Part shown: positions 1 through 64,000 of the stretch, piece by piece
How positions within the stretch are numbered: the stretch's first letter is position 1
Layout of the letters: every line of letters starts with the position of its first letter
Source: Actinomycetota bacterium
GTDB lineage: Bacteria > Actinomycetota > UBA4738 > HRBIN12
Assembly (NCBI GenBank): GCA_035463115.1
Contig: DATHTO010000139.1
Coordinates: 3,461 to 67,460, forward strand
Direction: 5' to 3'
DNA: 64,000 nucleotides
Program-made: the position numbers and the translations under genes
Notes under the pieces: model-generated
What the model was told of the DNA's origin: nothing
Database searches by the model: none
Seen by the model: the letters and a program-made list of their open reading frames with translations, nothing else

Positions 1-638
1 CGGTGGTGCCCGTCCGCGATCAAGAGCGGCAGCTCGGCGAGCCACGCCGCGATCCGCGCGTCGGCGGGGAACCGCCAGCGGCGGTGCCGGACGCCTTCGT
101 CGTCGGTCACCTCCGCCTCGGGTTCCGATCCCGTGACGTCGTCGAGGAGCGCTCGGAACGCCGCGAGCGGCCCGGCGACGGTTCCGTAGATCGGTGACAG
201 GTGCGCCCGCGTCGCGCGCACGAGGCAGAGCCGGTCTTCCACCGGTCCGGGCATCGTGTCCTCGTGCGGGAGCACCGATCCTCCCCACGGCTCGAGATCC
301 ATCGCGGCGAAGATCCCTCTCGTCACGCGCGTCGCGCCGCCGAGCTCGAAGCGCATCTCGTAGACGTGATAGGCCGGCTCGTCGTCGAGGCTCAGCACGC
401 CGGAGGATCGCCACGACGCGAGCAGCTCCGCCGCGCGCTCGTACCGGTTGCCCTCGACCGCGGGATCGTGCGGGCCGTCGGCGAGGTCGAGGCGCACGAC
501 GTTGTAGGGGCTGCCGGCGAGCAGCCGTTCGCGGCGCGGGTCGCTGATAACGTCGTACGGTGGCGCGGTCAGCTCGTCGAGCGGACCGGCGACACCGCCG
601 TCGTAGGTCAACGCTCGGAACGGGGACACGCGGGGCAC
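1..638 (-). CDS. DUF1015 family protein, N-terminal part (C-terminus lies beyond the window start)
   Basis: Not in the ORF track because no stop falls in the window. The minus-strand frame (triplets 3..638) is open. From GTG 638 it reads VPRVSPFRALTYDGG...APPYDVISDPRRERLL...LPHEDTMPGPVEDRLCLVRATRAHLSPIYG...IADGHH, the PFRALxY / PPYDVI / HE.T..DR pattern I associate with DUF1015. Start is GTG 638 or 629. Confidence 0.6.
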   Translation of the reverse strand, partial: MPRVSPFRALTYDGGVAGPLDELTAPPYDVISDPRRERLLAGSPYNVVRLDLADGPHDPAVEGNRYERAAELLASWRSSGVLSLDDEPAYHVYEMRFELGGATRVTRGIFAAMDLEPWGGSVLPHEDTMPGPVEDRLCLVRATRAHLSPIYGTVAGPLAAFRALLDDVTGSEPEAEVTDDEGVRHRRWRFPADARIAAWLAELPLLIADGHH

Positions 639-662
639 GCCGAACGATAGAGCAGCCGAACG

Positions 663-1460
663 ATGCTCGTCGACCGCTACGACGCCGTGCTCTTCGACCT
701 CGACGGGGTCCTCTATCGAGGAGGCCGCCCGGTCGAGCACGCGTCCGATGCCGTCGCCAGGCTGCGGCATCTCGGCAAACGGGTCGCGTTCGTGACGAAC
801 AACTCGAGCCGGCAGCCCCACGTGGTGGCGGAACGCCTCGCCGCGGTCGGGGTGGCCGCGTCGCCCGAGGAGGTCGTGACGTCGGCGTTGGCCACCGCGG
901 ACCTCTTGGCCGCTCGGGGCGTCCGCCGGGCGTTCGTCGTCGGGGGCGAAGGGCTGCGGTCCGCCTTGCGCACCGTCGGGATCGAGGTGGTCGACGGATC
1001 CGTGGCGCGGCCCGACACCGTCGTCGTCGGGTTCGATCCCGACGTCACGTACGCCGCGCTGCGCGACGCCTCCGTCCGCGTGGCGAGGGGCGCCTCGCTG
1101 ATCGGGTCGAACCCGGATGCCTCGTTCCCGGCGGCCGACGGCGAGAACTGGCCGGGGGCGGGCGCGCTGATCGCGGCGATCGAGACCGCGACCGGCGTCC
1201 GGGCCGAGATCGTCGGCAAGCCCCACGCGCCCTTGCTTCGCGCCGCGCTCGAGCGTGCCGGAGGTGGCGAGCCGCTCGTCGTGGGCGACCGCATCGACAC
1301 CGACATCGACGGCGCGACGAGGCTGGGGTGGGCATCGGTGCTGGTGCTGACCGGCGTCTCGACGCGCGACGACGCCCGGCGATCGGATCCGCCGCCCACC
1401 TACGTCATGGATGACCTGCGAGGCCTGTTCCGGGGCGAGGGCGACGGCCCTGGGTCGTGA
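663..1460 (+). CDS. HAD-IIA family hydrolase (NagD-like phosphatase)
   Basis: 265-aa ORF with LFDLDGVLY (DxD), VTNNS and GDRIDTDI motifs. It occupies the position of the HAD gene upstream of tlyA in mycobacteria. Confidence 0.85.
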   Translation: MLVDRYDAVLFDLDGVLYRGGRPVEHASDAVARLRHLGKRVAFVTNNSSRQPHVVAERLAAVGVAASPEEVVTSALATADLLAARGVRRAFVVGGEGLRSALRTVGIEVVDGSVARPDTVVVGFDPDVTYAALRDASVRVARGASLIGSNPDASFPAADGENWPGAGALIAAIETATGVRAEIVGKPHAPLLRAALERAGGGEPLVVGDRIDTDIDGATRLGWASVLVLTGVSTRDDARRSDPPPTYVMDDLRGLFRGEGDGPGS

Positions 1461-1509
1461 CCGACGGGCGCCGCCGTATGCTGACGAGATCCGTCTCCGA
1501 GGAGGCACC

Positions 1510-2043
1510 GTGACGCGCATCGACGACGTCCGCAAGACGATCGAGACCACGCTCGGGACGCTGACGCCCGCGAAGGCGCAGCAGCTCGCGAAGGACATGC
1601 TCGAGCCCGACGCCCGCAAGGAGCAGGTCGCGAAGACGACGGGCGATCTGCTCGAATGGTCGCAGCGGAACCGTCAACGCCTGCGCGACCTTGTCCGGCG
1701 CGAGATCCGCGAGCAGCTCGAACAGGTCGGCGTCGCGTCGCGGGCGGACCTCGACGCGTTGAAGAAGCGTGTCCGGGAGCTCGAGCGGAACGCGGGGATG
1801 ACGGCGTCCGGTCGGCGTGCCGCCGCCCCGGCTGCGGAGCGGCCGAAGACGTCGGCGGCGGCGAAGACGACGACGCGTTCGAGCACGAAGACCACCGCGG
1901 CGGCGTCCACGTCGAGGCGACGATCCTCGGCGGGATCGAGCACGTCGCGCACCCCCGCCGCGACCGGATCGACGGGAACCGCTCGGGCCAAGGGACGCGC
2001 CGCCAAGGATCCGGCGGCCGACGACCCGGCGGTGAGCGGCTGA
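1510..2043 (+). CDS. phasin-like coiled-coil protein (COG3937-like) with a low-complexity tail
   Basis: In-frame GTG 1510 follows GGAGG at 1501-1505. It reads DLLEWSQRNRQRLRDLVRREIREQLEQVGVASRADLDALKKRVRELE, then an A/T/S/R-rich tail. The track start at 1411 overlaps the HAD gene and is less likely. Confidence 0.6.
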   Translation: MTRIDDVRKTIETTLGTLTPAKAQQLAKDMLEPDARKEQVAKTTGDLLEWSQRNRQRLRDLVRREIREQLEQVGVASRADLDALKKRVRELERNAGMTASGRRAAAPAAERPKTSAAAKTTTRSSTKTTAAASTSRRRSSAGSSTSRTPAATGSTGTARAKGRAAKDPAADDPAVSG

Positions 2044-2054
2044 GGACCGTCGGC

Positions 2055-2855
2055 GTGACGCGGCGGCGGCTCGACGCGGAGCTCGTCCGGCGCGGGCTCG
2101 TTCCGAGCCGCACGGCGGCTCGCGAAGCCGTCGACGCGGGCCTCGTGACGATCGCCGGCCGTCCCGCGACGAAGGCCGCGACCCTCGTGGCGGCCCACGA
2201 GCCGGTGCAGGTGACCCGCGACGTTCGTCCGTTCGCGTCCCGCGGCGGCGCGAAGCTCGACGCCGCGCTCGAGCGGTTCGGGATCGATGTCGCCGGAGCG
2301 GACTGTCTCGACGCCGGTGCGTCGACGGGCGGCTTCACCGACGTCTTGCTCAAGGCGGGCGCTCGCCACGTCGTCGCGATCGACGTCGGGTACGGCCAGC
2401 TCGCGTGGGATATCCGGAACGACCATCGCGTCACGGTGTACGAGCGGACGAACGTCCGTGACGTGACACCGTCGATGCTGCCCTACGCGCCGACGGTCGT
2501 GGTTGCGGACCTCTCGTTCATCTCGCTCGCCATCGTCGTGCCGACGTTGGTCACGCTCGCCACGCCGGACGCGACGTTCGTCGTCCTCGTGAAGCCACAG
2601 TTCGAGGCCGGTCGGGACGCCGTCGGACGAGACGGCGTCGTGCGCGACGCCAGCGTCTGGCGGACCGCGATCGTGCGCGTCGCGACGGCGTTCCGAGCGA
2701 GCGGGGCGGGCGCGACCGACGTGATCGCGTCGCCGCTCCGAGGGCCGGCGGGCAACGTCGAGTTCCTGGTGCACGCCCGCGGGGGGCGTGCCGCGTCGCT
2801 CAGCGACGAGCGGATCGACGCGGCGGTCGAGGACGGGCGGGGATCGGCGGCATGA
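2055..2855 (+). CDS. tlyA: TlyA family rRNA (cytidine-2'-O)-methyltransferase
   Basis: Start is the internal GTG 2055 of track ORF 1656..2855. It has an S4-like N-terminus (RRRLDAELVRRGLVPSRTAA), SRGGAKL, and the SAM motif LDAGASTGGFTDVLL. Confidence 0.85.
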   Translation: MTRRRLDAELVRRGLVPSRTAAREAVDAGLVTIAGRPATKAATLVAAHEPVQVTRDVRPFASRGGAKLDAALERFGIDVAGADCLDAGASTGGFTDVLLKAGARHVVAIDVGYGQLAWDIRNDHRVTVYERTNVRDVTPSMLPYAPTVVVADLSFISLAIVVPTLVTLATPDATFVVLVKPQFEAGRDAVGRDGVVRDASVWRTAIVRVATAFRASGAGATDVIASPLRGPAGNVEFLVHARGGRAASLSDERIDAAVEDGRGSAA

Positions 2856-3676
2856 CGCGCGTCGGGTTCGTCGTCCACGAGGGGCGGGTGGCTGCGGTCG
2901 AGGCCGCCGCCGTCCTCCGCAAGGCGCTCACCGACGACGGGATCGAGGTGATCGACGCGACCGAGCGGAGCGGTGGGATCTCGCTCGTGGTCTCCGTCGG
3001 CGGCGACGGCACCTTCCTGCGCGGCGCGCACGTCGCGTCGCACGTCGACGCGCCCGTCCTCGGGGTGAAGGTCGGCCGCGTCGGCTTCCTGACCGAGGTC
3101 GAGCCGCCGGATGCGCTTCCGTTGCTCCGCGCGGCGGTCGCGGGCGAGGCGGCCGTGGAGGAGCGGCTCGCCGTCGTGGCGGAACCGGAACGCTCCGACG
3201 CGTTCTCGACGCAGTGGGGGATGAACGAGATCATGGTCGAGAAGCGGGCGCGGCACCGCCTCGTCCGGCTCGCGGTCGACGTCGACGGCGAGTACGTGAC
3301 GACGTTCTCGGCCGACGGCGTGATCGTCGCGACGCCCACGGGATCGACGGCGTACTCGTTCTCGGCCCGGGGTCCCATCGTGGCGCCCACCGTTCCGTGC
3401 CTCGTCGTGACGCCGATCGCGGCCCACATGGTGTTCGACCGATCGTTCGTACTCGCCGACCAGCAGGTCGTCACGCTCGAGGTCGTCGGCGACGAACCTG
3501 CGATCGTGTCGGCAGACGGCAGGGAGACCGTCGAGGTGCCGGTCGGCACGAGGGTCCGGATCCGCGCCTCGGAACGGCGCGTCCGGTTCATCCGGCGCGA
3601 CGGCGGCCCGGGGTTCCTCGCGCGGGTCCGTGACAAGTTCGATCTTCCGGGCGACCCGGCGCGACGCGGAGGGTAA
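2852..3676 (+). CDS. nadK: NAD kinase
   Basis: 274 aa with GGDGTFLR and TPTGSTAYSFSARGP motifs. ATGA overlap with the tlyA stop. Confidence 0.9.
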   Translation: MTRVGFVVHEGRVAAVEAAAVLRKALTDDGIEVIDATERSGGISLVVSVGGDGTFLRGAHVASHVDAPVLGVKVGRVGFLTEVEPPDALPLLRAAVAGEAAVEERLAVVAEPERSDAFSTQWGMNEIMVEKRARHRLVRLAVDVDGEYVTTFSADGVIVATPTGSTAYSFSARGPIVAPTVPCLVVTPIAAHMVFDRSFVLADQQVVTLEVVGDEPAIVSADGRETVEVPVGTRVRIRASERRVRFIRRDGGPGFLARVRDKFDLPGDPARRGG

Positions 3677-3770
3677 CTCGGACCACCGTCTCGCGCGCGG
3701 CGCGGATCGGATGCACCGGCCTCGCCGTGGGGCTCCTCGGCACGTCGGCCCGCGCGGCTACGATGCGGCC

Positions 3771-5411
3771 GTGCTCCGCGAGCTCCACATCAGCGGCCTC
3801 GGCGTGATCGACGATCTCGACCTCGAGTTCGACGGTGGGCTGACGGTCCTCACCGGCGAGACCGGCGCAGGCAAGACGATGGTGACGGTGGGACTCTCGC
3901 TCGCCCTCGGCGCCCGGGGAGCGGCGACGTTGGTCCGCGCCGGCGCGGGGGCCGCGCGCGTGCAGGCGCGGTTCGACGTGCCGCCGCCCCTCGCGGCCTG
4001 GGCCGAGGACGGCGAGGTGGTCCTCGCGCGCACGATCCGGGTCGACGGCCGTGGCGGCGCGAGGGTCGGCGGCGAGATCGCGACCGTCTCGACGCTCGCG
4101 GCGCTCGGCGACGCCCTCGTCGAGGTGCACGGGCAGCACCAGACGCTGCGTCTGCTCGAGACCGCGACGCAGACCGCGTTCCTCGACCGCGTCGGGGGAG
4201 CCGATCACCTCGAGGCCGTCGCGGCGCACCGATCCGCGTACGAGCGCCTCACCAACGCGAGGGCGGCGAGGGACGAGCTCGTCGAGGCCGCGCGCGAGCG
4301 CGAGCGCGCGCTCGATCTGCTCGCGTACCAGGTGCAGGAGATCGACGACGTCGGGCCCCGGGCCGACGAGACCGACGATCTCGTCGCCGAGGAGGCCCGG
4401 CTGGCGCACGTCGAACGGCTGCTTGAGCTGACGGCAGAGGCAGCGGCCGCCGCATCGTCCGACGGCGGCGCGGCCGACCTCGCCGCGACCGTTTCCGCGG
4501 CGCTCGCCGCCGCGGCCGAGCTCGATCGGGCGGCCGAGCCCCTCGCGACGCGTGCGGCATCGCTCGCGGCCGAGCTCGTCGAGCTGGCGCACGACGTCCG
4601 AACGCACCGGGATTCGCTCGCCGACGATCCGGCCCGGCTCGACGCGGTGCGCGACCGGCTCGCCGCCCTTCGCTCGCTCCAGCGCAGGTACGGCGCAACG
4701 GATCTCGACGTGATCGCGTTCCGCGATCGGGCGGCGGGCGAGATGGCCCGACTGGCGGGTGCCGACGAGCGCCTGCTGCGACTCGACGACGAGGTCTCCG
4801 CGCTCGAGGGCGAGGTCGCCGAGCGCGCGCGTGCCGTGTCCGAGGGGCGTGCGGCGACCGCGCCCGTCCTGGCCGCGTCGCTGACCGAGCAGCTGCACGA
4901 GCTCGGGATGCCGGCGGCCGCCGCCGAGGTCTCGCTGGTGCCGCTCCCGGCGCCGGGTGCCGACGGGGCCGAGCGGATCGAGCTCCGGCTCGTGCCGGGG
5001 CCCGGCCAGCCGGCGTTGCCGCTCGCGAAGGGTGCGTCCGGTGGGGAGCTCTCCCGGGTCATGCTCGCCTGCCGCAGCGTCGTCGCCGACGTCGACGACG
5101 TCGCGACGATCGTCTTCGACGAGATCGACGCCGGCATCGGCGGCGAAGCCGGGCTCGCGGTCGGTCGGCGACTGGCCGCCCTCGCCGCGCGGCGACAGGT
5201 GATCGTCGTCACGCACCTTCCCCAGATCGCCTGCTTCGCCGACCGACACGTCCGGGTCCGCAAGCACGACGGCGTCGCGACCGTCGAGGTCCTCGACGAC
5301 GACGAGCGCGTGCGGGAGCTCTCGCGGATGCTCGCGGGACTCGAGGCGAGCGAGGCCGCCGTGACCCACGCCGAAGAGCTGCTCGCCGAGGCCGAGCGCG
5401 CGCGATCGTGA
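3771..5411 (+). CDS. recN: DNA repair protein RecN
   Basis: GTG 3771 gives VLRELHISGLGVIDDL. It has Walker A GETGAGKT, a long coiled-coil middle, SGGELSRVMLA, and Walker B FDEIDAGIGG. TACGAT lies 6 nt upstream of the GTG. Confidence 0.9.
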   Translation: MLRELHISGLGVIDDLDLEFDGGLTVLTGETGAGKTMVTVGLSLALGARGAATLVRAGAGAARVQARFDVPPPLAAWAEDGEVVLARTIRVDGRGGARVGGEIATVSTLAALGDALVEVHGQHQTLRLLETATQTAFLDRVGGADHLEAVAAHRSAYERLTNARAARDELVEAARERERALDLLAYQVQEIDDVGPRADETDDLVAEEARLAHVERLLELTAEAAAAASSDGGAADLAATVSAALAAAAELDRAAEPLATRAASLAAELVELAHDVRTHRDSLADDPARLDAVRDRLAALRSLQRRYGATDLDVIAFRDRAAGEMARLAGADERLLRLDDEVSALEGEVAERARAVSEGRAATAPVLAASLTEQLHELGMPAAAAEVSLVPLPAPGADGAERIELRLVPGPGQPALPLAKGASGGELSRVMLACRSVVADVDDVATIVFDEIDAGIGGEAGLAVGRRLAALAARRQVIVVTHLPQIACFADRHVRVRKHDGVATVEVLDDDERVRELSRMLAGLEASEAAVTHAEELLAEAERARS

Positions 5412-5463
5412 GGCCGCCCGACCGCGGCGGCGCCGCGCAGCCGCGGGCGAGGGCCCGCCGTGA

Positions 5464-7173
<1,710 letters not shown>

Positions 7174-7176
7174 GCC

Positions 7177-7689
7177 GTGGCCGACGACGAACCTCGCTCC
7201 GTCCGGCGGCTGTTCGACGGCGCCGTCCTGTCGCTCGATGTCGAGGACTGGGGCCAGCCGTACGAGCACGAGGTCGTTCGCCATCCCGGTGCCGCCGCCG
7301 TCCTCCCCGTCACGCCCGATGGGCACGTGCTGCTGGTCCGGCAGTTCCGTCCGGCGATCCGTTCGACGCTCACCGAGATCCCGGCGGGTCTCCTCGACGT
7401 CGAGGACGAGGACGCGCTGACGTGCGCCGCCCGGGAGCTCCACGAGGAGACCGGCTTCCGCCACGAGTCGATCGAGTTCCTCGGCGGGTACTACGCGACC
7501 GCCGGCTGCTCGAACGAGTACGTGCATCTGTTCGTCGCTCGGACGCGGGCGCAGCCCGAGGCCGAGCCCGAACCGGGACTCACGCTGGTTCGAGAGCCTC
7601 GCGACGCCATGGTGGCGGCCGCGCGCGCGGGCCGCGTCCGCGACGTGAAGACGGCGTTGGCGCTGCTCATGGCAGACGGCCGGTTCTGA
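7177..7689 (+). CDS. NUDIX hydrolase (ADP-ribose pyrophosphatase-like)
   Basis: 170 aa with the Nudix box GLLDVEDEDALTCAARELHEETG. Sits directly after pyrG, as in mycobacteria. Confidence 0.85.
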   Translation: MADDEPRSVRRLFDGAVLSLDVEDWGQPYEHEVVRHPGAAAVLPVTPDGHVLLVRQFRPAIRSTLTEIPAGLLDVEDEDALTCAARELHEETGFRHESIEFLGGYYATAGCSNEYVHLFVARTRAQPEAEPEPGLTLVREPRDAMVAAARAGRVRDVKTALALLMADGRF

Positions 7690-7815
7690 CCAGGCACCGG
7701 CGGCGGAAGACCGCGTCGGGTTCGCGTCCGTCCGCCCGCCGGCATCCGGCGCTCCCCACGCGGCGCGGGCGGCCCGGATAGGCTTGCGGGCGCACGCATC
7801 CCGCAGGAGGCGCAG

Positions 7816-8931
7816 GTGATCGTCGGGATCCCGACCGAGGTGAAGGACCACGAGTACCGCGTCGCCGCGACGCCGGAGGGCGTCCGGGAACTGACGCACG
7901 GCGGCCACGACGTCGTGGTGCAGGCGGGGGCCGGTGAGGGTTCCGCGATCGCCGACGACGCCTACGTCGCTGCGGGCGCGCGCATCGCTCGCGATGCCGA
8001 CGCGGTCTTCGCCGACGCCGACATGATCGTGAAGGTCAAGGAGCCGCAGCCCCAGGAGTACGAGCGCTTCCGCCCCGAGCAGATCGTCTTCACCTATCTG
8101 CACCTCGCGGCCGACGAGCGCCTGACCCGGTTCCTCGTCGATCGGAAGGTCGCGAGCGTCGCCTACGAGACCGTGCAGACGGCCGACGGGCGGCTCCCGC
8201 TGCTGGCGCCGATGTCCGAGATCGCCGGCCGCATGGCGCCGCACGTGGCCGCCACCTGGCTCGAACGTGCGCACGGAGGTCGCGGGGTGTTGATGGGCGG
8301 CGCGTCCGGCGTCGCCCCGGCGAAGGTGGTCGTCCTCGGCGCCGGCATGGCCGGCTCGAACGCCGCATGGATCGCCGCGGGCATGGAGGCCGAAGTGGTC
8401 GTCGTCGACAAGAACGTCGAGCGCCTGCGGTTCATCGACCAGATCTGGCGTGGCAGGATCCAGACGGTCGCGTCGTCGCGACTCGCCGTCGAGCAGCTGG
8501 TGCTGGAGGCCGACGTGGTGGTGGGCGCCGTGCTCGTTCCCGGCGCCAAGGCGCCGCACCTCGTGACCGACGACCACGTCCGGGCGATGCGCTCCGGTGC
8601 GGTGCTCGTCGACATCTCGATCGACCAGGGCGGCTGCTTCGCGACGTCGCGGATGACGACGCATTCCGATCCGACCTACGTCGTCGACGGGGTGGTGCAC
8701 TACTGCGTCGGCAACATGCCGGGAGCGGTCCCACGGACGTCGACCTACGCGTTGACGAACGTGACGCTCCCGTACGTGCAGAAGATCGCGGATCTCGGTC
8801 TCGACGAGGCGATCCGCCGCGACCACGCCTTGGCGCTCGGCGTCAACGTCCTCGAGGGGACCGTCACGAACGCCGGCGTCGCGCAGGCGCATGGCCTGCC
8901 ATCGCGCGAGCTCGGAACCGGAGCGGACTGA
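7816..8931 (+). CDS. ald: alanine dehydrogenase
   Basis: 371 aa reading MIVGIPTEVKDHEYRVA, with the Rossmann motif VVLGAGMAGSNAA. AGGAGG precedes GTG 7816. Confidence 0.9.
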   Translation: MIVGIPTEVKDHEYRVAATPEGVRELTHGGHDVVVQAGAGEGSAIADDAYVAAGARIARDADAVFADADMIVKVKEPQPQEYERFRPEQIVFTYLHLAADERLTRFLVDRKVASVAYETVQTADGRLPLLAPMSEIAGRMAPHVAATWLERAHGGRGVLMGGASGVAPAKVVVLGAGMAGSNAAWIAAGMEAEVVVVDKNVERLRFIDQIWRGRIQTVASSRLAVEQLVLEADVVVGAVLVPGAKAPHLVTDDHVRAMRSGAVLVDISIDQGGCFATSRMTTHSDPTYVVDGVVHYCVGNMPGAVPRTSTYALTNVTLPYVQKIADLGLDEAIRRDHALALGVNVLEGTVTNAGVAQAHGLPSRELGTGAD

Positions 8932-8939
8932 GCGGGTCG

Positions 8940-9899
8940 ATGGACCCGACGTCGGTGCTCGCCCGGCGTTTCCTCGATCACCTCGCCGTCGAGCGGGGAC
9001 TGTCGGCCAACACGCTCGCGGCGTACGGCCGTGACCTCCGTCGCTACGTGGCCTTCCTCGAGCGCCGCGGGATCAGGCGGCCCGACGAGGTCGACGCCGC
9101 GGTGATCCGGTCGTTCGTCGCGTCGCTCTCGGCGTCGACGCACGGCCCCGACGACACGCCGTACGCGTCGACGTCGGTGGTGCGCACGCTGTCGGGCGTG
9201 CGCTCGTTCCACCGGTTCCTGGTGCGGGAAGGCGTGGTGACGAAGGACCCGTCGGCGGACGTCCGTCGGCCGCGGCTCCCGCGCTCCCTTCCGAAGGCGA
9301 TCCCGCTCGCGGACGTCGAACGCCTCCTGCAGGCGCCCGACGAGGCGACGCCGTCGGGTCTGCGCGACCGGGCGATCCTCGAACTGCTGTACGGGGCGGG
9401 GTTGCGGATCTCGGAGCTCACGTCGCTCGACGTCGACGACATCGATCTCGACGGAGGCGCCGTGCGGGTGCTCGGCAAAGGCGGGAAGGAGCGGGAGGTT
9501 CCGATCGGCCGCCACGCTCGCGACGCGGTCTCGGTCTACCTCACCCGCGGCCGTCCGGCGCTCGCCGGGTCCCGATCGCGCGGAGCGCTGTTCCTGAACG
9601 TCCGCGGCGGGCGCCTCACCCGCCAGTCGTGCGCCCGCATGCTCGATACGCACGTGCGCGCGGCGGGGATCCAGCGCCGCGTCACGCTCCACGGTCTGCG
9701 ACACTCCTTCGCGACGCACCTCCTCGAAGGGGGCGCCGACGTCCGGGTGGTCCAGGAGCTGCTCGGACACGCGAGCGTCGCGACCACGCAGGTCTATACG
9801 CTCGTGACGAAGGAACATCTCCGCGAGGTCTACTACACGTCGCATCCGCGAGCTCGACGACGTCGGAAGGGAGGTGGGGAAGGCGATGACGGATCCTGA
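8940..9899 (+). CDS. xerD: site-specific tyrosine recombinase XerD
   Basis: Start is the internal ATG 8940 of track ORF 8367..9899. It has ERGLSANTLAAYGRDLRRY, and the catalytic region LRHSFATHLLEGGADVRVVQELLGHASVATTQVYT. Confidence 0.85.
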   Translation: MDPTSVLARRFLDHLAVERGLSANTLAAYGRDLRRYVAFLERRGIRRPDEVDAAVIRSFVASLSASTHGPDDTPYASTSVVRTLSGVRSFHRFLVREGVVTKDPSADVRRPRLPRSLPKAIPLADVERLLQAPDEATPSGLRDRAILELLYGAGLRISELTSLDVDDIDLDGGAVRVLGKGGKEREVPIGRHARDAVSVYLTRGRPALAGSRSRGALFLNVRGGRLTRQSCARMLDTHVRAAGIQRRVTLHGLRHSFATHLLEGGADVRVVQELLGHASVATTQVYTLVTKEHLREVYYTSHPRARRRRKGGGEGDDGS

Positions 9900-10239
9900 G
9901 GTGACGGCGCGGCGCCGGGCCGCCCTCGAGCGGCGCCGCAGCGACCTGCGACGCGAGCTCGCGCAGCACGGCGCCGATCCGGATTCGGACGGCCTGACGT
10001 TCGACGACGACGCAGGGTTCGCCGACCGCTCCCACAGCACGGAGGAGCGATCCCGGCTGATCGCGCTCGTCGGCAACCTCCGGACGGAGCTCCGGGAGGT
10101 CGAACGGGCGCTCGAGAAGCTCGACGTGGGCGGCTACGGGGTCTGCGAGCGGTGCGGCAACCGGATCGGCGACGACCGTCTCGAGGCGATCCCGTGGGCG
10201 ACCCTGTGCATCGACTGCAAGCGGAAGGCCGCGCCGTGA
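9886..10239 (+). CDS. DksA/TraR family C4-type zinc-finger protein
   Basis: A coiled-coil region is followed by CERCGNRIGDDRLEAIPWATLCIDCK (CxxC-N17-CxxC). Start is ATG 9886 or GTG 9874. It overlaps the xerD 3' end. Confidence 0.7.
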   Translation: MTDPEVTARRRAALERRRSDLRRELAQHGADPDSDGLTFDDDAGFADRSHSTEERSRLIALVGNLRTELREVERALEKLDVGGYGVCERCGNRIGDDRLEAIPWATLCIDCKRKAAP

Positions 10240-11423
10240 GCGATCCGCTCGTGCCGCGCGTGTGCGTGATCGTCTGCGATTCGTGGGGTGTCGGAGATGC
10301 CCCCGACGCCGATGCCTACGGCGACGCCGGGTCCGACACCCTCGGCAACACGGCGAAGGTCGTCGGCGGCATCGACGCGCCGAACCTCGCGGACCTCGGC
10401 CTCGGCACGTTGACCGAGATCGACGGCGTCCCACCACGGGCGGCCCAGGGCACCGCGGCCGGACGGGCCACCGAGCGTTCGGCGGGCAAGGACACCACGA
10501 CCGGGCACTGGGAGATGATGGGCGTCCGGCTCGATCGGCCGTTCCCGCTCTATCCGGAGGGCTTCCCGCCGGCGATCGTGGAGCCGTTCGAGCGTGCGAT
10601 CGGGCGCGAGATCCTCGGGAACCGGCCCGCGTCAGGCACGGAGATCATCGCCGAGCTGGGTGACGAGCACCTGCGGACGGGTGCGCCGATCGTGTACACG
10701 AGCGGTGACTCGGTGTTCCAGATCGCCGCCCACGTCGACGTCGTCGATCTCGAGACCCTCTACGCGTGGTGCCGAACGGCGCGGTCGATCCTCGTCGGCG
10801 AGCACGCCGTCGGTCGGGTGATCGCCCGACCGTTCGAAGGCCGGCCGGGCGCGTTCGTGCGCCGTCCGGAGCGTCGGGACTACTCGGTGGCGCCGCCGGG
10901 ACCGACGGCCCTCGACCGGCTCGTCGACGCTGGCATCTCCGTGCGAGGCGTCGGCAAGATCCGTGACATCTTCGACGGCCACGGCGTTCCCGAGTTCGCC
11001 TACTCCGACTCGAACGACCACGGCGTCGATCTGACGCTCGGCTACCTGACCACGCCCGGCCCCGCCTTCGTCTTCACGAACCTCGTGGACTTCGACTCGA
11101 AGTACGGCCATCGGAACGACCCACCGGGATACGCGGCGGCGGTCGAGGCGTTCGATCGGCGGCTTCCCGAGATCGTCGCGGCGCTCGACGGCGGGATCCT
11201 GCTCATCACCGGTGATCATGGGTGCGATCCGACGACGCCGCCCACCGACCACTCGCGCGAGCGGACGCCGTTGCTCGCCGCCGGGCTCGTCGGGGAGCCG
11301 CGATCGATCGGAACGCGCGACGGGTTCGGCGACCTCGGCGCCACCGTGCTCGACCTCCTCGGGCAGGAGAGCGACGGCCTCGTCGGCTCGAGCTTCTCGC
11401 GAGAGCTCGGGTTCGAACGATGA
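10236..11423 (+). CDS. deoB: phosphopentomutase
   Basis: GTG 10236 (GTGA overlap) gives VCVIVCDSWGVGDAPDA. It has GDHGCDPT and the overall DeoB layout. Confidence 0.85.
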   Translation: MSDPLVPRVCVIVCDSWGVGDAPDADAYGDAGSDTLGNTAKVVGGIDAPNLADLGLGTLTEIDGVPPRAAQGTAAGRATERSAGKDTTTGHWEMMGVRLDRPFPLYPEGFPPAIVEPFERAIGREILGNRPASGTEIIAELGDEHLRTGAPIVYTSGDSVFQIAAHVDVVDLETLYAWCRTARSILVGEHAVGRVIARPFEGRPGAFVRRPERRDYSVAPPGPTALDRLVDAGISVRGVGKIRDIFDGHGVPEFAYSDSNDHGVDLTLGYLTTPGPAFVFTNLVDFDSKYGHRNDPPGYAAAVEAFDRRLPEIVAALDGGILLITGDHGCDPTTPPTDHSRERTPLLAAGLVGEPRSIGTRDGFGDLGATVLDLLGQESDGLVGSSFSRELGFER

Positions 11424-11444
11424 CCTCGACCTTCCCTCGAGGTC
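11422..11444 (+). terminator. GC-rich hairpin overlapping the deoB stop (terminator or attenuator-like, no U-tract)
   Basis: GACCTCGA (11422-11429) pairs with TCGAGGTC (11437-11444) around a 7-nt loop. An alternative register is CCTCGACC/GGTCGAGG. Confidence 0.3.
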
Positions 11445-11534
11445 GAGGCCTCGCCGCGTTCCTGAGGGTCCGCATGGCGCGGGGCGTCCCGGCGTGACCT
11501 TCGACATCGACCTGTCGGTCGCCCGGAGGTCGGC

Positions 11535-12860
11535 GTGAGCGCACGTGACTACCGTGAGGTCGTCGCGGCGAAGCGAGATGGGCGCACGATCGCTGCGGCT
11601 GACCTCGAGGCGTTCGTCCTCGCGTACGGCCGCGGGGAGGTGCCGGACGCGCTGGCCTCGGCGTTCCTGATGGCGTGCGTGCTGCGCGGTCTCGATGCCG
11701 CCGAGACGCTCGCCATGACCCAGGCGATGATCGCGTCGGGGGACACCGTGTCGTTCCCCGGCATCGGCCTGCCGACGGTCGACAAGCACTCGACCGGCGG
11801 CGTCGCCGACGGCGTCACGCTCGTCTTCGCTCCGCTCGCGGCAGCCCTCGGCGTCGGCGTCGCGAAGCTCTCCGGTCGCGGGCTTGGACACACCGGTGGG
11901 ACGCTCGACAAGCTCGAGTCGATCCCGGGTCTCCGGACGGATCTGTCGCCGGCCGAGATCGAGTCGCAGGTGAGCACGATCGGGTGCGCCGTCGCCGCGC
12001 AGTCCGCGAACCTGGTGCCCGCCGACGGCGCCCTCTACGCGCTCCGCGACGCCACCGCGACGGTGCCGTCCACCGCGCTGATCGCCGCGAGCGTGATGTC
12101 GAAGAAACTTGCGGTGGGGACCGACCTCATCCTCCTCGACGTGAAGGCGGGGTCGGGGGCGTTCATGAAGACCGCCGACGACGCTCGCGGCCTCGCGCGC
12201 GCGTGCCTGGACCTCGCCCGCGGGGCCGGCCGCCGCGCCCACGTGTCGGTGACCGACATGTCGCAGCCGCTCGGCACCGCGATCGGGAACGCCCTCGACG
12301 TCGCGGAGGCGGTCCGCGTGCTGCGCGGGGAGGATCGCGGCCGACTGGCGAAGCTCTGCGCGTGGTTCGCGGCGCGCGCCTCGATCGAGCTCGGCGGAAC
12401 GACGGCCGACGACGCCGCACGCCGCGTGGAGCACGCGATCGCGAGCGGCGCGGCGCTCGAGCGCCTGCGGCGGATGGTCGAGGCCCAGGGAGGAGACCCG
12501 CACGTCGTCGACGATCCCGGCGGCGTGTTGCCGTCCGCACCCGTCCGCCTCCCGCTCGCAGCGCCGCGGGCCGGTACGCTCGCTGCCGTGGACGCCGAGG
12601 CGCTCGGGCTCGCGAGCGCCGCGCTCGGCGCCGGTCGGCGGCGCAAGGGGGACGCGATCGACCCGGCCGTCGGGATCGTGTTCGCGCCGAAGATCGGCGA
12701 CCGGGTGGAGGAGGCGCAGCCGATCGGCGAGGTGCACGCTCGCACCGACGACGACGGCGACGACGCCGTTCGCCGGGTGCTGGCCGCGATCGAGATCGTC
12801 GACGGGGCGGTCGAGGCGCCGCCGCTCGTGATCGACGCGTTCGGGGAAGGAAGGGACTGA
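11535..12860 (+). CDS. deoA: thymidine/pyrimidine-nucleoside phosphorylase
   Basis: 441 aa with KHSTGGVADGV and SGRGLGHTGGTLDKLESIPG. GGAGG precedes GTG 11535. Confidence 0.9.
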   Translation: MSARDYREVVAAKRDGRTIAAADLEAFVLAYGRGEVPDALASAFLMACVLRGLDAAETLAMTQAMIASGDTVSFPGIGLPTVDKHSTGGVADGVTLVFAPLAAALGVGVAKLSGRGLGHTGGTLDKLESIPGLRTDLSPAEIESQVSTIGCAVAAQSANLVPADGALYALRDATATVPSTALIAASVMSKKLAVGTDLILLDVKAGSGAFMKTADDARGLARACLDLARGAGRRAHVSVTDMSQPLGTAIGNALDVAEAVRVLRGEDRGRLAKLCAWFAARASIELGGTTADDAARRVEHAIASGAALERLRRMVEAQGGDPHVVDDPGGVLPSAPVRLPLAAPRAGTLAAVDAEALGLASAALGAGRRRKGDAIDPAVGIVFAPKIGDRVEEAQPIGEVHARTDDDGDDAVRRVLAAIEIVDGAVEAPPLVIDAFGEGRD

Positions 12861-12862
12861 TC

Positions 12863-13528
12863 GTGCTCGCCCAGCTCGGCAACTTCACGGCGGTCACGAC
12901 GAGGATGGCCGTCTACCTCGTCGCCGGGCTGCTCGTCGGGATGGTCGTGCGCGAGTTCGTGCGCGCGTCGGTCGCGTCGCGCCTGCACGATCCGACGCCT
13001 CGCTTGTGGGGACGCCTCACGTGGGATCCGCGGTCCTGGTTCGATCCGTTCGGCGCGGGGCTCGTCCCGGGGCTGATCGCGGTGCTCTGGGCGGCCGGCG
13101 TCTTCTGGAGCCCGGCGGCGTACGGCAAGCCGGCTCCGATCGATCCCTCGTACTTCCGGCACCACCGGCGCGACGTCGTGCTGGTGTCCCTGGCCGGCCC
13201 GTCGGCGACGCTGGTGCTGGCGTTCGCGAGCGGGTTCGCGTTCCGGGCGGTCGCGAGCGGGGGAGGAGAGCTCGCGCTCGTGCTCCTGGTCCTCACGCAC
13301 GCCTTCGCGGGGCTCACGGTCTTCCATCTGCTGCCGGTGCCCGGCCTCGACGGCGCGCGGATCGTGGCGCTCCTGCTGCCGCCCGCCGCCGCGCAGGTCT
13401 ACCGCAACGCCGACAAGTACCTGCCGCTGTTCGTGCTGGTCCTGCTGTTCCTCTTCGGTACGGCGATCCTCGGGGCGCTGACCGCCGCCCTGTGCTCGCT
13501 GGCCACCGGTGAGGCCTGCATCCCGTGA
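12863..13528 (+). CDS. site-2 protease (peptidase M50, COG1994-like) family membrane protein with a degenerate HExxH
   Basis: Start is the internal GTG 12863 of track ORF 11675..13528, after GGAAGGAAGGGA. Polytopic membrane protein. It has the family pattern ...REFVRASVASRLHDPTPRLWGRLTWDP...FDPFG...HLLPVPGLDGARI, but reads RExxR where HExxH is expected. Confidence 0.7.
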   Translation: MLAQLGNFTAVTTRMAVYLVAGLLVGMVVREFVRASVASRLHDPTPRLWGRLTWDPRSWFDPFGAGLVPGLIAVLWAAGVFWSPAAYGKPAPIDPSYFRHHRRDVVLVSLAGPSATLVLAFASGFAFRAVASGGGELALVLLVLTHAFAGLTVFHLLPVPGLDGARIVALLLPPAAAQVYRNADKYLPLFVLVLLFLFGTAILGALTAALCSLATGEACIP

Positions 13529-13577
13529 CCGGCGCTGCGCGGGGCAGCCGGAAGCCCGCGCTATCATCGCCGCCATC

Positions 13578-14594
13578 GTGAGCGCTGACGTCGCCGCCCC
13601 CGCCCGGACGAAGCGCGTCCTGACCGGCTACCGGCCGACCGGACCGCTGCACCTCGGGCATTGGGCCGGCAACATCGAGAACATGCTCGCGCTCCAGGCC
13701 GACGCGGGGCACGAATGCTTCTTCTTCGTCGCCGACTGGCACATGTTGACCACGCACTACGACCGGACCGACGAGCTTCCCGGATTCGTCGAAGGGCTCG
13801 TGCTCGACTGGCTCGCCGCGGGCATCGACCCGGAACGAGCGGTGATCTACCGACAGTCCGATCTGCCGGAGGTCGCCGAGATGACGCTGCTGCTCGGCAT
13901 GATCACGCCGCTCGGCTGGCTCGAACGCGTCCCCTCGTACAAGGAACGCCTCCGCGACATGACCGAGCGCGACGTCGCGAACTTCGGGCTGCTCGGGTAC
14001 CCGGTCCTGCAGACCGTCGACATCACGATCGTCGGCGGAGAGCTCGTCCCCGTGGGCGAGGACCAGGTCGCGCACCTCGAGCTGTCGCGCGAGATCGTCC
14101 GACGGTTCAACCGGCTGTACGGTGACGTCCTCGTCGAGCCGCAGCCCCTGCTCTCCCGCACCCCGCTGATCCCCGGCTCCGACGGTCGCAAGATGTCGAA
14201 GAGCTTCGACAACGCCATCGGCGTGCGCGACGACCCCGACACGATCCGCGCGAAGGTCCGCACGTTCATCACCGACCCGCAGAAGATCCGTCTCGGCGAT
14301 CCTGGTCGGCCCGAGATCTGCCCGATCTTCGCGCTCCACCGCTACTTCTCTCCCGAGGACGACGTCGAGCGCGTCGATCGCACGTGTCGCACCGGTGAGC
14401 TGGGGTGCGTGCAGAACAAGGGCGACATCGCGGAACGGCTGATCGAGTCGTTCGCGCCGTTCCGCGAGCGGCGAGCGGGGTTCGCGGCGCAGCCCGGCCT
14501 CGTCGAGCGCGTGCTGCGCGACGGCGCCGAGCGTGCGAGGCCGGTCGCACGGGCGACGCTCGACGCCGTGCGCGAGGCGATGCACTTCGCATGA
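13578..14594 (+). CDS. trpS: tryptophan--tRNA ligase
   Basis: GTG 13578. It has TGYRPTGPLHLGHW (HIGH-type motif) and KMSKS. Confidence 0.9.
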   Translation: MSADVAAPARTKRVLTGYRPTGPLHLGHWAGNIENMLALQADAGHECFFFVADWHMLTTHYDRTDELPGFVEGLVLDWLAAGIDPERAVIYRQSDLPEVAEMTLLLGMITPLGWLERVPSYKERLRDMTERDVANFGLLGYPVLQTVDITIVGGELVPVGEDQVAHLELSREIVRRFNRLYGDVLVEPQPLLSRTPLIPGSDGRKMSKSFDNAIGVRDDPDTIRAKVRTFITDPQKIRLGDPGRPEICPIFALHRYFSPEDDVERVDRTCRTGELGCVQNKGDIAERLIESFAPFRERRAGFAAQPGLVERVLRDGAERARPVARATLDAVREAMHFA

Positions 14595-15349
14595 GCGGCG
14601 ACGGAGCGGCGCGCACGGATCCGTCCGGCAGCTTCGCGGTCGACGTTCCCGTCTATCAGGGACCGTTCCGCTTGTTGGCCGATCTGATCCTCGAGCAGAA
14701 GGTCGACGTCTGCGACGTGCCCGTCGCGACGGTGACGGATCGGTACCTCGCCCACGCGAGGGACGCCGACGCATGGAACCTCGAAGAGGCTACGTGGTTC
14801 CTCGCGATCTGCGCTGTGCTCCTCGAGCTCAAGGTCGCTCGGCTGACCCCACGCCACACCGAGCCCGACGAGGACGACCTGCTCGGTGGTTCGCCCGACC
14901 TCGTGTACGCGCGATCGATCGAGCTGCGTGCGTTCCGCAAGGTCGCGGTCGAGCTCGCGCGGCGGCTCGAGGACGAGGCGAGCTACTTCGCGAGGGACGT
15001 CGGACCCGGCCCCGAGTTCTCGCACCTGTATCCGGACCCGATGGAGAAGGTCGCCGCGGATCGGCTCGCGACGCTCGCCGCGCAGCTGCTCCGGCCGCCT
15101 CCCACGCTCGATCTGACGCACGTGACGCCGATCCGCTTCACCGTCGCCGACGCGATCACGGCGGTCGAGGAGCGGATCCAGGCGATCGCGGGACGGGCGG
15201 CGACGTTCCGCGAGCTGGTCGCCGACTGCGAGGACCGTATGCACGTCGTGGTGCGCTTCCTCGCCCTGCTCGAGCTGTACCGTGACGGGCGGATCGAGCT
15301 CCAGCAGGCGGCGACGTTCGGCGAGATCGAGGTGGAGTGGCGCGGATGA
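14591..15349 (+). CDS. scpA: segregation and condensation protein A
   Basis: ATG 14591 (ATGA overlap with trpS). It reads VYQGPFRLLADLILEQKVDVCDVPVATVTDRYL. Confidence 0.85.
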   Translation: MSGDGAARTDPSGSFAVDVPVYQGPFRLLADLILEQKVDVCDVPVATVTDRYLAHARDADAWNLEEATWFLAICAVLLELKVARLTPRHTEPDEDDLLGGSPDLVYARSIELRAFRKVAVELARRLEDEASYFARDVGPGPEFSHLYPDPMEKVAADRLATLAAQLLRPPPTLDLTHVTPIRFTVADAITAVEERIQAIAGRAATFRELVADCEDRMHVVVRFLALLELYRDGRIELQQAATFGEIEVEWRG

Positions 15350-16047
15350 GCGACGTGACCGGGACGTACGACACGCGCGCGCTCGAGGCGCTGTTCTTCG
15401 TCTCCGACGAGCCCCTGACGTCGTCGGTCCTCGCCCAGGCGCTCGAGGTCGACCGCCGGACGGTGGAGGCGATGTGCGACGAGCTCGCGCGCGACCTGGA
15501 TGCGCGGAACGCCGGTCTCGTGCTCCGCAACGTCGCGGGGGGCTGGCGCCTCTACACCCATCCCGACGCGGCGGCGATCGTGGAGCGGTTCGTCCTGTCC
15601 TCACGCCAGGCGCGGCTCACGAAGGCCGCGCTCGAGACGCTCGCGATCGTCGCCTACAAGCAGCCCGTCACGCGACACCAGGTGAGCGCCGTCCGAGGCG
15701 TGAACTCCGACGGCGTCCTGCGCGCGCTCGTGGATCGTGGGCTCGTCGAGGAGGCCGGGCGCGAGGAGACGCCCGGTCGACCCCTGCTGTACGCGACGAC
15801 CCCGCAGTTCCTCGAGCGGCTTGGGCTCCCGTCGCTCGCCGCGTTGCCGTCGCTCGCTCCACTGCTCGACGCCGGCGCCGACGACGCGGGAACGCTCGCC
15901 GACGAGGTGGCCGAGGATGCGATCTCCGGCGGTCCGTCCACCGCGACCGGAGAGGTCACGGTCGTGGAGGATGCGCCCGACGACGCGGTCGAGGTCGTCG
16001 GCGCGGAGCCTGACGCCGCGCCCGAGGTCGATCCCGCCGCGGGCTGA
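15346..16047 (+). CDS. scpB: segregation and condensation protein B
   Basis: ATG 15346 (ATGA overlap with scpA). It reads ALEALFFVSDEPL and IVAYKQPVTRHQVSAVRGV, followed by an acidic tail. Confidence 0.85.
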   Translation: MSDVTGTYDTRALEALFFVSDEPLTSSVLAQALEVDRRTVEAMCDELARDLDARNAGLVLRNVAGGWRLYTHPDAAAIVERFVLSSRQARLTKAALETLAIVAYKQPVTRHQVSAVRGVNSDGVLRALVDRGLVEEAGREETPGRPLLYATTPQFLERLGLPSLAALPSLAPLLDAGADDAGTLADEVAEDAISGGPSTATGEVTVVEDAPDDAVEVVGAEPDAAPEVDPAAG

Positions 16048-16769
16048 TGCCCGAGGAGCGTCTCCAGCGCGCGCTCGCGCGCGCTGGGCATGGATCGCGC
16101 CGATCGAGCGAGGAGCTGATCGCCGCGGGAAGGGTCAAGGTCAACGGAAGGGTCGCGACCCTCGGTGACAAGGTCGATCCCGGCAGCGACGAGGTCGAGC
16201 TCGACGGCATCCGTGTCAACCTCGACCCGAACGTCCGGTACTACGCCCTCCACAAGCCCGTCGGCGTCGTCACGACGATGCAGGACCCGCAGGGCCGCCC
16301 GAGCGTCCGCGATCTGCTGCCGCAGGATGGACCCCGCGTCTTCCCGGTGGGGCGCCTCGACCGGGACACCGAGGGGCTCCTCCTCCTCACGAACGACGGC
16401 GACCTCGCGAACCGACTCACGCACCCGCGCTACGGCGTCGAGAAGGAGTACCTCGCCGAGGTGGACGGCGCTCCGGCGCCGCGGCACGCGACCGCCCTGC
16501 GGCACGGTGTCGATCTCGACGACGGTCCGGCGCGTGCGGCGAGCGTCCGCATCGTCGACGCGCGCGGTGGCCGCGGGCAGCTGCGGCTCGTGATGACCGA
16601 AGGCCGCAAGCGCGAGGTCCGGCGCTTGCTCGCCGCCGTCGGGCTCCCCGTCGTGCGCCTCGTGCGCCTGCGCGTCGGCCCGGTCACCCTCGGCGGCCTG
16701 CCGCCGGGGGCCGTCCGAGAGCTGTCGGTCGAGGAGATCCGCGGCCTCACGGAGGCGGCTGGACGGTAG
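16047..16769 (+). CDS. rluB: 23S rRNA pseudouridine synthase (RsuA/RluB family)
   Basis: S4 domain N-terminus, HKPVGVVTT, and GRLDRDTEGLLLLTNDGD. Confidence 0.85.
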   Translation: MPEERLQRALARAGHGSRRSSEELIAAGRVKVNGRVATLGDKVDPGSDEVELDGIRVNLDPNVRYYALHKPVGVVTTMQDPQGRPSVRDLLPQDGPRVFPVGRLDRDTEGLLLLTNDGDLANRLTHPRYGVEKEYLAEVDGAPAPRHATALRHGVDLDDGPARAASVRIVDARGGRGQLRLVMTEGRKREVRRLLAAVGLPVVRLVRLRVGPVTLGGLPPGAVRELSVEEIRGLTEAAGR

Positions 16770-16815
16770 CCTTGCCGCGGCGGTCCGACCGACGGGCGCG
16801 CGGGAGGGTGCGGTC

Positions 16816-17184
16816 ATGCGGGTGCGTGCGGCGCGAGGCGCCATCGTGGTGCCGACGGGCGGCGCCGGCGACGTCCTGGCCGCGACCGAGAAGCTGCTCT
16901 CGGCGGTCCTCGATCGGAACGCCATCGTCTCCGACGATCTCGTGAGCATCCTGTTCACCGCGACGGAGGACCTCGTCTCGGCGTTCCCCGCCGAAGCCGC
17001 CCGACGGATGGGCCTCGGCGCCGTGCCGCTGCTGTGCGCCCGCGAGATCCCCGTCGAGGGATCGATGGCGTCGGTCGTGCGGATCCTCGTGCACTTCCAT
17101 TCCGAGATGGCGCTCGACGAGGTGACGCACGTGTACCTCGACGGCGCCGAGACCCTCCGTGATGACCTCGAGCCCACCGCCTGA
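16816..17184 (+). CDS. aroH: chorismate mutase, AroH type
   Basis: 122 aa reading RAARGAIVV...FTATEDLVSAFPA...HVYLDGAETLRDDL, which is colinear with B. subtilis AroH as I recall it. GGGAGGG precedes the ATG. Confidence 0.8.
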   Translation: MRVRAARGAIVVPTGGAGDVLAATEKLLSAVLDRNAIVSDDLVSILFTATEDLVSAFPAEAARRMGLGAVPLLCAREIPVEGSMASVVRILVHFHSEMALDEVTHVYLDGAETLRDDLEPTA

Positions 17185-18286
17185 CGGCGCGACGGGTGAA
17201 ACCGTCGCCGTGATCGGGGCGGGGCTCGTCGGCACCTCGGTCGCCCTCGCGGCGGCGCGTGCAGGCGCCTCGGTCCGGGCGTGGGACGTCGACCGGCAGC
17301 CCCTCGCGATCGCGACGCGGAGCGACGGCATCACCGCTGGTCCCGACGCGTCGGCGACGGTCCGCCGCGCCACGATCGTCGTCGTCGCGACGCCGATCGC
17401 GGCGATCGCGCGATGCGTCGTGGACGCGATCGCCGACGAGCCGGACGCGGTCGTCACCGACGCCGGCAGCATCAAGACCCACGTGGTCGGCGAGGCGACG
17501 TCGCTCGCGCGCGAGCGCGGCGTCAGCCTCGAGCGGTTCGTTCCCGGTCACCCGATGGGGGGCAGCGAGCGATCCGGACCGGCGCATGCCTCGGCGGCGG
17601 TCGTCGACGGGATCGTCTGGGCGGTCACGCCGACGCCGGTTTCGTCGGCGGCGGCCGTCGCGCGTCTCGAGTCGTTCGTCCGCGCCCTCGGCGCTCGTCC
17701 GGTCCGACTCGAACCCGCGCGGCACGACCGCCTCGTCGCCACGGTGAGCCACCTCCCGCAGGTGGCGTCCACCGCGCTCATGAGCCTCGCGGCCGCCGAG
17801 GAGGCGGACGAGCCCGACATCTTGTTGCTCGCGGCGGGCGGGTTCCGCGACCTCACGCGCCTCGCCGCGTCGAGCCCCCATCTGTGGAGCGAGATCCTCC
17901 TCGCGAACCGCACCGAGGTCGCCCGTGCGATCGATCTGTACGTCGAGCGTCTCGAGCGCCTCCGCGACGAGATCCGGGAGGGGGCCGGCACCGCGGTCGA
18001 GCGGATCTTCGACGAAGCCAAGGGTGCGCGCCTGGGTCTCGCCGCGAAGCCACAGGTCCGCGCGGGCGTCGCCGTGCTCCAGGTGCCGATCCCGGACCGC
18101 CCGGGCGCCCTCGCGGTCCTCACGGGCAGCCTCGCCGATGCAGGCGTCAACATCGAGGACCTCCAGATCGTCCACTCGCCGGAGGGGGGACGGGGACTCG
18201 TCCACCTCACCGTCGCGGTCGACGCGGCCGACGGGGCCGTGTCGGTGCTGGCGTCCCACGATCTCGACGCGCTCCGGCTCGCGTGA
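17159..18286 (+). CDS. tyrA: prephenate dehydrogenase with a C-terminal ACT domain
   Basis: Rossmann motif VAVIGAGLVGTSVA, plus HPMGGSERSGP. The ACT-like tail reads VLQVPIPDRPGALAVLTGSLADAGVNIEDL. Start is GTG 17159 or ATG 17162. Confidence 0.8.
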   Translation: MMTSSPPPDGATGETVAVIGAGLVGTSVALAAARAGASVRAWDVDRQPLAIATRSDGITAGPDASATVRRATIVVVATPIAAIARCVVDAIADEPDAVVTDAGSIKTHVVGEATSLARERGVSLERFVPGHPMGGSERSGPAHASAAVVDGIVWAVTPTPVSSAAAVARLESFVRALGARPVRLEPARHDRLVATVSHLPQVASTALMSLAAAEEADEPDILLLAAGGFRDLTRLAASSPHLWSEILLANRTEVARAIDLYVERLERLRDEIREGAGTAVERIFDEAKGARLGLAAKPQVRAGVAVLQVPIPDRPGALAVLTGSLADAGVNIEDLQIVHSPEGGRGLVHLTVAVDAADGAVSVLASHDLDALRLA

Positions 18287-18299
18287 GAGGTGAGCGGGC

Positions 18300-19688
18300 A
18301 TGCGGCTGCGCGTGACGCCCGGCTCGGCGCTCGGGCCCGCGACCGTGCGGGTGCCGGGGGACAAGTCGATCGCCCACCGCTGGTTGATCCTCGCCGCGAC
18401 GGCCGACGGGCTGAGCCGTCTGGTCGAGGTTCCGCCTTCGCTCGACGTGCGCTCGACGGCCGTCTGCCTGTCGTCCCTCCTTCCCGACGCTCGACCTGCA
18501 CTCGAGCGCTGGACGCGGAACGTTGCCGCGGCCGTGGAGGCTGGCGGTTCCACGTGGAACGTCGGGTCGAGCGACGGGGTCGAGGGATCGGCGTTCCCGG
18601 TCCTTGAGGTCGACGGTCATGGCCGGGACGCGCTGGTCAGCGCCGGTCGAGACCTCGACTGCGGCAACTCCGGCACCTCGATGCGCCTCTTCGCCGGCGT
18701 CGTCGCGGCGGCGCCGTTCCGGACGGTCCTCACCGGCGACGCGAGCCTGGAGCGGCGGCCGATGGAACGGATCGCCGCGCCGCTGCGCTCGATGGGCGCG
18801 TCGGTGGCGACGACGGACGGACATGCGCCCATCACGATCGACGGCGGCCCGCTCCACGGCATCCGGTACGAGGTTCCGGTCCCGAGCGCGCAGGTGAAGA
18901 GCGCCGTGCTGTTCGCCGGCATCGCGGCCGAGGGCGAGACGACCGTCGTCGAGCCGGCCGCGACCCGCGACCACACGGAACGCGCGCTCCGCGCCCTCGG
19001 CGCCGACGTCACGAGCGACGGCGCATCGGTCACGGTGCGCCGTTCCCGGCATCGATCCTTCGACGGCCGCGTGCCGGGGGATCCGTCATCGGCGGCGTTC
19101 CTCGTCGCCGGCGCCGCGATCACGGGCTCCCGGTTGACGATCGAGCGGGTGGGCGTCAACCCGACGCGGACGAGGTACCTCGACGTGATGCGACGGATGG
19201 GCGTGACGATCACCGTGGCGGTGACCGGGGAGGAGGTCGGCGAGCCGGTGGGCGATCTCCGCGTCGAGCCGCCGTCGCGGATCGCGCCGGTCGTCGTCGA
19301 CGCCGCGGAGCTTCCGCTGGTGGTCGACGAGGTTCCCGTCCTCGCGGCCCTCGCGGCCCATGCGGACGGACCGTCGTGGTTCGAGGGCGCGCGAGAGCTC
19401 CGCGTGAAGGAGAGCGATCGCCTCGTCGGGCTCGCGGAGCGCTTCCGCGCCCTCGGCCACCACGCCGGCGTGGAGGACGACGCGCTCACCCTCGCCGGCC
19501 GGGGCGTCCGCGGCGGTCGTGTCACGTCCGGCGGCGACCACCGGATCGCGATGGCATTCGCGGTCGCTGCACTGGCCGCCGATGCGCCCGTCGAGATCGA
19601 CGGGATGGAGGCCGAAGCCGTCAGCTTCCCAGGGTTCTCGCGGATGCTGCTCGAGCTGGGGGCCGCTGCGCAGGCGGTCGAGGGATGA
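18300..19688 (+). CDS. aroA: 3-phosphoshikimate 1-carboxyvinyltransferase (EPSP synthase)
   Basis: 462 aa with VPGDKSIAHR, LDCGNSGTSMRL, and KESDRL. Confidence 0.9.
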   Translation: MRLRVTPGSALGPATVRVPGDKSIAHRWLILAATADGLSRLVEVPPSLDVRSTAVCLSSLLPDARPALERWTRNVAAAVEAGGSTWNVGSSDGVEGSAFPVLEVDGHGRDALVSAGRDLDCGNSGTSMRLFAGVVAAAPFRTVLTGDASLERRPMERIAAPLRSMGASVATTDGHAPITIDGGPLHGIRYEVPVPSAQVKSAVLFAGIAAEGETTVVEPAATRDHTERALRALGADVTSDGASVTVRRSRHRSFDGRVPGDPSSAAFLVAGAAITGSRLTIERVGVNPTRTRYLDVMRRMGVTITVAVTGEEVGEPVGDLRVEPPSRIAPVVVDAAELPLVVDEVPVLAALAAHADGPSWFEGARELRVKESDRLVGLAERFRALGHHAGVEDDALTLAGRGVRGGRVTSGGDHRIAMAFAVAALAADAPVEIDGMEAEAVSFPGFSRMLLELGAAAQAVEG

Positions 19689-20341
19689 TCGGCTCGCGCG
19701 TCATCGCGATCGACGGCGCGGCGGGGTCGGGGAAGTCCACCCTTGCGCGAGCGATCGCCGAACGCCTCGGCCTTCCGTACGTCAACACCGGGGAGATGTA
19801 CCGGGCCGTCGCGGCCGCTGCGCTGGCGTCGGGCGTGGACACCGACGATGCGCCGGGGCTGCTCGACCTCGCTCGGCGATCGAGGTTCATCCTCGCCGAC
19901 GGAGCGCCGCGCGAGCTGGAGGTCGAAGGTTGGCCGCGGGAGCGCCTGCACACCGCCGACGTCGACGCGACGGTGTCGGCCGTGTCACGGCATCCGGCCG
20001 TCCGCGCGCATCTCCGAGAGGCGCAGCGGGCGTTCGCCCGCGCCGGAGCCGTGATGGAAGGTCGTGACATCGCGTCGGTCGTCGTGCCCGACGCGAGGGT
20101 GAAGGTCTACGTGACCGCGCACGAGGACGTCCGCGCCTCGCGCCGCGCGAAGCAACGCGGCGCCGACCTCACCGGAACCGACGACGCCTTGCGCCGACGG
20201 GACGCGCGCGACGCGGTGACGACACCGCACGTGCCGGCCGCCGGGGCGGACGTCGTCGACACGACCCACCTCGACGTCGACGGCGCGATCGAGGCGATCA
20301 TGGCGATCGTCCGCCGTCGGGCGCCGGAGCTCGTGCCGTGA
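19685..20341 (+). CDS. cmk: cytidylate kinase
   Basis: ATG 19685 (ATGA overlap with aroA). It reads [34 protein letters not shown]. Confidence 0.9.
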
Positions 20342-21681
20342 GCGCGTCGGCGATCCCGTCGATCGCGGTGGTCGGCCGGCAGAACGTCGGCAAGTCGACG
20401 TTGGTCAACCGTCTGTTCGGACGCCGCGCGACGATCGCGCACGGCATGCCGGGCGTCACGCGCGACCGCCTCGAGCTCGAGGCGAGCTGGAACGGACGGA
20501 CCTTCGGCCTCGTCGACACCGCGGGATACGTGCACGGTGCGCAGGGCATCGAGGCGCGTGCGGCCGAGCAGGCGGAGCGCGCGATCGCATCGGCCGACCT
20601 GATCGTGTTCGTCGTCGACGTTCAGGCCGGCGTCACCGACGAGGACGGTCGGCTCGCGGCGCGGTTCCGACGTTCGTCGACGCCGGTGCTGCTCGTCGCG
20701 AACAAGGCGGACTCGCCGAACGACCTGGCCGACGTCGCGACCCTGCACCGCCTCGGCCTGGGTGAGCCGTTCCCCGTGTCGGCGCTCCACGGGCAAGGGA
20801 CGGGCGACCTGTTGGATCGCATCGTCGAGCTGCTGCCGGATCGCGCCGCGCCGGCCGATCCGCACGACGAGCGCCGCTTCGCGATCGTCGGACGCCCAAA
20901 CGTCGGGAAGTCGAGCCTGTTCAACCGCTTGGTGGGGGAGGAGCGCGCGATCGTCTCCGACGTCGCCGGAACGACGCGCGACGCGATCGACTCGCTGGTC
21001 GACTGGCCGACGCTCGGTCGCGTGCGGTTCGTCGACACCGCCGGCATGCGCCGGGGAACGAAGGTGCGCGGCGTCGAGTACTACAGCGTCCTCCGGGCGG
21101 CCGAGGCGATCGAGGGCGCGCACGTCGCGGTCCTCGTCCTCGACGCCGTCGGCGGCTTCACGACGGAGGACAAGAAGATCGCGAACCGCGTGATGGACGC
21201 GGGCCGAGCGCTCCTCGTGGTGGCGAACCGTTGGGACCTCGTCGAGGAGAAGGACGAGACGTTCAAGCGCCTCGGCGACGAACTCTCGATCTACGCGTCC
21301 GCGGAGGTCGTCCGCACCTCGGCACTGACCGGCCTCGGGGTGCATCGTCTGCCGTCGATCCTCGTCGACCTCCACCGCAGGTGGACCTCGGAAGCCCCGA
21401 CGTCGGTGGTGAACGACCTGTTGCAGCAGGCGCAGCGGGAGCGGCCCACGCCGCGGAGCGCGAGCACGCTCCACTACGTCACGCAGGTCGCGACGGGTCC
21501 CCCGACGTTCACGATCTTCGGGGGGGCCCGGCCGCCCGACGCCGGCTACCGGCGCTACCTCGAGAATCGGTTCCGTCGAGAACTCCACCTCGACGGCGTG
21601 CCGATCCGGTTGCGGTTCCGCGCGCGAGAGCGGAAGTCGCGACGCCCACGGGAGGCGTCGGGTGGCGAACCCGACCGGTAG
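20338..21681 (+). CDS. der: ribosome biogenesis GTPase Der (EngA)
   Basis: Two GTPase domains (GRQNVGKST and GRPNVGKSS) plus a KH-like C-terminus. GTGA overlap with cmk. Confidence 0.95.
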
Positions 21682-21694
21682 GATGGGCGTCCAT

Positions 21695-21769
21695 CGGGCC
21701 GTGGCGCAGCTTGGTTAGCGCGTCTGACTGGGGGTCAGAAGGTCGCCGGTTCGAATCCGGCCGGCCCGA
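21695..21769 (+). tRNA. tRNA-Pro (anticodon GGG)
   Basis: The cloverleaf can be read by eye. Acceptor CGGGCCG/CGGCCCG, D arm GCGC-AGCTTGGTTA-GCGC, anticodon arm TCTGA-CTGGGGG-TCAGA, variable loop AGGTC, T arm GCCGG-TTCGAAT-CCGGC, discriminator A. No CCA is encoded. Confidence 0.9.
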
Positions 21770-21772
21770 CCG

Positions 21773-22384
21773 ATGGAACCGACGCCGCACGAGGCGCACG
21801 CCGACACGTCGCGCGTGCTGACGGTTCCCAACGCCATCTCCGCGATCCGCATCGCGCTGATCCCCGTCTTCGTGTTGCTGATCGTAGACCGAGACACCAC
21901 GGTGTGGGGCGTCGTCCTGTTCGCGCTCGTCGTGGCGACGGACTGGGTCGACGGCACGATCGCGCGTCGCACGGCTCAGGTCTCGACCCTCGGCAAGGTC
22001 CTCGATCCCGTCGCGGACCGTCTCGCGATCGCCGCAGGGCTGATCGCGTTCGTCGCCCGTGACCTCTTCCCGTGGTGGGCCGCCGCGCTGATCCTCGCGC
22101 GCGACGGCGCCGTGCTCCTCGTCGGCGTCGTCGCGATGGCGCGACATGCCGTTCGGCTCGACGTCCGCTGGATCGGGAAGATCGCGACGTTCTCGTTGAT
22201 GAGCGCGATCCCGTGGATCGCGTGGGGGCGGCTCGAGCTCCCGCTGGCCGAGGTGGCGACCGTGGCCGGATGGATCGCGTTCGTCGTCGGGATCACCGAG
22301 TACTACATCGCCGCCGTCCGGTACGGCATCGACCTGCGGGTCGCGGCGCGGCGGGGCGGGGGAGGGGTCGAAGCGTCGACGTGA
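21773..22384 (+). CDS. CDP-alcohol phosphatidyltransferase (PgsA/cardiolipin-synthase-like)
   Basis: Family motif DWVDGTIARRTAQVSTLGKVLDPVAD in a multi-TM protein. The ATG at 21773 is only 3 nt after the tRNA. GTG 21815 (VLTVPNAISAIR) is a plausible alternative start. Confidence 0.8.
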   Translation: MEPTPHEAHADTSRVLTVPNAISAIRIALIPVFVLLIVDRDTTVWGVVLFALVVATDWVDGTIARRTAQVSTLGKVLDPVADRLAIAAGLIAFVARDLFPWWAAALILARDGAVLLVGVVAMARHAVRLDVRWIGKIATFSLMSAIPWIAWGRLELPLAEVATVAGWIAFVVGITEYYIAAVRYGIDLRVAARRGGGGVEAST

Positions 22385-22410
22385 ACCGCGAAGCGTCGAC
22401 GTGAACCGCG
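22371..22410. repeat. perfect 2 x 20 bp tandem duplication spanning the stop codon
   Basis: AAGCGTCGACGTGAACCGCG occurs at 22371-22390 and again at 22391-22410. The TGA of the phosphatidyltransferase (22382-22384) lies in copy 1. Confidence 0.95.
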
Positions 22411-22609
22411 GGCGCCCGCCCGGAACCTCGACCTCGAGGGATCGATCGACCGCAGCTGGAGACTGACCCTCGAGTGAGGTCCACGACCGGGCGCCCACGA
22501 GGTTGACCCTTCCTCCCACCGGCGATAGCGTGCATGTCGCATCGAGGGTCGAGGGTGAAGCTACTTCCCCGACCCTCGCCTCGAGGCAGCGTCCGACGGA
22601 GCGTGGAGC

Positions 22610-23071
22610 TTGTTCTGCACCAATTGTGGACATCCGAACCGGGACGACGCGAGGTTCTGCGCCGAGTGTGGGTCTGCGCTCCAGGATGACGCCACGCTCA
22701 CGTTGTCCCCGATCGAGCACGACGACGAGCCGCACGACGAGTTCCCGTTCCCGCACGACGAGCTGAACCCCGGGCAGGCGCTCCTCCTCGTGAAGCGTGG
22801 GCCCACCGCGGGGTCGACGTTCCTCCTACAGGACGAGGTGAGCGCCGCCGGCCGGAGCCCCGACAGCGCGGTGTTCCTCGACGACGTCACGGTGTCGCGC
22901 AAGCACGCGGTGTTCGAACGACGCGCGCCGGGGTCGTGGTTCGTTCGCGACGTCGGCAGCCTCAACGGCACCTACGTGAACGGAGAACAGGTCGACGAGA
23001 CGAAGCTCGCGTCCGGCGACGAGGTGCAGGTCGGCAAGTTCAAGTTGACGTTCTTCGCGGCAGGAGAGTGA
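22610..23071 (+). CDS. zinc-ribbon plus FHA domain protein (GarA/OdhI-like)
   Basis: It starts MFCTNCGHPNRDDARFCAECG, then has an FHA core (GRSPDSAVFLDDVTVSRKHA...GSLNGTYVNG). The only possible start before the first Cys is TTG 22610, because an in-frame TGA lies at 22556. Confidence 0.8.
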   Translation: MFCTNCGHPNRDDARFCAECGSALQDDATLTLSPIEHDDEPHDEFPFPHDELNPGQALLLVKRGPTAGSTFLLQDEVSAAGRSPDSAVFLDDVTVSRKHAVFERRAPGSWFVRDVGSLNGTYVNGEQVDETKLASGDEVQVGKFKLTFFAAGE

Positions 23072-23835
23072 GGCGCACGGTGGCCGGTACGCGCAACTAT
23101 CAGTCGATCGGCGAGGTCCTCGTCGCCGTGAAGACGGAGTTCCCCGACATCACGATCTCGAAGATCAGGTTCCTCGAGTCCGAGGGTCTGATCACGCCGG
23201 AGCGCACGCCGTCGGGCTATCGGAAGTTCTACGTGCAAGACGTCGACCGGCTGAAGTCGATCCTGCGGATGCAACGCGACGAGTACCTGCCGCTGAAGGT
23301 GATCAAGGAGCGGCTGGCGAAGCAGGACGCCGGTGACGTCGACGACGGCGAGATCGCGCTCGACGGGAACGAACCGGCGTCGAGCGACGACGGCTCGGGC
23401 GCGCAGACGGGCGGTGCCGCCAAGGGCGACGACCTCGCCGAGGCTCCGACGGGCCTGCAGATGTCGCTCGAAGAGATGTCCGCCGCGACGGGTGTCGAAC
23501 GCGATCGGATCAAGGACCTCGAGTCGTACGGGATCGTGTGCTCGCACGGGCCCGAGGGCGGCCGCTACTACGACGGGGACGACTACATCGTCCTGTCGAT
23601 CGTGAAGGACTTCTTCCGCTACGGGATCGAGCCTCGCCACCTCACGATGTACAAGCACTTCGCCGACCGCGAGTCGTCGTTCTTCGAGGCGCTCGTGGCG
23701 CCCACCCTGCGTCAGCGCAACCCCGACGCCCGCCGGGCGGCCGCGCAGACGCTCGCCGACCTCGCGGTCACGTCGAAGAAGTTCAAGCAGGCGTTGCTGC
23801 GGTCGAGCCTGCGAGAGCATCTGACGCAGGCGTGA
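23068..23835 (+). CDS. MerR family transcriptional regulator (Rv1828/FtsR-like)
   Basis: The HTH region reads YQSIGEVLVAVKTEFPDITISKIRFLESEGLITPERTPSGYRKFY. Start is GTG 23068 (GTGA overlap with the FHA gene) or GTG 23080. Confidence 0.8.
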   Translation: MRRTVAGTRNYQSIGEVLVAVKTEFPDITISKIRFLESEGLITPERTPSGYRKFYVQDVDRLKSILRMQRDEYLPLKVIKERLAKQDAGDVDDGEIALDGNEPASSDDGSGAQTGGAAKGDDLAEAPTGLQMSLEEMSAATGVERDRIKDLESYGIVCSHGPEGGRYYDGDDYIVLSIVKDFFRYGIEPRHLTMYKHFADRESSFFEALVAPTLRQRNPDARRAAAQTLADLAVTSKKFKQALLRSSLREHLTQA

Positions 23836-25109
23836 GCCCCCTCGCGGGCCGCCGGAGCGTCGCGGCCGTCGCGATCGCCGTCGTCGTCGCGGCGAACGTC
23901 GCCATCGTGGCGTCGGCAGGCGCCCAGGCCGGCAACGATGCTCCGCCACCGACGCCCGTGCCGCCCGACGGCAGCCTGTCGCCGTTCCCATCGGTCCTGC
24001 GAACGCCGCGCGATCCGGTGCCGCCACCGACGATCGCGGCCGGGTCGGCGTTGCTCGCGGACCTCGAGGACGGCACCGTGCTGTTCCGCAGGGCGGCGAC
24101 GACGCCGCGGCCGGTCGCGAGCCTGACGAAGGTCATGACGGCGCTCGTGGTCCTCTCTCGCACGACGGCCGACGAGATCGTGCGCGTGGATCCTGCCGCC
24201 GTGTACGCACCGCGAGACTTCGGCGCGAGCTCGTCGCTCGGCCTTCGGCCGGGGGAGCGCATCAACGTCCGGAACCTCCTGTACGGGTTGCTGCTGGGCT
24301 CCGCGAACGACGCCGCCGAGGCCCTGGCGATCCACGTCGGCGGAACCGTCGAGCGCTTCGTCGCGATGATGAACAGGCGGGCTCGAGCGCTCGGGATGCG
24401 AGACACGTCGTTCGCGTCTCCGCATGGGCTCGACGATCGCGGGCGGTCGACCGCGGCGGACCTGTCGATCCTCGCGCGGGAGGCGCACGCCGACCCCGCG
24501 TTCTCCCGGGTCGTGGCGACGCGGGTCCGCTCGATCCCTGCGCCGACGGGACCTCCGCGCAGGATCCAGAACCGCAACGCCCTGCTCTGGCTGTACGACG
24601 GCGCGATCGGGACCAAGACCGGGCTGACGGCGGGCGCGGGTCCCTGCCTGATGGCGGTCGCCGAACGCGACGGCCGGCGCCTCGTCGCGATCGTCCTCGG
24701 AGCGAGCGGGGACGCGTTCTCGCCCGCCGCCTCGCTGCTCGATCACGGCTTCGAGGGGTTCCGCGACTCGAGGTTGGTCCGCGCCGGCGAGGACGTCGGC
24801 ACGGTGGACCTGATCGGCGGTTCGGTTCCCGTCGTGGCCGACGCCGACCTGACGGCGCTCGTGCCGACCGGCCAGGTGGACGAGGTGCGCCGCCGGATCC
24901 ACGTCGTCCGTGGCGCGGTGTTCCCGCCGGCACCTGGTGACCGCGTGGCCGAGCTCGTGGTGAGCGTCGCCGGGCTTCGGCTCGGCGACGTGGACCTCGT
25001 CGTCCGGTCCGTGCCTGCGCCGGAACCGGCCGACGGTGCGTGGTGGATGCGCGGGCTCGGTGCGCTCGTTCGAGCCGTGTCCGACGCGGTCGAGGCCGTC
25101 GCCGCTTGA
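23832..25109 (+). CDS. D-alanyl-D-alanine carboxypeptidase (peptidase S11)
   Basis: GTG 23832 (GTGA overlap). It has a signal/TM segment, SLTK (SxxK), SAND (SxN), and a KTG-like GTKTG. Confidence 0.85.
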   Translation: MSPLAGRRSVAAVAIAVVVAANVAIVASAGAQAGNDAPPPTPVPPDGSLSPFPSVLRTPRDPVPPPTIAAGSALLADLEDGTVLFRRAATTPRPVASLTKVMTALVVLSRTTADEIVRVDPAAVYAPRDFGASSSLGLRPGERINVRNLLYGLLLGSANDAAEALAIHVGGTVERFVAMMNRRARALGMRDTSFASPHGLDDRGRSTAADLSILAREAHADPAFSRVVATRVRSIPAPTGPPRRIQNRNALLWLYDGAIGTKTGLTAGAGPCLMAVAERDGRRLVAIVLGASGDAFSPAASLLDHGFEGFRDSRLVRAGEDVGTVDLIGGSVPVVADADLTALVPTGQVDEVRRRIHVVRGAVFPPAPGDRVAELVVSVAGLRLGDVDLVVRSVPAPEPADGAWWMRGLGALVRAVSDAVEAVAA

Positions 25110-25146
25110 GCGGTCCGATCGGACCACGCTGCTAGGCTCGACGCCG

Positions 25147-25722
25147 ATGCCGGAGGCCGCGAGCGTCCTCTACGGACGCGATGACGTCCGTACCCGGGTC
25201 GAACAGCTCGGCCGCACGATCACCGCCGACTACGCCGGGCGCGTCCCCGTCCTCGTCTCGGTGCTGAAGGGCGGGATCTGGTTCCTCGCCGACCTGGCGC
25301 GCGCGATCGATCTGCCGCTCGAGGTGCACTTCCTCGCGATCAGCCGGTACGGCGACGCCGAAGAGTCGCTCGGCCGCGTGCAGATCCTCCTCGATCTCGA
25401 GGTCGACCTCTCGGAGCGGCACGTGATCCTCGTCGAAGACATCGTCGACACGGGTCTCACGTGTCGGTACCTCTCGTCGGTGATGACCGCCCGCGCGCCG
25501 TTGAGCTTCGAGGTCTGCACGCTGTTGGACAAGTCGGTCCGCCGGATCGCGCCGGTGACGCCTCGCTACGTCGGGTTCGACTGCCCCGACCGGTTCGTGA
25601 TCGGGTACGGGCTCGACTTCCGGGAGCGGTACCGGAACCTCCCCGACATCCTCCAGGTCGACGACCTCGCCGCGCTGGAGCGCGATGGCGATGCGCTCGG
25701 CGCGCTGATCGCCGGCGGCTGA
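25147..25722 (+). CDS. hpt: hypoxanthine phosphoribosyltransferase
   Basis: ATG 25147. The PRPP loop reads VILVEDIVDTGLT, and FVIGYGLDF is present. TAGGCT lies 8 nt upstream of the ATG. Confidence 0.9.
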   Translation: MPEAASVLYGRDDVRTRVEQLGRTITADYAGRVPVLVSVLKGGIWFLADLARAIDLPLEVHFLAISRYGDAEESLGRVQILLDLEVDLSERHVILVEDIVDTGLTCRYLSSVMTARAPLSFEVCTLLDKSVRRIAPVTPRYVGFDCPDRFVIGYGLDFRERYRNLPDILQVDDLAALERDGDALGALIAGG

Positions 25723-25784
25723 ACGCGGCTCGCGCCGCGCACGCTCGGTTGCTCGGATCGGCGGTCGGTCGGTACGCTCGACCG

Positions 25785-26258
25785 GTGATCGAGATGGAGC
25801 TCACGGGTGTCCGGGTCGAGCTGCCGACGAACCAGCCGATCGTGCTGCTCCGCGAGCGTGAGGGGGAGCGCTACCTCCCGATCTGGATCGGGGCGGCGGA
25901 GGCGGCGGCGATCGCGTTGTCGCTGCAAGGGGTCGTGACGCCGCGTCCGATGACCCACGATCTCATGAAGAACATGCTCGAGGATCTCGCCGTGCAGGTC
26001 CGGCGCATCGTCGTCACGGAGCTACGAGAGTCCACGTTCTTCGCCACGATCGAGATGCAACGCGAGACCGCGACGTTCGAGATCTCGTCCCGGCCCTCCG
26101 ACGCGATCGCGCTCGCCGTGCGCATGGCGGTGCCGATCTTCGCGAGCGAAGAGGTCCTCGAAGAGGCGGCGATCCTGATCCCCGGCGAGGAGGACGAGGA
26201 GGTCGAGAAGTTCCGCGAGTTCCTCGACAACATCAGTCCCGAGGACTTCGCCTCTTGA
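25785..26258 (+). CDS. bifunctional nuclease family protein (DUF151, Rv1829-like)
   Basis: It reads VLLREREGERYLPIWIGAAEAAAIA...TPRPMTHDL...SRPSDAIALAVR. GTG 25785 lies 6 nt after TACGCT. ATG 25794 is an alternative start. Confidence 0.8.
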   Translation: MIEMELTGVRVELPTNQPIVLLREREGERYLPIWIGAAEAAAIALSLQGVVTPRPMTHDLMKNMLEDLAVQVRRIVVTELRESTFFATIEMQRETATFEISSRPSDAIALAVRMAVPIFASEEVLEEAAILIPGEEDEEVEKFREFLDNISPEDFAS

Positions 26259-26292
26259 TCGGCGGACCTCTCGACCCCGCGACGGCCGGTCG

Positions 26293-26763
26293 CTACGGCC
26301 GGTAGAAGAACTCCGTCACGTACAGCAGGCCGTCGCTCCGGTACGTCCCGATCGCGACCTTGCGGAAGGCGCGGTTCAGGATGTTCCGACGGTGGCCGTC
26401 GGAGCGCATGAACGCCTTGTGGACGTCCCGGACCGAGCCCGACGTCACGCCGACGTTCTCGCCCCACCAGGACCAGCTCCGGCCCCGCAGGTAGTACGAG
26501 ACGGGGCTCTTCGTGTGGAAGATGTAGCCGGCCTCGGCCATCCGCTTGCTGTGCTTGCGCGCGAGATCCGACAGCTCCTGCTGGAGATCGACCCGTCGCA
26601 GGTCCCGGTACACGCGGCTCGCGTTCGTCACCTTCAGCAGTTGCCCGCGCTCGCGGAAGCGCCCGCCGTACGTGCCGGCGGTCGCGGACGTCGCGAACAG
26701 GCCTCCGAGCAGTCCCGCCAGGACCACCACGACGGCCAGCTTCCTGATCGTCGTGCCCCTCAT
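26293..26763 (-). CDS. secreted CAP/SCP (YkwD-like) domain protein
   Basis: Signal peptide MRGTTIRKLAVVVVLAGLLGGLFATSATA. CAP-like motifs include HSKRMAEAGYIFH and GENVG...HKAFMRSDGHRRNIL. ATG 26763 lies 9 nt after GAGGGG; the track start is GTG 26772. Confidence 0.75.
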   Translation of the reverse strand: MRGTTIRKLAVVVVLAGLLGGLFATSATAGTYGGRFRERGQLLKVTNASRVYRDLRRVDLQQELSDLARKHSKRMAEAGYIFHTKSPVSYYLRGRSWSWWGENVGVTSGSVRDVHKAFMRSDGHRRNILNRAFRKVAIGTYRSDGLLYVTEFFYRP

Positions 26764-26984
26764 CTCGCTCACCCCTCGGTCGTCACTAGTCCTTCATGAC
26801 CACGAGGGGGTCATCGGCCGAGCGCGCGGGGGACTTGAGCGGCCGCTCGGGTCCTACAGCAGCGTCGGGAACGGCGACGTGGCGCAGGTGGGGAACGGCG
26901 TCGCGGCGCTGCCGGCGGGCGCTTGACGCGCCCGGACGGCGCCCGTACGCTGCCGAATCACATCCCCGAAACTACGGAGCTGTG

Positions 26985-27488
26985 ATGAGCCAGCGCACGC
27001 AGGGCACCGACGCGTCGATCCACGACCAGGGGTACCGGGTCCCCGATGTGTGCAGGATCGTCGGCATCAGCTACCGGCAGCTCGACTACTGGGCGCGGAC
27101 CAGCCTCGTGACGCCGTCGATCCGCGATGCGAAGGGGAGTGGGAGCCAGCGGCTCTACTCCTTCCAGGATCTGGTGTCGCTGAAGGTGATCAAGAGCCTC
27201 CTGGACACCGGCGTGTCGCTGCAGCGGGTCCGCAAGGCGGTGGAGTACCTCCATACGATGGACCGTCCTGCCCACGGCGCGATGCTGATGAGCGACGGGC
27301 ACGGCGTCTACGAGGCCGATTCGCCCGACGCGGTCGTCGATCTGCTGAACCAGGGGCAGGGCGTCTTCGCCATCGCGGTCGACAAGGTGTGGACGGAGCT
27401 CGAGGGCACGCTCACGAAGCGCAAGCCGGTCGCTCGCTCCCGGCCGAGCGCGAAACCGACGAGGAAGGTGGCCGCCGCCGGCTCGTGA
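26985..27488 (+). CDS. MerR family transcriptional regulator (Rv1830-like)
   Basis: ATG 26985 follows GGAG. The HTH region reads YRVPDVCRIVGISYRQLDYWARTSLVTPS...GSQRLYSFQDLVSLKVIK. Confidence 0.8.
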   Translation: MSQRTQGTDASIHDQGYRVPDVCRIVGISYRQLDYWARTSLVTPSIRDAKGSGSQRLYSFQDLVSLKVIKSLLDTGVSLQRVRKAVEYLHTMDRPAHGAMLMSDGHGVYEADSPDAVVDLLNQGQGVFAIAVDKVWTELEGTLTKRKPVARSRPSAKPTRKVAAAGS

Positions 27489-27856
27489 GCGCCCTGCCAG
27501 TCGACGAACCGCTCAAGAGCGACACCGTCGGCTTCGCGCACGGATCGGAACGCCAGTTCGCGCGGTTGCTCGACTTCTACCAGATCCGGTGGGAGTACGA
27601 GCCGACGTCGTTCGACATCGCGTGGGACCGTGACGGCAACGTCGTCCAGCGGTTCACGCCCGACTTCTACCTTCCGGAGTTCGATCTCTACATCGAGATC
27701 ACGACGCTGAACCAGAAGCTCGTGACGAAGAAGAACCGGAAGGTCCGTCGCCTCCGCGAGCGGTACCCCGAGGTGAACTGCAAGGTGTTCTACCAGCGGG
27801 ACTACCTGTCGCTCGTGACGAAGTACGGCCTGTCGGACGTGCGCGGCGAAGAGTGA
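27485..27856 (+). CDS. conserved hypothetical protein with a restriction-endonuclease-like (PD-(D/E)XK-type) motif
   Basis: GTG 27485 (GTGA overlap with MerR). It reads SERQFARLLDFYQIRWEYEP...FTPDFYLPEFDLYIEITTLNQK. Coding-like GC3. The functional call is only a fold-level guess. Confidence 0.55.
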   Translation: MSALPVDEPLKSDTVGFAHGSERQFARLLDFYQIRWEYEPTSFDIAWDRDGNVVQRFTPDFYLPEFDLYIEITTLNQKLVTKKNRKVRRLRERYPEVNCKVFYQRDYLSLVTKYGLSDVRGEE

Positions 27857-27938
27857 GGTGCGCGTCGCCGCTCAAAGTGACATAACGTACATTATCGGCA
27901 TCCATCCGACGTGAGGCCGGCGAACCGCGGAGGACCGA

Positions 27939-28451
27939 TCACCGCACCGCCTTCTTCACGAGGCGTGCGATCCGTCGTTCGGCGGCCGGCGTCAGTTCCG
28001 TGAGGGCGAAGGCGGTCGGCCACATCCCGCCGTCGTCGAGGGCGGCCGTGTCGTTGAAGCCGAAGGTCGCGTACCTCGCGTCGAACTTCGCAGCGCTCTG
28101 GAAGAAGCACACGACCTTCCCATCCTTGGCGTAGGCGGGCATCCCGTACCAGGTCCGCGGCGCGAGCCCCGGCGCGGTCTCGGTCACGATCGCGTGGATC
28201 CGCTCCGCCATCGCGCGGTCCGCGGGCGGCATCTCGGCGATCTTCTCGAGGAGCTGGCGCTCGGCGTCGGCCGCCTTCCGTCCGCGAGCGCCCTGGCGCT
28301 CCTCGGCCTTGAGCTCCCGCGCACGCTCCTTCATCGCGTCACGCTCCGCCTCGGTGAACCCCTTCGCCGTGCTCTCCTTCCCGCCCGCGGTCTCCTTCCG
28401 GGTGGTCCTCGTCCCCGAGCGACGGGTCTGGCGCGCGCTCTCGTCCGGCAT
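27939..28451 (-). CDS. DUF1801 (YdhG-like) domain protein with a basic N-terminal extension
   Basis: 170 aa. The C-terminal half reads WYGMPAYAKDGKVVCFFQSAAKFDARYATFGFND, typical of YdhG-like proteins. GGAGGAGGGAG lies upstream of ATG 28451. Confidence 0.7.
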   Translation of the reverse strand: MPDESARQTRRSGTRTTRKETAGGKESTAKGFTEAERDAMKERARELKAEERQGARGRKAADAERQLLEKIAEMPPADRAMAERIHAIVTETAPGLAPRTWYGMPAYAKDGKVVCFFQSAAKFDARYATFGFNDTAALDDGGMWPTAFALTELTPAAERRIARLVKKAVR

Positions 28452-28507
28452 CGATCTCCCTCCTCCGGTGGACGTCGCGCGGCCGAGCCGCGGGGACGTC
28501 TCCGACC

Positions 28508-28735
28508 GTGTCAGCGTCGTTCCTGGATGCGGATATCAGGTTGCCGGCCGGATCGCGGAAGTCGCGGTCCCGGATCCCGCACGGCTGGTCCGCAGGCTTC
28601 TGTACGACCTCGGCGTCCGACGCCTCGAGCCGACCGGCACCCCGAAGCCCGAGGGCGTCCCGGTGGAACGCGAGGGACGCATCGGATCGTCAGCGCCAGC
28701 ATGGCCTGGTGGATCATGAGGTCCATGGCCGCCAT
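28508..28735 (-). pseudogene. relic of a glyoxalase/VOC-family gene (frameshifted, internally deleted)
   Basis: Frame A from ATG 28735 reads MAAMDLMIHQAMLALTI. After a 1-nt shift near 28684, frame B reads DASLAFHRDALGLRGAGRLEASDAEVVQKPADQPCGIRDRDFRDPAGNLI. These resemble the VOC N- and C-terminal beta-alpha-beta modules with about 45 aa missing between them. There is no SD and no proper stop. Confidence 0.35.
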
Positions 28736-28835
28736 GCTAGGGGCTGGACGGAGCCGAGGCTCCTCGATCCCCGGTCCCATGTTGGCGGGGGTCGTCACGG
28801 TCGCGTTCGCCCTCCGGCTCGTCGGCGGCCGCCGC

Positions 28836-31112
28836 TCAGCGGGCCGGGACGGTGTCCTCGCTGGCGCTCTCCGGCCGGAGCCTCGCGGCGATCCCCCACT
28901 TCGTGATGAGCCAGAGCGCCTCGACGACGATCCGGCGGGAGATCTTCGAGGCGCCGTGCTCGCGCTCGCGGAACGTGATCGGGACCTCGACGACGCGGTA
29001 TCCGAGGCGCCAGGCGCGCAGGGCGAGCTCGACCTGGAAGCCGTAGCCGTCGGACACGACCGGCGTGGCGAGCAGCGTGCGCAGGACCCCGCGCCGGTAG
29101 ACCCGGTAGCCGCTGGTCGCGTCGTGGATCGGCAGACCGAGCATGAGGCGGGCGTACAGGTTGCCCGCGCGCGACAATCCCAGCCGGACACGGCTCCAGT
29201 TCGTGACCGAACCTCCTGGGACGTAGCGGCTGCCGATCACGAGACCGGCGCCCGGCGCTGCGGCGAGCAACGCCCCGAGCTCCGTCGGATCGTGCGAGAG
29301 GTCGGAATCCATCTCCACCACGAGGTCGTAGCCCTCGTCGAGCGCGATCTCGAACCCCCGGAGGTAGGCGCTCGCGAGCCCGGACCTGGCAGGACGCTCG
29401 AGCAGCCGCACCCGGGCGTCCCGGTCCGCCACCGCCCGGACCGCCTGGGCGGTCCCGTCGGGAGAGGAATCGTCCACCACGAGGATCGACACGTCGTCGG
29501 AGCGATCGAGGACCCCGTCGATCACCTGCTGGATCGTGGCCCGCTCGTCGTACGTCGGGAGGATCACGAGCGTTCTCGGGCGTTCCGGGAGCGGCTCGAG
29601 CGCGATCGCATCGGTCACCTGCCGCTTCGGGATCGACATCGCGCCCACCACCAACACCGCCGACAGCCAGGGGAACCAGTCCCCCAGGCGCGTGTACGGC
29701 GTGCGCGCGTCCGAGGTTCTGATGCGTCCCCGCAGGATATCGGTCTCGAACAGCTCGGTCCTGGACACCACGGCGCCGCTCGGATCGACGAAGGCGCTGA
29801 CCCCCGAGATCGCCGCGTTCACCACCCATCGACCGTTCTCGACGGCGCGCATCCGGCTCATCTGCAGGTGTTGCTCCGACGCCGCGGTGAAGCCGTACGA
29901 CGCGTTGTTCACGGGAACGACGAGGAACGCCGCTCCCTCGTCCACGAAGGCCCGCGTGAGCGCCGGGAAGCTGTTCTCGAAGCAGATCGGTGCGGCGATC
30001 GCGGGGAGCCCCGGCAGCGTCATCACCGCGGCCCGCTCCCCCGCCGCGCGGTCCACGGGGATCTGCTCGATCGCCTGGACCCATCCGAGCCGAGCGCGGA
30101 ACGGCACGTACTCGCCGAACGGAACGAGGTGCACCTTGTCGTACCGGTCCCGGAGATCGCCGTCGGCGTCGAAGCCGAACACGGCCGTCCGCTGGCGCCC
30201 GTCGGCGTCGTCGGAGACGGCGCCCACGAGCGCGGGCACGCCGACGTCGGCGATCGCCTCCCGGACGGCGGTCGCGGTCGAGGTGTCCCGCGCGGCCCCC
30301 GGGTCGAGCGCTCCCTCGCCCCACACGACGAGGTCGGGAGGGTCCGCCGAGAGCGACCGGTGGAGGTCGACGTGCGTCCGCGCGATCGCGAGGTCCTCGT
30401 CGGCCGACGGCAGCTCGGCGGCGGTCCGGACGTCGACCTGGACCGTCGCGACGTCGACCGATGGTCCCTCGGCTGTCGGGAACGCCACCACGACCGGTGC
30501 GATGACGAGGGCGGCGGCGACGCCCGCCGGCGCCACGGCCGCGCCGAGGCCGACGCCGCGACGTTCCCGCAGCCGCGTGGCGACCTCGAGCAGCAGGGCG
30601 TTCACCGCGACGACGACGAAGCTCAGGCCCCACACGCCGGTGATCGCCGCGAGCGGCAGCAGGACACGGTCGTCGACCTGCGACACGCCGAGCGTGCCCC
30701 AGGTGAACCCTCCGAGGGGCCACGCCCCGCGGACGAACTCGACGACGGTCCACGCTCCCGCGAGCCCGATCGCCGTCACGAGCGGTCGGTGGCGACGGGT
30801 GACCGCGACCGCCAGGACGCCGAACACCGCGACGAACCCCGCGGAGAGCAGCGTGAGCGAGGTCCACGCCAGGACGCCGAACCGGAAGATCCAGTACAGC
30901 GTCGAGCCGAAGAACGCGATCCCGAACAGCAGTCCGTAGCCCGCCGCCGCCGCCGCGCCGACGCGGCGCAGGACCCACAGCAGCGGGATCAGCCCCACGA
31001 ACGCGACCGGGTACACGGCGGCCGGCGGGAACGCCGCCGAGAGCGCCGCTCCCCCGACGACGCAGACGGCGGAGGCGAGGACCGGATGCGGCGGCCGCGC
31101 CGCGGCGCTCAC
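28836..31112 (-). CDS. ppm1: bifunctional apolipoprotein N-acyltransferase-like / polyprenol-phosphate mannose synthase (Lnt-Ppm1 fusion)
   Basis: The N-terminus is a multi-TM region plus a CN-hydrolase domain (AAPICFENSFPAL). The C-terminus is a GT2 domain (ILPTYDERATI, VVDDSSPDGT, EMDSDLSHDP, SGYRVY). GTG 31112 makes a GTGA overlap with the DUF4193 stop; the track start is 31178. Confidence 0.85.
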   Translation of the reverse strand: MSAAARPPHPVLASAVCVVGGAALSAAFPPAAVYPVAFVGLIPLLWVLRRVGAAAAAGYGLLFGIAFFGSTLYWIFRFGVLAWTSLTLLSAGFVAVFGVLAVAVTRRHRPLVTAIGLAGAWTVVEFVRGAWPLGGFTWGTLGVSQVDDRVLLPLAAITGVWGLSFVVVAVNALLLEVATRLRERRGVGLGAAVAPAGVAAALVIAPVVVAFPTAEGPSVDVATVQVDVRTAAELPSADEDLAIARTHVDLHRSLSADPPDLVVWGEGALDPGAARDTSTATAVREAIADVGVPALVGAVSDDADGRQRTAVFGFDADGDLRDRYDKVHLVPFGEYVPFRARLGWVQAIEQIPVDRAAGERAAVMTLPGLPAIAAPICFENSFPALTRAFVDEGAAFLVVPVNNASYGFTAASEQHLQMSRMRAVENGRWVVNAAISGVSAFVDPSGAVVSRTELFETDILRGRIRTSDARTPYTRLGDWFPWLSAVLVVGAMSIPKRQVTDAIALEPLPERPRTLVILPTYDERATIQQVIDGVLDRSDDVSILVVDDSSPDGTAQAVRAVADRDARVRLLERPARSGLASAYLRGFEIALDEGYDLVVEMDSDLSHDPTELGALLAAAPGAGLVIGSRYVPGGSVTNWSRVRLGLSRAGNLYARLMLGLPIHDATSGYRVYRRGVLRTLLATPVVSDGYGFQVELALRAWRLGYRVVEVPITFREREHGASKISRRIVVEALWLITKWGIAARLRPESASEDTVPAR

Positions 31113-31474
31113 GCGCAGTCGCGGCAGAGCGTGCGCTTCTTGTCCGCGAGCTGGCTCCGGTGCTTCACGAGGAAGCATCGCGTGCAGGTGAACTCGGTCG
31201 CCTGGATCGGCACGACGCGCGTGTCGATCGGCTCGAGCTTCTCGTCCTTCGTGATCGTCGCGAGGACCGCGTCGTCCTCTTCGGGCGCGTCGTCGTCGGT
31301 GTCCTCCTGCTTCTGGAGGATCTCCTGGATCGACTCCACGTCGCCGCTGACCGGTGGGTCGGTGGTTGCGGCGACGTCGTCGAGGTCGGCGGCGGTCGGC
31401 TCGGCGTCGTCGTCCTCGAGGGAGTCGTCCTCGTCGAGGGTCTCGTCGATGTCGATGTCGATCTCTTCGCTCAT
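31109..31474 (-). CDS. DUF4193 family protein (acidic N-terminus, C-terminal zinc ribbon)
   Basis: Start is the internal ATG 31474 of track ORF 31109..31690. 121 aa reading MSEEIDIDIDETLDEDD...EFTCTRCFLVKHRSQLADKKRTLCRDCA. GGAG lies upstream. Confidence 0.75.
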   Translation of the reverse strand: MSEEIDIDIDETLDEDDSLEDDDAEPTAADLDDVAATTDPPVSGDVESIQEILQKQEDTDDDAPEEDDAVLATITKDEKLEPIDTRVVPIQATEFTCTRCFLVKHRSQLADKKRTLCRDCA

Positions 31475-31514
31475 GGCTCCTGCGGGCCCTCCAGACCCGG
31501 CTCGGGCGGCGCGG

Positions 31515-31542
31515 ATTCTACTGCGGGCTCGTCCAGCTGCAA
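31515..31542 (-). promoter_or_regulatory. sigma-70-like promoter for the DUF4193-ppm1 operon
   Basis: The minus strand reads TTGCAG (31542-31537), a 16-nt spacer, then TAGAAT (31520-31515). This lies about 40 nt upstream of ATG 31474, with GGAG in the leader. Confidence 0.45.
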
Positions 31543-31664
31543 CCGCGCGTTCGTCGCCGCCGCCCTGAACGCCCGGGAGCCTGCGGGCATTCCCGCTCGG
31601 GCGGATCGCACACGCCCCCGCGGGGCCGTCGCCGGTCCTCGTCGTCGATGGCGGCCGCCACGGC

Positions 31665-31750
31665 AGAGGGGGAAAAGGATGAGGACCCAAGAGACCTTTG
31701 GGGCCGCGACGCCGGGGCGCCGCGTTCTCTACTCAGCCTCTTGGGTCCTC
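31665..31750 (-). terminator. long two-tier stem-loop plus U-tract, likely an intrinsic terminator of the RT-amidohydrolase unit
   Basis: A perfect 13-bp basal stem pairs GAGGACCCAAGAG (31681-31693) with CTCTTGGGTCCTC (31738-31750). The apical stem at 31705-31724 has 7 bp and one mismatch. On the minus strand it is followed by AUCCUUUUCCCCCUCU. It lies 117 nt after the amidohydrolase stop. Confidence 0.5.
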
Positions 31751-31866
31751 CGTGCGCCTCCGCGCGGACGCGTCGGCGCAGGGCGAACGCTAGCGGAGCG
31801 CCGCGGAGGGGGTCAAGGCCGGGCTCCGAGGAAGAACGACAAGAACGTCGGATGCCCGCACGCGGT

Positions 31867-33393
31867 TCAGACGGCCGAGACCTCGCGCCCGAGTGAGACC
31901 GTGAGGACCGGCCGCAGGCCCTCGACGGACGGCACGTCGAAGGGATCGACCTCGTACGCCGCGAGGTCGGCGTGCATCCCCGGCGCGAGCGCTCCCTTCT
32001 TGTCTTCGTGCCGCGCGAGGCGCGCTCCGCCCGTCGTGTGCAGCGCGATCGCGTCGGCGCGCGACAGGCGCTGGCGGGGGTCGTGGTGCTCCTCGAGCGC
32101 CGCGATCGCGAGCCACGGGTCGAGCGGGGTCACGGGCGAGTCGGAACCGACGCCGAGCTCGACGCCCCGCTCGACCATCGTCCGGAACGGGTTCATCGCC
32201 GACGCGCGGTGCCAGCCGAGCGCGGCGTCGTAGAGCCCGCCCGGGAACCCCCACCGGCGATCGAAGGCCGGTTGGATCGACACCGCCAGACCCAGCACGG
32301 CGGCACGCTCGACGTGCGCGACCGTCGCGAGCTCGAAGTGCTCGATCCGGTGTCGTCGAGCGCGGAAGTGACGTCGCTCGCGCGAATCCAGCGCGTGGTA
32401 CACCCGCTCCCACGCGGTGAGCACCTGGTCGATCGCGCGATCGCCGATCGCGTGGATGCCGACCTGGAGCCCCGCCGTGTGGCCATCGTGGAAGAACGCG
32501 ACGAGCTCGTCATCGTCGAAGTAGGCCGTGCCCGTTCCGGTGCCGTCGGCGTACGGGTCGGAGAGGGCGGCCGTTCTGGCGCCGATCGAACCGTCGACGG
32601 GCAGATCGCCGCCGACCGCGCCGAAGCCCTCGGAGACGGCCAGCGACACGTCCATCGTGGCGACGATCGGCGTGACGTCCAGGGGCAGCAACCGTCGGTG
32701 GCCGAGCAGGACCTCGAGGTCGCGTGCGCCGTGCCAGTGCGGCATCGACATCTCGTGCACCGTCGTGACGCCGCGCGACGCGGCGACCGCGGCCGCGGCG
32801 AGTTGGAGCTCCTCGATCGACCCACGGGTGAGCGCCTGCGCCGCCCACATCCGGAGCGCCTGGTCGGCGTGCTGCGTCAGACGACCGGTCGGATGCCCGT
32901 CGGCGTCGAGCTCCACGCCGCGGACGCCCGCGACGCCCGCGTCGTCGATCGCGGCATGGTTCGCGAGCGCCACGTGCCCGTCGGCTCGGAAGATCGCGAG
33001 CGGCCGGTGCGTCACCGCATCGAGCTCGTGGATCGATGGGAGCCGCGGATCGGGCCACGTCGTCTCGTCGAAGCCCTGGAGCCACACGACGCCCTCGCCG
33101 TCGCGGGCCCGTCCGCGTGCGATCGTGAGCAGCGCCTCACGCGAACCGGCCGACGCAACGTCGTCGTTCGCGAGCGAGAGGCCCGTGCTCGTGAGATGGA
33201 CGTGCGTGTCGACGAACCCCGGCAGGATCGTCGTTCCCGGCAGCTCGACGACCCGGTCGGCCGACGGAGGCTCGCCCGAACCCACGCGTTGCACGTGGCG
33301 TCCGTCGACGAGGACCCATCCTCCCGGCCGGGCCGCCCCGAGCGGCACGACGCGACGGGCTCGGTAGAGGGTTCGCACGGCGTCGCGCATCAT
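31867..33393 (-). CDS. metal-dependent amidohydrolase (amidohydrolase-3/YtcJ-like)
   Basis: Start is the ATGATG at 33393. It has PGFVDTHVHL (HxH), HAIGDRAID, and GSDSPVTPLDP. 508 aa. Its start overlaps the stop of the upstream RT-like gene. Confidence 0.8.
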   Translation of the reverse strand: MMRDAVRTLYRARRVVPLGAARPGGWVLVDGRHVQRVGSGEPPSADRVVELPGTTILPGFVDTHVHLTSTGLSLANDDVASAGSREALLTIARGRARDGEGVVWLQGFDETTWPDPRLPSIHELDAVTHRPLAIFRADGHVALANHAAIDDAGVAGVRGVELDADGHPTGRLTQHADQALRMWAAQALTRGSIEELQLAAAAVAASRGVTTVHEMSMPHWHGARDLEVLLGHRRLLPLDVTPIVATMDVSLAVSEGFGAVGGDLPVDGSIGARTAALSDPYADGTGTGTAYFDDDELVAFFHDGHTAGLQVGIHAIGDRAIDQVLTAWERVYHALDSRERRHFRARRHRIEHFELATVAHVERAAVLGLAVSIQPAFDRRWGFPGGLYDAALGWHRASAMNPFRTMVERGVELGVGSDSPVTPLDPWLAIAALEEHHDPRQRLSRADAIALHTTGGARLARHEDKKGALAPGMHADLAAYEVDPFDVPSVEGLRPVLTVSLGREVSAV

Positions 33394-34130
33394 GCCACGC
33401 CGTCGCCCTCGATCCGCGCAGCTCGGCCTCCGAGCGCCACGGACCGCGCCGGCGTGCCGAGGCGCACGAGGTCCCGTGCGTCGGGGAATCGGTGCGTCTT
33501 GTCCTCGCGCAACGTGAGGCCTTCGATCTCGAGCCCGCGAGCGAGGGCCGAGAGGGCCCGCTCGGCGGCCGGCATGCCGTCGGCGACGATGACCCAGTCG
33601 TCGACCCACCGGAACCACCGAACCCCGGCGCCGTCGAGGGATCGATCACCGACGCCGAGGACCGCGTTCGCGAGGATCGCCGAGGGCTCCGGTCCGATCG
33701 GCAGGCCCTCGACGCCGACGGCGGCGAGCTCGCGGAGCCACCGGACGAGGGCGTCGACCGTCGCTCGATCGACCCCGGCTCGCGCCAACGCGCGTCCGAC
33801 GGCCTCCGGCGCGATCGAGGCGTAGCACTCGGCGACGTCGGTGACGATGGCCGCCCCGCTCGTCGCGACCGTTCCGATCGAACGGCGCCAGCGCCGGCGT
33901 GCCGGCCGCCACGGCGCGAGCGTCGCCGGGTGCGCGCCCCGCGCGGCGCGGTTCGCGACGACGCGTTCGCTCAGCTCGCGCTCGACGAACGGCGTGACGC
34001 GCGCCACCAAGGACCGGAACCGCGCGTCGTCCTCGCGCGCCAGCCGGGCGAGGCGACGGGTGCCGCCCGACGCCTTCGGGACGAGGCGCCAGCTGGGCGG
34101 ACGGCTCGGACCAGGCGATCGTTCCATCAC
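33390..34130 (-). CDS. compact stand-alone reverse transcriptase-like protein (RT palm/fingers only)
   Basis: 246 aa, GC3-rich. The RT motifs appear in order: LVPKASGGTRRL (motif 1), IVTDVAECYASI (A), GLPIGPEPSAILANAVL (B), WFRWVDDWVIV (C; nt 33597-33608 read W-V-D-D), and GLTLREDKT (D/E). Start is GTG 34130 or ATG 34127, after GAGGGAGG. Confidence 0.7.
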   Translation of the reverse strand: MMERSPGPSRPPSWRLVPKASGGTRRLARLAREDDARFRSLVARVTPFVERELSERVVANRAARGAHPATLAPWRPARRRWRRSIGTVATSGAAIVTDVAECYASIAPEAVGRALARAGVDRATVDALVRWLRELAAVGVEGLPIGPEPSAILANAVLGVGDRSLDGAGVRWFRWVDDWVIVADGMPAAERALSALARGLEIEGLTLREDKTHRFPDARDLVRLGTPARSVALGGRAARIEGDGVA

Positions 34131-34136
34131 AGAACA

Positions 34137-34160
34137 CCTCCCTCGTGCTCCGGAGGGAGG
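34137..34160 (-). promoter_or_regulatory. SD-sequestering hairpin in the leader of the RT-like gene
   Basis: The minus strand reads CCTCCCTC-CGGAGCAC-GAGGGAGG-TGTTCT-GTGATG. The 8-bp stem pairs the Shine-Dalgarno (34144-34137) with an upstream anti-SD (34160-34153). Confidence 0.45.
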
Positions 34161-34261
34161 GTCGGGCCGCCGCGTATCCCATCACGCCGACCGCCCGCCG
34201 CGCGATCCCCGAGCCGGGGGAACTTCTCGTCCCCCGCTCCCCTCCCCTACGATGGGGCGCC

Positions 34262-34705
34262 ATGCTCGACGAACGCGATCTCGACATCCTCGGTGCCCTG
34301 CAGGACGACGCTCGGGCGACGTACGCCGACGTGGCCCGGCGCGTCGGGTTGTCCCCGAGCGCCGTCCACGAGCGCGTCCGCAAGCTCGAGGCGTCCGGCG
34401 TGATCCGGGGCTACCGCGCGGTGCTCGATCCGCACGCCCTCGGCCTGTTCGTCACGGCCCTGATCGCGGTGACCCCGTTCGACGCGGGCCAGGCCGACGA
34501 CCTGCCCGAGCGCGTCGCGGATTTCCCCGAGGTGGAGGACTGCTACTCGATCGCGGGCGAGGCCAGCTACGTGCTCAAGGTGCGCACGCGGACCACGGCG
34601 GACCTCGAGGACCTGATCCGTCGGCTGAGGGACAAGGCGCGCGTCTCGACGACCACGACGATCGCGCTGTCCATCCCCTTCGAGGACCGCCCGATCAGGA
34701 CCTGA
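34262..34705 (+). CDS. Lrp/AsnC family transcriptional regulator
   Basis: ATG 34262. It reads LDERDLDILGALQDDARATYADVARRVGLSPSAVHERVRKLEASGVIRGY, followed by an RAM-type C-terminal domain. TACGAT lies 8 nt upstream. It is divergent from the RT-like gene. Confidence 0.85.
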   Translation: MLDERDLDILGALQDDARATYADVARRVGLSPSAVHERVRKLEASGVIRGYRAVLDPHALGLFVTALIAVTPFDAGQADDLPERVADFPEVEDCYSIAGEASYVLKVRTRTTADLEDLIRRLRDKARVSTTTTIALSIPFEDRPIRT

Positions 34706-34760
34706 CGCGCAGGTTCGGCCTTCCCGACCGCTCGTTGCTCGCGGCTATCCTTGGGCTCCG

Positions 34761-36152
34761 ATGCGCCTGTACAACACGCTGACGCGCCAGGTCGAGGAGC
34801 TCACGCCGCTCGAGCCGGGCCACGTGACGATGTACACGTGCGGACCGACGGTCTACCGGTACGCGCACCTCGGGAACCTGCGGACGTTCCTGCTGGCCGA
34901 CCTGATCCGCCGCGCGCTGGAGTTCGAAGGGCTCCGCGTGACACAGATCATGAACATCACCGACGTCGGGCACATGGTCGACGATTCCTCCGAGTCGGCG
35001 GTCGACAAGATGCTCCTCGCCGTGGAGGACGAGGGCATGACGCCGGCCGAGATCGCCGACAAGTACACCGAGGCCGTGTTCGCCGACGCGGCGGCGCTCG
35101 GGATCCGCCCCGCCGACGCGTACCCGAAGGCGACCGATCACGTCGAGGAGATGATCGAGCTCACGCAGACCTTGATCGAGCGCGGCCACGCGTACGTCGC
35201 CGCATCGGGCTCGGTCTACTACGACGTCGAGAGCTTCCCCGCGTACGGCGCCCTGTCGGGCAACACCCTGGACCAGCTGCGGACGGGTCACCGAGAGCTC
35301 GAGGTCGACCCCTCGAAGCGACACCCCGCCGACTTCGCCCTGTGGAAGGCCGCGGGCGCCGGCCGCGTGATGAAGTGGCCCTCGCCGTGGGGCGACGGCT
35401 TCCCCGGATGGCACATCGAGTGCTCCGCGATGTCGATGAAGTACCTCGGCGAACGCTTCGACGTGCACACGGGTGGGACGGACCTCCGGTTCCCCCACCA
35501 CGAGGACGAGATCGCGCAATCCGAAGGAGCCGTCGGTCACCGCGTCGTGTCGGTGTGGGCGCACGGCGGCCACCTCCGGCTGTCCGGACACAAGATCGCG
35601 AAGTCCAGCGGCAACGTGATCCGCGTCCACGAGCTCGTCGAGCGTGGCATCGACCCGCTGTCGTTCCGGTGGCTGACGTTCCAGACGCGGTACCGCAGCG
35701 AGATGGACTTCACCTGGGAAGCGATCGAGACGGCCGACGCCCGCGTCAAGCAGATCCGCCGACGGATGGCGGGATGGGCGCCGCCGACCGAACCGGCGTC
35801 CGACGCCGCGACGACGTTCGACGCCCGGTTCCGTCGGGCGGTCGCCGACGACCTGGACCTTCCTTCCGCGGTCGTCGTGGTGAACGAGCTCGTGTCATCG
35901 GCCGCGGTGCCCGACGGCGAGAAGTACGCGCTGCTCGCGTCGTGGGATCACGTGCTGGGCCTCGACCTCGAGCGCGAGGCGACGAGCGGATGGGAGCCGA
36001 GCGCCGAGGTCCTCGCCCTCGTCGCGCGGCGTGACGCCGCTCGAGCGGACAAGGACTACGCGACCAGCGATCGGCTCCGCGACGAGCTGACGGCGATGGG
36101 GCTCGAGGTGATGGACGGCGCCGAGGGGACGTCGGTGCGCCCGGCCGGCTGA
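34761..36152 (+). CDS. cysS: cysteine--tRNA ligase
   Basis: 463 aa with [13 protein letters not shown] (HIGH), KIAKSSGN (KMSKS), WHIECS, and a full C-terminal anticodon-binding/DALR-type tail. Confidence 0.9.
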
Positions 36153-36210
36153 ACGGGCTCCTCGACGCCTCGGAAGGCGTGCCGGCCCCCCGATCGACCC
36201 GTGGTCGTGT

Positions 36211-37305
36211 TCAGCCGAGGATCTGGCGTTCGCGCGTCGAGCGGTTCAGGCGCTCGACCCCGCCGGCCGTCACCGCGACGATGTCTTCGATCCGTACCCC
36301 GAAGCGGCCGTCGAGGTAGATCCCGGGCTCGACGCTGAAGGTCATCCCCGGCACGAGGACCGTCGCGTCGCCTTCGACGGCGTACGGCGGCTCGTGCACC
36401 TCCCGGCCGATCCCGTGGCCGGTCCGGTGGATGAACCGCTCACCGAGCCCGGCGTCGTCGATGACCGCGCGGGCGGCCCGATCGACCTCCTGGATCTCGA
36501 TCCCCGGCGCGACGCTCGCGACGGCAGCCTCCTGTGCGGCGTGGACCACGTCGTAGACGGCACCGAACCCCTCGGGCTCGCGCTCGACGACGACCGTCCG
36601 GGTCGTGTCGCTGAAGTAGCCCGCGAGCTCGCCGCCGAAGTCCAGCACGACGGCATCGCCCGGCACGATCGTGCGCGATCCGGCCTCGTGATGCGGCGAG
36701 GCGCCGTTCGGTCCGCTCGCGACGATCGTGAACTCGGCGCGCGCATGTCCGTGCTCGACGAGGAGCGCCGCGAGCTCGTCCGCGATCTCCTCCTCCCGTC
36801 TCCCGGCGAAGCGCGTGTCGCAGATCCGACGGAACGTCTCGTCCGCCGCGTGCGCCGCGTCTCGCAGCGCCGTCAGTTCCTCGGCGTCCTTGACGGCCCG
36901 CAGACGCCCGAGGACGGGCGACGCCGGAGCGAACGCGAGCGCGGGCCGGACCCGCTGCAGGCCCAGCAGGTGCGCCGCCCACAGCCGGTCGCCGACGGCG
37001 ACGCGCCCGCCGTCCGGGAGCAACCTCGCGGCAGCGTGGTACGGATCCTCGCCGTCGAACCAGGCGACCAGTTCGACGTCGCCGACGGCGCCCTCCCGCG
37101 CGAGCGGCTCCTCGAGCGCCGGGACGAGCAACACCGGGTCTCGGTCGGGGCGTACGACGAGGAGCGTCGGCCGCTCGAGCGGCATCGGCTCGTAGCCGAC
37201 CAGGTAGGCGAGATCCGGCGACGGCGGCACGACGAGCGCCGCGTACCCCTGCGCCGCGGTCTCGTCGCGCACGCGCGCGAGGCGGTTGACGTGCGCCGGC
37301 GTCAT
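36211..37305 (-). CDS. M24 family Xaa-Pro dipeptidase/aminopeptidase P
   Basis: 364 aa. Metal ligand contexts include VVLDFGGELAGYFSDTTRT, HRTGHGIG, and FSVEPGIY...RIEDIV. It occupies the position of pepE near helY in mycobacteria. Confidence 0.85.
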   Translation of the reverse strand: MTPAHVNRLARVRDETAAQGYAALVVPPSPDLAYLVGYEPMPLERPTLLVVRPDRDPVLLVPALEEPLAREGAVGDVELVAWFDGEDPYHAAARLLPDGGRVAVGDRLWAAHLLGLQRVRPALAFAPASPVLGRLRAVKDAEELTALRDAAHAADETFRRICDTRFAGRREEEIADELAALLVEHGHARAEFTIVASGPNGASPHHEAGSRTIVPGDAVVLDFGGELAGYFSDTTRTVVVEREPEGFGAVYDVVHAAQEAAVASVAPGIEIQEVDRAARAVIDDAGLGERFIHRTGHGIGREVHEPPYAVEGDATVLVPGMTFSVEPGIYLDGRFGVRIEDIVAVTAGGVERLNRSTRERQILG

Positions 37306-37315
37306 GGCCCCTTCG

Positions 37316-38281
37316 TCACAGCTTCAGCAGGACCTGCTGCGGGACGACCTGGACCGTCACCGGCGTCGATCCGAACCGCCTGCCGTCGACGACGACGGGC
37401 CAGGGGCGTTCCGGCTCCACGGTGACGCGGATCTTCGCGCGCAGCTCCTTCACCCCGGGGTCGGGCAGGTGGCCGCCGTTCATGAAGATGCGCGGCAGCA
37501 TCCGGTAGGCGTCGGCCTTCGGGCCCACGAACGCGAGGGCGTCGATCACGCCGTCGCCGGGGTACGAGCGAGGCGACAATCGCTGTCCTCCGTCGACGAA
37601 CTGCCCGTTCGCGACGACGACGTCCCACGCGGCGAACCGGTGCGAGCGGGCGTCGACGTGGAGGGTGACCGATCGGGAACGCCACCGCGCGTACGTTCGC
37701 CAGAACGCGGTGAACCGACGGACGCGGCCGTCCCCCGGCGCGATCGCCGAGGTCGCGCCGGCCACCGCGGCGCGGAAGCCCACCTGCACCATGTTGTGCC
37801 CGTACCGCACCGCGCGTCCGTCGTCGACCGTCGTGCTGACCTTCATCACGTCGAGGGCGTACGTCGCCTCGTCGCGCAGGTGCGAGACCGCGCCGTCGAC
37901 GTCGTCGGGCAGGCCGAAGCTGCGCGTCAGGTCGCAGACGCCGCCCGCGGGGATCACCGCGATCACCGGGCGTTCGACGATCGTGGTTCCGTCGTCGAAG
38001 GCGCCGTCGATGACGTCCTGAACGCTCCGGTCGTCTCCCGCGACGGCGATGAAGCGGTTCCCCGCCTCGAACGTCGCGCGGGCGATGCCGGGGACCTCGT
38101 CGCCATCGGAGGCGACGACGATCTCGTGAGCGAGTCCCGTCGCCGCCACGGCGCGACGCACGTGGTCGAGCCGGCGACCCACGCCGCCGGCACCCGCCGC
38201 CGCGTCGACGACGACGGTCAGCGGTCCGAACGGATGCGTCGTTCCGCGATGCGTCGATCGAGCGGTCACCACCGGGCGCAT
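37316..38281 (-). CDS. diacylglycerol kinase/YegS-family lipid kinase-like protein (divergent signature motifs)
   Basis: Start is the internal ATG 38281 of track ORF 37316..40477. It has the family layout (VVVDAAAGAGG...), but reads AVAGDDRSV where GGDGT is expected and PAGGVCDLTRS where PxGTGNDFA is expected. Confidence 0.65.
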   Translation of the reverse strand: MRPVVTARSTHRGTTHPFGPLTVVVDAAAGAGGVGRRLDHVRRAVAATGLAHEIVVASDGDEVPGIARATFEAGNRFIAVAGDDRSVQDVIDGAFDDGTTIVERPVIAVIPAGGVCDLTRSFGLPDDVDGAVSHLRDEATYALDVMKVSTTVDDGRAVRYGHNMVQVGFRAAVAGATSAIAPGDGRVRRFTAFWRTYARWRSRSVTLHVDARSHRFAAWDVVVANGQFVDGGQRLSPRSYPGDGVIDALAFVGPKADAYRMLPRIFMNGGHLPDPGVKELRAKIRVTVEPERPWPVVVDGRRFGSTPVTVQVVPQQVLLKL

Positions 38282-38286
38282 CGTAG

Positions 38287-40947
38287 CTACACGCCCGTGT
38301 ACGCGACGACGCCTCGGAGCACGGCGTCCCGGGCGGCACCGACGGTCGTCGCGGTCTCGCCGTCGGCGACCTCCTCGATCTGCCGCAACAGGTCGAGGAG
38401 CTGCTTGCAGTTCCGGACGAAGTCGCCGGGCGCCATCTCGGTCTCGCGCAGCACCTCCTCGAGGGGCTTCCCTTCGGCCCAGTGGAAGATCGGTGTCGCG
38501 AACCCAGCCTCGAGCTCGCGGCACAGCTGCACCTGGTGCTGATCCTCGGTGCGGCGGATCCGCCGCCAGATGCGTTGGAGGGCCTCGTACCGCTCGGCCG
38601 CCGGTGCGGTGGGGAGCTCGCCCGGCAAGGGGTTCCGCTCGCGAGCCTCGTAGACCACGGTGGAGACCAGCGCCGCGGCTTCCGACGGCGACAGACCGTC
38701 GAGGAGCCTCGCGGCGAGCAGCTCGCCGACGAGCACGTCTCCCTCGCCGTAGATCCGGGCGAGCGTCGTTCCTCGGTCGGTGACCGTCCAACCCTCGACG
38801 TACCCGAGGTCCTGCAGCACCGCGAGGACCCGGTCGAACCGTCGCGCGAGCGTCTCGGTCCGCACGCGGATCCTGCGATCCACGCCCGCGAGCTGCTGCT
38901 CGATGCCGGAGACCCGCTGCGCCCACCGCTCGTGCTTCGCGCGCTCCGGGCACGCGTGGCACGGATGCGCACGCGCTTCGGCCTCGAGCTTCGCCGCCTC
39001 GCGCTCGACCTTCGGGTCGGCGGCGCGGCCGTTCCGTGACCGCTTCGGTGGCTTCACGTGGAGGGACACGAGCGCGCTCGCGACGTCGCGACGGTACCGC
39101 GCGCTCCGGGCGCTCCCCGATCGCGGCAGCGGGATCCGGGTGAGGACCGAGGGCGGCTCCTCGAAGTCGTTCCCCGACACGCGGAAGAACCGCCGGTCCT
39201 GGGTGAGGACGGTCGGCTTGCCGTCCCGGCTCGAGACCACGACGGCGAGCCCGCCGCGCTTGGCCCGCGGCACGTGGATCACCTCGCCCGGCTTCAGCGA
39301 CGCGACGGCCTCGCGGATCGAATCGTGGCGCTCGCGCTCCCGTCCCCGGCGATCGGCGTCGCGCAGCGACCGTGCGCGCTCGACCAGCGACCGGTAGCCA
39401 TCGAAGTCGCCGAGGTGGCACACCATGTTCGCGCGATAGCCGGCGAGCGCCTCCTGGTGCCGCTGTCGCGTGCGCTCGAGGGCCACGACGCCCCGGTCGG
39501 CGAGGAACTGCGCGAACGACGCGTTCAGCAGGTGATGCGCCTGCTCGGGTTCGTAGTTCCGGACGAGGTTCACCGCCATGTTGTAGGAGGGTCGGAACGA
39601 CGACGTGAGGTCGTACGTGCGCGTCGCCGCGAGGCCGGCGACCCGCTCGAACGGCACCTGGCGCTGGTACACGACGACGGCGTGGCCGAGCGCGTCGATC
39701 CCGCGGCGTCCGGCGCGACCCGTGAGCTGCGTGTACTCCCCCGGCGTGAGGAGCTCGTGCCGTTCGCCCTGGAACTTCCAGAGGTCCTCGATCACGACCG
39801 TCTTCGCCGGCATGTTGATGCCGAGCGACAGCGTCTCCGTCGCGAACACCACCTTCACGAGCCCTTCCGCGAAGAGCTCCTCCACGGTCTCCTTGAAGAC
39901 GGGCAGCATGCCGGCGTGGTGGGCCGCCACCCCGGCGGTGAGGCCGTCGAGGAAGTCGTAGAACCCCAGCGTCACGAGGTCCTCCTCGTCGATCCACGCG
40001 GCGCGCATCTCGGCACGCTCCCGGATCCGGTCGGCCTCGTCCCGGGTCGTGAGGCGGATGCCCGAGTCCGTCAGCCACCGCACGCTCCGATCGCAGCCGG
40101 CGCGGCTGAAGACGAAGTAGATCGCCGGCAGCATCCCCTCGTCGTCGAGGACCTCGACGACCTCCTCGCGTCGCGGGACGTAGACCCGCCGATGCCCCTC
40201 CCGAGGCCGCGCGATGCGCTCGTGCTGCGGCAGCGCGCTCCCACGCCGGTAGTAGGTCTTGACCTTCAGTTCCTGCTGGTCGAGCGAGACGACGTAGGGG
40301 TTCGGCATCGGCACGCCCTCCTGCTCGACGTGCATGGGATGGAGCCGATGGCCGACGAGGTAGTGGTGCTCGAGCGGCACCGGCCGCTTCTCCTCGATCA
40401 CGACGCGGGTGTCGCCGCGGAGCGTCCGGATCCACTCGCCGAACTCCTCGGCGTTCGAGATCGTCGCCGACAGGCACGTGACGGCGACGCTCGGCGGCAG
40501 GTGGATCAGGACCTCCTCCCAGACCGCACCCCGGTACGGGTCCTGCAGGTAGTGGACCTCGTCCATGATCACCGCCTGCAGACCCCGCAGCGTGCCGCTG
40601 CGCTCGTAGAGCATGTTGCGGAGGACCTCCGTCGTCATCACCACGATCGGCGCCTCGCCGTTGATCGTGTTGTCGCCGGTGAGCAGCCCGACCCGTCCGG
40701 CGCCGTGCTTCTCGACGAGGTCGCCGAACTTCTGGTTCGACAGCGCCTTCAGCGGCGTCGTGTAGAAGGCCTTGCGCCCCGCGTCGAGCGCACGCTCGAT
40801 CGCGAACTCCGCGACGACGGTCTTCCCCGAGCCGGTCGGCGCGGCGACGAGCACCGAACCACCGCGGTCGAGGGCGTCGATCGCGTCACGTTGGAACGCG
40901 TCGAGCGGGAACGGGAAGGCGGCCGCGAAGGCCTCCGGGGAGGTCAC
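38287..40947 (-). CDS. helY: Ski2-like DEAD/DEAH-box helicase HelY
   Basis: 886 aa with APTGSGKT, DEVH, and the Ski2 arch/DSHCT-type C-terminus. Synteny with tatC matches mycobacteria. Confidence 0.9.
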   Translation of the reverse strand: MTSPEAFAAAFPFPLDAFQRDAIDALDRGGSVLVAAPTGSGKTVVAEFAIERALDAGRKAFYTTPLKALSNQKFGDLVEKHGAGRVGLLTGDNTINGEAPIVVMTTEVLRNMLYERSGTLRGLQAVIMDEVHYLQDPYRGAVWEEVLIHLPPSVAVTCLSATISNAEEFGEWIRTLRGDTRVVIEEKRPVPLEHHYLVGHRLHPMHVEQEGVPMPNPYVVSLDQQELKVKTYYRRGSALPQHERIARPREGHRRVYVPRREEVVEVLDDEGMLPAIYFVFSRAGCDRSVRWLTDSGIRLTTRDEADRIRERAEMRAAWIDEEDLVTLGFYDFLDGLTAGVAAHHAGMLPVFKETVEELFAEGLVKVVFATETLSLGINMPAKTVVIEDLWKFQGERHELLTPGEYTQLTGRAGRRGIDALGHAVVVYQRQVPFERVAGLAATRTYDLTSSFRPSYNMAVNLVRNYEPEQAHHLLNASFAQFLADRGVVALERTRQRHQEALAGYRANMVCHLGDFDGYRSLVERARSLRDADRRGRERERHDSIREAVASLKPGEVIHVPRAKRGGLAVVVSSRDGKPTVLTQDRRFFRVSGNDFEEPPSVLTRIPLPRSGSARSARYRRDVASALVSLHVKPPKRSRNGRAADPKVEREAAKLEAEARAHPCHACPERAKHERWAQRVSGIEQQLAGVDRRIRVRTETLARRFDRVLAVLQDLGYVEGWTVTDRGTTLARIYGEGDVLVGELLAARLLDGLSPSEAAALVSTVVYEARERNPLPGELPTAPAAERYEALQRIWRRIRRTEDQHQVQLCRELEAGFATPIFHWAEGKPLEEVLRETEMAPGDFVRNCKQLLDLLRQIEEVADGETATTVGAARDAVLRGVVAYTGV

Positions 40948-40982
40948 CGAGCCAGTCTACGGGCCGTCCGCGTGGCGGCCGC

Positions 40983-41702
40983 TCAGCCGACGCCCTCGCG
41001 GAACCGTTGCACCAGTTCGGCGAAGCGCGCAGGCCGCTCGACGTTCGAGAGGTGGCCCGCGCCCTCGATCACGGCGAGCTCCGCGCCCGGGATCGCATCG
41101 GCCATCGGCGCGGACACCGCGGCAGGGATCAGCCGGTCTCGGTCCGACGTGATCACGAGCGTCGGGACGTCGATGCGCGGAAGGTCGGGTCGCGAGTCGG
41201 GGCGTTCGGCCAGGCCGAGCGCCGCCGCGGCGATCGCCTCGGGATCTTGCGACGCGATCCACCGGCGGACGCGGTCGACGAGCTCGGGAGGCGCGTCGTC
41301 GGCGAGCAGCGGTGGCGGCTCCTCCACGAGGACGTTGCCCTCGGTGCGCAGGCGTTCGGCCAGCGCCGTCCTTGCTCCTCGCGCCTCGTCGGTGTCGGGC
41401 TCGGCGCGGGTGTTCGCGAGGATCAGCCCCGCGACGCGCTCGGGCGCGCGGCGCCACAGCTCGAACGCGACGTAGCCGCCCATCGAGAGACCGCACACGA
41501 CCGCGCGCTCACCTCCGGCGGCCTCGAGCGCGTCGAGAGCCGCCGTCGCGGCGTCCGCCATCGTGAGGACGCCGCCCGTCGTCGACGGGGCGTTCCCGAA
41601 CCCCGGAAGGTCCGGCGCGACGACCCCGGGAGGGCCGGCGAGGTCCTCCCACATCCGCGCGTCCAGCGGGAACGCGTGCAGGAGCAGCAGGTCCGCGGTC
41701 AT
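40983..41702 (-). CDS. alpha/beta hydrolase
   Basis: 239 aa. The nucleophile elbow is GLSMGG, and HLSNVERP lies near the C-terminus. ATGA overlap with the upstream kinase gene. Confidence 0.8.
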   Translation of the reverse strand: MTADLLLLHAFPLDARMWEDLAGPPGVVAPDLPGFGNAPSTTGGVLTMADAATAALDALEAAGGERAVVCGLSMGGYVAFELWRRAPERVAGLILANTRAEPDTDEARGARTALAERLRTEGNVLVEEPPPLLADDAPPELVDRVRRWIASQDPEAIAAAALGLAERPDSRPDLPRIDVPTLVITSDRDRLIPAAVSAPMADAIPGAELAVIEGAGHLSNVERPARFAELVQRFREGVG

Positions 41703-42610
41703 GGGATCGCCCTCGGGTTCACGCCGACGACGATCGGCAGGGCCGCCGGCAGGACCTCGAACCGCGCGGGCAGCGGGCCGACGCGCTCGCCGTCGGCGTA
41801 CACCTGGACCCGGCGATCCGTCTCGATCGCCACGGTGCGCGCCGTCGCCATCGTGACGGCGGGATGGCGGACGTGCGTCCCCCGGAACACCTTGGGGAAC
41901 GCCCGCAGGAAGGCCCCCTTTCCCAAGGCTCGGAGCAGGAGCACGTCGAGGCAGCCGTCGACGACCGAGGCCCGAGGCGCGACCTTCATCCCACCTCCGT
42001 AGCTGACCGCGTTCGCGACGACGACGAGCATGTGCGGTCCCTCGACGACCTCGTCGTCGAGCTGGACCCGGTACCCGGCCGGCACGAACCGCGACAGGGT
42101 CTTCACGACCGAGGCGATGTACGTCCCCGTCGGGCCGAGCCCGAGCCGCATCGCGTTCGCCGCCTCGGTCACGTCGGAATCGAACCCGGCGCCGGCGACG
42201 TTCACGTAGACGCGGCGCTCCGTTCCGGTGGTGACGCGGACGACGTCGATCGGCACGACGTTCGGATCGGCGAGGGCGCGGACCGCGGCCGCGAGCGATC
42301 CCACGCCGAGCGAGTGCGCGAAGTCGTCACCGGTCCCGCTGGGGAGCACCGCCAGGGTGGCCCCCGTGTCGAGGATGCCGTTCGCGGCGAGGCCGACGGA
42401 ACCGTCGCCACCGAGCACGGCGATCGTCCCGACGCCGTCGTCGGCCGCGCGGCGCACCTGCTCGGTGAGCCCATCCGCGGACCCGCTCACGCGGAACGCG
42501 TGCGGGACCCCCGCCTCGTGCAGCATGCGACCCACCTTGCCGATCAGCCGACCGCCCTTGCCGCGTCCGGCCGCCGGGTTCGCGACGACGACGACCTCGG
42601 AGGCGGTCAT
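41699..42610 (-). CDS. diacylglycerol kinase family lipid kinase
   Basis: Start is the internal ATG 42610. It has the canonical motifs VVVVANPAAGRGKG, VLGGDGSV, and LPSGTGDDFA. Confidence 0.8.
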   Translation of the reverse strand: MTASEVVVVANPAAGRGKGGRLIGKVGRMLHEAGVPHAFRVSGSADGLTEQVRRAADDGVGTIAVLGGDGSVGLAANGILDTGATLAVLPSGTGDDFAHSLGVGSLAAAVRALADPNVVPIDVVRVTTGTERRVYVNVAGAGFDSDVTEAANAMRLGLGPTGTYIASVVKTLSRFVPAGYRVQLDDEVVEGPHMLVVVANAVSYGGGMKVAPRASVVDGCLDVLLLRALGKGAFLRAFPKVFRGTHVRHPAVTMATARTVAIETDRRVQVYADGERVGPLPARFEVLPAALPIVVGVNPRAIP

Positions 42611-42618
42611 CGCCGCGC

Positions 42619-43362
42619 TCAGCCGCCGATCGGCAGGCCGCCCGTGCCGAGCCCCGCCTCGGCGCCCGCGCTCGCGGGCGTCAGCCCTCCTGCGTTCAGG
42701 CCCAATAGGTAGTCGTTCCAGGCCCCCTGCAGCGTCGTGGCGGCTCCTTCCGAGACGCTGCGAGCCTCGTCGATCGTCGCCTCGTGGCCGGCGTCCGGGA
42801 GGGTCGCCGCCAGCGTCGTGAGCCGCGCCGCGACGGCGTACGACCGGAGCGCGGAGACGAAGCCTGCCTGGCTGTCGAGGACGGCGCTGGCCTCTCCGAC
42901 GTCGAAGCCCTTGTTGCGGACGGCGCCGATCAGGTCGTACCCCTCGAGGGCCGACGCCGCCTCGTCGAGTCGCTCGTCGAGCCCGTCGATCGCCGAGACG
43001 TCGTCCTCGCCGTCGGCGACGATCTCGATCACGGCGGGCAGCTCCGCGGCGACGCTCGGAGCCGCCCCGGGCGCGCCGAAGGCCCCGACCTTCGCGATCT
43101 CGGTCTCGACGAGCTCCTTCCACCCCCGGACGGCCCGACGTCGTTCGACCTGCTCGACGGCCTCGCGCTCGTCGACGTTGCCCTGCCGGATGCCGTTCGT
43201 CAGCCAGATCAGGAACCAGACGACGCCGGCCCCGACGAGCACGGCGGCGACCAGCTGCACCCAGCGGCGCTGCAGGAAGGGGGTGGGTCGCTCGACGGGG
43301 GCGCGCCGCGGCGCGCGGGCCGGCGGATGGCTGCGGGTCTTGCCCTTGCCCTTGATCGCCAC
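42619..43362 (-). CDS. hypothetical membrane-anchored protein
   Basis: 247 aa. A basic N-terminus is followed by one TM segment (WVQLVAAVLVGAGVVWFLIWL) and an alanine-rich, helical-looking ectodomain. GTG 43362 abuts the tatC stop (TGAGTG). No family recognised. Confidence 0.6.
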   Translation of the reverse strand: MAIKGKGKTRSHPPARAPRRAPVERPTPFLQRRWVQLVAAVLVGAGVVWFLIWLTNGIRQGNVDEREAVEQVERRRAVRGWKELVETEIAKVGAFGAPGAAPSVAAELPAVIEIVADGEDDVSAIDGLDERLDEAASALEGYDLIGAVRNKGFDVGEASAVLDSQAGFVSALRSYAVAARLTTLAATLPDAGHEATIDEARSVSEGAATTLQGAWNDYLLGLNAGGLTPASAGAEAGLGTGGLPIGG

Positions 43363-44166
43363 TCAGGTCTCCTCGGCGGCTCGTCGTCGCCTCGTCACGC
43401 GGCCGACGATGATAGCGGCCTCGTAGAACACGTACATCGGCACGCCGAGCATCAGCAACGTGATCGGGTCACCCGTCGGCGTGATCACCGCCGCGAAGAC
43501 CGCGATCGCCACGATCGCGTACCGACGCCATGCACCAAGTCGCTCCGGCGTCAGCACGCCGACCAGCTCGAGGAACACCAGCAGCACCGGCAGCAGGAAC
43601 GAGAACCCGAACGCCAGGATCACCAGCACGACGAACCCGATGTACCGGTCGAAGTGGAGGATCGCGAACGTTCCCTCGCCCGCGAACCCGAGGAGGAACT
43701 CGAGCCCTCGCGGGAGCGCGAGGTACGCGAACGCCGCGCCGCCCGCGAACAGCGCGAGCGAGGTGGCGATGAAGGGGATCGCGTAGGCCTTCTCGCGTTT
43801 CGTCAGTCCCGGCGTGACGAACGCCCACAGCTGGTACAGGACCACGGGCAGCGCGATCGCGAGGCCGAGGTAGAGGACGATCTTCAGCTTCACGGTGAAG
43901 CCGTCGACCGGCCCGCTGAAGAACAGGCCGCACCGGCCGTCGGACAACGGATTGAACTGCGGGTTCCGCGCGATGAAGTCGCAGTAGGGCTCGCTCAGGG
44001 CGTCCTTGATCGGCTCGTAGACGAACCAGGCGGGGATCGAACCGAACGCGAGCGCCAGCAGGATGACGATCAGGCGATGACGGAGCTCCTCGAGATGCTC
44101 CATCAACGTCATCGTGCCGCTGTGCTCCGACTCGGAGCGACGGCGCCGGAACGGGATCACGGCCAT
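43363..44166 (-). CDS. tatC: twin-arginine translocase subunit TatC
   Basis: 267 aa reading LMEHLEELRHRLI, with six TM segments and LTPGLTKREK. Confidence 0.9.
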   Translation of the reverse strand: MAVIPFRRRRSESEHSGTMTLMEHLEELRHRLIVILLALAFGSIPAWFVYEPIKDALSEPYCDFIARNPQFNPLSDGRCGLFFSGPVDGFTVKLKIVLYLGLAIALPVVLYQLWAFVTPGLTKREKAYAIPFIATSLALFAGGAAFAYLALPRGLEFLLGFAGEGTFAILHFDRYIGFVVLVILAFGFSFLLPVLLVFLELVGVLTPERLGAWRRYAIVAIAVFAAVITPTGDPITLLMLGVPMYVFYEAAIIVGRVTRRRRAAEET

Positions 44167-44177
44167 CGGCGAGGCGC

Positions 44178-44615
44178 CTATCCGGCGCCCGCGGCGGCCG
44201 GCGGCCCGTCGGGATCGTCGTCGCGGGCCTGCGGGGCATCGGTGCGCGTCGTCGCCGTGTCGTCGCCCCCCGATCCGCCGGGAACGTCGGGCTCGCGCTC
44301 GCCCGACGGCGATGGTTCGTCCGGCGCCGTCTCGGACGACGCGGCGTCGTCGTCGGCCGCCGGCGCTCCCGGTCGGGCCGTGCGATGCGGCCGCGCAGGC
44401 GTCCGCTTCGAGCCCGAGACGCCGGGCTGGTGCACCGCCGGCGGTTCGGGATTGAGGTCGATCTTCACCATGTCCTTGACCTCGTCCTGCATCTTGCGGA
44501 ACTCGCGCATCCCGCGCCCGAGCGATCGGGCCAGCTCGGGGAGCTTCTGCGGCCCGAGCACGATCAAAGCCAGCAGCAGGACGATCAGCAGTTCGGTGCT
44601 CGAGATGTTGAACAT
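44178..44615 (-). CDS. tatA: twin-arginine translocase subunit TatA/E with a long acidic tail
   Basis: Start is the internal ATG 44615. It reads MFNISSTELLIVLLLALIVLGPQKLPELARSLGRGMREFRK. Confidence 0.85.
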   Translation of the reverse strand: MFNISSTELLIVLLLALIVLGPQKLPELARSLGRGMREFRKMQDEVKDMVKIDLNPEPPAVHQPGVSGSKRTPARPHRTARPGAPAADDDAASSETAPDEPSPSGEREPDVPGGSGGDDTATTRTDAPQARDDDPDGPPAAAGAG

Positions 44616-44649
44616 GGCGATGGGTGGACCGGACGGCCCGGGGCCAATC

Positions 44650-44883
44650 CTACCCCCGCCCGGACGAAGCCCGACGGCCCGGCACCTGCATCGACGCCGC
44701 CCGCATCGAGGCGCGATCCCCGTCGGCCGCGATCCCGTCGGCCAGCGGCTTGACGGCGTCCTGGAGCTCACGCGCCGAGCGACCGAGGATCAGCACGTGT
44801 CGGACGAGGGCGATGAGGCACGCGGTCACCGCGGCGGTACTGACGATCGCCACGATGAACCACACGACGAGCCAGGTGGACAC
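44650..44883 (-). CDS. small hypothetical membrane protein
   Basis: 77 aa with an N-terminal TM segment (WLVVWFIVAIVSTAAVTACLIALV) and GC3-rich codons. TAGCAT lies 7 nt upstream of GTG 44883, suggesting a leaderless transcript. Confidence 0.45.
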   Translation of the reverse strand: MSTWLVVWFIVAIVSTAAVTACLIALVRHVLILGRSARELQDAVKPLADGIAADGDRASMRAASMQVPGRRASSGRG

Positions 44884-44928
44884 GTCGGCGATGCTACAGG
44901 AGCTGGCTGACGTGCCGGCAGCGACCGG

Positions 44929-45306
44929 TCAGACGTTGCCGCCGCTGCTGGCGAGGAAGTCCCGGATGTACCGGTCGTCCTCGAGCAGGTAATGGAACTC
45001 GATCACGTCGTCGACCGTGAGCGACGGTCCCGGCGGCCGCTCCTCGAGCGGCTCCATCGCGTCGAACAGCTCGGACTGATGGTCGGGGTCGTCGCGATCG
45101 ATGTCCACCCCGGCGGACACGAGGAGGGCGACGATCTTGCGGTCGGCGCGCTTCTCGACGTCGTCGGCACAGCTGGGACACGTGAAGCGGTAGCTCCCTT
45201 CGCGGCCGTCGGACCGGACCGACAGCGAGATCGCGTCGGGTCCCATGTCGACCTCTCCGCAGCGCGGGCACGTTGTCCGGATCGTGGTCATCTCGCAGCA
45301 AGGCAT
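44929..45306 (-). CDS. hypothetical zinc-ribbon protein
   Basis: It has two CxxC pairs (CPRCG...CPSCA) and an acidic C-terminal half, with GC3-rich codons. ATG 45306 lies 8 nt after GGAGG. Alternative starts are 45315 and 45291. Confidence 0.55.
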   Translation of the reverse strand: MPCCEMTTIRTTCPRCGEVDMGPDAISLSVRSDGREGSYRFTCPSCADDVEKRADRKIVALLVSAGVDIDRDDPDHQSELFDAMEPLEERPPGPSLTVDDVIEFHYLLEDDRYIRDFLASSGGNV

Positions 45307-45369
45307 CGGTCGCACCTCCGAAGGGCTTGAGCGCGGGTTCTCGCGTGGGGGCTACCCCGAACGGGCCGG

Positions 45370-46341
45370 TCAGTCGGCGTAGCGCGCGAGGGTCTCGCGC
45401 GCCGTGCCCGCCACCTGGTCGCGGAGCTCCGGGGGCCCGAGGACGTCGACGTCGGCTCCGAGCCGCAGGACGAGCCGCGCGACCCAGGCCAGCCGACGTG
45501 AGGGGAGGGTCACCTCGATCGCCCCGTCCTCGACCTCCGATGCGTCGGTCGTGGCGTAGTACTCCGAGACCCACCGTGCCGCCGGCCGCAGCCGTAGCCG
45601 GACCTCGACGTCCTGCGACGTCGGTGAGTAGAGCGGACGCCCCGCCCCCCGCAGACCGCGTGGGGAGAACGACTCCCCCGTCGGCTCGGCCTCGCGGATC
45701 CGATCGATCCGGAACAGTCGCTCGCCATCGGCGTCGACGTCCCAGGCCGCGACGTACCAGTGGCCGAGGCTCGAGAAGACCTCTTCCGGATCCACCGTCC
45801 GGTCGGTCGATTCGTTCGTCGACGCCGCGAGGTACCGGATCCGGAGGCGGTGGTGGTCGGCCGCCGCCGCGCGCACGTCGTCGAGGGCGGGCGGCGCGGC
45901 CCCGTGCGCCGCGGCCTCGATCCCCGCGACGTCGCCGAGCGTGTCGGCGCCGAGGGACCCTCGGAGCTTCTCGAGGGCGCTCGCCAGGACGGGTGCCTCC
46001 GGAACACCTGGCGTGGCGAGCAGCTCCGTGCCGCGGAGGTACACGGCGAGGGCCTCCTGCCGGGTCAGCCGCAGCGGCCGAGCGAAGTGGTCCGCCATCG
46101 AGATCGAGATGCTGCCGTCGTCGTCGATCCAGACGTCGATCAGGTCGCCAGGTCCGTACGGCGGGAGCCCCGACATGAACAGCAGCTCGAGGTCCTTCCG
46201 CAGCTGCGTCGCCGGAACACCGAAGAGGTCCGCGGCGTCGTCGAGCGTCGTGCCGTCGTGCCGCACGAGGTACGGCACGATCGTCAGCATCCGTCCGAGC
46301 CGTTCGGAGGTCCGGCTCGGTGCTCGACGCCGCTCAGGCAT
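45370..46341 (-). CDS. pafC: WYL-domain transcriptional regulator PafC
   Basis: Start is the internal ATG 46341, overlapping pafB by 8 nt. The HTH region reads SERLGRMLTIVPYL. The WYL region reads HWYVAAWDVDADGERLFRIDRI. Confidence 0.85.
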   Translation of the reverse strand: MPERRRAPSRTSERLGRMLTIVPYLVRHDGTTLDDAADLFGVPATQLRKDLELLFMSGLPPYGPGDLIDVWIDDDGSISISMADHFARPLRLTRQEALAVYLRGTELLATPGVPEAPVLASALEKLRGSLGADTLGDVAGIEAAAHGAAPPALDDVRAAAADHHRLRIRYLAASTNESTDRTVDPEEVFSSLGHWYVAAWDVDADGERLFRIDRIREAEPTGESFSPRGLRGAGRPLYSPTSQDVEVRLRLRPAARWVSEYYATTDASEVEDGAIEVTLPSRRLAWVARLVLRLGADVDVLGPPELRDQVAGTARETLARYAD

Positions 46342-47311
46342 CCACGACCTCGCGGAGACGCCGGACGACCTCGTCGCGCACGGTCGGCGGTCCGAGGACC
46401 TCCGCGTCGGGCCCGTACTGGAGGACCGCGGCCGCGAGGATCCCTTCGTCCGCGTACGGCACCGACAGGACGACGCGGCCGTCGCCGAGCGTCCCTCCCT
46501 CCTGCGCATCCGCGAACCCGTCGCGGGCGAGCCACGCGACCTCGGGATCGAACGCGATCGAGGCCCGCTCCTCGCCCGAGGCATCCCACGGCCCGGCTTC
46601 GACGTGGTCGGCCGCGCGGAAGCCCGCCGGCGGTTCGCTCCCCTCGCCGTCGTCGTCGATCGCCGACGTGATGCGCGACAGGCGGAACGCGCGCACCTCG
46701 TCACGATCGCGGTCGTGGCCGACGAGGTACCAGTGCCCGCCGCGGAAGACCACCCCCCAGGCGTCCACGTCCCGCTCGCCGTCGGCTCCTTGCGACGTCC
46801 GGTAGCCGAACCGCACGCGACGTCGCTGCTGCGCCGCGTCCGCGGCGGCGAGGACGGCCGCGCTCGGCGCGTCGGATCCGGCGACCAGGGGTCCGCCCGC
46901 CATGCCGGCGAGGACGCCTCCGTCGGCGCCGAAGACCAGCTTGCGGACCCCCTGCTCGACCGCCGTCTCCTCGCGACCGCTCTGGGCCGCGACGAAGAGG
47001 GCCGTGATCTCCTCTGGGCTGAACTCGATCTCGGGGAGGTAGTACTCGTCCTTGCGGATCACGTAGCCCTGCTCGGTGCCCCACGCGTCGGTCTCGTCCA
47101 TCCGCAACGGAACGCCGTACTCCCGCAGCACGTCCTTGTCGCGCTCGAACATGCGCTTCGCGGACTCGAGGTTGTCGCCCTGATAGGCGTCGAGCGTCTC
47201 GCGGATCTCCTCGAACGTCAGTGGCCTGCGTGACTCGAGGAGCAGGCCGACGAGGTTCAGGAGGCGCTCGAGCGGCTCCATCCGGTCGCGCGACGCATCG
47301 GCCTCCCCCAT
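46334..47311 (-). CDS. pafB: WYL-domain transcriptional regulator PafB
   Basis: 325 aa with LERLLNLVGLLLESRRPLTFEEI and HWYLVGHDRDRDEVRAFRLSRI. ATG 47281 is an alternative start. Confidence 0.85.
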   Translation of the reverse strand: MGEADASRDRMEPLERLLNLVGLLLESRRPLTFEEIRETLDAYQGDNLESAKRMFERDKDVLREYGVPLRMDETDAWGTEQGYVIRKDEYYLPEIEFSPEEITALFVAAQSGREETAVEQGVRKLVFGADGGVLAGMAGGPLVAGSDAPSAAVLAAADAAQQRRRVRFGYRTSQGADGERDVDAWGVVFRGGHWYLVGHDRDRDEVRAFRLSRITSAIDDDGEGSEPPAGFRAADHVEAGPWDASGEERASIAFDPEVAWLARDGFADAQEGGTLGDGRVVLSVPYADEGILAAAVLQYGPDAEVLGPPTVRDEVVRRLREVVDA

Positions 47312-47357
47312 CGCTGGGGCATCATAGCCAGGTCATGCCGATGCTCCGGACGCACCG

Positions 47358-47999
47358 GTGATCCGGTACCGACGTGAGGACGACGCGCTCGTCGCGACGT
47401 CCGAGATCGCGGTGGGGGTCGATCGGATCACGGTGTCCGTGCGCCTCGGTGCCTGGCCGTTCGGCGTCCCGGACGCGGGCGGCCTCCGCGGCGCGCCCGT
47501 CGTCGTCGTGCCGGCGGAGGACCTCGTCGGGCTCGCCGTCGCCGGCATCCGCCGGAGCGGCGGGCTCGACCCTCTCGTCGTGGCCGATGCCCGATCCTCA
47601 GCGAGGATCACCCTCCAGGCCGGGCCCGAGGTCGCCGTGGTGGTCGGCCACGACCGGGAGGTCTTGGAGGACCTCCGCGGCGTCGGCGGCCGGCCGCTTC
47701 CCGCGCTCCCGCTCGACGACGCGGCTGCGGTCGACGCGTGGGTTCGGGGATGCCGCGTGGATCTCGATCTGGCGGTTCCGTCGGGTGCCGACGACGTGCG
47801 GAGCGCCGCCCGGGCGGCCCTCGCCCGGGCGACCGTTCCTGCGATGCACCACGTCGTCGAGGTCGATCCTCGCCCCGCGTTCGACGAGCTGGGCAGCCCG
47901 ATCGAACACGCGTCGTTGACGATGCTCGCGGCGGCAGCGGCGGGGGTCCTGGCCGGACGCGTCGCCGCCCGGAACCGCCGATGGCACGCGACGTCGTGA
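47358..47999 (+). CDS. hypothetical protein (opposite strand, between pafB and pafA)
   Basis: 213 aa from GTG 47358, with strong GC3 bias and a normal amino-acid mix. The overlapping minus-strand ORF 47333..48481 is Arg/Ala/Pro-rich shadow sequence. No family recognised. Confidence 0.55.
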   Translation: MIRYRREDDALVATSEIAVGVDRITVSVRLGAWPFGVPDAGGLRGAPVVVVPAEDLVGLAVAGIRRSGGLDPLVVADARSSARITLQAGPEVAVVVGHDREVLEDLRGVGGRPLPALPLDDAAAVDAWVRGCRVDLDLAVPSGADDVRSAARAALARATVPAMHHVVEVDPRPAFDELGSPIEHASLTMLAAAAAGVLAGRVAARNRRWHATS

Positions 48000-48036
48000 C
48001 GGTGAGCCTCCGCCGGCGTCGAGCGTCGTCCCGCCT

Positions 48037-49395
48037 TCACATGTGCGCGATCAGCTGCTCGACGCGCTCGTCGACGCTCCGGAACGGGTCCTTGCACAGG
48101 ACCGTCCGCTGCGCCTGGTCGTTCAGCTTCAGGTGCACCCAATCCACCGTGTAGTCGCGCCGCTTGGCCTTCGCCTGCTTGATGAAGTCCCCGCGGAGCT
48201 TCGCGCGGGTCGTCTGCGGCGGCTCGCGCATCGCCTTCGCGATCGTCCCGTCGTCGGTGACCCGCTCGACCTTGTCGCCGCGCTCGAGCAGGTAGTAGAG
48301 CCCTCGATCGCGGTTCACGTCGTGGTACGACAGGTCGAGCAGCGCGATCTTCGGGCTCGCGAGCGGCAGGTCGTGCTTCGCCATGTATCGCTCGATCAGC
48401 AGCCGCTTCGTGACCCAATCGACCTTGCGAGCCAGGCGATCGGCATCGTCGCGCTCCAGCGCGTCGATCGCCTCGCCCCATTCCTTCAGGAGCAGGGCGC
48501 TCGTCTCGTCGGCCCCACGGCGCTCGACGAACCGCGACGTCTTCTCGAAGTACTCCCGCTGCATCTCGATCGCCGAGAGCTCACGGCCGTTCGCGAGCTT
48601 CACGGTCCGCGTGCAGCTCGCGTCGTGGCTGATCTCACGGATCGCGCGGATCGGGTTCTCGAGCGTCATGTCGCGCATCACGGTGTTCGCCTCGACCATC
48701 CGCAGCACGAGATCCGTGATGCCGACCTTCATGAACGTCGTCCACTCGCTCATGTTCGAGTCGCCGACGATCACATGCAGCCGACGGAAGCGCTCCGCGT
48801 CGGCATGCGGCTCGTCGCGCGTGTTGATGATCGGCCGCGATCGCGTGGTCGCGCTCGAGACGCCTTCCCAGATGTGCTCGGCTCGCTGCGAGATGCAGTA
48901 CTGCGCGCCGCGCGGGCCGTGCAGGACCTTGCCGGCGCCGCACCAGATCTGACGCGTGACGAAGAACGGGATCAGCACGTCGGCCATGCGCGCGAACTCC
49001 CCGTGCCGCGCGACGAGGTAGTTCTCGTGGCACCCGTAGGAGTTCCCGGCCGAGTCGGTGTTGTTCTTGAACAGGTACACCTGCCCGCTGATGCCCTCCT
49101 CGTGCAGGCGAAGCTCGGCCGCCGACAGCAGATGCTCGAGGATCCGCTCACCCGCCTTGTCGTGCGCCACGAGCTCCCGGATCGAGTCGCACTCGGGCGT
49201 CGCGTATTCCGGGTGGGAGCCGACGTCGAGGTAGAGACGCGCGCCGTTCTCGAGGAAGACGTTCGACGATCGTCCCCAGTGCACCACGCGCCGGAACAGG
49301 TACCGCGCGACCTCGTCGGGCGAGAGCCGCCGCTGGCCACGGAACGTGCACGTCACGCCGTACTCGTTCTCGAGTCCGAAGATCCGCCGATCCAT
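48037..49395 (-). CDS. pafA: Pup--protein ligase PafA
   Basis: 452 aa reading [13 protein letters not shown], with a carboxylate-amine ligase fold pattern. It is a paralog of Dop. Confidence 0.95.
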
Positions 49396-49454
49396 CGCGA
49401 CCAGCCTACGCCGGGTCCCGCGAACGACGAGGGAACGTCACGCCGGCGGGCGGC

Positions 49455-50141
49455 TCAGGCGAGCGCCGCGACGATCTCGTCGGCGCGCAGACGTCGGAAC
49501 TTCCGCCGCGCGGTGCGCGTGCGGTCGAGGACGCCGGCCTCGATCTGGTCGGGGAGGATCTGACGCGCCTCGGGGACCGCTGCGAGGGCGTCGACGGCGG
49601 ACCGGACGGCGCCGGCCAGATCGGCGCCGTCGCGGTACCGCGAACCCAAGGCCTGCGTCAGCTCCTCGGCGTGTCCGCCCATCGCGACGAACCGCTGCTC
49701 GTCGGTGACCGATCCGTCGAACAGGATGTGGTACATCGCCGTGCCCGCCTCTTCGCCGTCGACCTCTCCGACGAGCACCTCGACCTCGTAGGGCTTCATC
49801 TGTTGGGTGAAGATCGTCGAGAGCGACTGCGAGTACGCGTTCGCGAGATCGCGCGCCTTGACGTCTTCGCGGCCGTACGCGTAGCCGCGGAGGTCGGCGA
49901 GGCGGATCCCCGCGATCCGCAGCTCCTCGAACTCGCTGTACTTGCCGACGCCGGCGAACGCGATGTGGTCGTAGATCTCGCTGATCTTGTGCAACGTCGC
50001 GCTCGGGTTCTCGGCCACGAAGAGGAGGCCGTCGGCGAACTCGAGCCCGACCACGGAGCGACCGCGCGCGATGCCCTTGTGGGCGTAGTCGGAGCGGTCC
50101 TTCATCAGCTGCTCGGGGGCGACGTACGGCATGAAGCTCAT
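49455..50141 (-). CDS. prcA: 20S proteasome alpha subunit
   Basis: 228 aa reading YVAPEQLMKDRSDYAHKGIARGRSVV. ATGA overlap with prcB. Confidence 0.95.
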   Translation of the reverse strand: MSFMPYVAPEQLMKDRSDYAHKGIARGRSVVGLEFADGLLFVAENPSATLHKISEIYDHIAFAGVGKYSEFEELRIAGIRLADLRGYAYGREDVKARDLANAYSQSLSTIFTQQMKPYEVEVLVGEVDGEEAGTAMYHILFDGSVTDEQRFVAMGGHAEELTQALGSRYRDGADLAGAVRSAVDALAAVPEARQILPDQIEAGVLDRTRTARRKFRRLRADEIVAALA

Positions 50142-50941
50142 CGGACACGCTCCTCGAGGACCGTGGCCACGGCGGCCGCGACCTCGGCCTCCGGCACCTC
50201 GTCGGCCCCACCGACCGTCACGGCGAGCAGCACGGGGTACGACCCGCGGGACGGGTCGGGGCCGCCGGTCGCGGAGTCGTCGTCGGCCGCGTCGATCAAG
50301 GCCTCGACCGCGACGCGGATCGCCTCGTCACGAGCGAGCTGGGGGCGCCACCGCTTCTTCAACGAGTTCTTCGCGGGCAACGAGCCCGATCCCGTCGCCT
50401 GGAAGTCGTCTTCCTCCCAGCGGCCGCCCGTCGCGTCGTAGTAGAAGATGCGGCCCTCGCCGCGCCGCTCGTCGAACCCGCCGAACAACGGGACCACCAC
50501 GAGCCCTTGCATCGCGAGCGGGAAGTTCTCACGGATCATCTGCGCGAGCCGGTTCGCCTTGCCCTCGAGCGAGAGCCGGCTCCCGGTGATCTTCTCGTAG
50601 TGCTCGAGCTCGAGCTGGAACAGCTTCACCATCTCGACGGCCTGCCCGGCGGCACCCGCGATCGCGATGGCGGAATAGTCGTCGGCCGGGAAGACCTTCC
50701 GCATCTTCGCGTCGGCGATGAGGTTCCCGGCCGTCGCACGCCGGTCGCCGGCCATCAGCATGCCGTCGGCGAACTTCAGCCCGAGGACCGTCGTGCCGTG
50801 CGGGACCGCGAGCGGCTCCGCCGCCCGGTCGCGGAGCGCCGGCGGGATCGCGTCGGGGCGCTCGTGCCGCACGAGCTCGAGGAAGCTGGGGCTCGCCCCG
50901 AACGGCGTCCGGGCGAGCGGGAGCTGGAGCTCGTCGGTCAC
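50138..50941 (-). CDS. prcB: 20S proteasome beta subunit
   Basis: 267 aa. A propeptide is followed by HG/TTVLGLKF (Thr-1). GTGA overlap with pup. Confidence 0.95.
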   Translation of the reverse strand: MTDELQLPLARTPFGASPSFLELVRHERPDAIPPALRDRAAEPLAVPHGTTVLGLKFADGMLMAGDRRATAGNLIADAKMRKVFPADDYSAIAIAGAAGQAVEMVKLFQLELEHYEKITGSRLSLEGKANRLAQMIRENFPLAMQGLVVVPLFGGFDERRGEGRIFYYDATGGRWEEDDFQATGSGSLPAKNSLKKRWRPQLARDEAIRVAVEALIDAADDDSATGGPDPSRGSYPVLLAVTVGGADEVPEAEVAAAVATVLEERVR

Positions 50942-51138
50942 TCGCCGCCCTTCTGGACGTACGACTTCACGAACTCCTCGGCGTTCTCCTCGAGGACCGA
51001 GTCGATCTCGTCGAGGATCTCGTCCATCTCGTCCTTGAGCTCCTCGGCCTTGGACGAGGAGGTGACCTGCCCGGCGTCGTCGCCGCCGTCACCATCGCCG
51101 CCCTTGCGTTGGATCCGCTTCTGTTCCTGCTCCGGCAT
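50938..51138 (-). CDS. pup: prokaryotic ubiquitin-like protein Pup (C-terminal GGE)
   Basis: Start is the internal ATG 51138, after GGAG. 66 aa reading MPEQEQKRIQRKGG...DEILDEIDSVLEENAEEFVKSYVQKGGE. Confidence 0.9.
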   Translation of the reverse strand: MPEQEQKRIQRKGGDGDGGDDAGQVTSSSKAEELKDEMDEILDEIDSVLEENAEEFVKSYVQKGGE

Positions 51139-51169
51139 CGTGGAGGCTCCTGTCGGGGTGCGAGACACG

Positions 51170-51175
51170 ATTCTA
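51170..51175 (-). promoter_or_regulatory. candidate -10 element (TAGAAT) for a pup-prcBA transcript
   Basis: The minus strand reads GGCGATAGAATCGTG, 31 nt upstream of the pup ATG, inside the 73-nt dop-pup gap. There is no convincing -35. Confidence 0.35.
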
Positions 51176-51211
51176 TCGCCGGTCACGGACCCGATCGGCG
51201 AAGCGACGGGT

Positions 51212-52696
51212 CTAGCCCTGGAGCTTGTCGACGAGCTCGGCCGCGTCGGCCACCTCGTCGAGCAGGCGCTCCACGTGGATGCGCGTGCCGCGGAGGGGCT
51301 CCCGCATCGGGATGCGCTGCAGCGCGTCACGGCCGGTGTCCATGATGATGGAGTCCCACGAGGCCGCCGCGATCGCGTCCGGGAACCGCGTGATGCAGCG
51401 TCCTCGGAAGTACGCCCGGGTGTCCTCGGGCGGATGCATCATCGCCCGCTCCACCTCGTCGTCGAGGACCAGCCGCTCGACCTTGCCGGTCGCGGCGAGC
51501 CGGTGGTACAGCCCCTTCGTGCGCCGAACGTCGTGGTACTGGAGGTCGATCGCCCGGAGCTTCGGATCGGCCCACTCGAGCCGATCGCGCTCGCGGTAGC
51601 CCTGCAGCAGCCGTAGCTTCGCCACCCAATCGAGCTGCGCGCTGAGCTCCATCGGATCGCGTTCCAGCGCCGCGAGGACCTGCTCCCACCGCTCGAGGAT
51701 CGCCCGGTTCTCGGGCGTGTCGTCCTCGCGGTCGACGTACTTGCGCGCGAGCTCGAAGTACTCCCACTGCATCTGCGCGGCCGTGAGGCGCCGGCCGTCG
51801 CCGAGCTCGACGGTCGTGCGCAGGGTCACGTCGCGCGACACCTCGTGGATCGCCGCGACCGGGTTCACGATCGTCAGATCGGGCAGGAATCCGTCCTCGA
51901 TCATCTTGAGGACGATCGCGGTGGTTCCGAGCTTCAGGAAGATCGCGACCTCGCAGAGGTTCGCGTCACCGACGATCACGTGGAGCCGTCGGTAGCGGTC
52001 GGGGTCGGCGTGCGGCTCATCGCGGGTGTTGATGATCGGCCGCTTCAAGGTCGTCTCGAGGCCCACCTCGGTCTCGAAGAAATCCGACCGCTGGCTCAGC
52101 TGATAGACGTGGCGGCCGCGGTCGTCCCACTGCGCCTCGAGGCCGACCTTCCCGGCGCCGGTGATCACCTGCCGCGTCACGAAGAACGGCGTGAGGTCGC
52201 GCGCGATGTCGGCGAACGGCGTCGCTCGGTCGACGAGGTAGTTCTCGTGCGTCCCGTAGGAGTTGCCCTTGCCGTCGGAGTTGTTCTTGTAGATCGACAG
52301 CGGCGGGCCGTCGGGCATCTGCGCGGTGACCTCGTCGAGCGACCGCTCCAGGATCCGCTCCCCCGCCTTGTCGTGGACGACGAGATCACGGACGGACAGG
52401 CATTCCGGGGTCGAGTACTCGGGATGGGCGTGGTCGACGTAGTACCGCGCCCCGTTCGGCAGGATCACGTTCGCCAGGCCGAGGTCCTCGTCGCTCGCCT
52501 CGCGCGCCGGGACCGGCTCGAACCCACGGGCGTCGCGGAGCGGCGATTCGTCCTCGTAGTCCCATCGGATGCGCCGGAGCGCTCCCGCGAACGAGGAGAT
52601 CAGCAGGCTGGACGACAGGACGGGATTGAAATCGGGATGACCGGGAGCGGCGATCCCGTATTCCGTCTCCGTCCCGAGGACCTTGGGGATGGCCAC
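51212..52696 (-). CDS. dop: Pup deamidase/depupylase Dop
   Basis: 494 aa from GTG 52696, reading VLGTETEYG. It is colinear with PafA. Confidence 0.95.
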   Translation of the reverse strand: MAIPKVLGTETEYGIAAPGHPDFNPVLSSSLLISSFAGALRRIRWDYEDESPLRDARGFEPVPAREASDEDLGLANVILPNGARYYVDHAHPEYSTPECLSVRDLVVHDKAGERILERSLDEVTAQMPDGPPLSIYKNNSDGKGNSYGTHENYLVDRATPFADIARDLTPFFVTRQVITGAGKVGLEAQWDDRGRHVYQLSQRSDFFETEVGLETTLKRPIINTRDEPHADPDRYRRLHVIVGDANLCEVAIFLKLGTTAIVLKMIEDGFLPDLTIVNPVAAIHEVSRDVTLRTTVELGDGRRLTAAQMQWEYFELARKYVDREDDTPENRAILERWEQVLAALERDPMELSAQLDWVAKLRLLQGYRERDRLEWADPKLRAIDLQYHDVRRTKGLYHRLAATGKVERLVLDDEVERAMMHPPEDTRAYFRGRCITRFPDAIAAASWDSIIMDTGRDALQRIPMREPLRGTRIHVERLLDEVADAAELVDKLQG

Positions 52697-52705
52697 GCGG
52701 CCACC

Positions 52706-54433
52706 TTACAGGTACTGCCCCGCGTTGACGCGCTCGACCTGTCGACCGTCGCCGTCGCGCCCGAGGAGAGTGCGGACGTACACGATCCGCTCGCCCTTCT
52801 TGCCCGAGATCCGCGCCCAGTCGTCGGGGTTCGTCGTGTTCGGGAGGTCCTCGTTCTCCTTGAACTCGTCGCGGATCGCGGTGAACAGATCGTCGCCCTT
52901 GATGCCCTTCTCACCGGTCTGCAGGAAGCGCTTGATCGCGTCCTTCTTCGCCCGTCGGACGATGTTCTCGATCATCGCGCCGGAGTTGAAGTCCTTGAAG
53001 TAGAGGATCTCCTTGTCGCCGCTCGCGTACGTGACCTCGAGGAACCGGTTCTCGTCGGACGGCGCGTACATGCGCTCGACGGTCTTCTCGATCATCCGCC
53101 GGCACGCGGCCGCGATGTCGTCGCCGTAGCGCTCGATCTCGTCGGGATGGATCGGAACCGACGGGTGCAGGTACTTCGACATGATGTCGGCTGCCTGTGA
53201 CTGGTTCGGCCGCTCGATCTTGATCTTCACGTCGAGCCGGCCGGGACGCAGGATCGCCGGATCGATCAGATCCTCGCGGTTCGAGGCGCCGATCACGATC
53301 ACGTCCTTGAGCGTCTCGACGCCGTCGAGCTCGGAGAGGAGCTGCGGCACGATCGTCGATTCGACGTCGCTCGAGATGCCCGTGCCCCGCGTGCGGAAGA
53401 TCGAGTCCATCTCGTCGAAGAACACGATGACCGGAAGACCCTCTTCGCTGCGCTCCTTCGCGCGCTGGAAGATCTCGCGGATCTGCCGTTCGGTCTCGCC
53501 GACGTACTTGTTCAGGAGCTCGGGCCCCTTCACGTTCAGGAAGTAGCTGCGTGCGTCGTCGCGGCCGGTGCGCTCGGCGACCTTCTCGGCGAGCGACTTC
53601 GCGACCGCCTTCGCGATCAGCGTCTTGCCGCAGCCGGGAGGGCCGTACAGCAGCACGCCCTTCGGCGGCTCGAGCTGGTGCTCGTTGAAGAGCTCGGCGT
53701 ACAGGAACGGGAGCTCCACGGCGTCGCGGATCGCCTCGATCTGCCCCTCGAGCCCGCCGATGTCCTCGTAGCTCACGTCGGGGATCTCTTCGAGGACGAG
53801 CTCCTCGACCTCCTCCTTCGGAAGGAGCTCGGTGATCGCCATCGCGCGTGCGTCGAAGAGCACGTGATCGCCGGCCCGGCAGCCCAGCTCGAGCAGCTCG
53901 CCGGCCATATACACGACGTGCTCCTCGTCACCGCGCCCGACCACGACGGCGCGGTCGGAGCCGAGGCGGTCCTTCACCTTCGCGACCTCGCCGGCGCGGT
54001 CGGGCTCGAGGACCTCGACCACGTTCAGCGACTCGTTCAAGATCACCTGGGCCCCCGCGGGGATCTTGGCCGTGTCGACGTCGGGCGCCGGGAGCACCCG
54101 CATCTTGCGGCCGGCGGTCACGACGTCCATCGAGCCGTCGTCGTTGATGCGGAGGAACACGCCGAACGTGCTCGGCGGCTGGGAGAGCTTCTCGACCTCG
54201 TGCGCCAGGGCCTCGATGCGGTCGCGCTCGCCGCGGAGCGCATCGGCGAGCTTCTGGTTCTGGCCCATCGCCTTGACGAGCTGCTCACGCGTTTCGACGA
54301 GCTTCTCCTCGAGGATCGTCACCTGGCGCGGAGCGTTCGTGAGGCGGCGACGCAGCAGGCCGATCTCGTCCTCGAGGAAGCGGACCTGCGAACGCAGGTC
54401 TTCGACGTGCTCGTGCTCGTTCCGGTCGGGCAT
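52706..54433 (-). CDS. mpa: proteasome-associated AAA ATPase Mpa/ARC
   Basis: ATG 54433 follows GGAGG. It has an N-terminal coiled coil, OB domains, Walker A GPPGCGKT, Walker [10 protein letters not shown], and a C-terminal GQYL. Confidence 0.95.
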
Positions 54434-54590
54434 GCGGTTCCACCTCCAGCGAGGATCTCGCCCCCGGTCGGGAGGCCCAGCAGGGCTTCCCACCGCTCTT
54501 CCCGTTATGTACGGCAGCCGAGACCGGAAGGCTTAGGCCCATTTTCGGGGTATCTGCCGACACCGACGAGAACCGCAGGTCAGCGCGGCT

Positions 54591-55370
54591 TCAGGACAGC
54601 CGTCGGGCGATCGTGAGGAAGCCGGTGTGGCCGATCATGCGGTGGTCCGGGCGGACGCTCCGTTCCGCGACGTGCCAGCCTCGCCGCATCACCTCGAACG
54701 TCTCGAGGTGCACGAAGCCGTGGGACGGCAGCGCGAGGACGAGCTGCTGCACCTGGATCGTCGTCGGCAGGTACGCGCAGCACACGGCGCCCGCCTCGAG
54801 CACCCCGTGGAGCGCGTCGAGCGGCGCCCACGGTTCCGGGAGATCGAGGACGGCTCGGTCGAAGCGTTCCTCCGACCCGCCGATCCCGGCGAGATCACCG
54901 AGCCGCAGCTCCAGATGGTCGGGGAGCTTCCCGAAGAACGCCTCGACGTTCTCGATCGCGCGATCCCGGTGCTCCGGCCGCTGCTCGTACGAGACCACCC
55001 GCCCGTCGGCGCCCACCGCACGGCACAGCGCGATCGTCAGGGCGCCCGACCCCGTCCCCGCCTCGACGACGCGCGCGCCGGGATGGATGTCGGCGTACGT
55101 CACGATCGGCCCGAGGTCCTTCGGGTACACGACCTGCGCGCCGCGCGGCATCTTCAGCACGTAGTCGGCGAAGCGCGGGCGGAACGCGAGCAGGACCATG
55201 CCGGCCGAGGTCTCGAACCGTGTGCCCTCGGCCCGACCCAGGACCTCGTCGTGCGCCAGCGAGCCGGAGTGGGTGTGGAACGTGCCGCCGGCCTGGAGCT
55301 TCACGAGGTACTGGCGGTCCCGCTGATCGACGAAGAGGACGCGCTCCCCCGCCTCGAAGGGGGCCCCCAT
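54591..55370 (-). CDS. trmI: tRNA (adenine58-N1)-methyltransferase TrmI
   Basis: 259 aa with the SAM motif VVEAGTGSGALT, the TrmI/Gcd14 layout, and synteny with Rv2118c next to mpa. Confidence 0.85.
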   Translation of the reverse strand: MGAPFEAGERVLFVDQRDRQYLVKLQAGGTFHTHSGSLAHDEVLGRAEGTRFETSAGMVLLAFRPRFADYVLKMPRGAQVVYPKDLGPIVTYADIHPGARVVEAGTGSGALTIALCRAVGADGRVVSYEQRPEHRDRAIENVEAFFGKLPDHLELRLGDLAGIGGSEERFDRAVLDLPEPWAPLDALHGVLEAGAVCCAYLPTTIQVQQLVLALPSHGFVHLETFEVMRRGWHVAERSVRPDHRMIGHTGFLTIARRLS

Positions 55371-55373
55371 CGC

Positions 55374-56399
55374 TCAGCGCGCCTCGACGCCGTAGAGCTC
55401 CGCCGGGAGCACCTCGTCGGCGAGCTCCTCGGCCTCCTGCCGCTCGTTCCCGCGCCCCCCGGCTCCGTCGGACCCGTCGCGCTGCGGCTCGGGCGTGACG
55501 AGCCGCCGCCCGAGGATCTGGGCTTGCGCACGACAGAACGCGCAGAAGCGCCCGGTGGTCGGCTGCCCGCACGAGGCGCACGTCGTGAGCTCGGCGTCGT
55601 CGGCCGCCGTGAAGAGCGCCCGGCCGCGATCGAGGTACCCGAACAGGAACTGCGACTTCGTGCCGGGCGACGTCGACTCGATCGCGTTCATCGCGTCCTT
55701 GTACCGGAGCTGGGTGTTGCCGGCGACGAGCGGACACTCCTCGACGACGTAGTCGATGCCGCGCAGGAACGCGTACGCCGCCGTCTCGAGCTCCGAGAGG
55801 CGGAAGAGCGGCTTGACCTTCTTCACCATGCCGTCCTTCGCCGGCAGCACGGGCGACTGCCGCGCGATGTACTCGGTCTGCCACCGGAGCGTGTTGCCCA
55901 GCAGGGTCGCCGCCTCGTCGTCCAGGTTGTGCCCGGTGGCGATCACGTCGTAGCCGCGGTCGAGGGCTGCCCTGTTGAACACGTATCGCTTCGACAGGCC
56001 GCAGACGGCGCACGTCGAACGCGAGCCCTTCCGGCCCGCGGTCGGGATGTCGAACCCGTAGTCCTCGGCGAGGTCGACCACGTGGAGGGTCGCGTTCCGG
56101 CTCGCCGCGAAGGCGCGGGTGACCTCGGCGGACCGGTCGGAGTAGCTGCCGATCCCGAGGCCCAGGTACAGCCCGTCGGCGGCGAAGCCGAGGTCGAGGA
56201 GCGTGTCCCACAGGGCGAGAGAGTCCTTGCCGCCCGAGACGGCGACGAGGACCCGTTCGTCGGCATCCAGCATGTGCCACTTCGCGATCGCTCGCTCGAC
56301 CTGCCCGCGGAACACGTGCTCGAAGCATGCCCGGCAGTAGCCGGCGTTGTGTCGCCGCACCTCGATCACCGCCGGCGCGCCGCAGCGCGTGCATCTCAT
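55374..56399 (-). CDS. ttuA: TtuA-like PP-loop tRNA 2-thiolation ATPase with N- and C-terminal zinc fingers
   Basis: It has CTRCG...CRAC, the PP-loop SGGKDS, the Fe-S Cys context STCAVCG, GHNLDDE, and CASCG...CAFC. Confidence 0.75.
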   Translation of the reverse strand: MRCTRCGAPAVIEVRRHNAGYCRACFEHVFRGQVERAIAKWHMLDADERVLVAVSGGKDSLALWDTLLDLGFAADGLYLGLGIGSYSDRSAEVTRAFAASRNATLHVVDLAEDYGFDIPTAGRKGSRSTCAVCGLSKRYVFNRAALDRGYDVIATGHNLDDEAATLLGNTLRWQTEYIARQSPVLPAKDGMVKKVKPLFRLSELETAAYAFLRGIDYVVEECPLVAGNTQLRYKDAMNAIESTSPGTKSQFLFGYLDRGRALFTAADDAELTTCASCGQPTTGRFCAFCRAQAQILGRRLVTPEPQRDGSDGAGGRGNERQEAEELADEVLPAELYGVEAR

Positions 56400-56599
56400 C
56401 GCTCCGCGCCTCCGCTGATCACCGGTCGGATCTCGATCTCCTCGCCGTCGTCGACGCGGGTCTCACGCGTGACGAGCTCCCCTGCACGGATCACGAGGAC
56501 GGTGTCGGGGTTCACGCCGAGCTCGGCCAGCACGTCGCGCACGGCGCGGCCGCCCGCGACGTCGACCTCGCGGTCGGGGTTCCGGAGCCTGACCTTCAC
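56396..56599 (-). CDS. ThiS/MoaD/TtuB-like ubiquitin-fold sulfur carrier with a GG-AER C-terminus
   Basis: 67 aa from GTG 56599, ending ...DDGEEIEIRPVISGGAER. ATGA overlap with the ttuA-like gene. Confidence 0.65.
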   Translation of the reverse strand: MKVRLRNPDREVDVAGGRAVRDVLAELGVNPDTVLVIRAGELVTRETRVDDGEEIEIRPVISGGAER

Positions 56600-56695
56600 C
56601 GGCTCAGGCTAGCGCAGCCGCCCGGACCGCCGACGCACGGCGCGTGCGACCGCGACCCTCGCCCCCGCACCGGGCCGATCCGCAGGACCCGCGGA

Positions 56696-57799
56696 TCACG
56701 GGAGGTCGTCGACGGGCAGCGGACGCGTTCCGAGCGTCACCTGCACGGTCTCTCGCTCGCCGTCGGAGCGCACGACGACGACGTCGACGACGTCCCCGGG
56801 ACGAAGGTCCGCGAGGACCTCCTGGAGCCTGACCGAGGTATCGATCTCGCGTCCGTCGATCTCGAGGATCACGTCGCCCTGTTCGATCCCGGCTTCTTCG
56901 GCGGGGCCGTCACCGGTGGTTCCGAGGACGACGACGCCGTCCTCCACCGGCAGGTCGAGCTCGAACGCGACGTCGGCATCGTTGTCGCGCGTCGAGACGC
57001 CGAGGTACGCGGCCGCGGCGAGCGGCTCCTCGATCGACTCCTCGATGACGGGCTTCGCCCGGTCGATCGGGATCGCGAAGCCGATGTTCTCCGCGCCGTC
57101 GTTGCCGGCCGTGTTGATGCCGATGACCCGGCCCTGCATGTCGACGAGGGGGCCGCCGGAGTTCCCGGGATTGATCGCGGCGTCGGTCTGGATCACGCTC
57201 GGATACGTCCGGACGCCCTCGGGGCACGCCGATTCGGGGCACCCGGGATCCTGCGCCTGGATCGTGCGGTCCAGCGACGACACGATGCCGGTCGTCACGG
57301 TCGGGCCTCCTTCGAGCCCCAGGGCGTAGCCGAGCGCGACGACGCGTTGACCGAGGCGCACCGCGGTCGAGTCGGCCAGCGCGACGGTCGGCAGGGACGC
57401 GTCGGGCACATCGAGGACCGCGAGGTCGTTCTCGCAGTCGCCGCCGATCACCCGTGCGTCGAAGCGCTCGGGCCGCTCGTCCGACGACGAGACGATGATC
57501 CGCGAGGCCCCTTCGATCACGTGGCAGTTCGTCACGACCACACCGTCGGCGACCACGAAGCCGGTCCCCACGCCCTGGCCTTCGGTGAAATCGGCGCGGA
57601 ACACGTCGGTCGTCACGCTGACGACCGACGGGAGCACCCGGTCCACGACGGCGGCCACGGGTTCGCGGCTCTTCGGGATCGGTTGGGAGCTCGACCGCAG
57701 CGACGTGCCGCTGGGCGACCCGGACGTCGCGCCGAAGTCCACGGAGCACGACGCGGCCGCGAGCGCGATCACGGCGGCGAGCAGGATGGTCCGGCGCAT
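56696..57799 (-). CDS. HtrA/DegP-family serine protease with a PDZ domain (probable lipoprotein)
   Basis: ATG 57799 lies 4 nt after GGAGGA. The signal/lipobox region reads MRRTILLAAVIALAAASC. The catalytic triad contexts are TNCHVI, NDLAVL, and GNSGGP. A PDZ domain sits at the C-terminus. Confidence 0.85.
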   Translation of the reverse strand: MRRTILLAAVIALAAASCSVDFGATSGSPSGTSLRSSSQPIPKSREPVAAVVDRVLPSVVSVTTDVFRADFTEGQGVGTGFVVADGVVVTNCHVIEGASRIIVSSSDERPERFDARVIGGDCENDLAVLDVPDASLPTVALADSTAVRLGQRVVALGYALGLEGGPTVTTGIVSSLDRTIQAQDPGCPESACPEGVRTYPSVIQTDAAINPGNSGGPLVDMQGRVIGINTAGNDGAENIGFAIPIDRAKPVIEESIEEPLAAAAYLGVSTRDNDADVAFELDLPVEDGVVVLGTTGDGPAEEAGIEQGDVILEIDGREIDTSVRLQEVLADLRPGDVVDVVVVRSDGERETVQVTLGTRPLPVDDLP

Positions 57800-57948
57800 C
57801 GGGTCCTCCACGGGTCGTCACGACGGGAGCGGGAACACGCCCGTCATTCGACGGTACCCGTTCCGGGGTTCGCCGATGCGGCCCGAGGACGTGCAGACGT
57901 CGAGGGCGGCCTCCTGGAGGCCCCCTCGACGCCGGACGACGGAGCGGC

Positions 57949-59139
57949 TCAGCCCGCCTGCGCGGCGAGGGAGGCCGCCGGTCGCTCCTTCCGCGGATCG
58001 ACGAAGGGGATCGCCGCCGTGCTTCCGGTCAGGTGCTCTCCGTCCTCGGTCTCGATGTCGAGCGTGGTCCCGGGCTCCGACAGCTCGATCGGGACCCAGA
58101 CGTAGCCGATGTTCTTCTTCAACCCGGGCGACCAGACCGCGTCGGTCATGTGCCCGACGCGCGTGCCGTCCTTCGACACGGACCAGTACTCGGACATCTC
58201 GGCGCGCAGCTCGTCGCCGTCGAGCTCGATCCCCACGAGCTTGCGGTCGACACCCTTCGCGCGGAGCTCCTCGAGCGCGGCCTTGCCGATGTAGTCCTGT
58301 GGCTGCTCCTCGACGAGGCGCTCCAGGCCCATGACGTGGAACGGCGTGTCCGTGAGCCGGATGTCGGACCCGTAGTTGAAGATCCCGGCCTCGATCCGGC
58401 GCGCCTCGCACGGCGCGATCGGACGGATGCCGAACTCCTCGCCGGCGTTCGCGATGGCGTTCCAGAGGTCGTCGCCGCGGGACCCGTCGAGGAGGTTCAC
58501 CTCGAAGCCGGGGATCGCGGTCCAGCCGGTCCGGCTGATGACGACCGGGATCCCGTCGATCTCGAACTCGTCGCACCAGTAGTACTTGATGTCGTAGATC
58601 GCGTCGCCCACGAGCTTCGCGAGCGTCTTCCCCGAGTCGGGCCCCTGCACCTGCATCGGATGCACGTCCGGAAGCGAGACCTCGACGTCGAGGCCGCTCG
58701 TGGCGGCCACGCCCAGCGCGTAGAGCCCCGCGTCGGAATCGGCGAGCTGCATCCACCACGTGTTCTCGCGGACGTGCAGGAGCACGGGGTCGTTCACGAT
58801 GCCGCCGTCGGGACCCGTGACGAGCATGTACTTGCCCTGCTTCACCGCACACTTCGTGAGATCGCGACACGTGATCATGTCGATCAGACGGTCGGCGTCG
58901 GGCCCGGCGATCTGCACGGTCCGCTCGACCCCGACGTCCCACATCGTGACGGCGTCGTTCAGCGCCCAGTACTCGACCTCGGGGTCGTCGTAGTAGCCCG
59001 GCAGGTACATGTGGTTGTAGATGTCGTACGCGGTGCAGCCCGCGCGCAACGTCGCCTTGAAGAAGGGCGACTGCCGGTACCAGGGCCCGAAGTACAACGT
59101 GGCGCTCTTCGCGAGCATCTCCGGCCGTTCGTTCACCAT
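57949..59139 (-). CDS. GcvT/DmdA-family aminomethyltransferase (THF-dependent demethylase-like), paralog 1
   Basis: ATG 59139 follows GGGGAG. It reads YDIYNHMYLPGYY...TMWDVGVERTVQIAGPDA...ITCRDL. The track start is GTG 59172. Confidence 0.75.
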   Translation of the reverse strand: MVNERPEMLAKSATLYFGPWYRQSPFFKATLRAGCTAYDIYNHMYLPGYYDDPEVEYWALNDAVTMWDVGVERTVQIAGPDADRLIDMITCRDLTKCAVKQGKYMLVTGPDGGIVNDPVLLHVRENTWWMQLADSDAGLYALGVAATSGLDVEVSLPDVHPMQVQGPDSGKTLAKLVGDAIYDIKYYWCDEFEIDGIPVVISRTGWTAIPGFEVNLLDGSRGDDLWNAIANAGEEFGIRPIAPCEARRIEAGIFNYGSDIRLTDTPFHVMGLERLVEEQPQDYIGKAALEELRAKGVDRKLVGIELDGDELRAEMSEYWSVSKDGTRVGHMTDAVWSPGLKKNIGYVWVPIELSEPGTTLDIETEDGEHLTGSTAAIPFVDPRKERPAASLAAQAG

Positions 59140-59321
59140 CTCCGCGCTCCCCTGTCCGTCGTCGTGACGCACGGACGCGCCCCGACCCGAGCTGAATCAT
59201 CGTTCAACCGACCGGCCCAGCGCAAGTCGAGATCGCGGCCAGCTCCTCCGGCGATGGCTGAACGGTGGTTCAGCGTACGCGCGCCAGGCGCGGTGGAACC
59301 GGAGGCGGCTCCTGACGTGAC

Positions 59322-59346
59322 GAGGGCGCCCCTGGAGGGCGCCCTC
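59322..59346 (-). terminator. 9-bp GC hairpin between the two GcvT-family paralogs
   Basis: GAGGGCGCC (59322-59330) pairs with GGCGCCCTC (59338-59346) around a 7-nt loop. It lies 20 nt downstream of the paralog-2 stop. No U-tract. Confidence 0.3.
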
Positions 59347-59366
59347 GCTGCCGGAACCGCGATCCG

Positions 59367-60527
59367 TCAGGAAACGGGGATCTGCTTGCTCGGGTCGACG
59401 AACGGCATCGGGACCACCGTCGCGTTCCGCGTTCCCCATTCGGTCTCGACGGTGACCTGCTGGCCCTCGTTCGAGCGATCGACGGGGAGCCAGCAGAAGC
59501 CGATGTTCTGGCCGAGACGGGGCGAATGGATCGCCGACGTGACCTTCCCGACGCGGGCGCCGTCGATCAGCGCCGGCCACTTCACGTTGTTCAGCGCCGG
59601 GAACGGGTCGCCGTCGAAGGTGACGCCGTTGATCTTCTTCGAGACGCCCTGCTCCTTGATCCGTGCGTAGGCCGCGATCGAGATGCAGGCGTCCTCGCTC
59701 ACGGTGTCGAGGTCGACGAGCCGGTCGAGCCCCAGCTCGAAGGCGTTCTCCTGGTACGTCATGTCGGCGCCCCAGTTGAAGATGGCGCCCTCGATCCGTC
59801 GGATGTCGCTGGGACCGGTCGGCTTGATGTTGAACTCCTGGCCGGCCTCCATGATCGCCTCGTAGACGTCGACGCCACGCGACGTGTCGGTCGTGTACAC
59901 CTCGTAGCCGACCTCCGACGTCCATCCCGTGCGCGTCACGACGACGGGCACGCCGGCGATCTTCGCCTCGGTCCAGAAGTAGTACTTGAGGTCGAGGATG
60001 CTCTCGCCGAGCAGCTTCACCATGAGGTCCTTCGACTTCGGCCCCTGGACCTGCAGCGGAGCGACGTCGGCTTCCTGGATCGTCACGTCGAGATCCGGGT
60101 AGGCGTTCTTCAACCCACGAGCGAAGAGCAGGGCGTCGCTCGACGCGAGCGCGAACCAGAACGTGTTCTCGTCCATCCGGGTCAGGACGGGGTCGTTGAT
60201 GATGCCGCCGTCGCTGTCGCAGATGAGGACGTACTTCGCCTGGCCGACGGCGCACTTCGAGAGGTCGCGCGGCGTGAGCAGCTGCGCGAACCGGAAGCCG
60301 TCGGGGCCGCTGATCTCGAGGCACCGCTCGACCGAGACGTCCCAGAGCGTCACGTCGTTCAAGAGGGCGTCGAACTCGTTCTCGAACGAGTCGAAGCGGA
60401 TCGGGAAGTACATGTGGTTGTAGACCGTGAAGCCCTTCGGTCCGTACCTCTGCGTGGCCTCGTAGTAGGGCGTCCGTCGGTTCCGGGCGCCACGCTGCAC
60501 GAGGCTCATGTCGAACGGCTCAGCCAT
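59367..60527 (-). CDS. GcvT/DmdA-family aminomethyltransferase, paralog 2
   Basis: 386 aa reading RRTPYYEATQRYGPKGFTVYNHMYFP...TLWDVSVERCLEISGPDG...LTPRDLSKC, close to the DmdA-type N-terminus as I recall it. Confidence 0.75.
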   Translation of the reverse strand: MAEPFDMSLVQRGARNRRTPYYEATQRYGPKGFTVYNHMYFPIRFDSFENEFDALLNDVTLWDVSVERCLEISGPDGFRFAQLLTPRDLSKCAVGQAKYVLICDSDGGIINDPVLTRMDENTFWFALASSDALLFARGLKNAYPDLDVTIQEADVAPLQVQGPKSKDLMVKLLGESILDLKYYFWTEAKIAGVPVVVTRTGWTSEVGYEVYTTDTSRGVDVYEAIMEAGQEFNIKPTGPSDIRRIEGAIFNWGADMTYQENAFELGLDRLVDLDTVSEDACISIAAYARIKEQGVSKKINGVTFDGDPFPALNNVKWPALIDGARVGKVTSAIHSPRLGQNIGFCWLPVDRSNEGQQVTVETEWGTRNATVVPMPFVDPSKQIPVS

Positions 60528-60550
60528 GCACCACTCCTCTCATCGGATCT

Positions 60551-60588
60551 GGTCGTCGGACCTGGTCGTCGATCCGGTCGTCGGATAT
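60551..60588. repeat. three tandem 12-13 bp direct repeats upstream of GcvT paralog 2
   Basis: GGTCGTCGGACCT, GGTCGTCGATCC and GGTCGTCGGATAT lie head to tail. A half unit (TCGGATCT) precedes them. They sit 24-61 nt upstream of ATG 60527. Confidence 0.85.
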
Positions 60589-60699
60589 CACCATGACGGC
60601 ACCGGATGTGCATGCCGCGTCGGACGAACGGGCCGTATCGTCCGTAGCCGCCCGAACCGCCGCAACGGCGACCGCTGACCATCGGTCAAGGCGCGCCGG

Positions 60700-61899
60700 T
60701 CAGACGGCGTGTTCGGCGAGCTCGTGCACCTGGGGCGGCTGGCTCGCGCGGCCGTCGAGGTAGCCCTGGGCGACCATCGCCATGAACACGTGGACCTCGT
60801 CCTCGCTGTACGCGAACGGTCCCTGACGGAAGCCCGCGCTGCGGAGGCCCCGCGTGACGGACTCGCACGCCGCCCAATCCTCTCCGTTCGTGACGTCCCA
60901 GAACTCGCGCGCGTACTCCGGTGAGAAGCCCTGGAGTTCACGGGCCTCGGGGGGGAACAGCCACAGGCACTCGACCCGGCTCTCGCTCGGTCCGATCGGT
61001 TCGATCCGGTGCGTCATCACGTAATCGGGATGCAGGCTGATCAACAGGTTCGGGAAGAGGCCGAAGTAGAAGACCTGCCGTGCCTGGTCGTCGTCGAGGC
61101 CGCGGATCCGCACGCCGTGGGACTCGCCGGTGAGCGACATCGTCCGCGCGAAGTCCTTGAGCCACATGTTGCCGCCGACCCAGAGGCCGTCGTGGGGGAA
61201 GTTCTCACCGCTGTCGACCGGCGTCACCTCGCACAGCGCCGGGTGGATCGACGGACAGTGATAGCACTCGTGGTAGTTCTCGGTGATCGTCTTCCAGTTC
61301 GCGCGGATCACATAGTCGTGGCCGGCCGCGACGAACATCCGGTCGATCTCCCAGGGAGCGAGCAGCGCGTCGAGGTTGCCCACGTACGTCTCGAACGGCG
61401 CTGCGTCGCCGCTCGCGTTGAGGAAGATCCAGCCGTTCCAGAGCGCCAGCCGAGCCTCGATCAAGGGGTGGTCGGCCTTGTCGAAGCCGGGCATGTCACC
61501 GAAGCGCGGTGCGCCCTGGAGCCGTCCGTCGAGCCCGAACACCCAGGCGTGGTACGGGCACTTGATCGCGCGCAGGTTCCGCTGCTCGCCGGGCTCGAGG
61601 AGCTCGTGGCCGCGGTGACGACACGTGTTCGAGAACGCCCGCAGCATGCCGTCGTGCCCGCGGACCACGAGGACGCCCTCGTCTCCGACGCGGAACGCCC
61701 GCTGGTCGCCGGCCGTCGAGAGATCGTCGGCGCGGCCGACGCACACCCAGCCGGCCGCGAAGAAGTGCTCCGTCTCCCACGCGAAGACGTCCTCGGACGT
61801 GTAGGCCTGCGCCGGCAACGTCCGGGCGGCCGGCAGCGTCGGCGCCAGCACGGGACGCAGGAGCGCGGGATCGATCGGGCTCGTCGTGGGTCGGGACAT
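60700..61899 (-). CDS. Rieske [2Fe-2S] non-heme-iron oxygenase, alpha subunit (GbcA/Stc2-like)
   Basis: Rieske motif CRHRGH...CPYHAW. The catalytic domain reads NWKTITENYHECYHCPSIHP. GGAGG lies upstream of the ATG. Confidence 0.85.
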   Translation of the reverse strand: MSRPTTSPIDPALLRPVLAPTLPAARTLPAQAYTSEDVFAWETEHFFAAGWVCVGRADDLSTAGDQRAFRVGDEGVLVVRGHDGMLRAFSNTCRHRGHELLEPGEQRNLRAIKCPYHAWVFGLDGRLQGAPRFGDMPGFDKADHPLIEARLALWNGWIFLNASGDAAPFETYVGNLDALLAPWEIDRMFVAAGHDYVIRANWKTITENYHECYHCPSIHPALCEVTPVDSGENFPHDGLWVGGNMWLKDFARTMSLTGESHGVRIRGLDDDQARQVFYFGLFPNLLISLHPDYVMTHRIEPIGPSESRVECLWLFPPEARELQGFSPEYAREFWDVTNGEDWAACESVTRGLRSAGFRQGPFAYSEDEVHVFMAMVAQGYLDGRASQPPQVHELAEHAV

Positions 61900-61920
61900 G
61901 GAGACACCTCCTCGTGATCC

Positions 61921-61946
61921 GGGACGTGCGATCGGGACGTGCGATC
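61921..61946. repeat. 2 x 13 bp perfect tandem repeat (plus degenerate flanking copies) upstream of the Rieske gene
   Basis: GGGACGTGCGATC occurs at 61921-61933 and at 61934-61946. It is flanked by GTGATCC and CGGACGCG partial copies, 22 nt upstream of ATG 61899. Confidence 0.85.
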
Positions 61947-62011
61947 CGGACGCGTTCGGTGGGAACGGACCGAGGTTATCCCGGTCTCCCGTCTGACCTG
62001 CACCGATGGTT

Positions 62012-62036
62012 GACCGGAGGTCGACGACCGGAGGTC
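62012..62036. repeat. direct repeat of an 11-bp mini-palindrome
   Basis: GACCGGAGGTC occurs at 62012-62022 and at 62026-62036, in the 148-bp gap between the amidohydrolase stop and the Rieske start. Confidence 0.8.
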
Positions 62037-62047
62037 AGTCGGACGCC

Positions 62048-63718
62048 TCAGGCGTCGTCCGACGCGAACACGCGCTCGCCTTCGACATACGTCAGCTGCA
62101 CGCGAGCGCTCGAGATCTCGTCGGCCGGATGCGCGAAGAGGTTCCGGTCCAGGACCACGAGGTCGGCGTACTTGCCCTCCTCGACCGAGCCGGTCACGGC
62201 GTCGAGGTGGTTGACGTAGGCGGACCCGATCGTGAAGCCCGCGATCGCCGTCGGAAGGTCGATCCGCTCGTCGGGCAGGAAGACCGTGTCGTCGTCGACG
62301 CGGTACGGGTAGTCCGCCGGCATCCGCCGGTTGACGCCGACGTGGATCTCCTCCAGCGGATCGGCCGTCGAGACCGGCCAGTCGCTGCCCATCGCGAGCA
62401 TCGCGCCGTGGCGAAGCAGGGAGCGGAACGGGTACTGCCACGTCCAGCGGGGCTCGCCGAGGAACGGGATCGTGAGCTCGTCCATCTGTGCCTCGTGCGC
62501 CGCCCAGAGCGGCTGCGCGTTCGCGACCGCGCCGAGCTCGCGGAACCGCGGCAGATCGTCGGGATGCACGACCTGGATGTGCGCGAGGTGGTGCCGTCCG
62601 TCGGACCATCCGTTCGCGCGTCGCGCGGACGCGATGGCGTCGAGCGCTTCGCGGACCGCTCGCTCGGCGAGCGCGTGGAAGTGCACCTGGAAGCCCATCG
62701 CGTCGAGGCGCGGAACCGCTTCGTCGAGGATCTCGGGATCGACGAACGAGATGCCTCGGTTGTCGGTCGCGCGTCCGTCGGCGCCGAGGTACGGCTCGAG
62801 CACGGCGGCGGTGAAGTTCTCGCAGACACCGTCCTGCATGATCTTCACGCTGGTCGGTGAGAAGCGTCCGGCGGGCCCCCTGGCCCGCCGCTCGGCGAGC
62901 GCATCGATCTGCTCGAGTCCCTTCGCGCGGTCCCACCACAGGGCTCCGATCACCCGCGCCTTCAGCGAGCCGTCAGCGCCCGCGTGGAGGTAGGCCTCGA
63001 GGTTCCGCATCTCGCCGGCCACGTCGACGATCGCGTCTTGCCACGCGGTCACGCCCCATCCGAGCATGGCGCGCTGGCCCTCGAGGAGACCCTCGATCAT
63101 CTCCTCGTCGGTGGGCTCCGGCGCCAGGTCACCGACGAGCGAGCCCGCACCCTCGTGGAGCGTCCCCTGGGGCTCCCCCTGCGCGTCCCGCTCGATCCGG
63201 CCGTCGCGCGGATCCGGCGTGTCCCGCGTGATGCCGGCGAGCTTGAGCGCGACGGAGTTCACCCACGTGCTGTGGCCGTCGCGGTTCGGCAGGCACACCG
63301 GCCGATCCGGCACGATCTCGTCGAGGAGATCCTTCGACGGGGTGCCGTTCGGGAAGGCGTCCATCGCCCATCCCCCGCCCAGGATCCACGGCACATCGGG
63401 GTTCGCCTCCGCGTACGCCCGGATCGCGTCGACGTATCCGTCGGCGGTTCCGAGGTCGTGGAGCTCGCACCGGAGCCGGTCGAGCCCTCCGGCGACCGGA
63501 TGCACGTGCGCGTCCTGGAACCCAGGGAGCAGCATGCGCCCGCCGAGGTCGACGACCTCCGTCCGGTCGCCGCGGAGCTCGGCGATCGTGTCGTCGGACC
63601 CCACGGCGACGATCCGTCCGTCGCGGACCGCGACCGCCTGCGCCCATCGCCGAGCCGCGTCGACGGTGTAGACCGCACCGTTGACGAAGATCAGATCCGC
63701 CGCGCCGTTCCGGCTCAC
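62048..63718 (-). CDS. metal-dependent amidohydrolase (amidohydrolase-3/YtcJ-like), paralog of 31867..33393
   Basis: 556 aa. GTG 63718 lies 6 nt after GGGAGGAGG. It has PGFQDAHVHP and GSDWPVSTADP. Confidence 0.8.
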   Translation of the reverse strand: MSRNGAADLIFVNGAVYTVDAARRWAQAVAVRDGRIVAVGSDDTIAELRGDRTEVVDLGGRMLLPGFQDAHVHPVAGGLDRLRCELHDLGTADGYVDAIRAYAEANPDVPWILGGGWAMDAFPNGTPSKDLLDEIVPDRPVCLPNRDGHSTWVNSVALKLAGITRDTPDPRDGRIERDAQGEPQGTLHEGAGSLVGDLAPEPTDEEMIEGLLEGQRAMLGWGVTAWQDAIVDVAGEMRNLEAYLHAGADGSLKARVIGALWWDRAKGLEQIDALAERRARGPAGRFSPTSVKIMQDGVCENFTAAVLEPYLGADGRATDNRGISFVDPEILDEAVPRLDAMGFQVHFHALAERAVREALDAIASARRANGWSDGRHHLAHIQVVHPDDLPRFRELGAVANAQPLWAAHEAQMDELTIPFLGEPRWTWQYPFRSLLRHGAMLAMGSDWPVSTADPLEEIHVGVNRRMPADYPYRVDDDTVFLPDERIDLPTAIAGFTIGSAYVNHLDAVTGSVEEGKYADLVVLDRNLFAHPADEISSARVQLTYVEGERVFASDDA

Positions 63719-63808
63719 CCGCCGCCTCCTCCCACGTCGCCCGATCGCCTCGCGCGAGCGGCGAGGACCGCCGCAGGATAGCCTCGCGGCCGCCGCGACG
63801 GAACCCGC

Positions 63809-64000
63809 TCAGGCCAGCTCGACGAGGTCCAGGTACCCGTCGTCCCAGAGGTCCCGATCGCCGTCGGGCATCAGCAGCACGCGGTCGGGCTGCAGCGCCC
63901 CGACGAACCCGGCGTCGTGGCTCACGATCACCATGGCGCCCGGCCAGTCACGGAGGGCGTCGGCGACCGCGTCGCGCGACGGCGGATCGAGGTTGTTCGT
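63809..64000 (-). CDS. ABC-F type ATP-binding protein, C-terminal end (partial)
   Basis: Not in the ORF track. The minus frame is open to the window edge and reads TNNLDPPSRDAVADALRDWPGAMVIVSHDAGFVGALQPDRVLLMPDG...LVELA, with the stop at 63809-63811. This is the EPTNxLD / VSHD pattern of ABC ATPases. Confidence 0.65.
   Translation of the reverse strand, partial: TNNLDPPSRDAVADALRDWPGAMVIVSHDAGFVGALQPDRVLLMPDGDRDLWDDGYLDLVELA

What the first reader, a model, noticed from the sequence alone, without database searches (positions are those of the whole stretch)
54591..56599. ttuB-like / ttuA-like / trmI operon next to the Pup-proteasome locus, with a sulfur carrier bearing a GG-AER tail
Three minus-strand genes are packed tightly, with an ATGA overlap at 56396-56399 and a 3-nt gap at 55371-55373. 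They encode a 67-aa beta-grasp protein ending ISGGAER, a TtuA-type PP-loop thiolase with two zinc fingers, and TrmI. In Thermus, TtuA/TtuB make s2T54 and TrmI makes m1A58 in the same T-loop. m1A58 is reported to favour 2-thiolation, so the physical linkage is functionally coherent and hints at a thermotolerant host. Two points stand out. First, the carrier has three residues after the Gly-Gly, so it needs C-terminal processing (a JAMM/MPN-type peptidase in other systems), and no such gene is in the window. Second, a ubiquitin-fold carrier, which in Thermus also conjugates to proteins, sits about 2 kb from mpa/dop/pup, placing two ubiquitin-like systems side by side.
Basis: partly seen in the sequence, partly recalled or inferred. 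Interest (0 to 1): 0.6.

Follow-up and report, generated by a model that had tools for sequence, protein, structure and literature searches.

The report
tRNA T-loop thiolation operon, pro-form carrier
Three tightly packed genes in a soil actinobacterium encode the known TtuB/TtuA tRNA-thiolation pair plus the TrmI tRNA methylase, and the carrier's extra residues after Gly-Gly are a lineage-wide habit (sometimes a full carrier-enzyme fusion), so the system is known but comes in an undescribed precursor form.

Summary
Three minus-strand genes sit at the stated coordinates, with the ATGA overlap and the 3-nt gap. They are clear orthologues of Thermus TtuB, TtuA and TrmI.

- **Tail.** The GG-AER tail is not peculiar to this genome. 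All 120 closest TtuB homologues carry 2-3 variable residues after GG. Of 80 related loci, only 2-3 have a bare GG and 25 encode in-frame TtuB-TtuA fusions.
- **Missing partners.** They are in the genome on another contig: a single JAMM peptidase lies beside the only E1, followed by a CysO-like carrier. This cluster is conserved in relatives.
- **Product.** No TrmFO or TrmA exists in this family, so the likely product is s2U54, not s2T54.
- **Thermotolerance.** This is not supported. About a third of sampled Actinomycetota genomes carry TtuA, and the nearest relatives are environmental MAGs.
- **Pup-proteasome neighbourhood.** It reflects old trmI-mpa synteny. Relatives lacking ttuBA keep HtrA-TrmI-Mpa.

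The tail probably exists because the Gly-Gly codons (GGAGG) act as the ribosome-binding site for ttuA. This is a new variant of a known kind, of moderate interest. Expression could not be tested.

The parts
56396..56599 (-). ttuB: 67-aa ThiS-family (beta-grasp) sulfur carrier with a GTG start. It is encoded as a precursor ending ISGG-AER, so the mature form would end at Gly64.
   Evidence: Pfam ThiS 34.5 bits. Best PDB hit is T. thermophilus TtuB, E 1e-11, aligned up to the terminal GG. There are 1593 homologues, and the top 120 all carry 2-3-residue tails.
56409..56413 (-). GGAGG formed by the Gly63-Gly64 codons (GGA GGC), 9 nt upstream of the ttuA ATG. Proposed Shine-Dalgarno site for ttuA.
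   Evidence: Sequence. GGA makes up only 10% of Gly codons in this window's genes. A purine-ending first Gly codon is seen in 37 of 54 separate-gene loci against 5 of 25 fused loci, Fisher p = 8e-5. The phylogenetically controlled test is underpowered.
56396..56399 (-). ATGA overlap of the ttuB stop and the ttuA start (translational coupling).
   Evidence: The same 4-nt overlap is seen in most related loci with separate genes.
55374..56399 (-). ttuA: [4Fe-4S]-type PP-loop tRNA U54 2-sulfurtransferase with N- and C-terminal zinc fingers and a roughly 45-aa low-complexity C-terminal tail.
   Evidence: PF22082 and PF01171. NCBIfam scores: TtuA 277 bits, NcsA 114, TtcA 70. PDB scores: Thermus TtuA 314 bits, P. 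horikoshii TtuA 252, NcsA 81. SGGKDS, the Cys130/133/222 equivalents and both zinc fingers are aligned.
54591..55370 (-). trmI: tRNA (adenine58-N1)-methyltransferase.
   Evidence: GCD14 101 bits and TrmI-like_N 61 bits. Scores 244 bits to M. tuberculosis Rv2118c and 168 bits to T. thermophilus TrmI.
56606..56611 (-). TAGCCT, a -10-like TANNNT hexamer ending 6 nt before the ttuB GTG. Suggests a leaderless ttuB-ttuA-trmI transcript.
   Evidence: A TANNNT hexamer (usually TAGCCT) starts 12-13 nt upstream of the ttuB start in 38 of 79 related loci, and within -12 to -19 in about 65 of 79. No SD is visible upstream of ttuB. Function is inferred, not shown.
52706..54493 (-). mpa/arc proteasomal ATPase, the first gene of the Pup-proteasome block (dop 51212-52696, pup about 50938-51138, prcB 50138-50941, prcA 49455-50141). 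Neighbour by synteny, not part of the thiolation system.
   Evidence: TIGR03689 755 bits. ORFs. trmI-mpa adjacency persists in relatives lacking ttuBA.

Best explanation
This is a ttuB-ttuA-trmI operon that modifies the tRNA T-loop.

**Proposed pathway**
1. TrmI methylates A58. In Thermus, m1A58 accelerates the thiolation step.
2. TtuA, an iron-sulfur PP-loop enzyme, adenylates U54 and replaces the C2 oxygen with sulfur. The sulfur is delivered as a thiocarboxylate on the C-terminal glycine of TtuB.
3. TtuB is translated as a precursor (GG-AER) and must be cut after Gly64.
4. The most likely maturase is the only Prok-JAB/JAMM peptidase in the genome (contig C167, 3886-4287). It sits directly upstream of the only MoeB/ThiF-type E1 and a CysO-like carrier.
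5. That E1 would then adenylate and thiocarboxylate mature TtuB, much as the single E1 TtuC serves several carriers in Thermus.

**Why the tail exists.** The ttuB stop overlaps the ttuA start, and the Gly-Gly codons (GGAGG) provide the ribosome-binding site for ttuA 6-9 nt upstream. The 2-3 tail codons act as a spacer. They are free to vary and are discarded.

**Product and context.** The lineage lacks TrmFO and TrmA, so the product is probably s2U54 rather than m5s2U54. The Pup-proteasome genes are neighbours only because trmI-mpa is an old actinobacterial gene order.

**Shown:** gene identities, conserved catalytic residues, clade-wide tails and fusions, presence and conserved context of the JAMM and E1, and absence of known m5U54 methyltransferases.
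**Inferred:** which protease cuts, that the E1 serves TtuB, the SD role of the GG codons, the leaderless promoter and the actual nucleoside made.
For: - **Gene identity.**. The TtuA alignment to Thermus TtuA conserves the PP-loop SGGKDS, the three cluster cysteines and both zinc fingers.
- **Substrates.** 46 of 53 predicted tRNA genes have the U54-U55-C56-R57-A58 T-loop. MnmA is present for s2U34, so TtuA is not needed at position 34.
- **Linkage.** ttuB-ttuA-trmI is present in 80 of 80 related loci.
- **Tails.** 120 of 120 close homologues have variable 2-3-residue tails behind an invariant RPVISGG. Of 80 loci, about 50 carry 1-5-residue tails, a few carry longer ones, 25 are in-frame fusions with 3-24-residue linkers (several without an internal Met), and only 2-3 have a bare GG.
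- **Fusion turnover.** The fused or separate state changed at least 8 times on the TtuA tree.
- **JAMM and E1.** The genome has one Prok-JAB hit (76.8 bits) and one full ThiF hit (285 bits), and they are adjacent. The JAMM carries the H-S-H-x7-S-x2-D motif and resembles P. furiosus JAMM1. The E1 scores 197 bits to E. coli MoeB.
- **Conserved cluster.** The selD-JAMM-E1-CysO(-CysM) cluster is conserved in relatives, and a JAMM is present in 19 of 20 genomes tested.
- **Precedent.** JAMM peptidases cleave MoaD-MoaE linear fusions to expose the terminal Gly (PMC8832034).
- **SD idea.**
- **No m5U54 methylase.**. Thiolation and methylation of U54 are independent steps (PMC6418473). S. acidocaldarius, which has TtuA/TtuB but no TrmA, makes s2U54 (PMC7912444).
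Against: - There is no experimental or expression evidence.
- The JAMM is not linked to ttuB, and it is also present in the relatives with a bare-GG TtuB. Its presence therefore does not discriminate. Its established role in M. tuberculosis is in the CysO pathway.
- One fused-TtuB genome showed no JAMM, although it is a MAG.
- Only the Prok-JAB model was searched, so other JAB or MPN families and other peptidases were not excluded.
- The window TtuA scores below the NCBIfam equivalog cut-off (277 bits against 450). That model is built on Pyrococcus sequences.
- The link between SD use and Gly codon choice is not significant once phylogeny is controlled: only 3 well-supported independent pairs exist.
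- The genome is 88% complete, so absence claims rest mainly on the 25 other family genomes.
- An unknown m5U54 methylase cannot be ruled out.
Confidence: 0.7

Rival explanations
1. The system works as described, but the tail or linker is removed by a protease other than the JAMM on contig C167. Candidates are a carboxypeptidase for short tails or an unrelated endopeptidase.
For: The JAMM is unlinked to ttuB and sits in a CysO/CysM-type cluster, where a CysO-cysteine hydrolase role is already known (Iyer 2006 operon type 4c). Presence of the JAMM does not track the tail state. One fused-TtuB genome lacks a detectable JAMM.
Against: Fusions need an endopeptidase that cuts exactly after GG, which is the characterised activity of prokaryotic JAMMs. 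All four ThiS-family carriers in this genome carry post-GG tails, which fits one general maturase. The JAMM is the only such gene found, and it lies beside the only E1.
Confidence: 0.15
2. TtuB is not the sulfur donor here. TtuA takes sulfide, or another donor, directly on its Fe-S cluster. The uncleaved TtuB, or TtuB domain, acts as a structural or regulatory partner.
For: A quarter to a third of relatives encode TtuB fused to TtuA. That fusion would block thiocarboxylation unless it is cut.
Against: The C-terminal RPVISGG is invariant across more than 200 homologues while everything after it varies. This is the signature of a cleavage and activation site, not of an internal linker. An E1 and a JAMM are retained. 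The closest solved relative is the Thermus TtuA-TtuB pair.
Confidence: 0.1
3. The PP-loop enzyme acts on a different target, such as U34, C32, or a cofactor or natural product, rather than U54.
For: It scores below the NCBIfam TtuA equivalog cut-off. The lineage is not thermophilic, whereas reviews treat U54 thiolation as a thermophile trait.
Against: Scores favour TtuA by a wide margin: 314 bits to Thermus TtuA against 81 to the U34 thiolase NcsA, and 277 for TtuA against 70 for TtcA. MnmA for s2U34 is present. The gene is fixed next to trmI, the other T-loop enzyme, in 80 of 80 loci.
Confidence: 0.04
4. The proximity of TtuB to mpa/dop/pup reflects functional cross-talk between two ubiquitin-like tagging systems, with TtuB acting as a protein modifier that feeds the proteasome.
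For: ttuBA-trmI-mpa-dop is conserved in nearly all of the 80 loci. TtuB conjugates to proteins in Thermus (PMC3980101).
Against: Same-family and same-order genomes lacking ttuBA keep HtrA-TrmI-Mpa intact. The adjacency therefore belongs to trmI, as it does in M. tuberculosis, where trmI (Rv2118c) lies near mpa (Rv2115c) by gene numbering (established knowledge). The Thermus TtuA acceptor lysines are not conserved. No E2- or E3-like gene was seen.
Confidence: 0.02

Closest known systems
Thermus thermophilus TtuA/TtuB/TtuC(/TtuD) m5s2U54 pathway with TrmI
   Same: TtuA is orthologous (314 bits, with all catalytic and metal-binding residues aligned) and so is TtuB. The ThiS-like carrier gene sits directly upstream of ttuA. 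An E1 of MoeB/ThiF type lies elsewhere in the genome and is probably shared among carriers. TrmI-made m1A58 is a positive determinant for thiolation.
   Different: - The carrier is encoded with residues after GG, or is fused to TtuA in relatives, whereas Thermus TtuB ends at GG.
- trmI is in the same operon.
- No TrmFO is present, so the likely product is s2U54.
- The hosts are non-thermophilic environmental Actinomycetota.
- The TtuA lysines that accept TtuB conjugation are not conserved.
JAMM-processed carrier-enzyme fusions: D. radiodurans MoaD-MoaE with DR0402, H. volcanii HvJAMM1, M. tuberculosis MoaX
   Same: A sulfur-carrier beta-grasp domain is followed by extra sequence or by its partner enzyme, and must be cut after GG to become active. 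The peptidase is a stand-alone JAMM/MPN+ enzyme encoded elsewhere (PMC8832034).
   Different: The partner here is a tRNA thiolase (TtuA), not molybdopterin synthase. I found no report of TtuB-TtuA fusions or tailed TtuB.
M. tuberculosis CysO / Mec+ / CysM (/MoeZ) cysteine pathway; Iyer et al. 2006 operon type 4c (ThiS/MoaD + E1 + JAB + cysteine synthase)
   Same: The off-window cluster JAMM-E1-CysO-like-(CysM) on contig C167 matches this operon type. The CysO-like carrier ends GG-S here, and about half of its relatives also carry 1-2 extra residues.
   Different: Here the same JAMM and E1 are proposed to serve an unlinked TtuB as well. The E1 has no rhodanese domain. selD lies immediately upstream.
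Sulfolobus acidocaldarius T-loop: s2U54 with TtuA/TtuB but no TrmA
   Same: It has a TtuA/TtuB pair in a genome with no m5U54 methyltransferase and makes unmethylated s2U54 (PMC7912444).
   Different: It is a hyperthermophilic archaeon. Nothing is known there about carrier tails.

Membership tests
TtuA (tRNA U54 2-sulfurtransferase, TtuA/Ncs6 group of PP-loop ATPases) | PP-loop SGGKDS ATP-binding motif | tested here: met
   SGGKDS at residues 54-59, aligned to the Thermus TtuA motif. PF01171 35 bits.
TtuA (tRNA U54 2-sulfurtransferase, TtuA/Ncs6 group of PP-loop ATPases) | Three cysteines that ligate the [4Fe-4S] cluster (Cys130, Cys133 and Cys222 in T. thermophilus numbering) | tested here: met
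   STCAVCG and EECP align column for column with ACSACG and EECP of 5gha. The residue numbering is from memory.
TtuA (tRNA U54 2-sulfurtransferase, TtuA/Ncs6 group of PP-loop ATPases) | N-terminal and C-terminal CxxC...CxxC/H zinc fingers | tested here: met
   PF22082 TtuA_LIM_N 37 bits. C3/C6/C22/C25 and CASCG...CAFC are aligned.
TtuA (tRNA U54 2-sulfurtransferase, TtuA/Ncs6 group of PP-loop ATPases) | Closer to characterised TtuA than to NcsA/Ncs6 (U34) or TtcA (C32) | tested here: met
   PDB: 314 and 252 bits to the TtuAs against 81 to NcsA. NCBIfam: 277 against 114 and 70.
TtuA (tRNA U54 2-sulfurtransferase, TtuA/Ncs6 group of PP-loop ATPases) | Passes the NCBIfam equivalog cut-off (NF049949, Pyrococcus-type TtuA) | tested here: not met
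   277 bits against a cut-off of 450. The model is built on archaeal sequences, and the bacterial Thermus enzyme is the closer relative.
TtuA (tRNA U54 2-sulfurtransferase, TtuA/Ncs6 group of PP-loop ATPases) | Thiolates position 54 of tRNA | not testable with these tools
   Needs tRNA mass spectrometry. Indirect support: U54/A58 T-loops in 46 of 53 tRNA genes, and MnmA covers U34.
TtuB (ThiS-family sulfur carrier for TtuA) | Small beta-grasp ThiS-family protein encoded next to ttuA | tested here: met
   PF02597 34.5 bits. Best PDB hit is TtuB. It overlaps ttuA by 4 nt.
TtuB (ThiS-family sulfur carrier for TtuA) | Gly-Gly at the extreme C-terminus, ready for adenylation | tested here: not met
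   The gene encodes GG-AER. The GG aligns with the terminal GG of Thermus TtuB. It is a precursor form, as in nearly all clade members.
TtuB (ThiS-family sulfur carrier for TtuA) | Activated by an E1 (TtuC/MoeB-type) to a thiocarboxylate | tested here: inconclusive
   One MoeB/ThiF-type E1 is present in the genome. Its action on TtuB is inferred.
TrmI (tRNA m1A58 methyltransferase) | GCD14-type Rossmann methyltransferase with a TrmI-like N-terminal domain, orthologous to characterised TrmI | tested here: met
   PF08704 101 bits and PF14801 61 bits. 244 bits to Rv2118c and 168 bits to Thermus TrmI over the full length.
Prokaryotic JAMM/MPN+ peptidase (Mec+ / HvJAMM1 / DR0402 type), the off-window partner | E...H-S/T-H-x7-S-x2-D zinc-binding motif in a stand-alone protein of about 130-150 aa | tested here: met
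   PF14464 76.8 bits. HSHTHSEAYPSETD and NECCG are present. E 6e-7 to P. furiosus JAMM1.
Prokaryotic JAMM/MPN+ peptidase (Mec+ / HvJAMM1 / DR0402 type), the off-window partner | Cleaves after the GG of this TtuB | not testable with these tools
   Needs an in vitro cleavage assay or a knockout.

The most novel reading that the evidence does not exclude
Across a large part of non-thermophilic Actinomycetota, the T-loop is routinely 2-thiolated at an unmethylated U54 (s2U54), in concert with m1A58. The carrier TtuB is always made as a pro-protein or as a TtuB-TtuA polyprotein, which a single housekeeping JAMM must cut. This would be a bacterial counterpart of ubiquitin-precursor processing. It would make carrier maturation a control point linking tRNA thiolation, cysteine synthesis and other sulfur-carrier pathways.
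Probability: 0.35. Interest if true: 0.55.

Novelty: new variant of a known kind. Interest (0 to 1): 0.4.

Why it matters
U54 thiolation by TtuA/TtuB is treated in reviews as a heat adaptation of thermophiles. Here the complete system is hard-wired to trmI in about a third of sampled Actinomycetota genomes, most of them environmental MAGs. This suggests the modification has a wider role, perhaps stabilising the T-loop where T54 is absent.

The obligatory precursor or fusion form of TtuB adds tRNA thiolation to the short list of sulfur-carrier pathways that need JAMM maturation. It also offers natural TtuB-TtuA fusions as convenient substrates for studying bacterial JAMM specificity. None of this changes the basic mechanism, so the value is incremental.

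Tried and rejected
- **HtrA-like protease directly upstream (56696-57811) as the TtuB maturase.** Rejected. It has a signal peptide with a lipobox and a PDZ domain, so it is extracytoplasmic. It is not adjacent in the more distant lineages that still have tails or fusions.
- **Thermotolerant host.** Rejected on distribution.
- **Cross-talk with Pup.** Rejected. ttuBA is cleanly absent from same-family and same-order genomes that keep HtrA-TrmI-Mpa.
- **JAMM presence as a discriminator of tail state.** Uninformative. The JAMM is present in fused, tailed and bare-GG genomes alike.
- **Phylogenetically controlled test of the link between GG codons and SD use.** Underpowered, with 3 supported pairs. 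Only the raw contingency is significant.
- **Consensus sigma-70 promoter and intrinsic-terminator scans of 54300-56900.** Found nothing.
- **Literature searches for tailed TtuB, TtuB-TtuA fusions or actinobacterial TtuA.** Found no prior description. The library is incomplete, so this is weak evidence of novelty.
Full report
**Observation.** They are 56599-56396 (67 aa, ends ISGGAER), 56399-55374 (341 aa) and 55370-54591 (259 aa). The ttuB stop and ttuA start share ATGA at 56399-56396, and three bases (55371-55373) separate ttuA from trmI. mpa begins 97 nt further on, followed by dop, pup, prcB and prcA.

**Identity of the genes.**
- The small protein belongs to the ThiS family (34.5 bits against a 22.5 cut-off). 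Its closest solved relative is T. thermophilus TtuB (E 1e-11), and the alignment ends at the Thermus terminal GG, leaving AER unmatched.
- The 341-aa protein has the TtuA N-terminal LIM-type zinc finger and a PP-loop domain.
- It scores 277 bits on the NCBIfam TtuA model, 114 on NcsA and 70 on TtcA. Against solved structures it scores 314 bits on Thermus TtuA, 252 on P. horikoshii TtuA and 81 on the U34 thiolase NcsA.
- The Thermus alignment conserves SGGKDS, the three Fe-S cysteines and both zinc fingers.
- The 277-bit score is below the curated equivalog cut-off of 450. I report this as a failed formal test of an archaeal-based model, not as evidence against orthology.
- The third protein is TrmI, at 244 bits to M. 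tuberculosis Rv2118c.
- The genome also has MnmA for s2U34. In addition, 46 of 53 predicted tRNA genes carry a U54-U55-C56-R57-A58 T-loop. Both enzymes therefore have substrates, and TtuA is not needed at position 34.

**The tail is a clade property.**
- Among 1593 homologues of the carrier, the 120 closest all have 2-3 residues after an invariant RPVISGG. The residues vary freely: AA is commonest, and AR, AG, AP, AVP, SER and others also occur.
- I fetched 80 related loci from species-representative genomes. All are uncultured Actinomycetota, Acidimicrobiia or Nitriliruptoria MAGs.
- Every one of them carries ttuB-ttuA-trmI, and nearly all continue into mpa-dop.
- Only 2-3 of these loci have a bare GG. 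About 50 have 1-5-residue tails, usually 2 with the same ATGA overlap, and a few have longer ones.
- The remaining 25 encode TtuB and TtuA as one open frame. Linkers of 3-24 residues join GG to the first zinc-finger cysteine, and several linkers contain no Met.
- Proteins of 400-414 aa combining the ThiS and PP-loop domains are also in the protein database from several sources.
- On a TtuA tree, the fused or separate state changes at least 8 times.
- An invariant GG followed by free variation, or by the partner enzyme, is the signature of a cleavage site. The carrier must be cut before an E1 can adenylate it (established E1 chemistry).

**Why a tail?**
- In the window, the Gly-Gly codons are GGA GGC. 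They form GGAGG nine bases before the ttuA ATG, although GGA makes up only 10% of Gly codons in the neighbouring genes.
- Across the relatives, the first Gly codon ends in a purine (GGAGG or GGGGG) in 37 of 54 loci with separate genes, but in only 5 of 25 fused loci. The odds ratio is 8.7 and Fisher p = 8e-5.
- Tails of 2-3 codons place this motif 6-9 nt from the start codon.
- I therefore propose that the diglycine codons double as the Shine-Dalgarno site for ttuA, and that the tail is the spacer.
- This is suggestive only. A test on phylogenetically independent pairs had just three supported pairs and no power.

**The supposedly missing partners.**
- The genome is 2.9 Mb, 71% G+C, in 170 contigs and 88% complete. 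It has a single Prok-JAB/JAMM hit (76.8 bits) and a single full ThiF/E1 hit (285 bits). They are adjacent on contig C167.
- Translation of that contig shows four genes in order: a 133-aa JAMM with H-S-H-x7-S-x2-D, a MoeB-type E1 without a rhodanese domain, a CysO-like carrier ending AGG-S, and a CysM-like cysteine synthase. selD lies upstream.
- This is operon type 4c of Iyer et al. 2006 (PMC1779556).
- The cluster is conserved in relatives, and a JAMM is present in 19 of 20 genomes tested, usually as a single copy.
- All four ThiS-family carriers of this genome have residues after GG: AER, S, SR and about 30 residues. In relatives, CysO carries a tail only about half the time.
- JAMM peptidases are known to cut MoaD-MoaE linear fusions and expose the terminal Gly (PMC8832034).
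- The simplest model is one housekeeping JAMM and one E1 serving all the carriers. The weak point is that JAMM presence does not discriminate, because the bare-GG genomes have it too.

**Product.** No TrmFO and no TrmA-family methyltransferase is detectable in this genome or in 25 other genomes of the same family, while both models ring in the expected control genomes. Methylation and thiolation of U54 are independent steps (PMC6418473). Sulfolobus acidocaldarius, which has TtuA/TtuB but no TrmA, has s2U54 (PMC7912444). The likely product here is therefore s2U54, not s2T54.

**Thermophily and neighbourhood.**
- A TtuA orthologue (E <= 1e-40) is present in 99 of 301 evenly sampled Actinomycetota genomes, covering 70 of 199 genera. 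The closest relatives are MAGs whose names point to soil and other non-thermal sources. The thermotolerance hint is not supported.
- In same-family and same-order genomes without TtuA, the locus reads HtrA-TrmI-Mpa, with ttuBA cleanly missing.
- The adjacency to the Pup-proteasome genes therefore belongs to trmI. M. tuberculosis shows the same arrangement, with trmI (Rv2118c) near mpa (Rv2115c); this is established gene numbering, not tested here.
- What is specific and constant is ttuBA next to trmI. This fits the documented stimulation of thiolation by m1A58.
- The Thermus TtuA lysines that accept TtuB are not conserved (PMC3980101). A protein-modifier role is therefore unsupported.

**Transcription.** Consensus sigma-70 and terminator scans found nothing. 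However, a TANNNT hexamer, usually TAGCCT, starts 12-13 nt upstream of the ttuB start codon in 38 of 79 loci, and nearby in most others, across classes. In the window it lies at 56611-56606, with no SD before the GTG. This suggests a leaderless operon transcript (inference).

**Novelty and limits.**
- Searches of the paper library found the Thermus pathway, JAMM processing of MoaD-MoaE, and ThiS/PP-loop gene associations in archaea. They found nothing on tailed TtuB, TtuB-TtuA fusions or actinobacterial TtuA. I rate this a new variant of a known kind.
- All functional steps beyond sequence identity are inferred.

Noticed in passing
genome contigs C167:5160-5438(+), C54:20796-21041(-), C62:11344-11646(+) (outside the window): Every ThiS/MoaD-family carrier in this genome is encoded with residues after the Gly-Gly: the CysO-like one ends GG-S, the one on C54 ends GG-SR, and the one on C62 ends GG plus about 30 residues. 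The C54 carrier is followed by an ORF with repeated Asp-box-like SxDxGxTW motifs (judged by eye). An ATP-sulfurylase-like ORF (also by eye) lies about 1.5 kb downstream of the C62 carrier.
   Followed up: partly
window 56606-56611 (-), and the equivalent position in L009-L088: A TAGCCT (TANNNT) hexamer is conserved 12-13 nt upstream of the ttuB start codon across classes of Actinomycetota, with no Shine-Dalgarno. It is a likely -10 element of a leaderless transcript.
   Followed up: partly
L111-L117 (genomes of the same family or order without TtuA): The ttuB-ttuA pair is cleanly absent between HtrA and TrmI, leaving about 100-150 nt. It therefore behaves as a two-gene cassette gained or lost at one fixed site.
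   Followed up: partly
genome contig C167:1811-2884(+); tRNA-SeC on C5:49007-49100: A selD-like (selenophosphate synthetase) gene sits immediately upstream of the JAMM-E1-CysO cluster, both here and in most relatives. A tRNA-Sec gene is also present. The meaning of the selD linkage to a sulfur-carrier cluster is unexplored.
   Followed up: no
whole genome and 25 genomes of the same family: No TrmA/RlmD-family (PF05958) and no TrmFO (TIGR00137) gene was found. The lineage appears to lack all known m5U methyltransferases of these two kinds, including the rRNA ones.
   Followed up: yes
window 55374-55508 (-): TtuA carries a roughly 45-residue Gly/Glu/Arg-rich C-terminal extension beyond the region aligned to Thermus TtuA. 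Its length varies among relatives (327-349 aa proteins).
   Followed up: no
window 56696-57811 (-): The HtrA-type serine protease with a PDZ domain and a lipoprotein-like signal (…AAASC) is the constant upstream neighbour of this locus in the closest clade. This holds whether or not ttuBA is present.
   Followed up: partly
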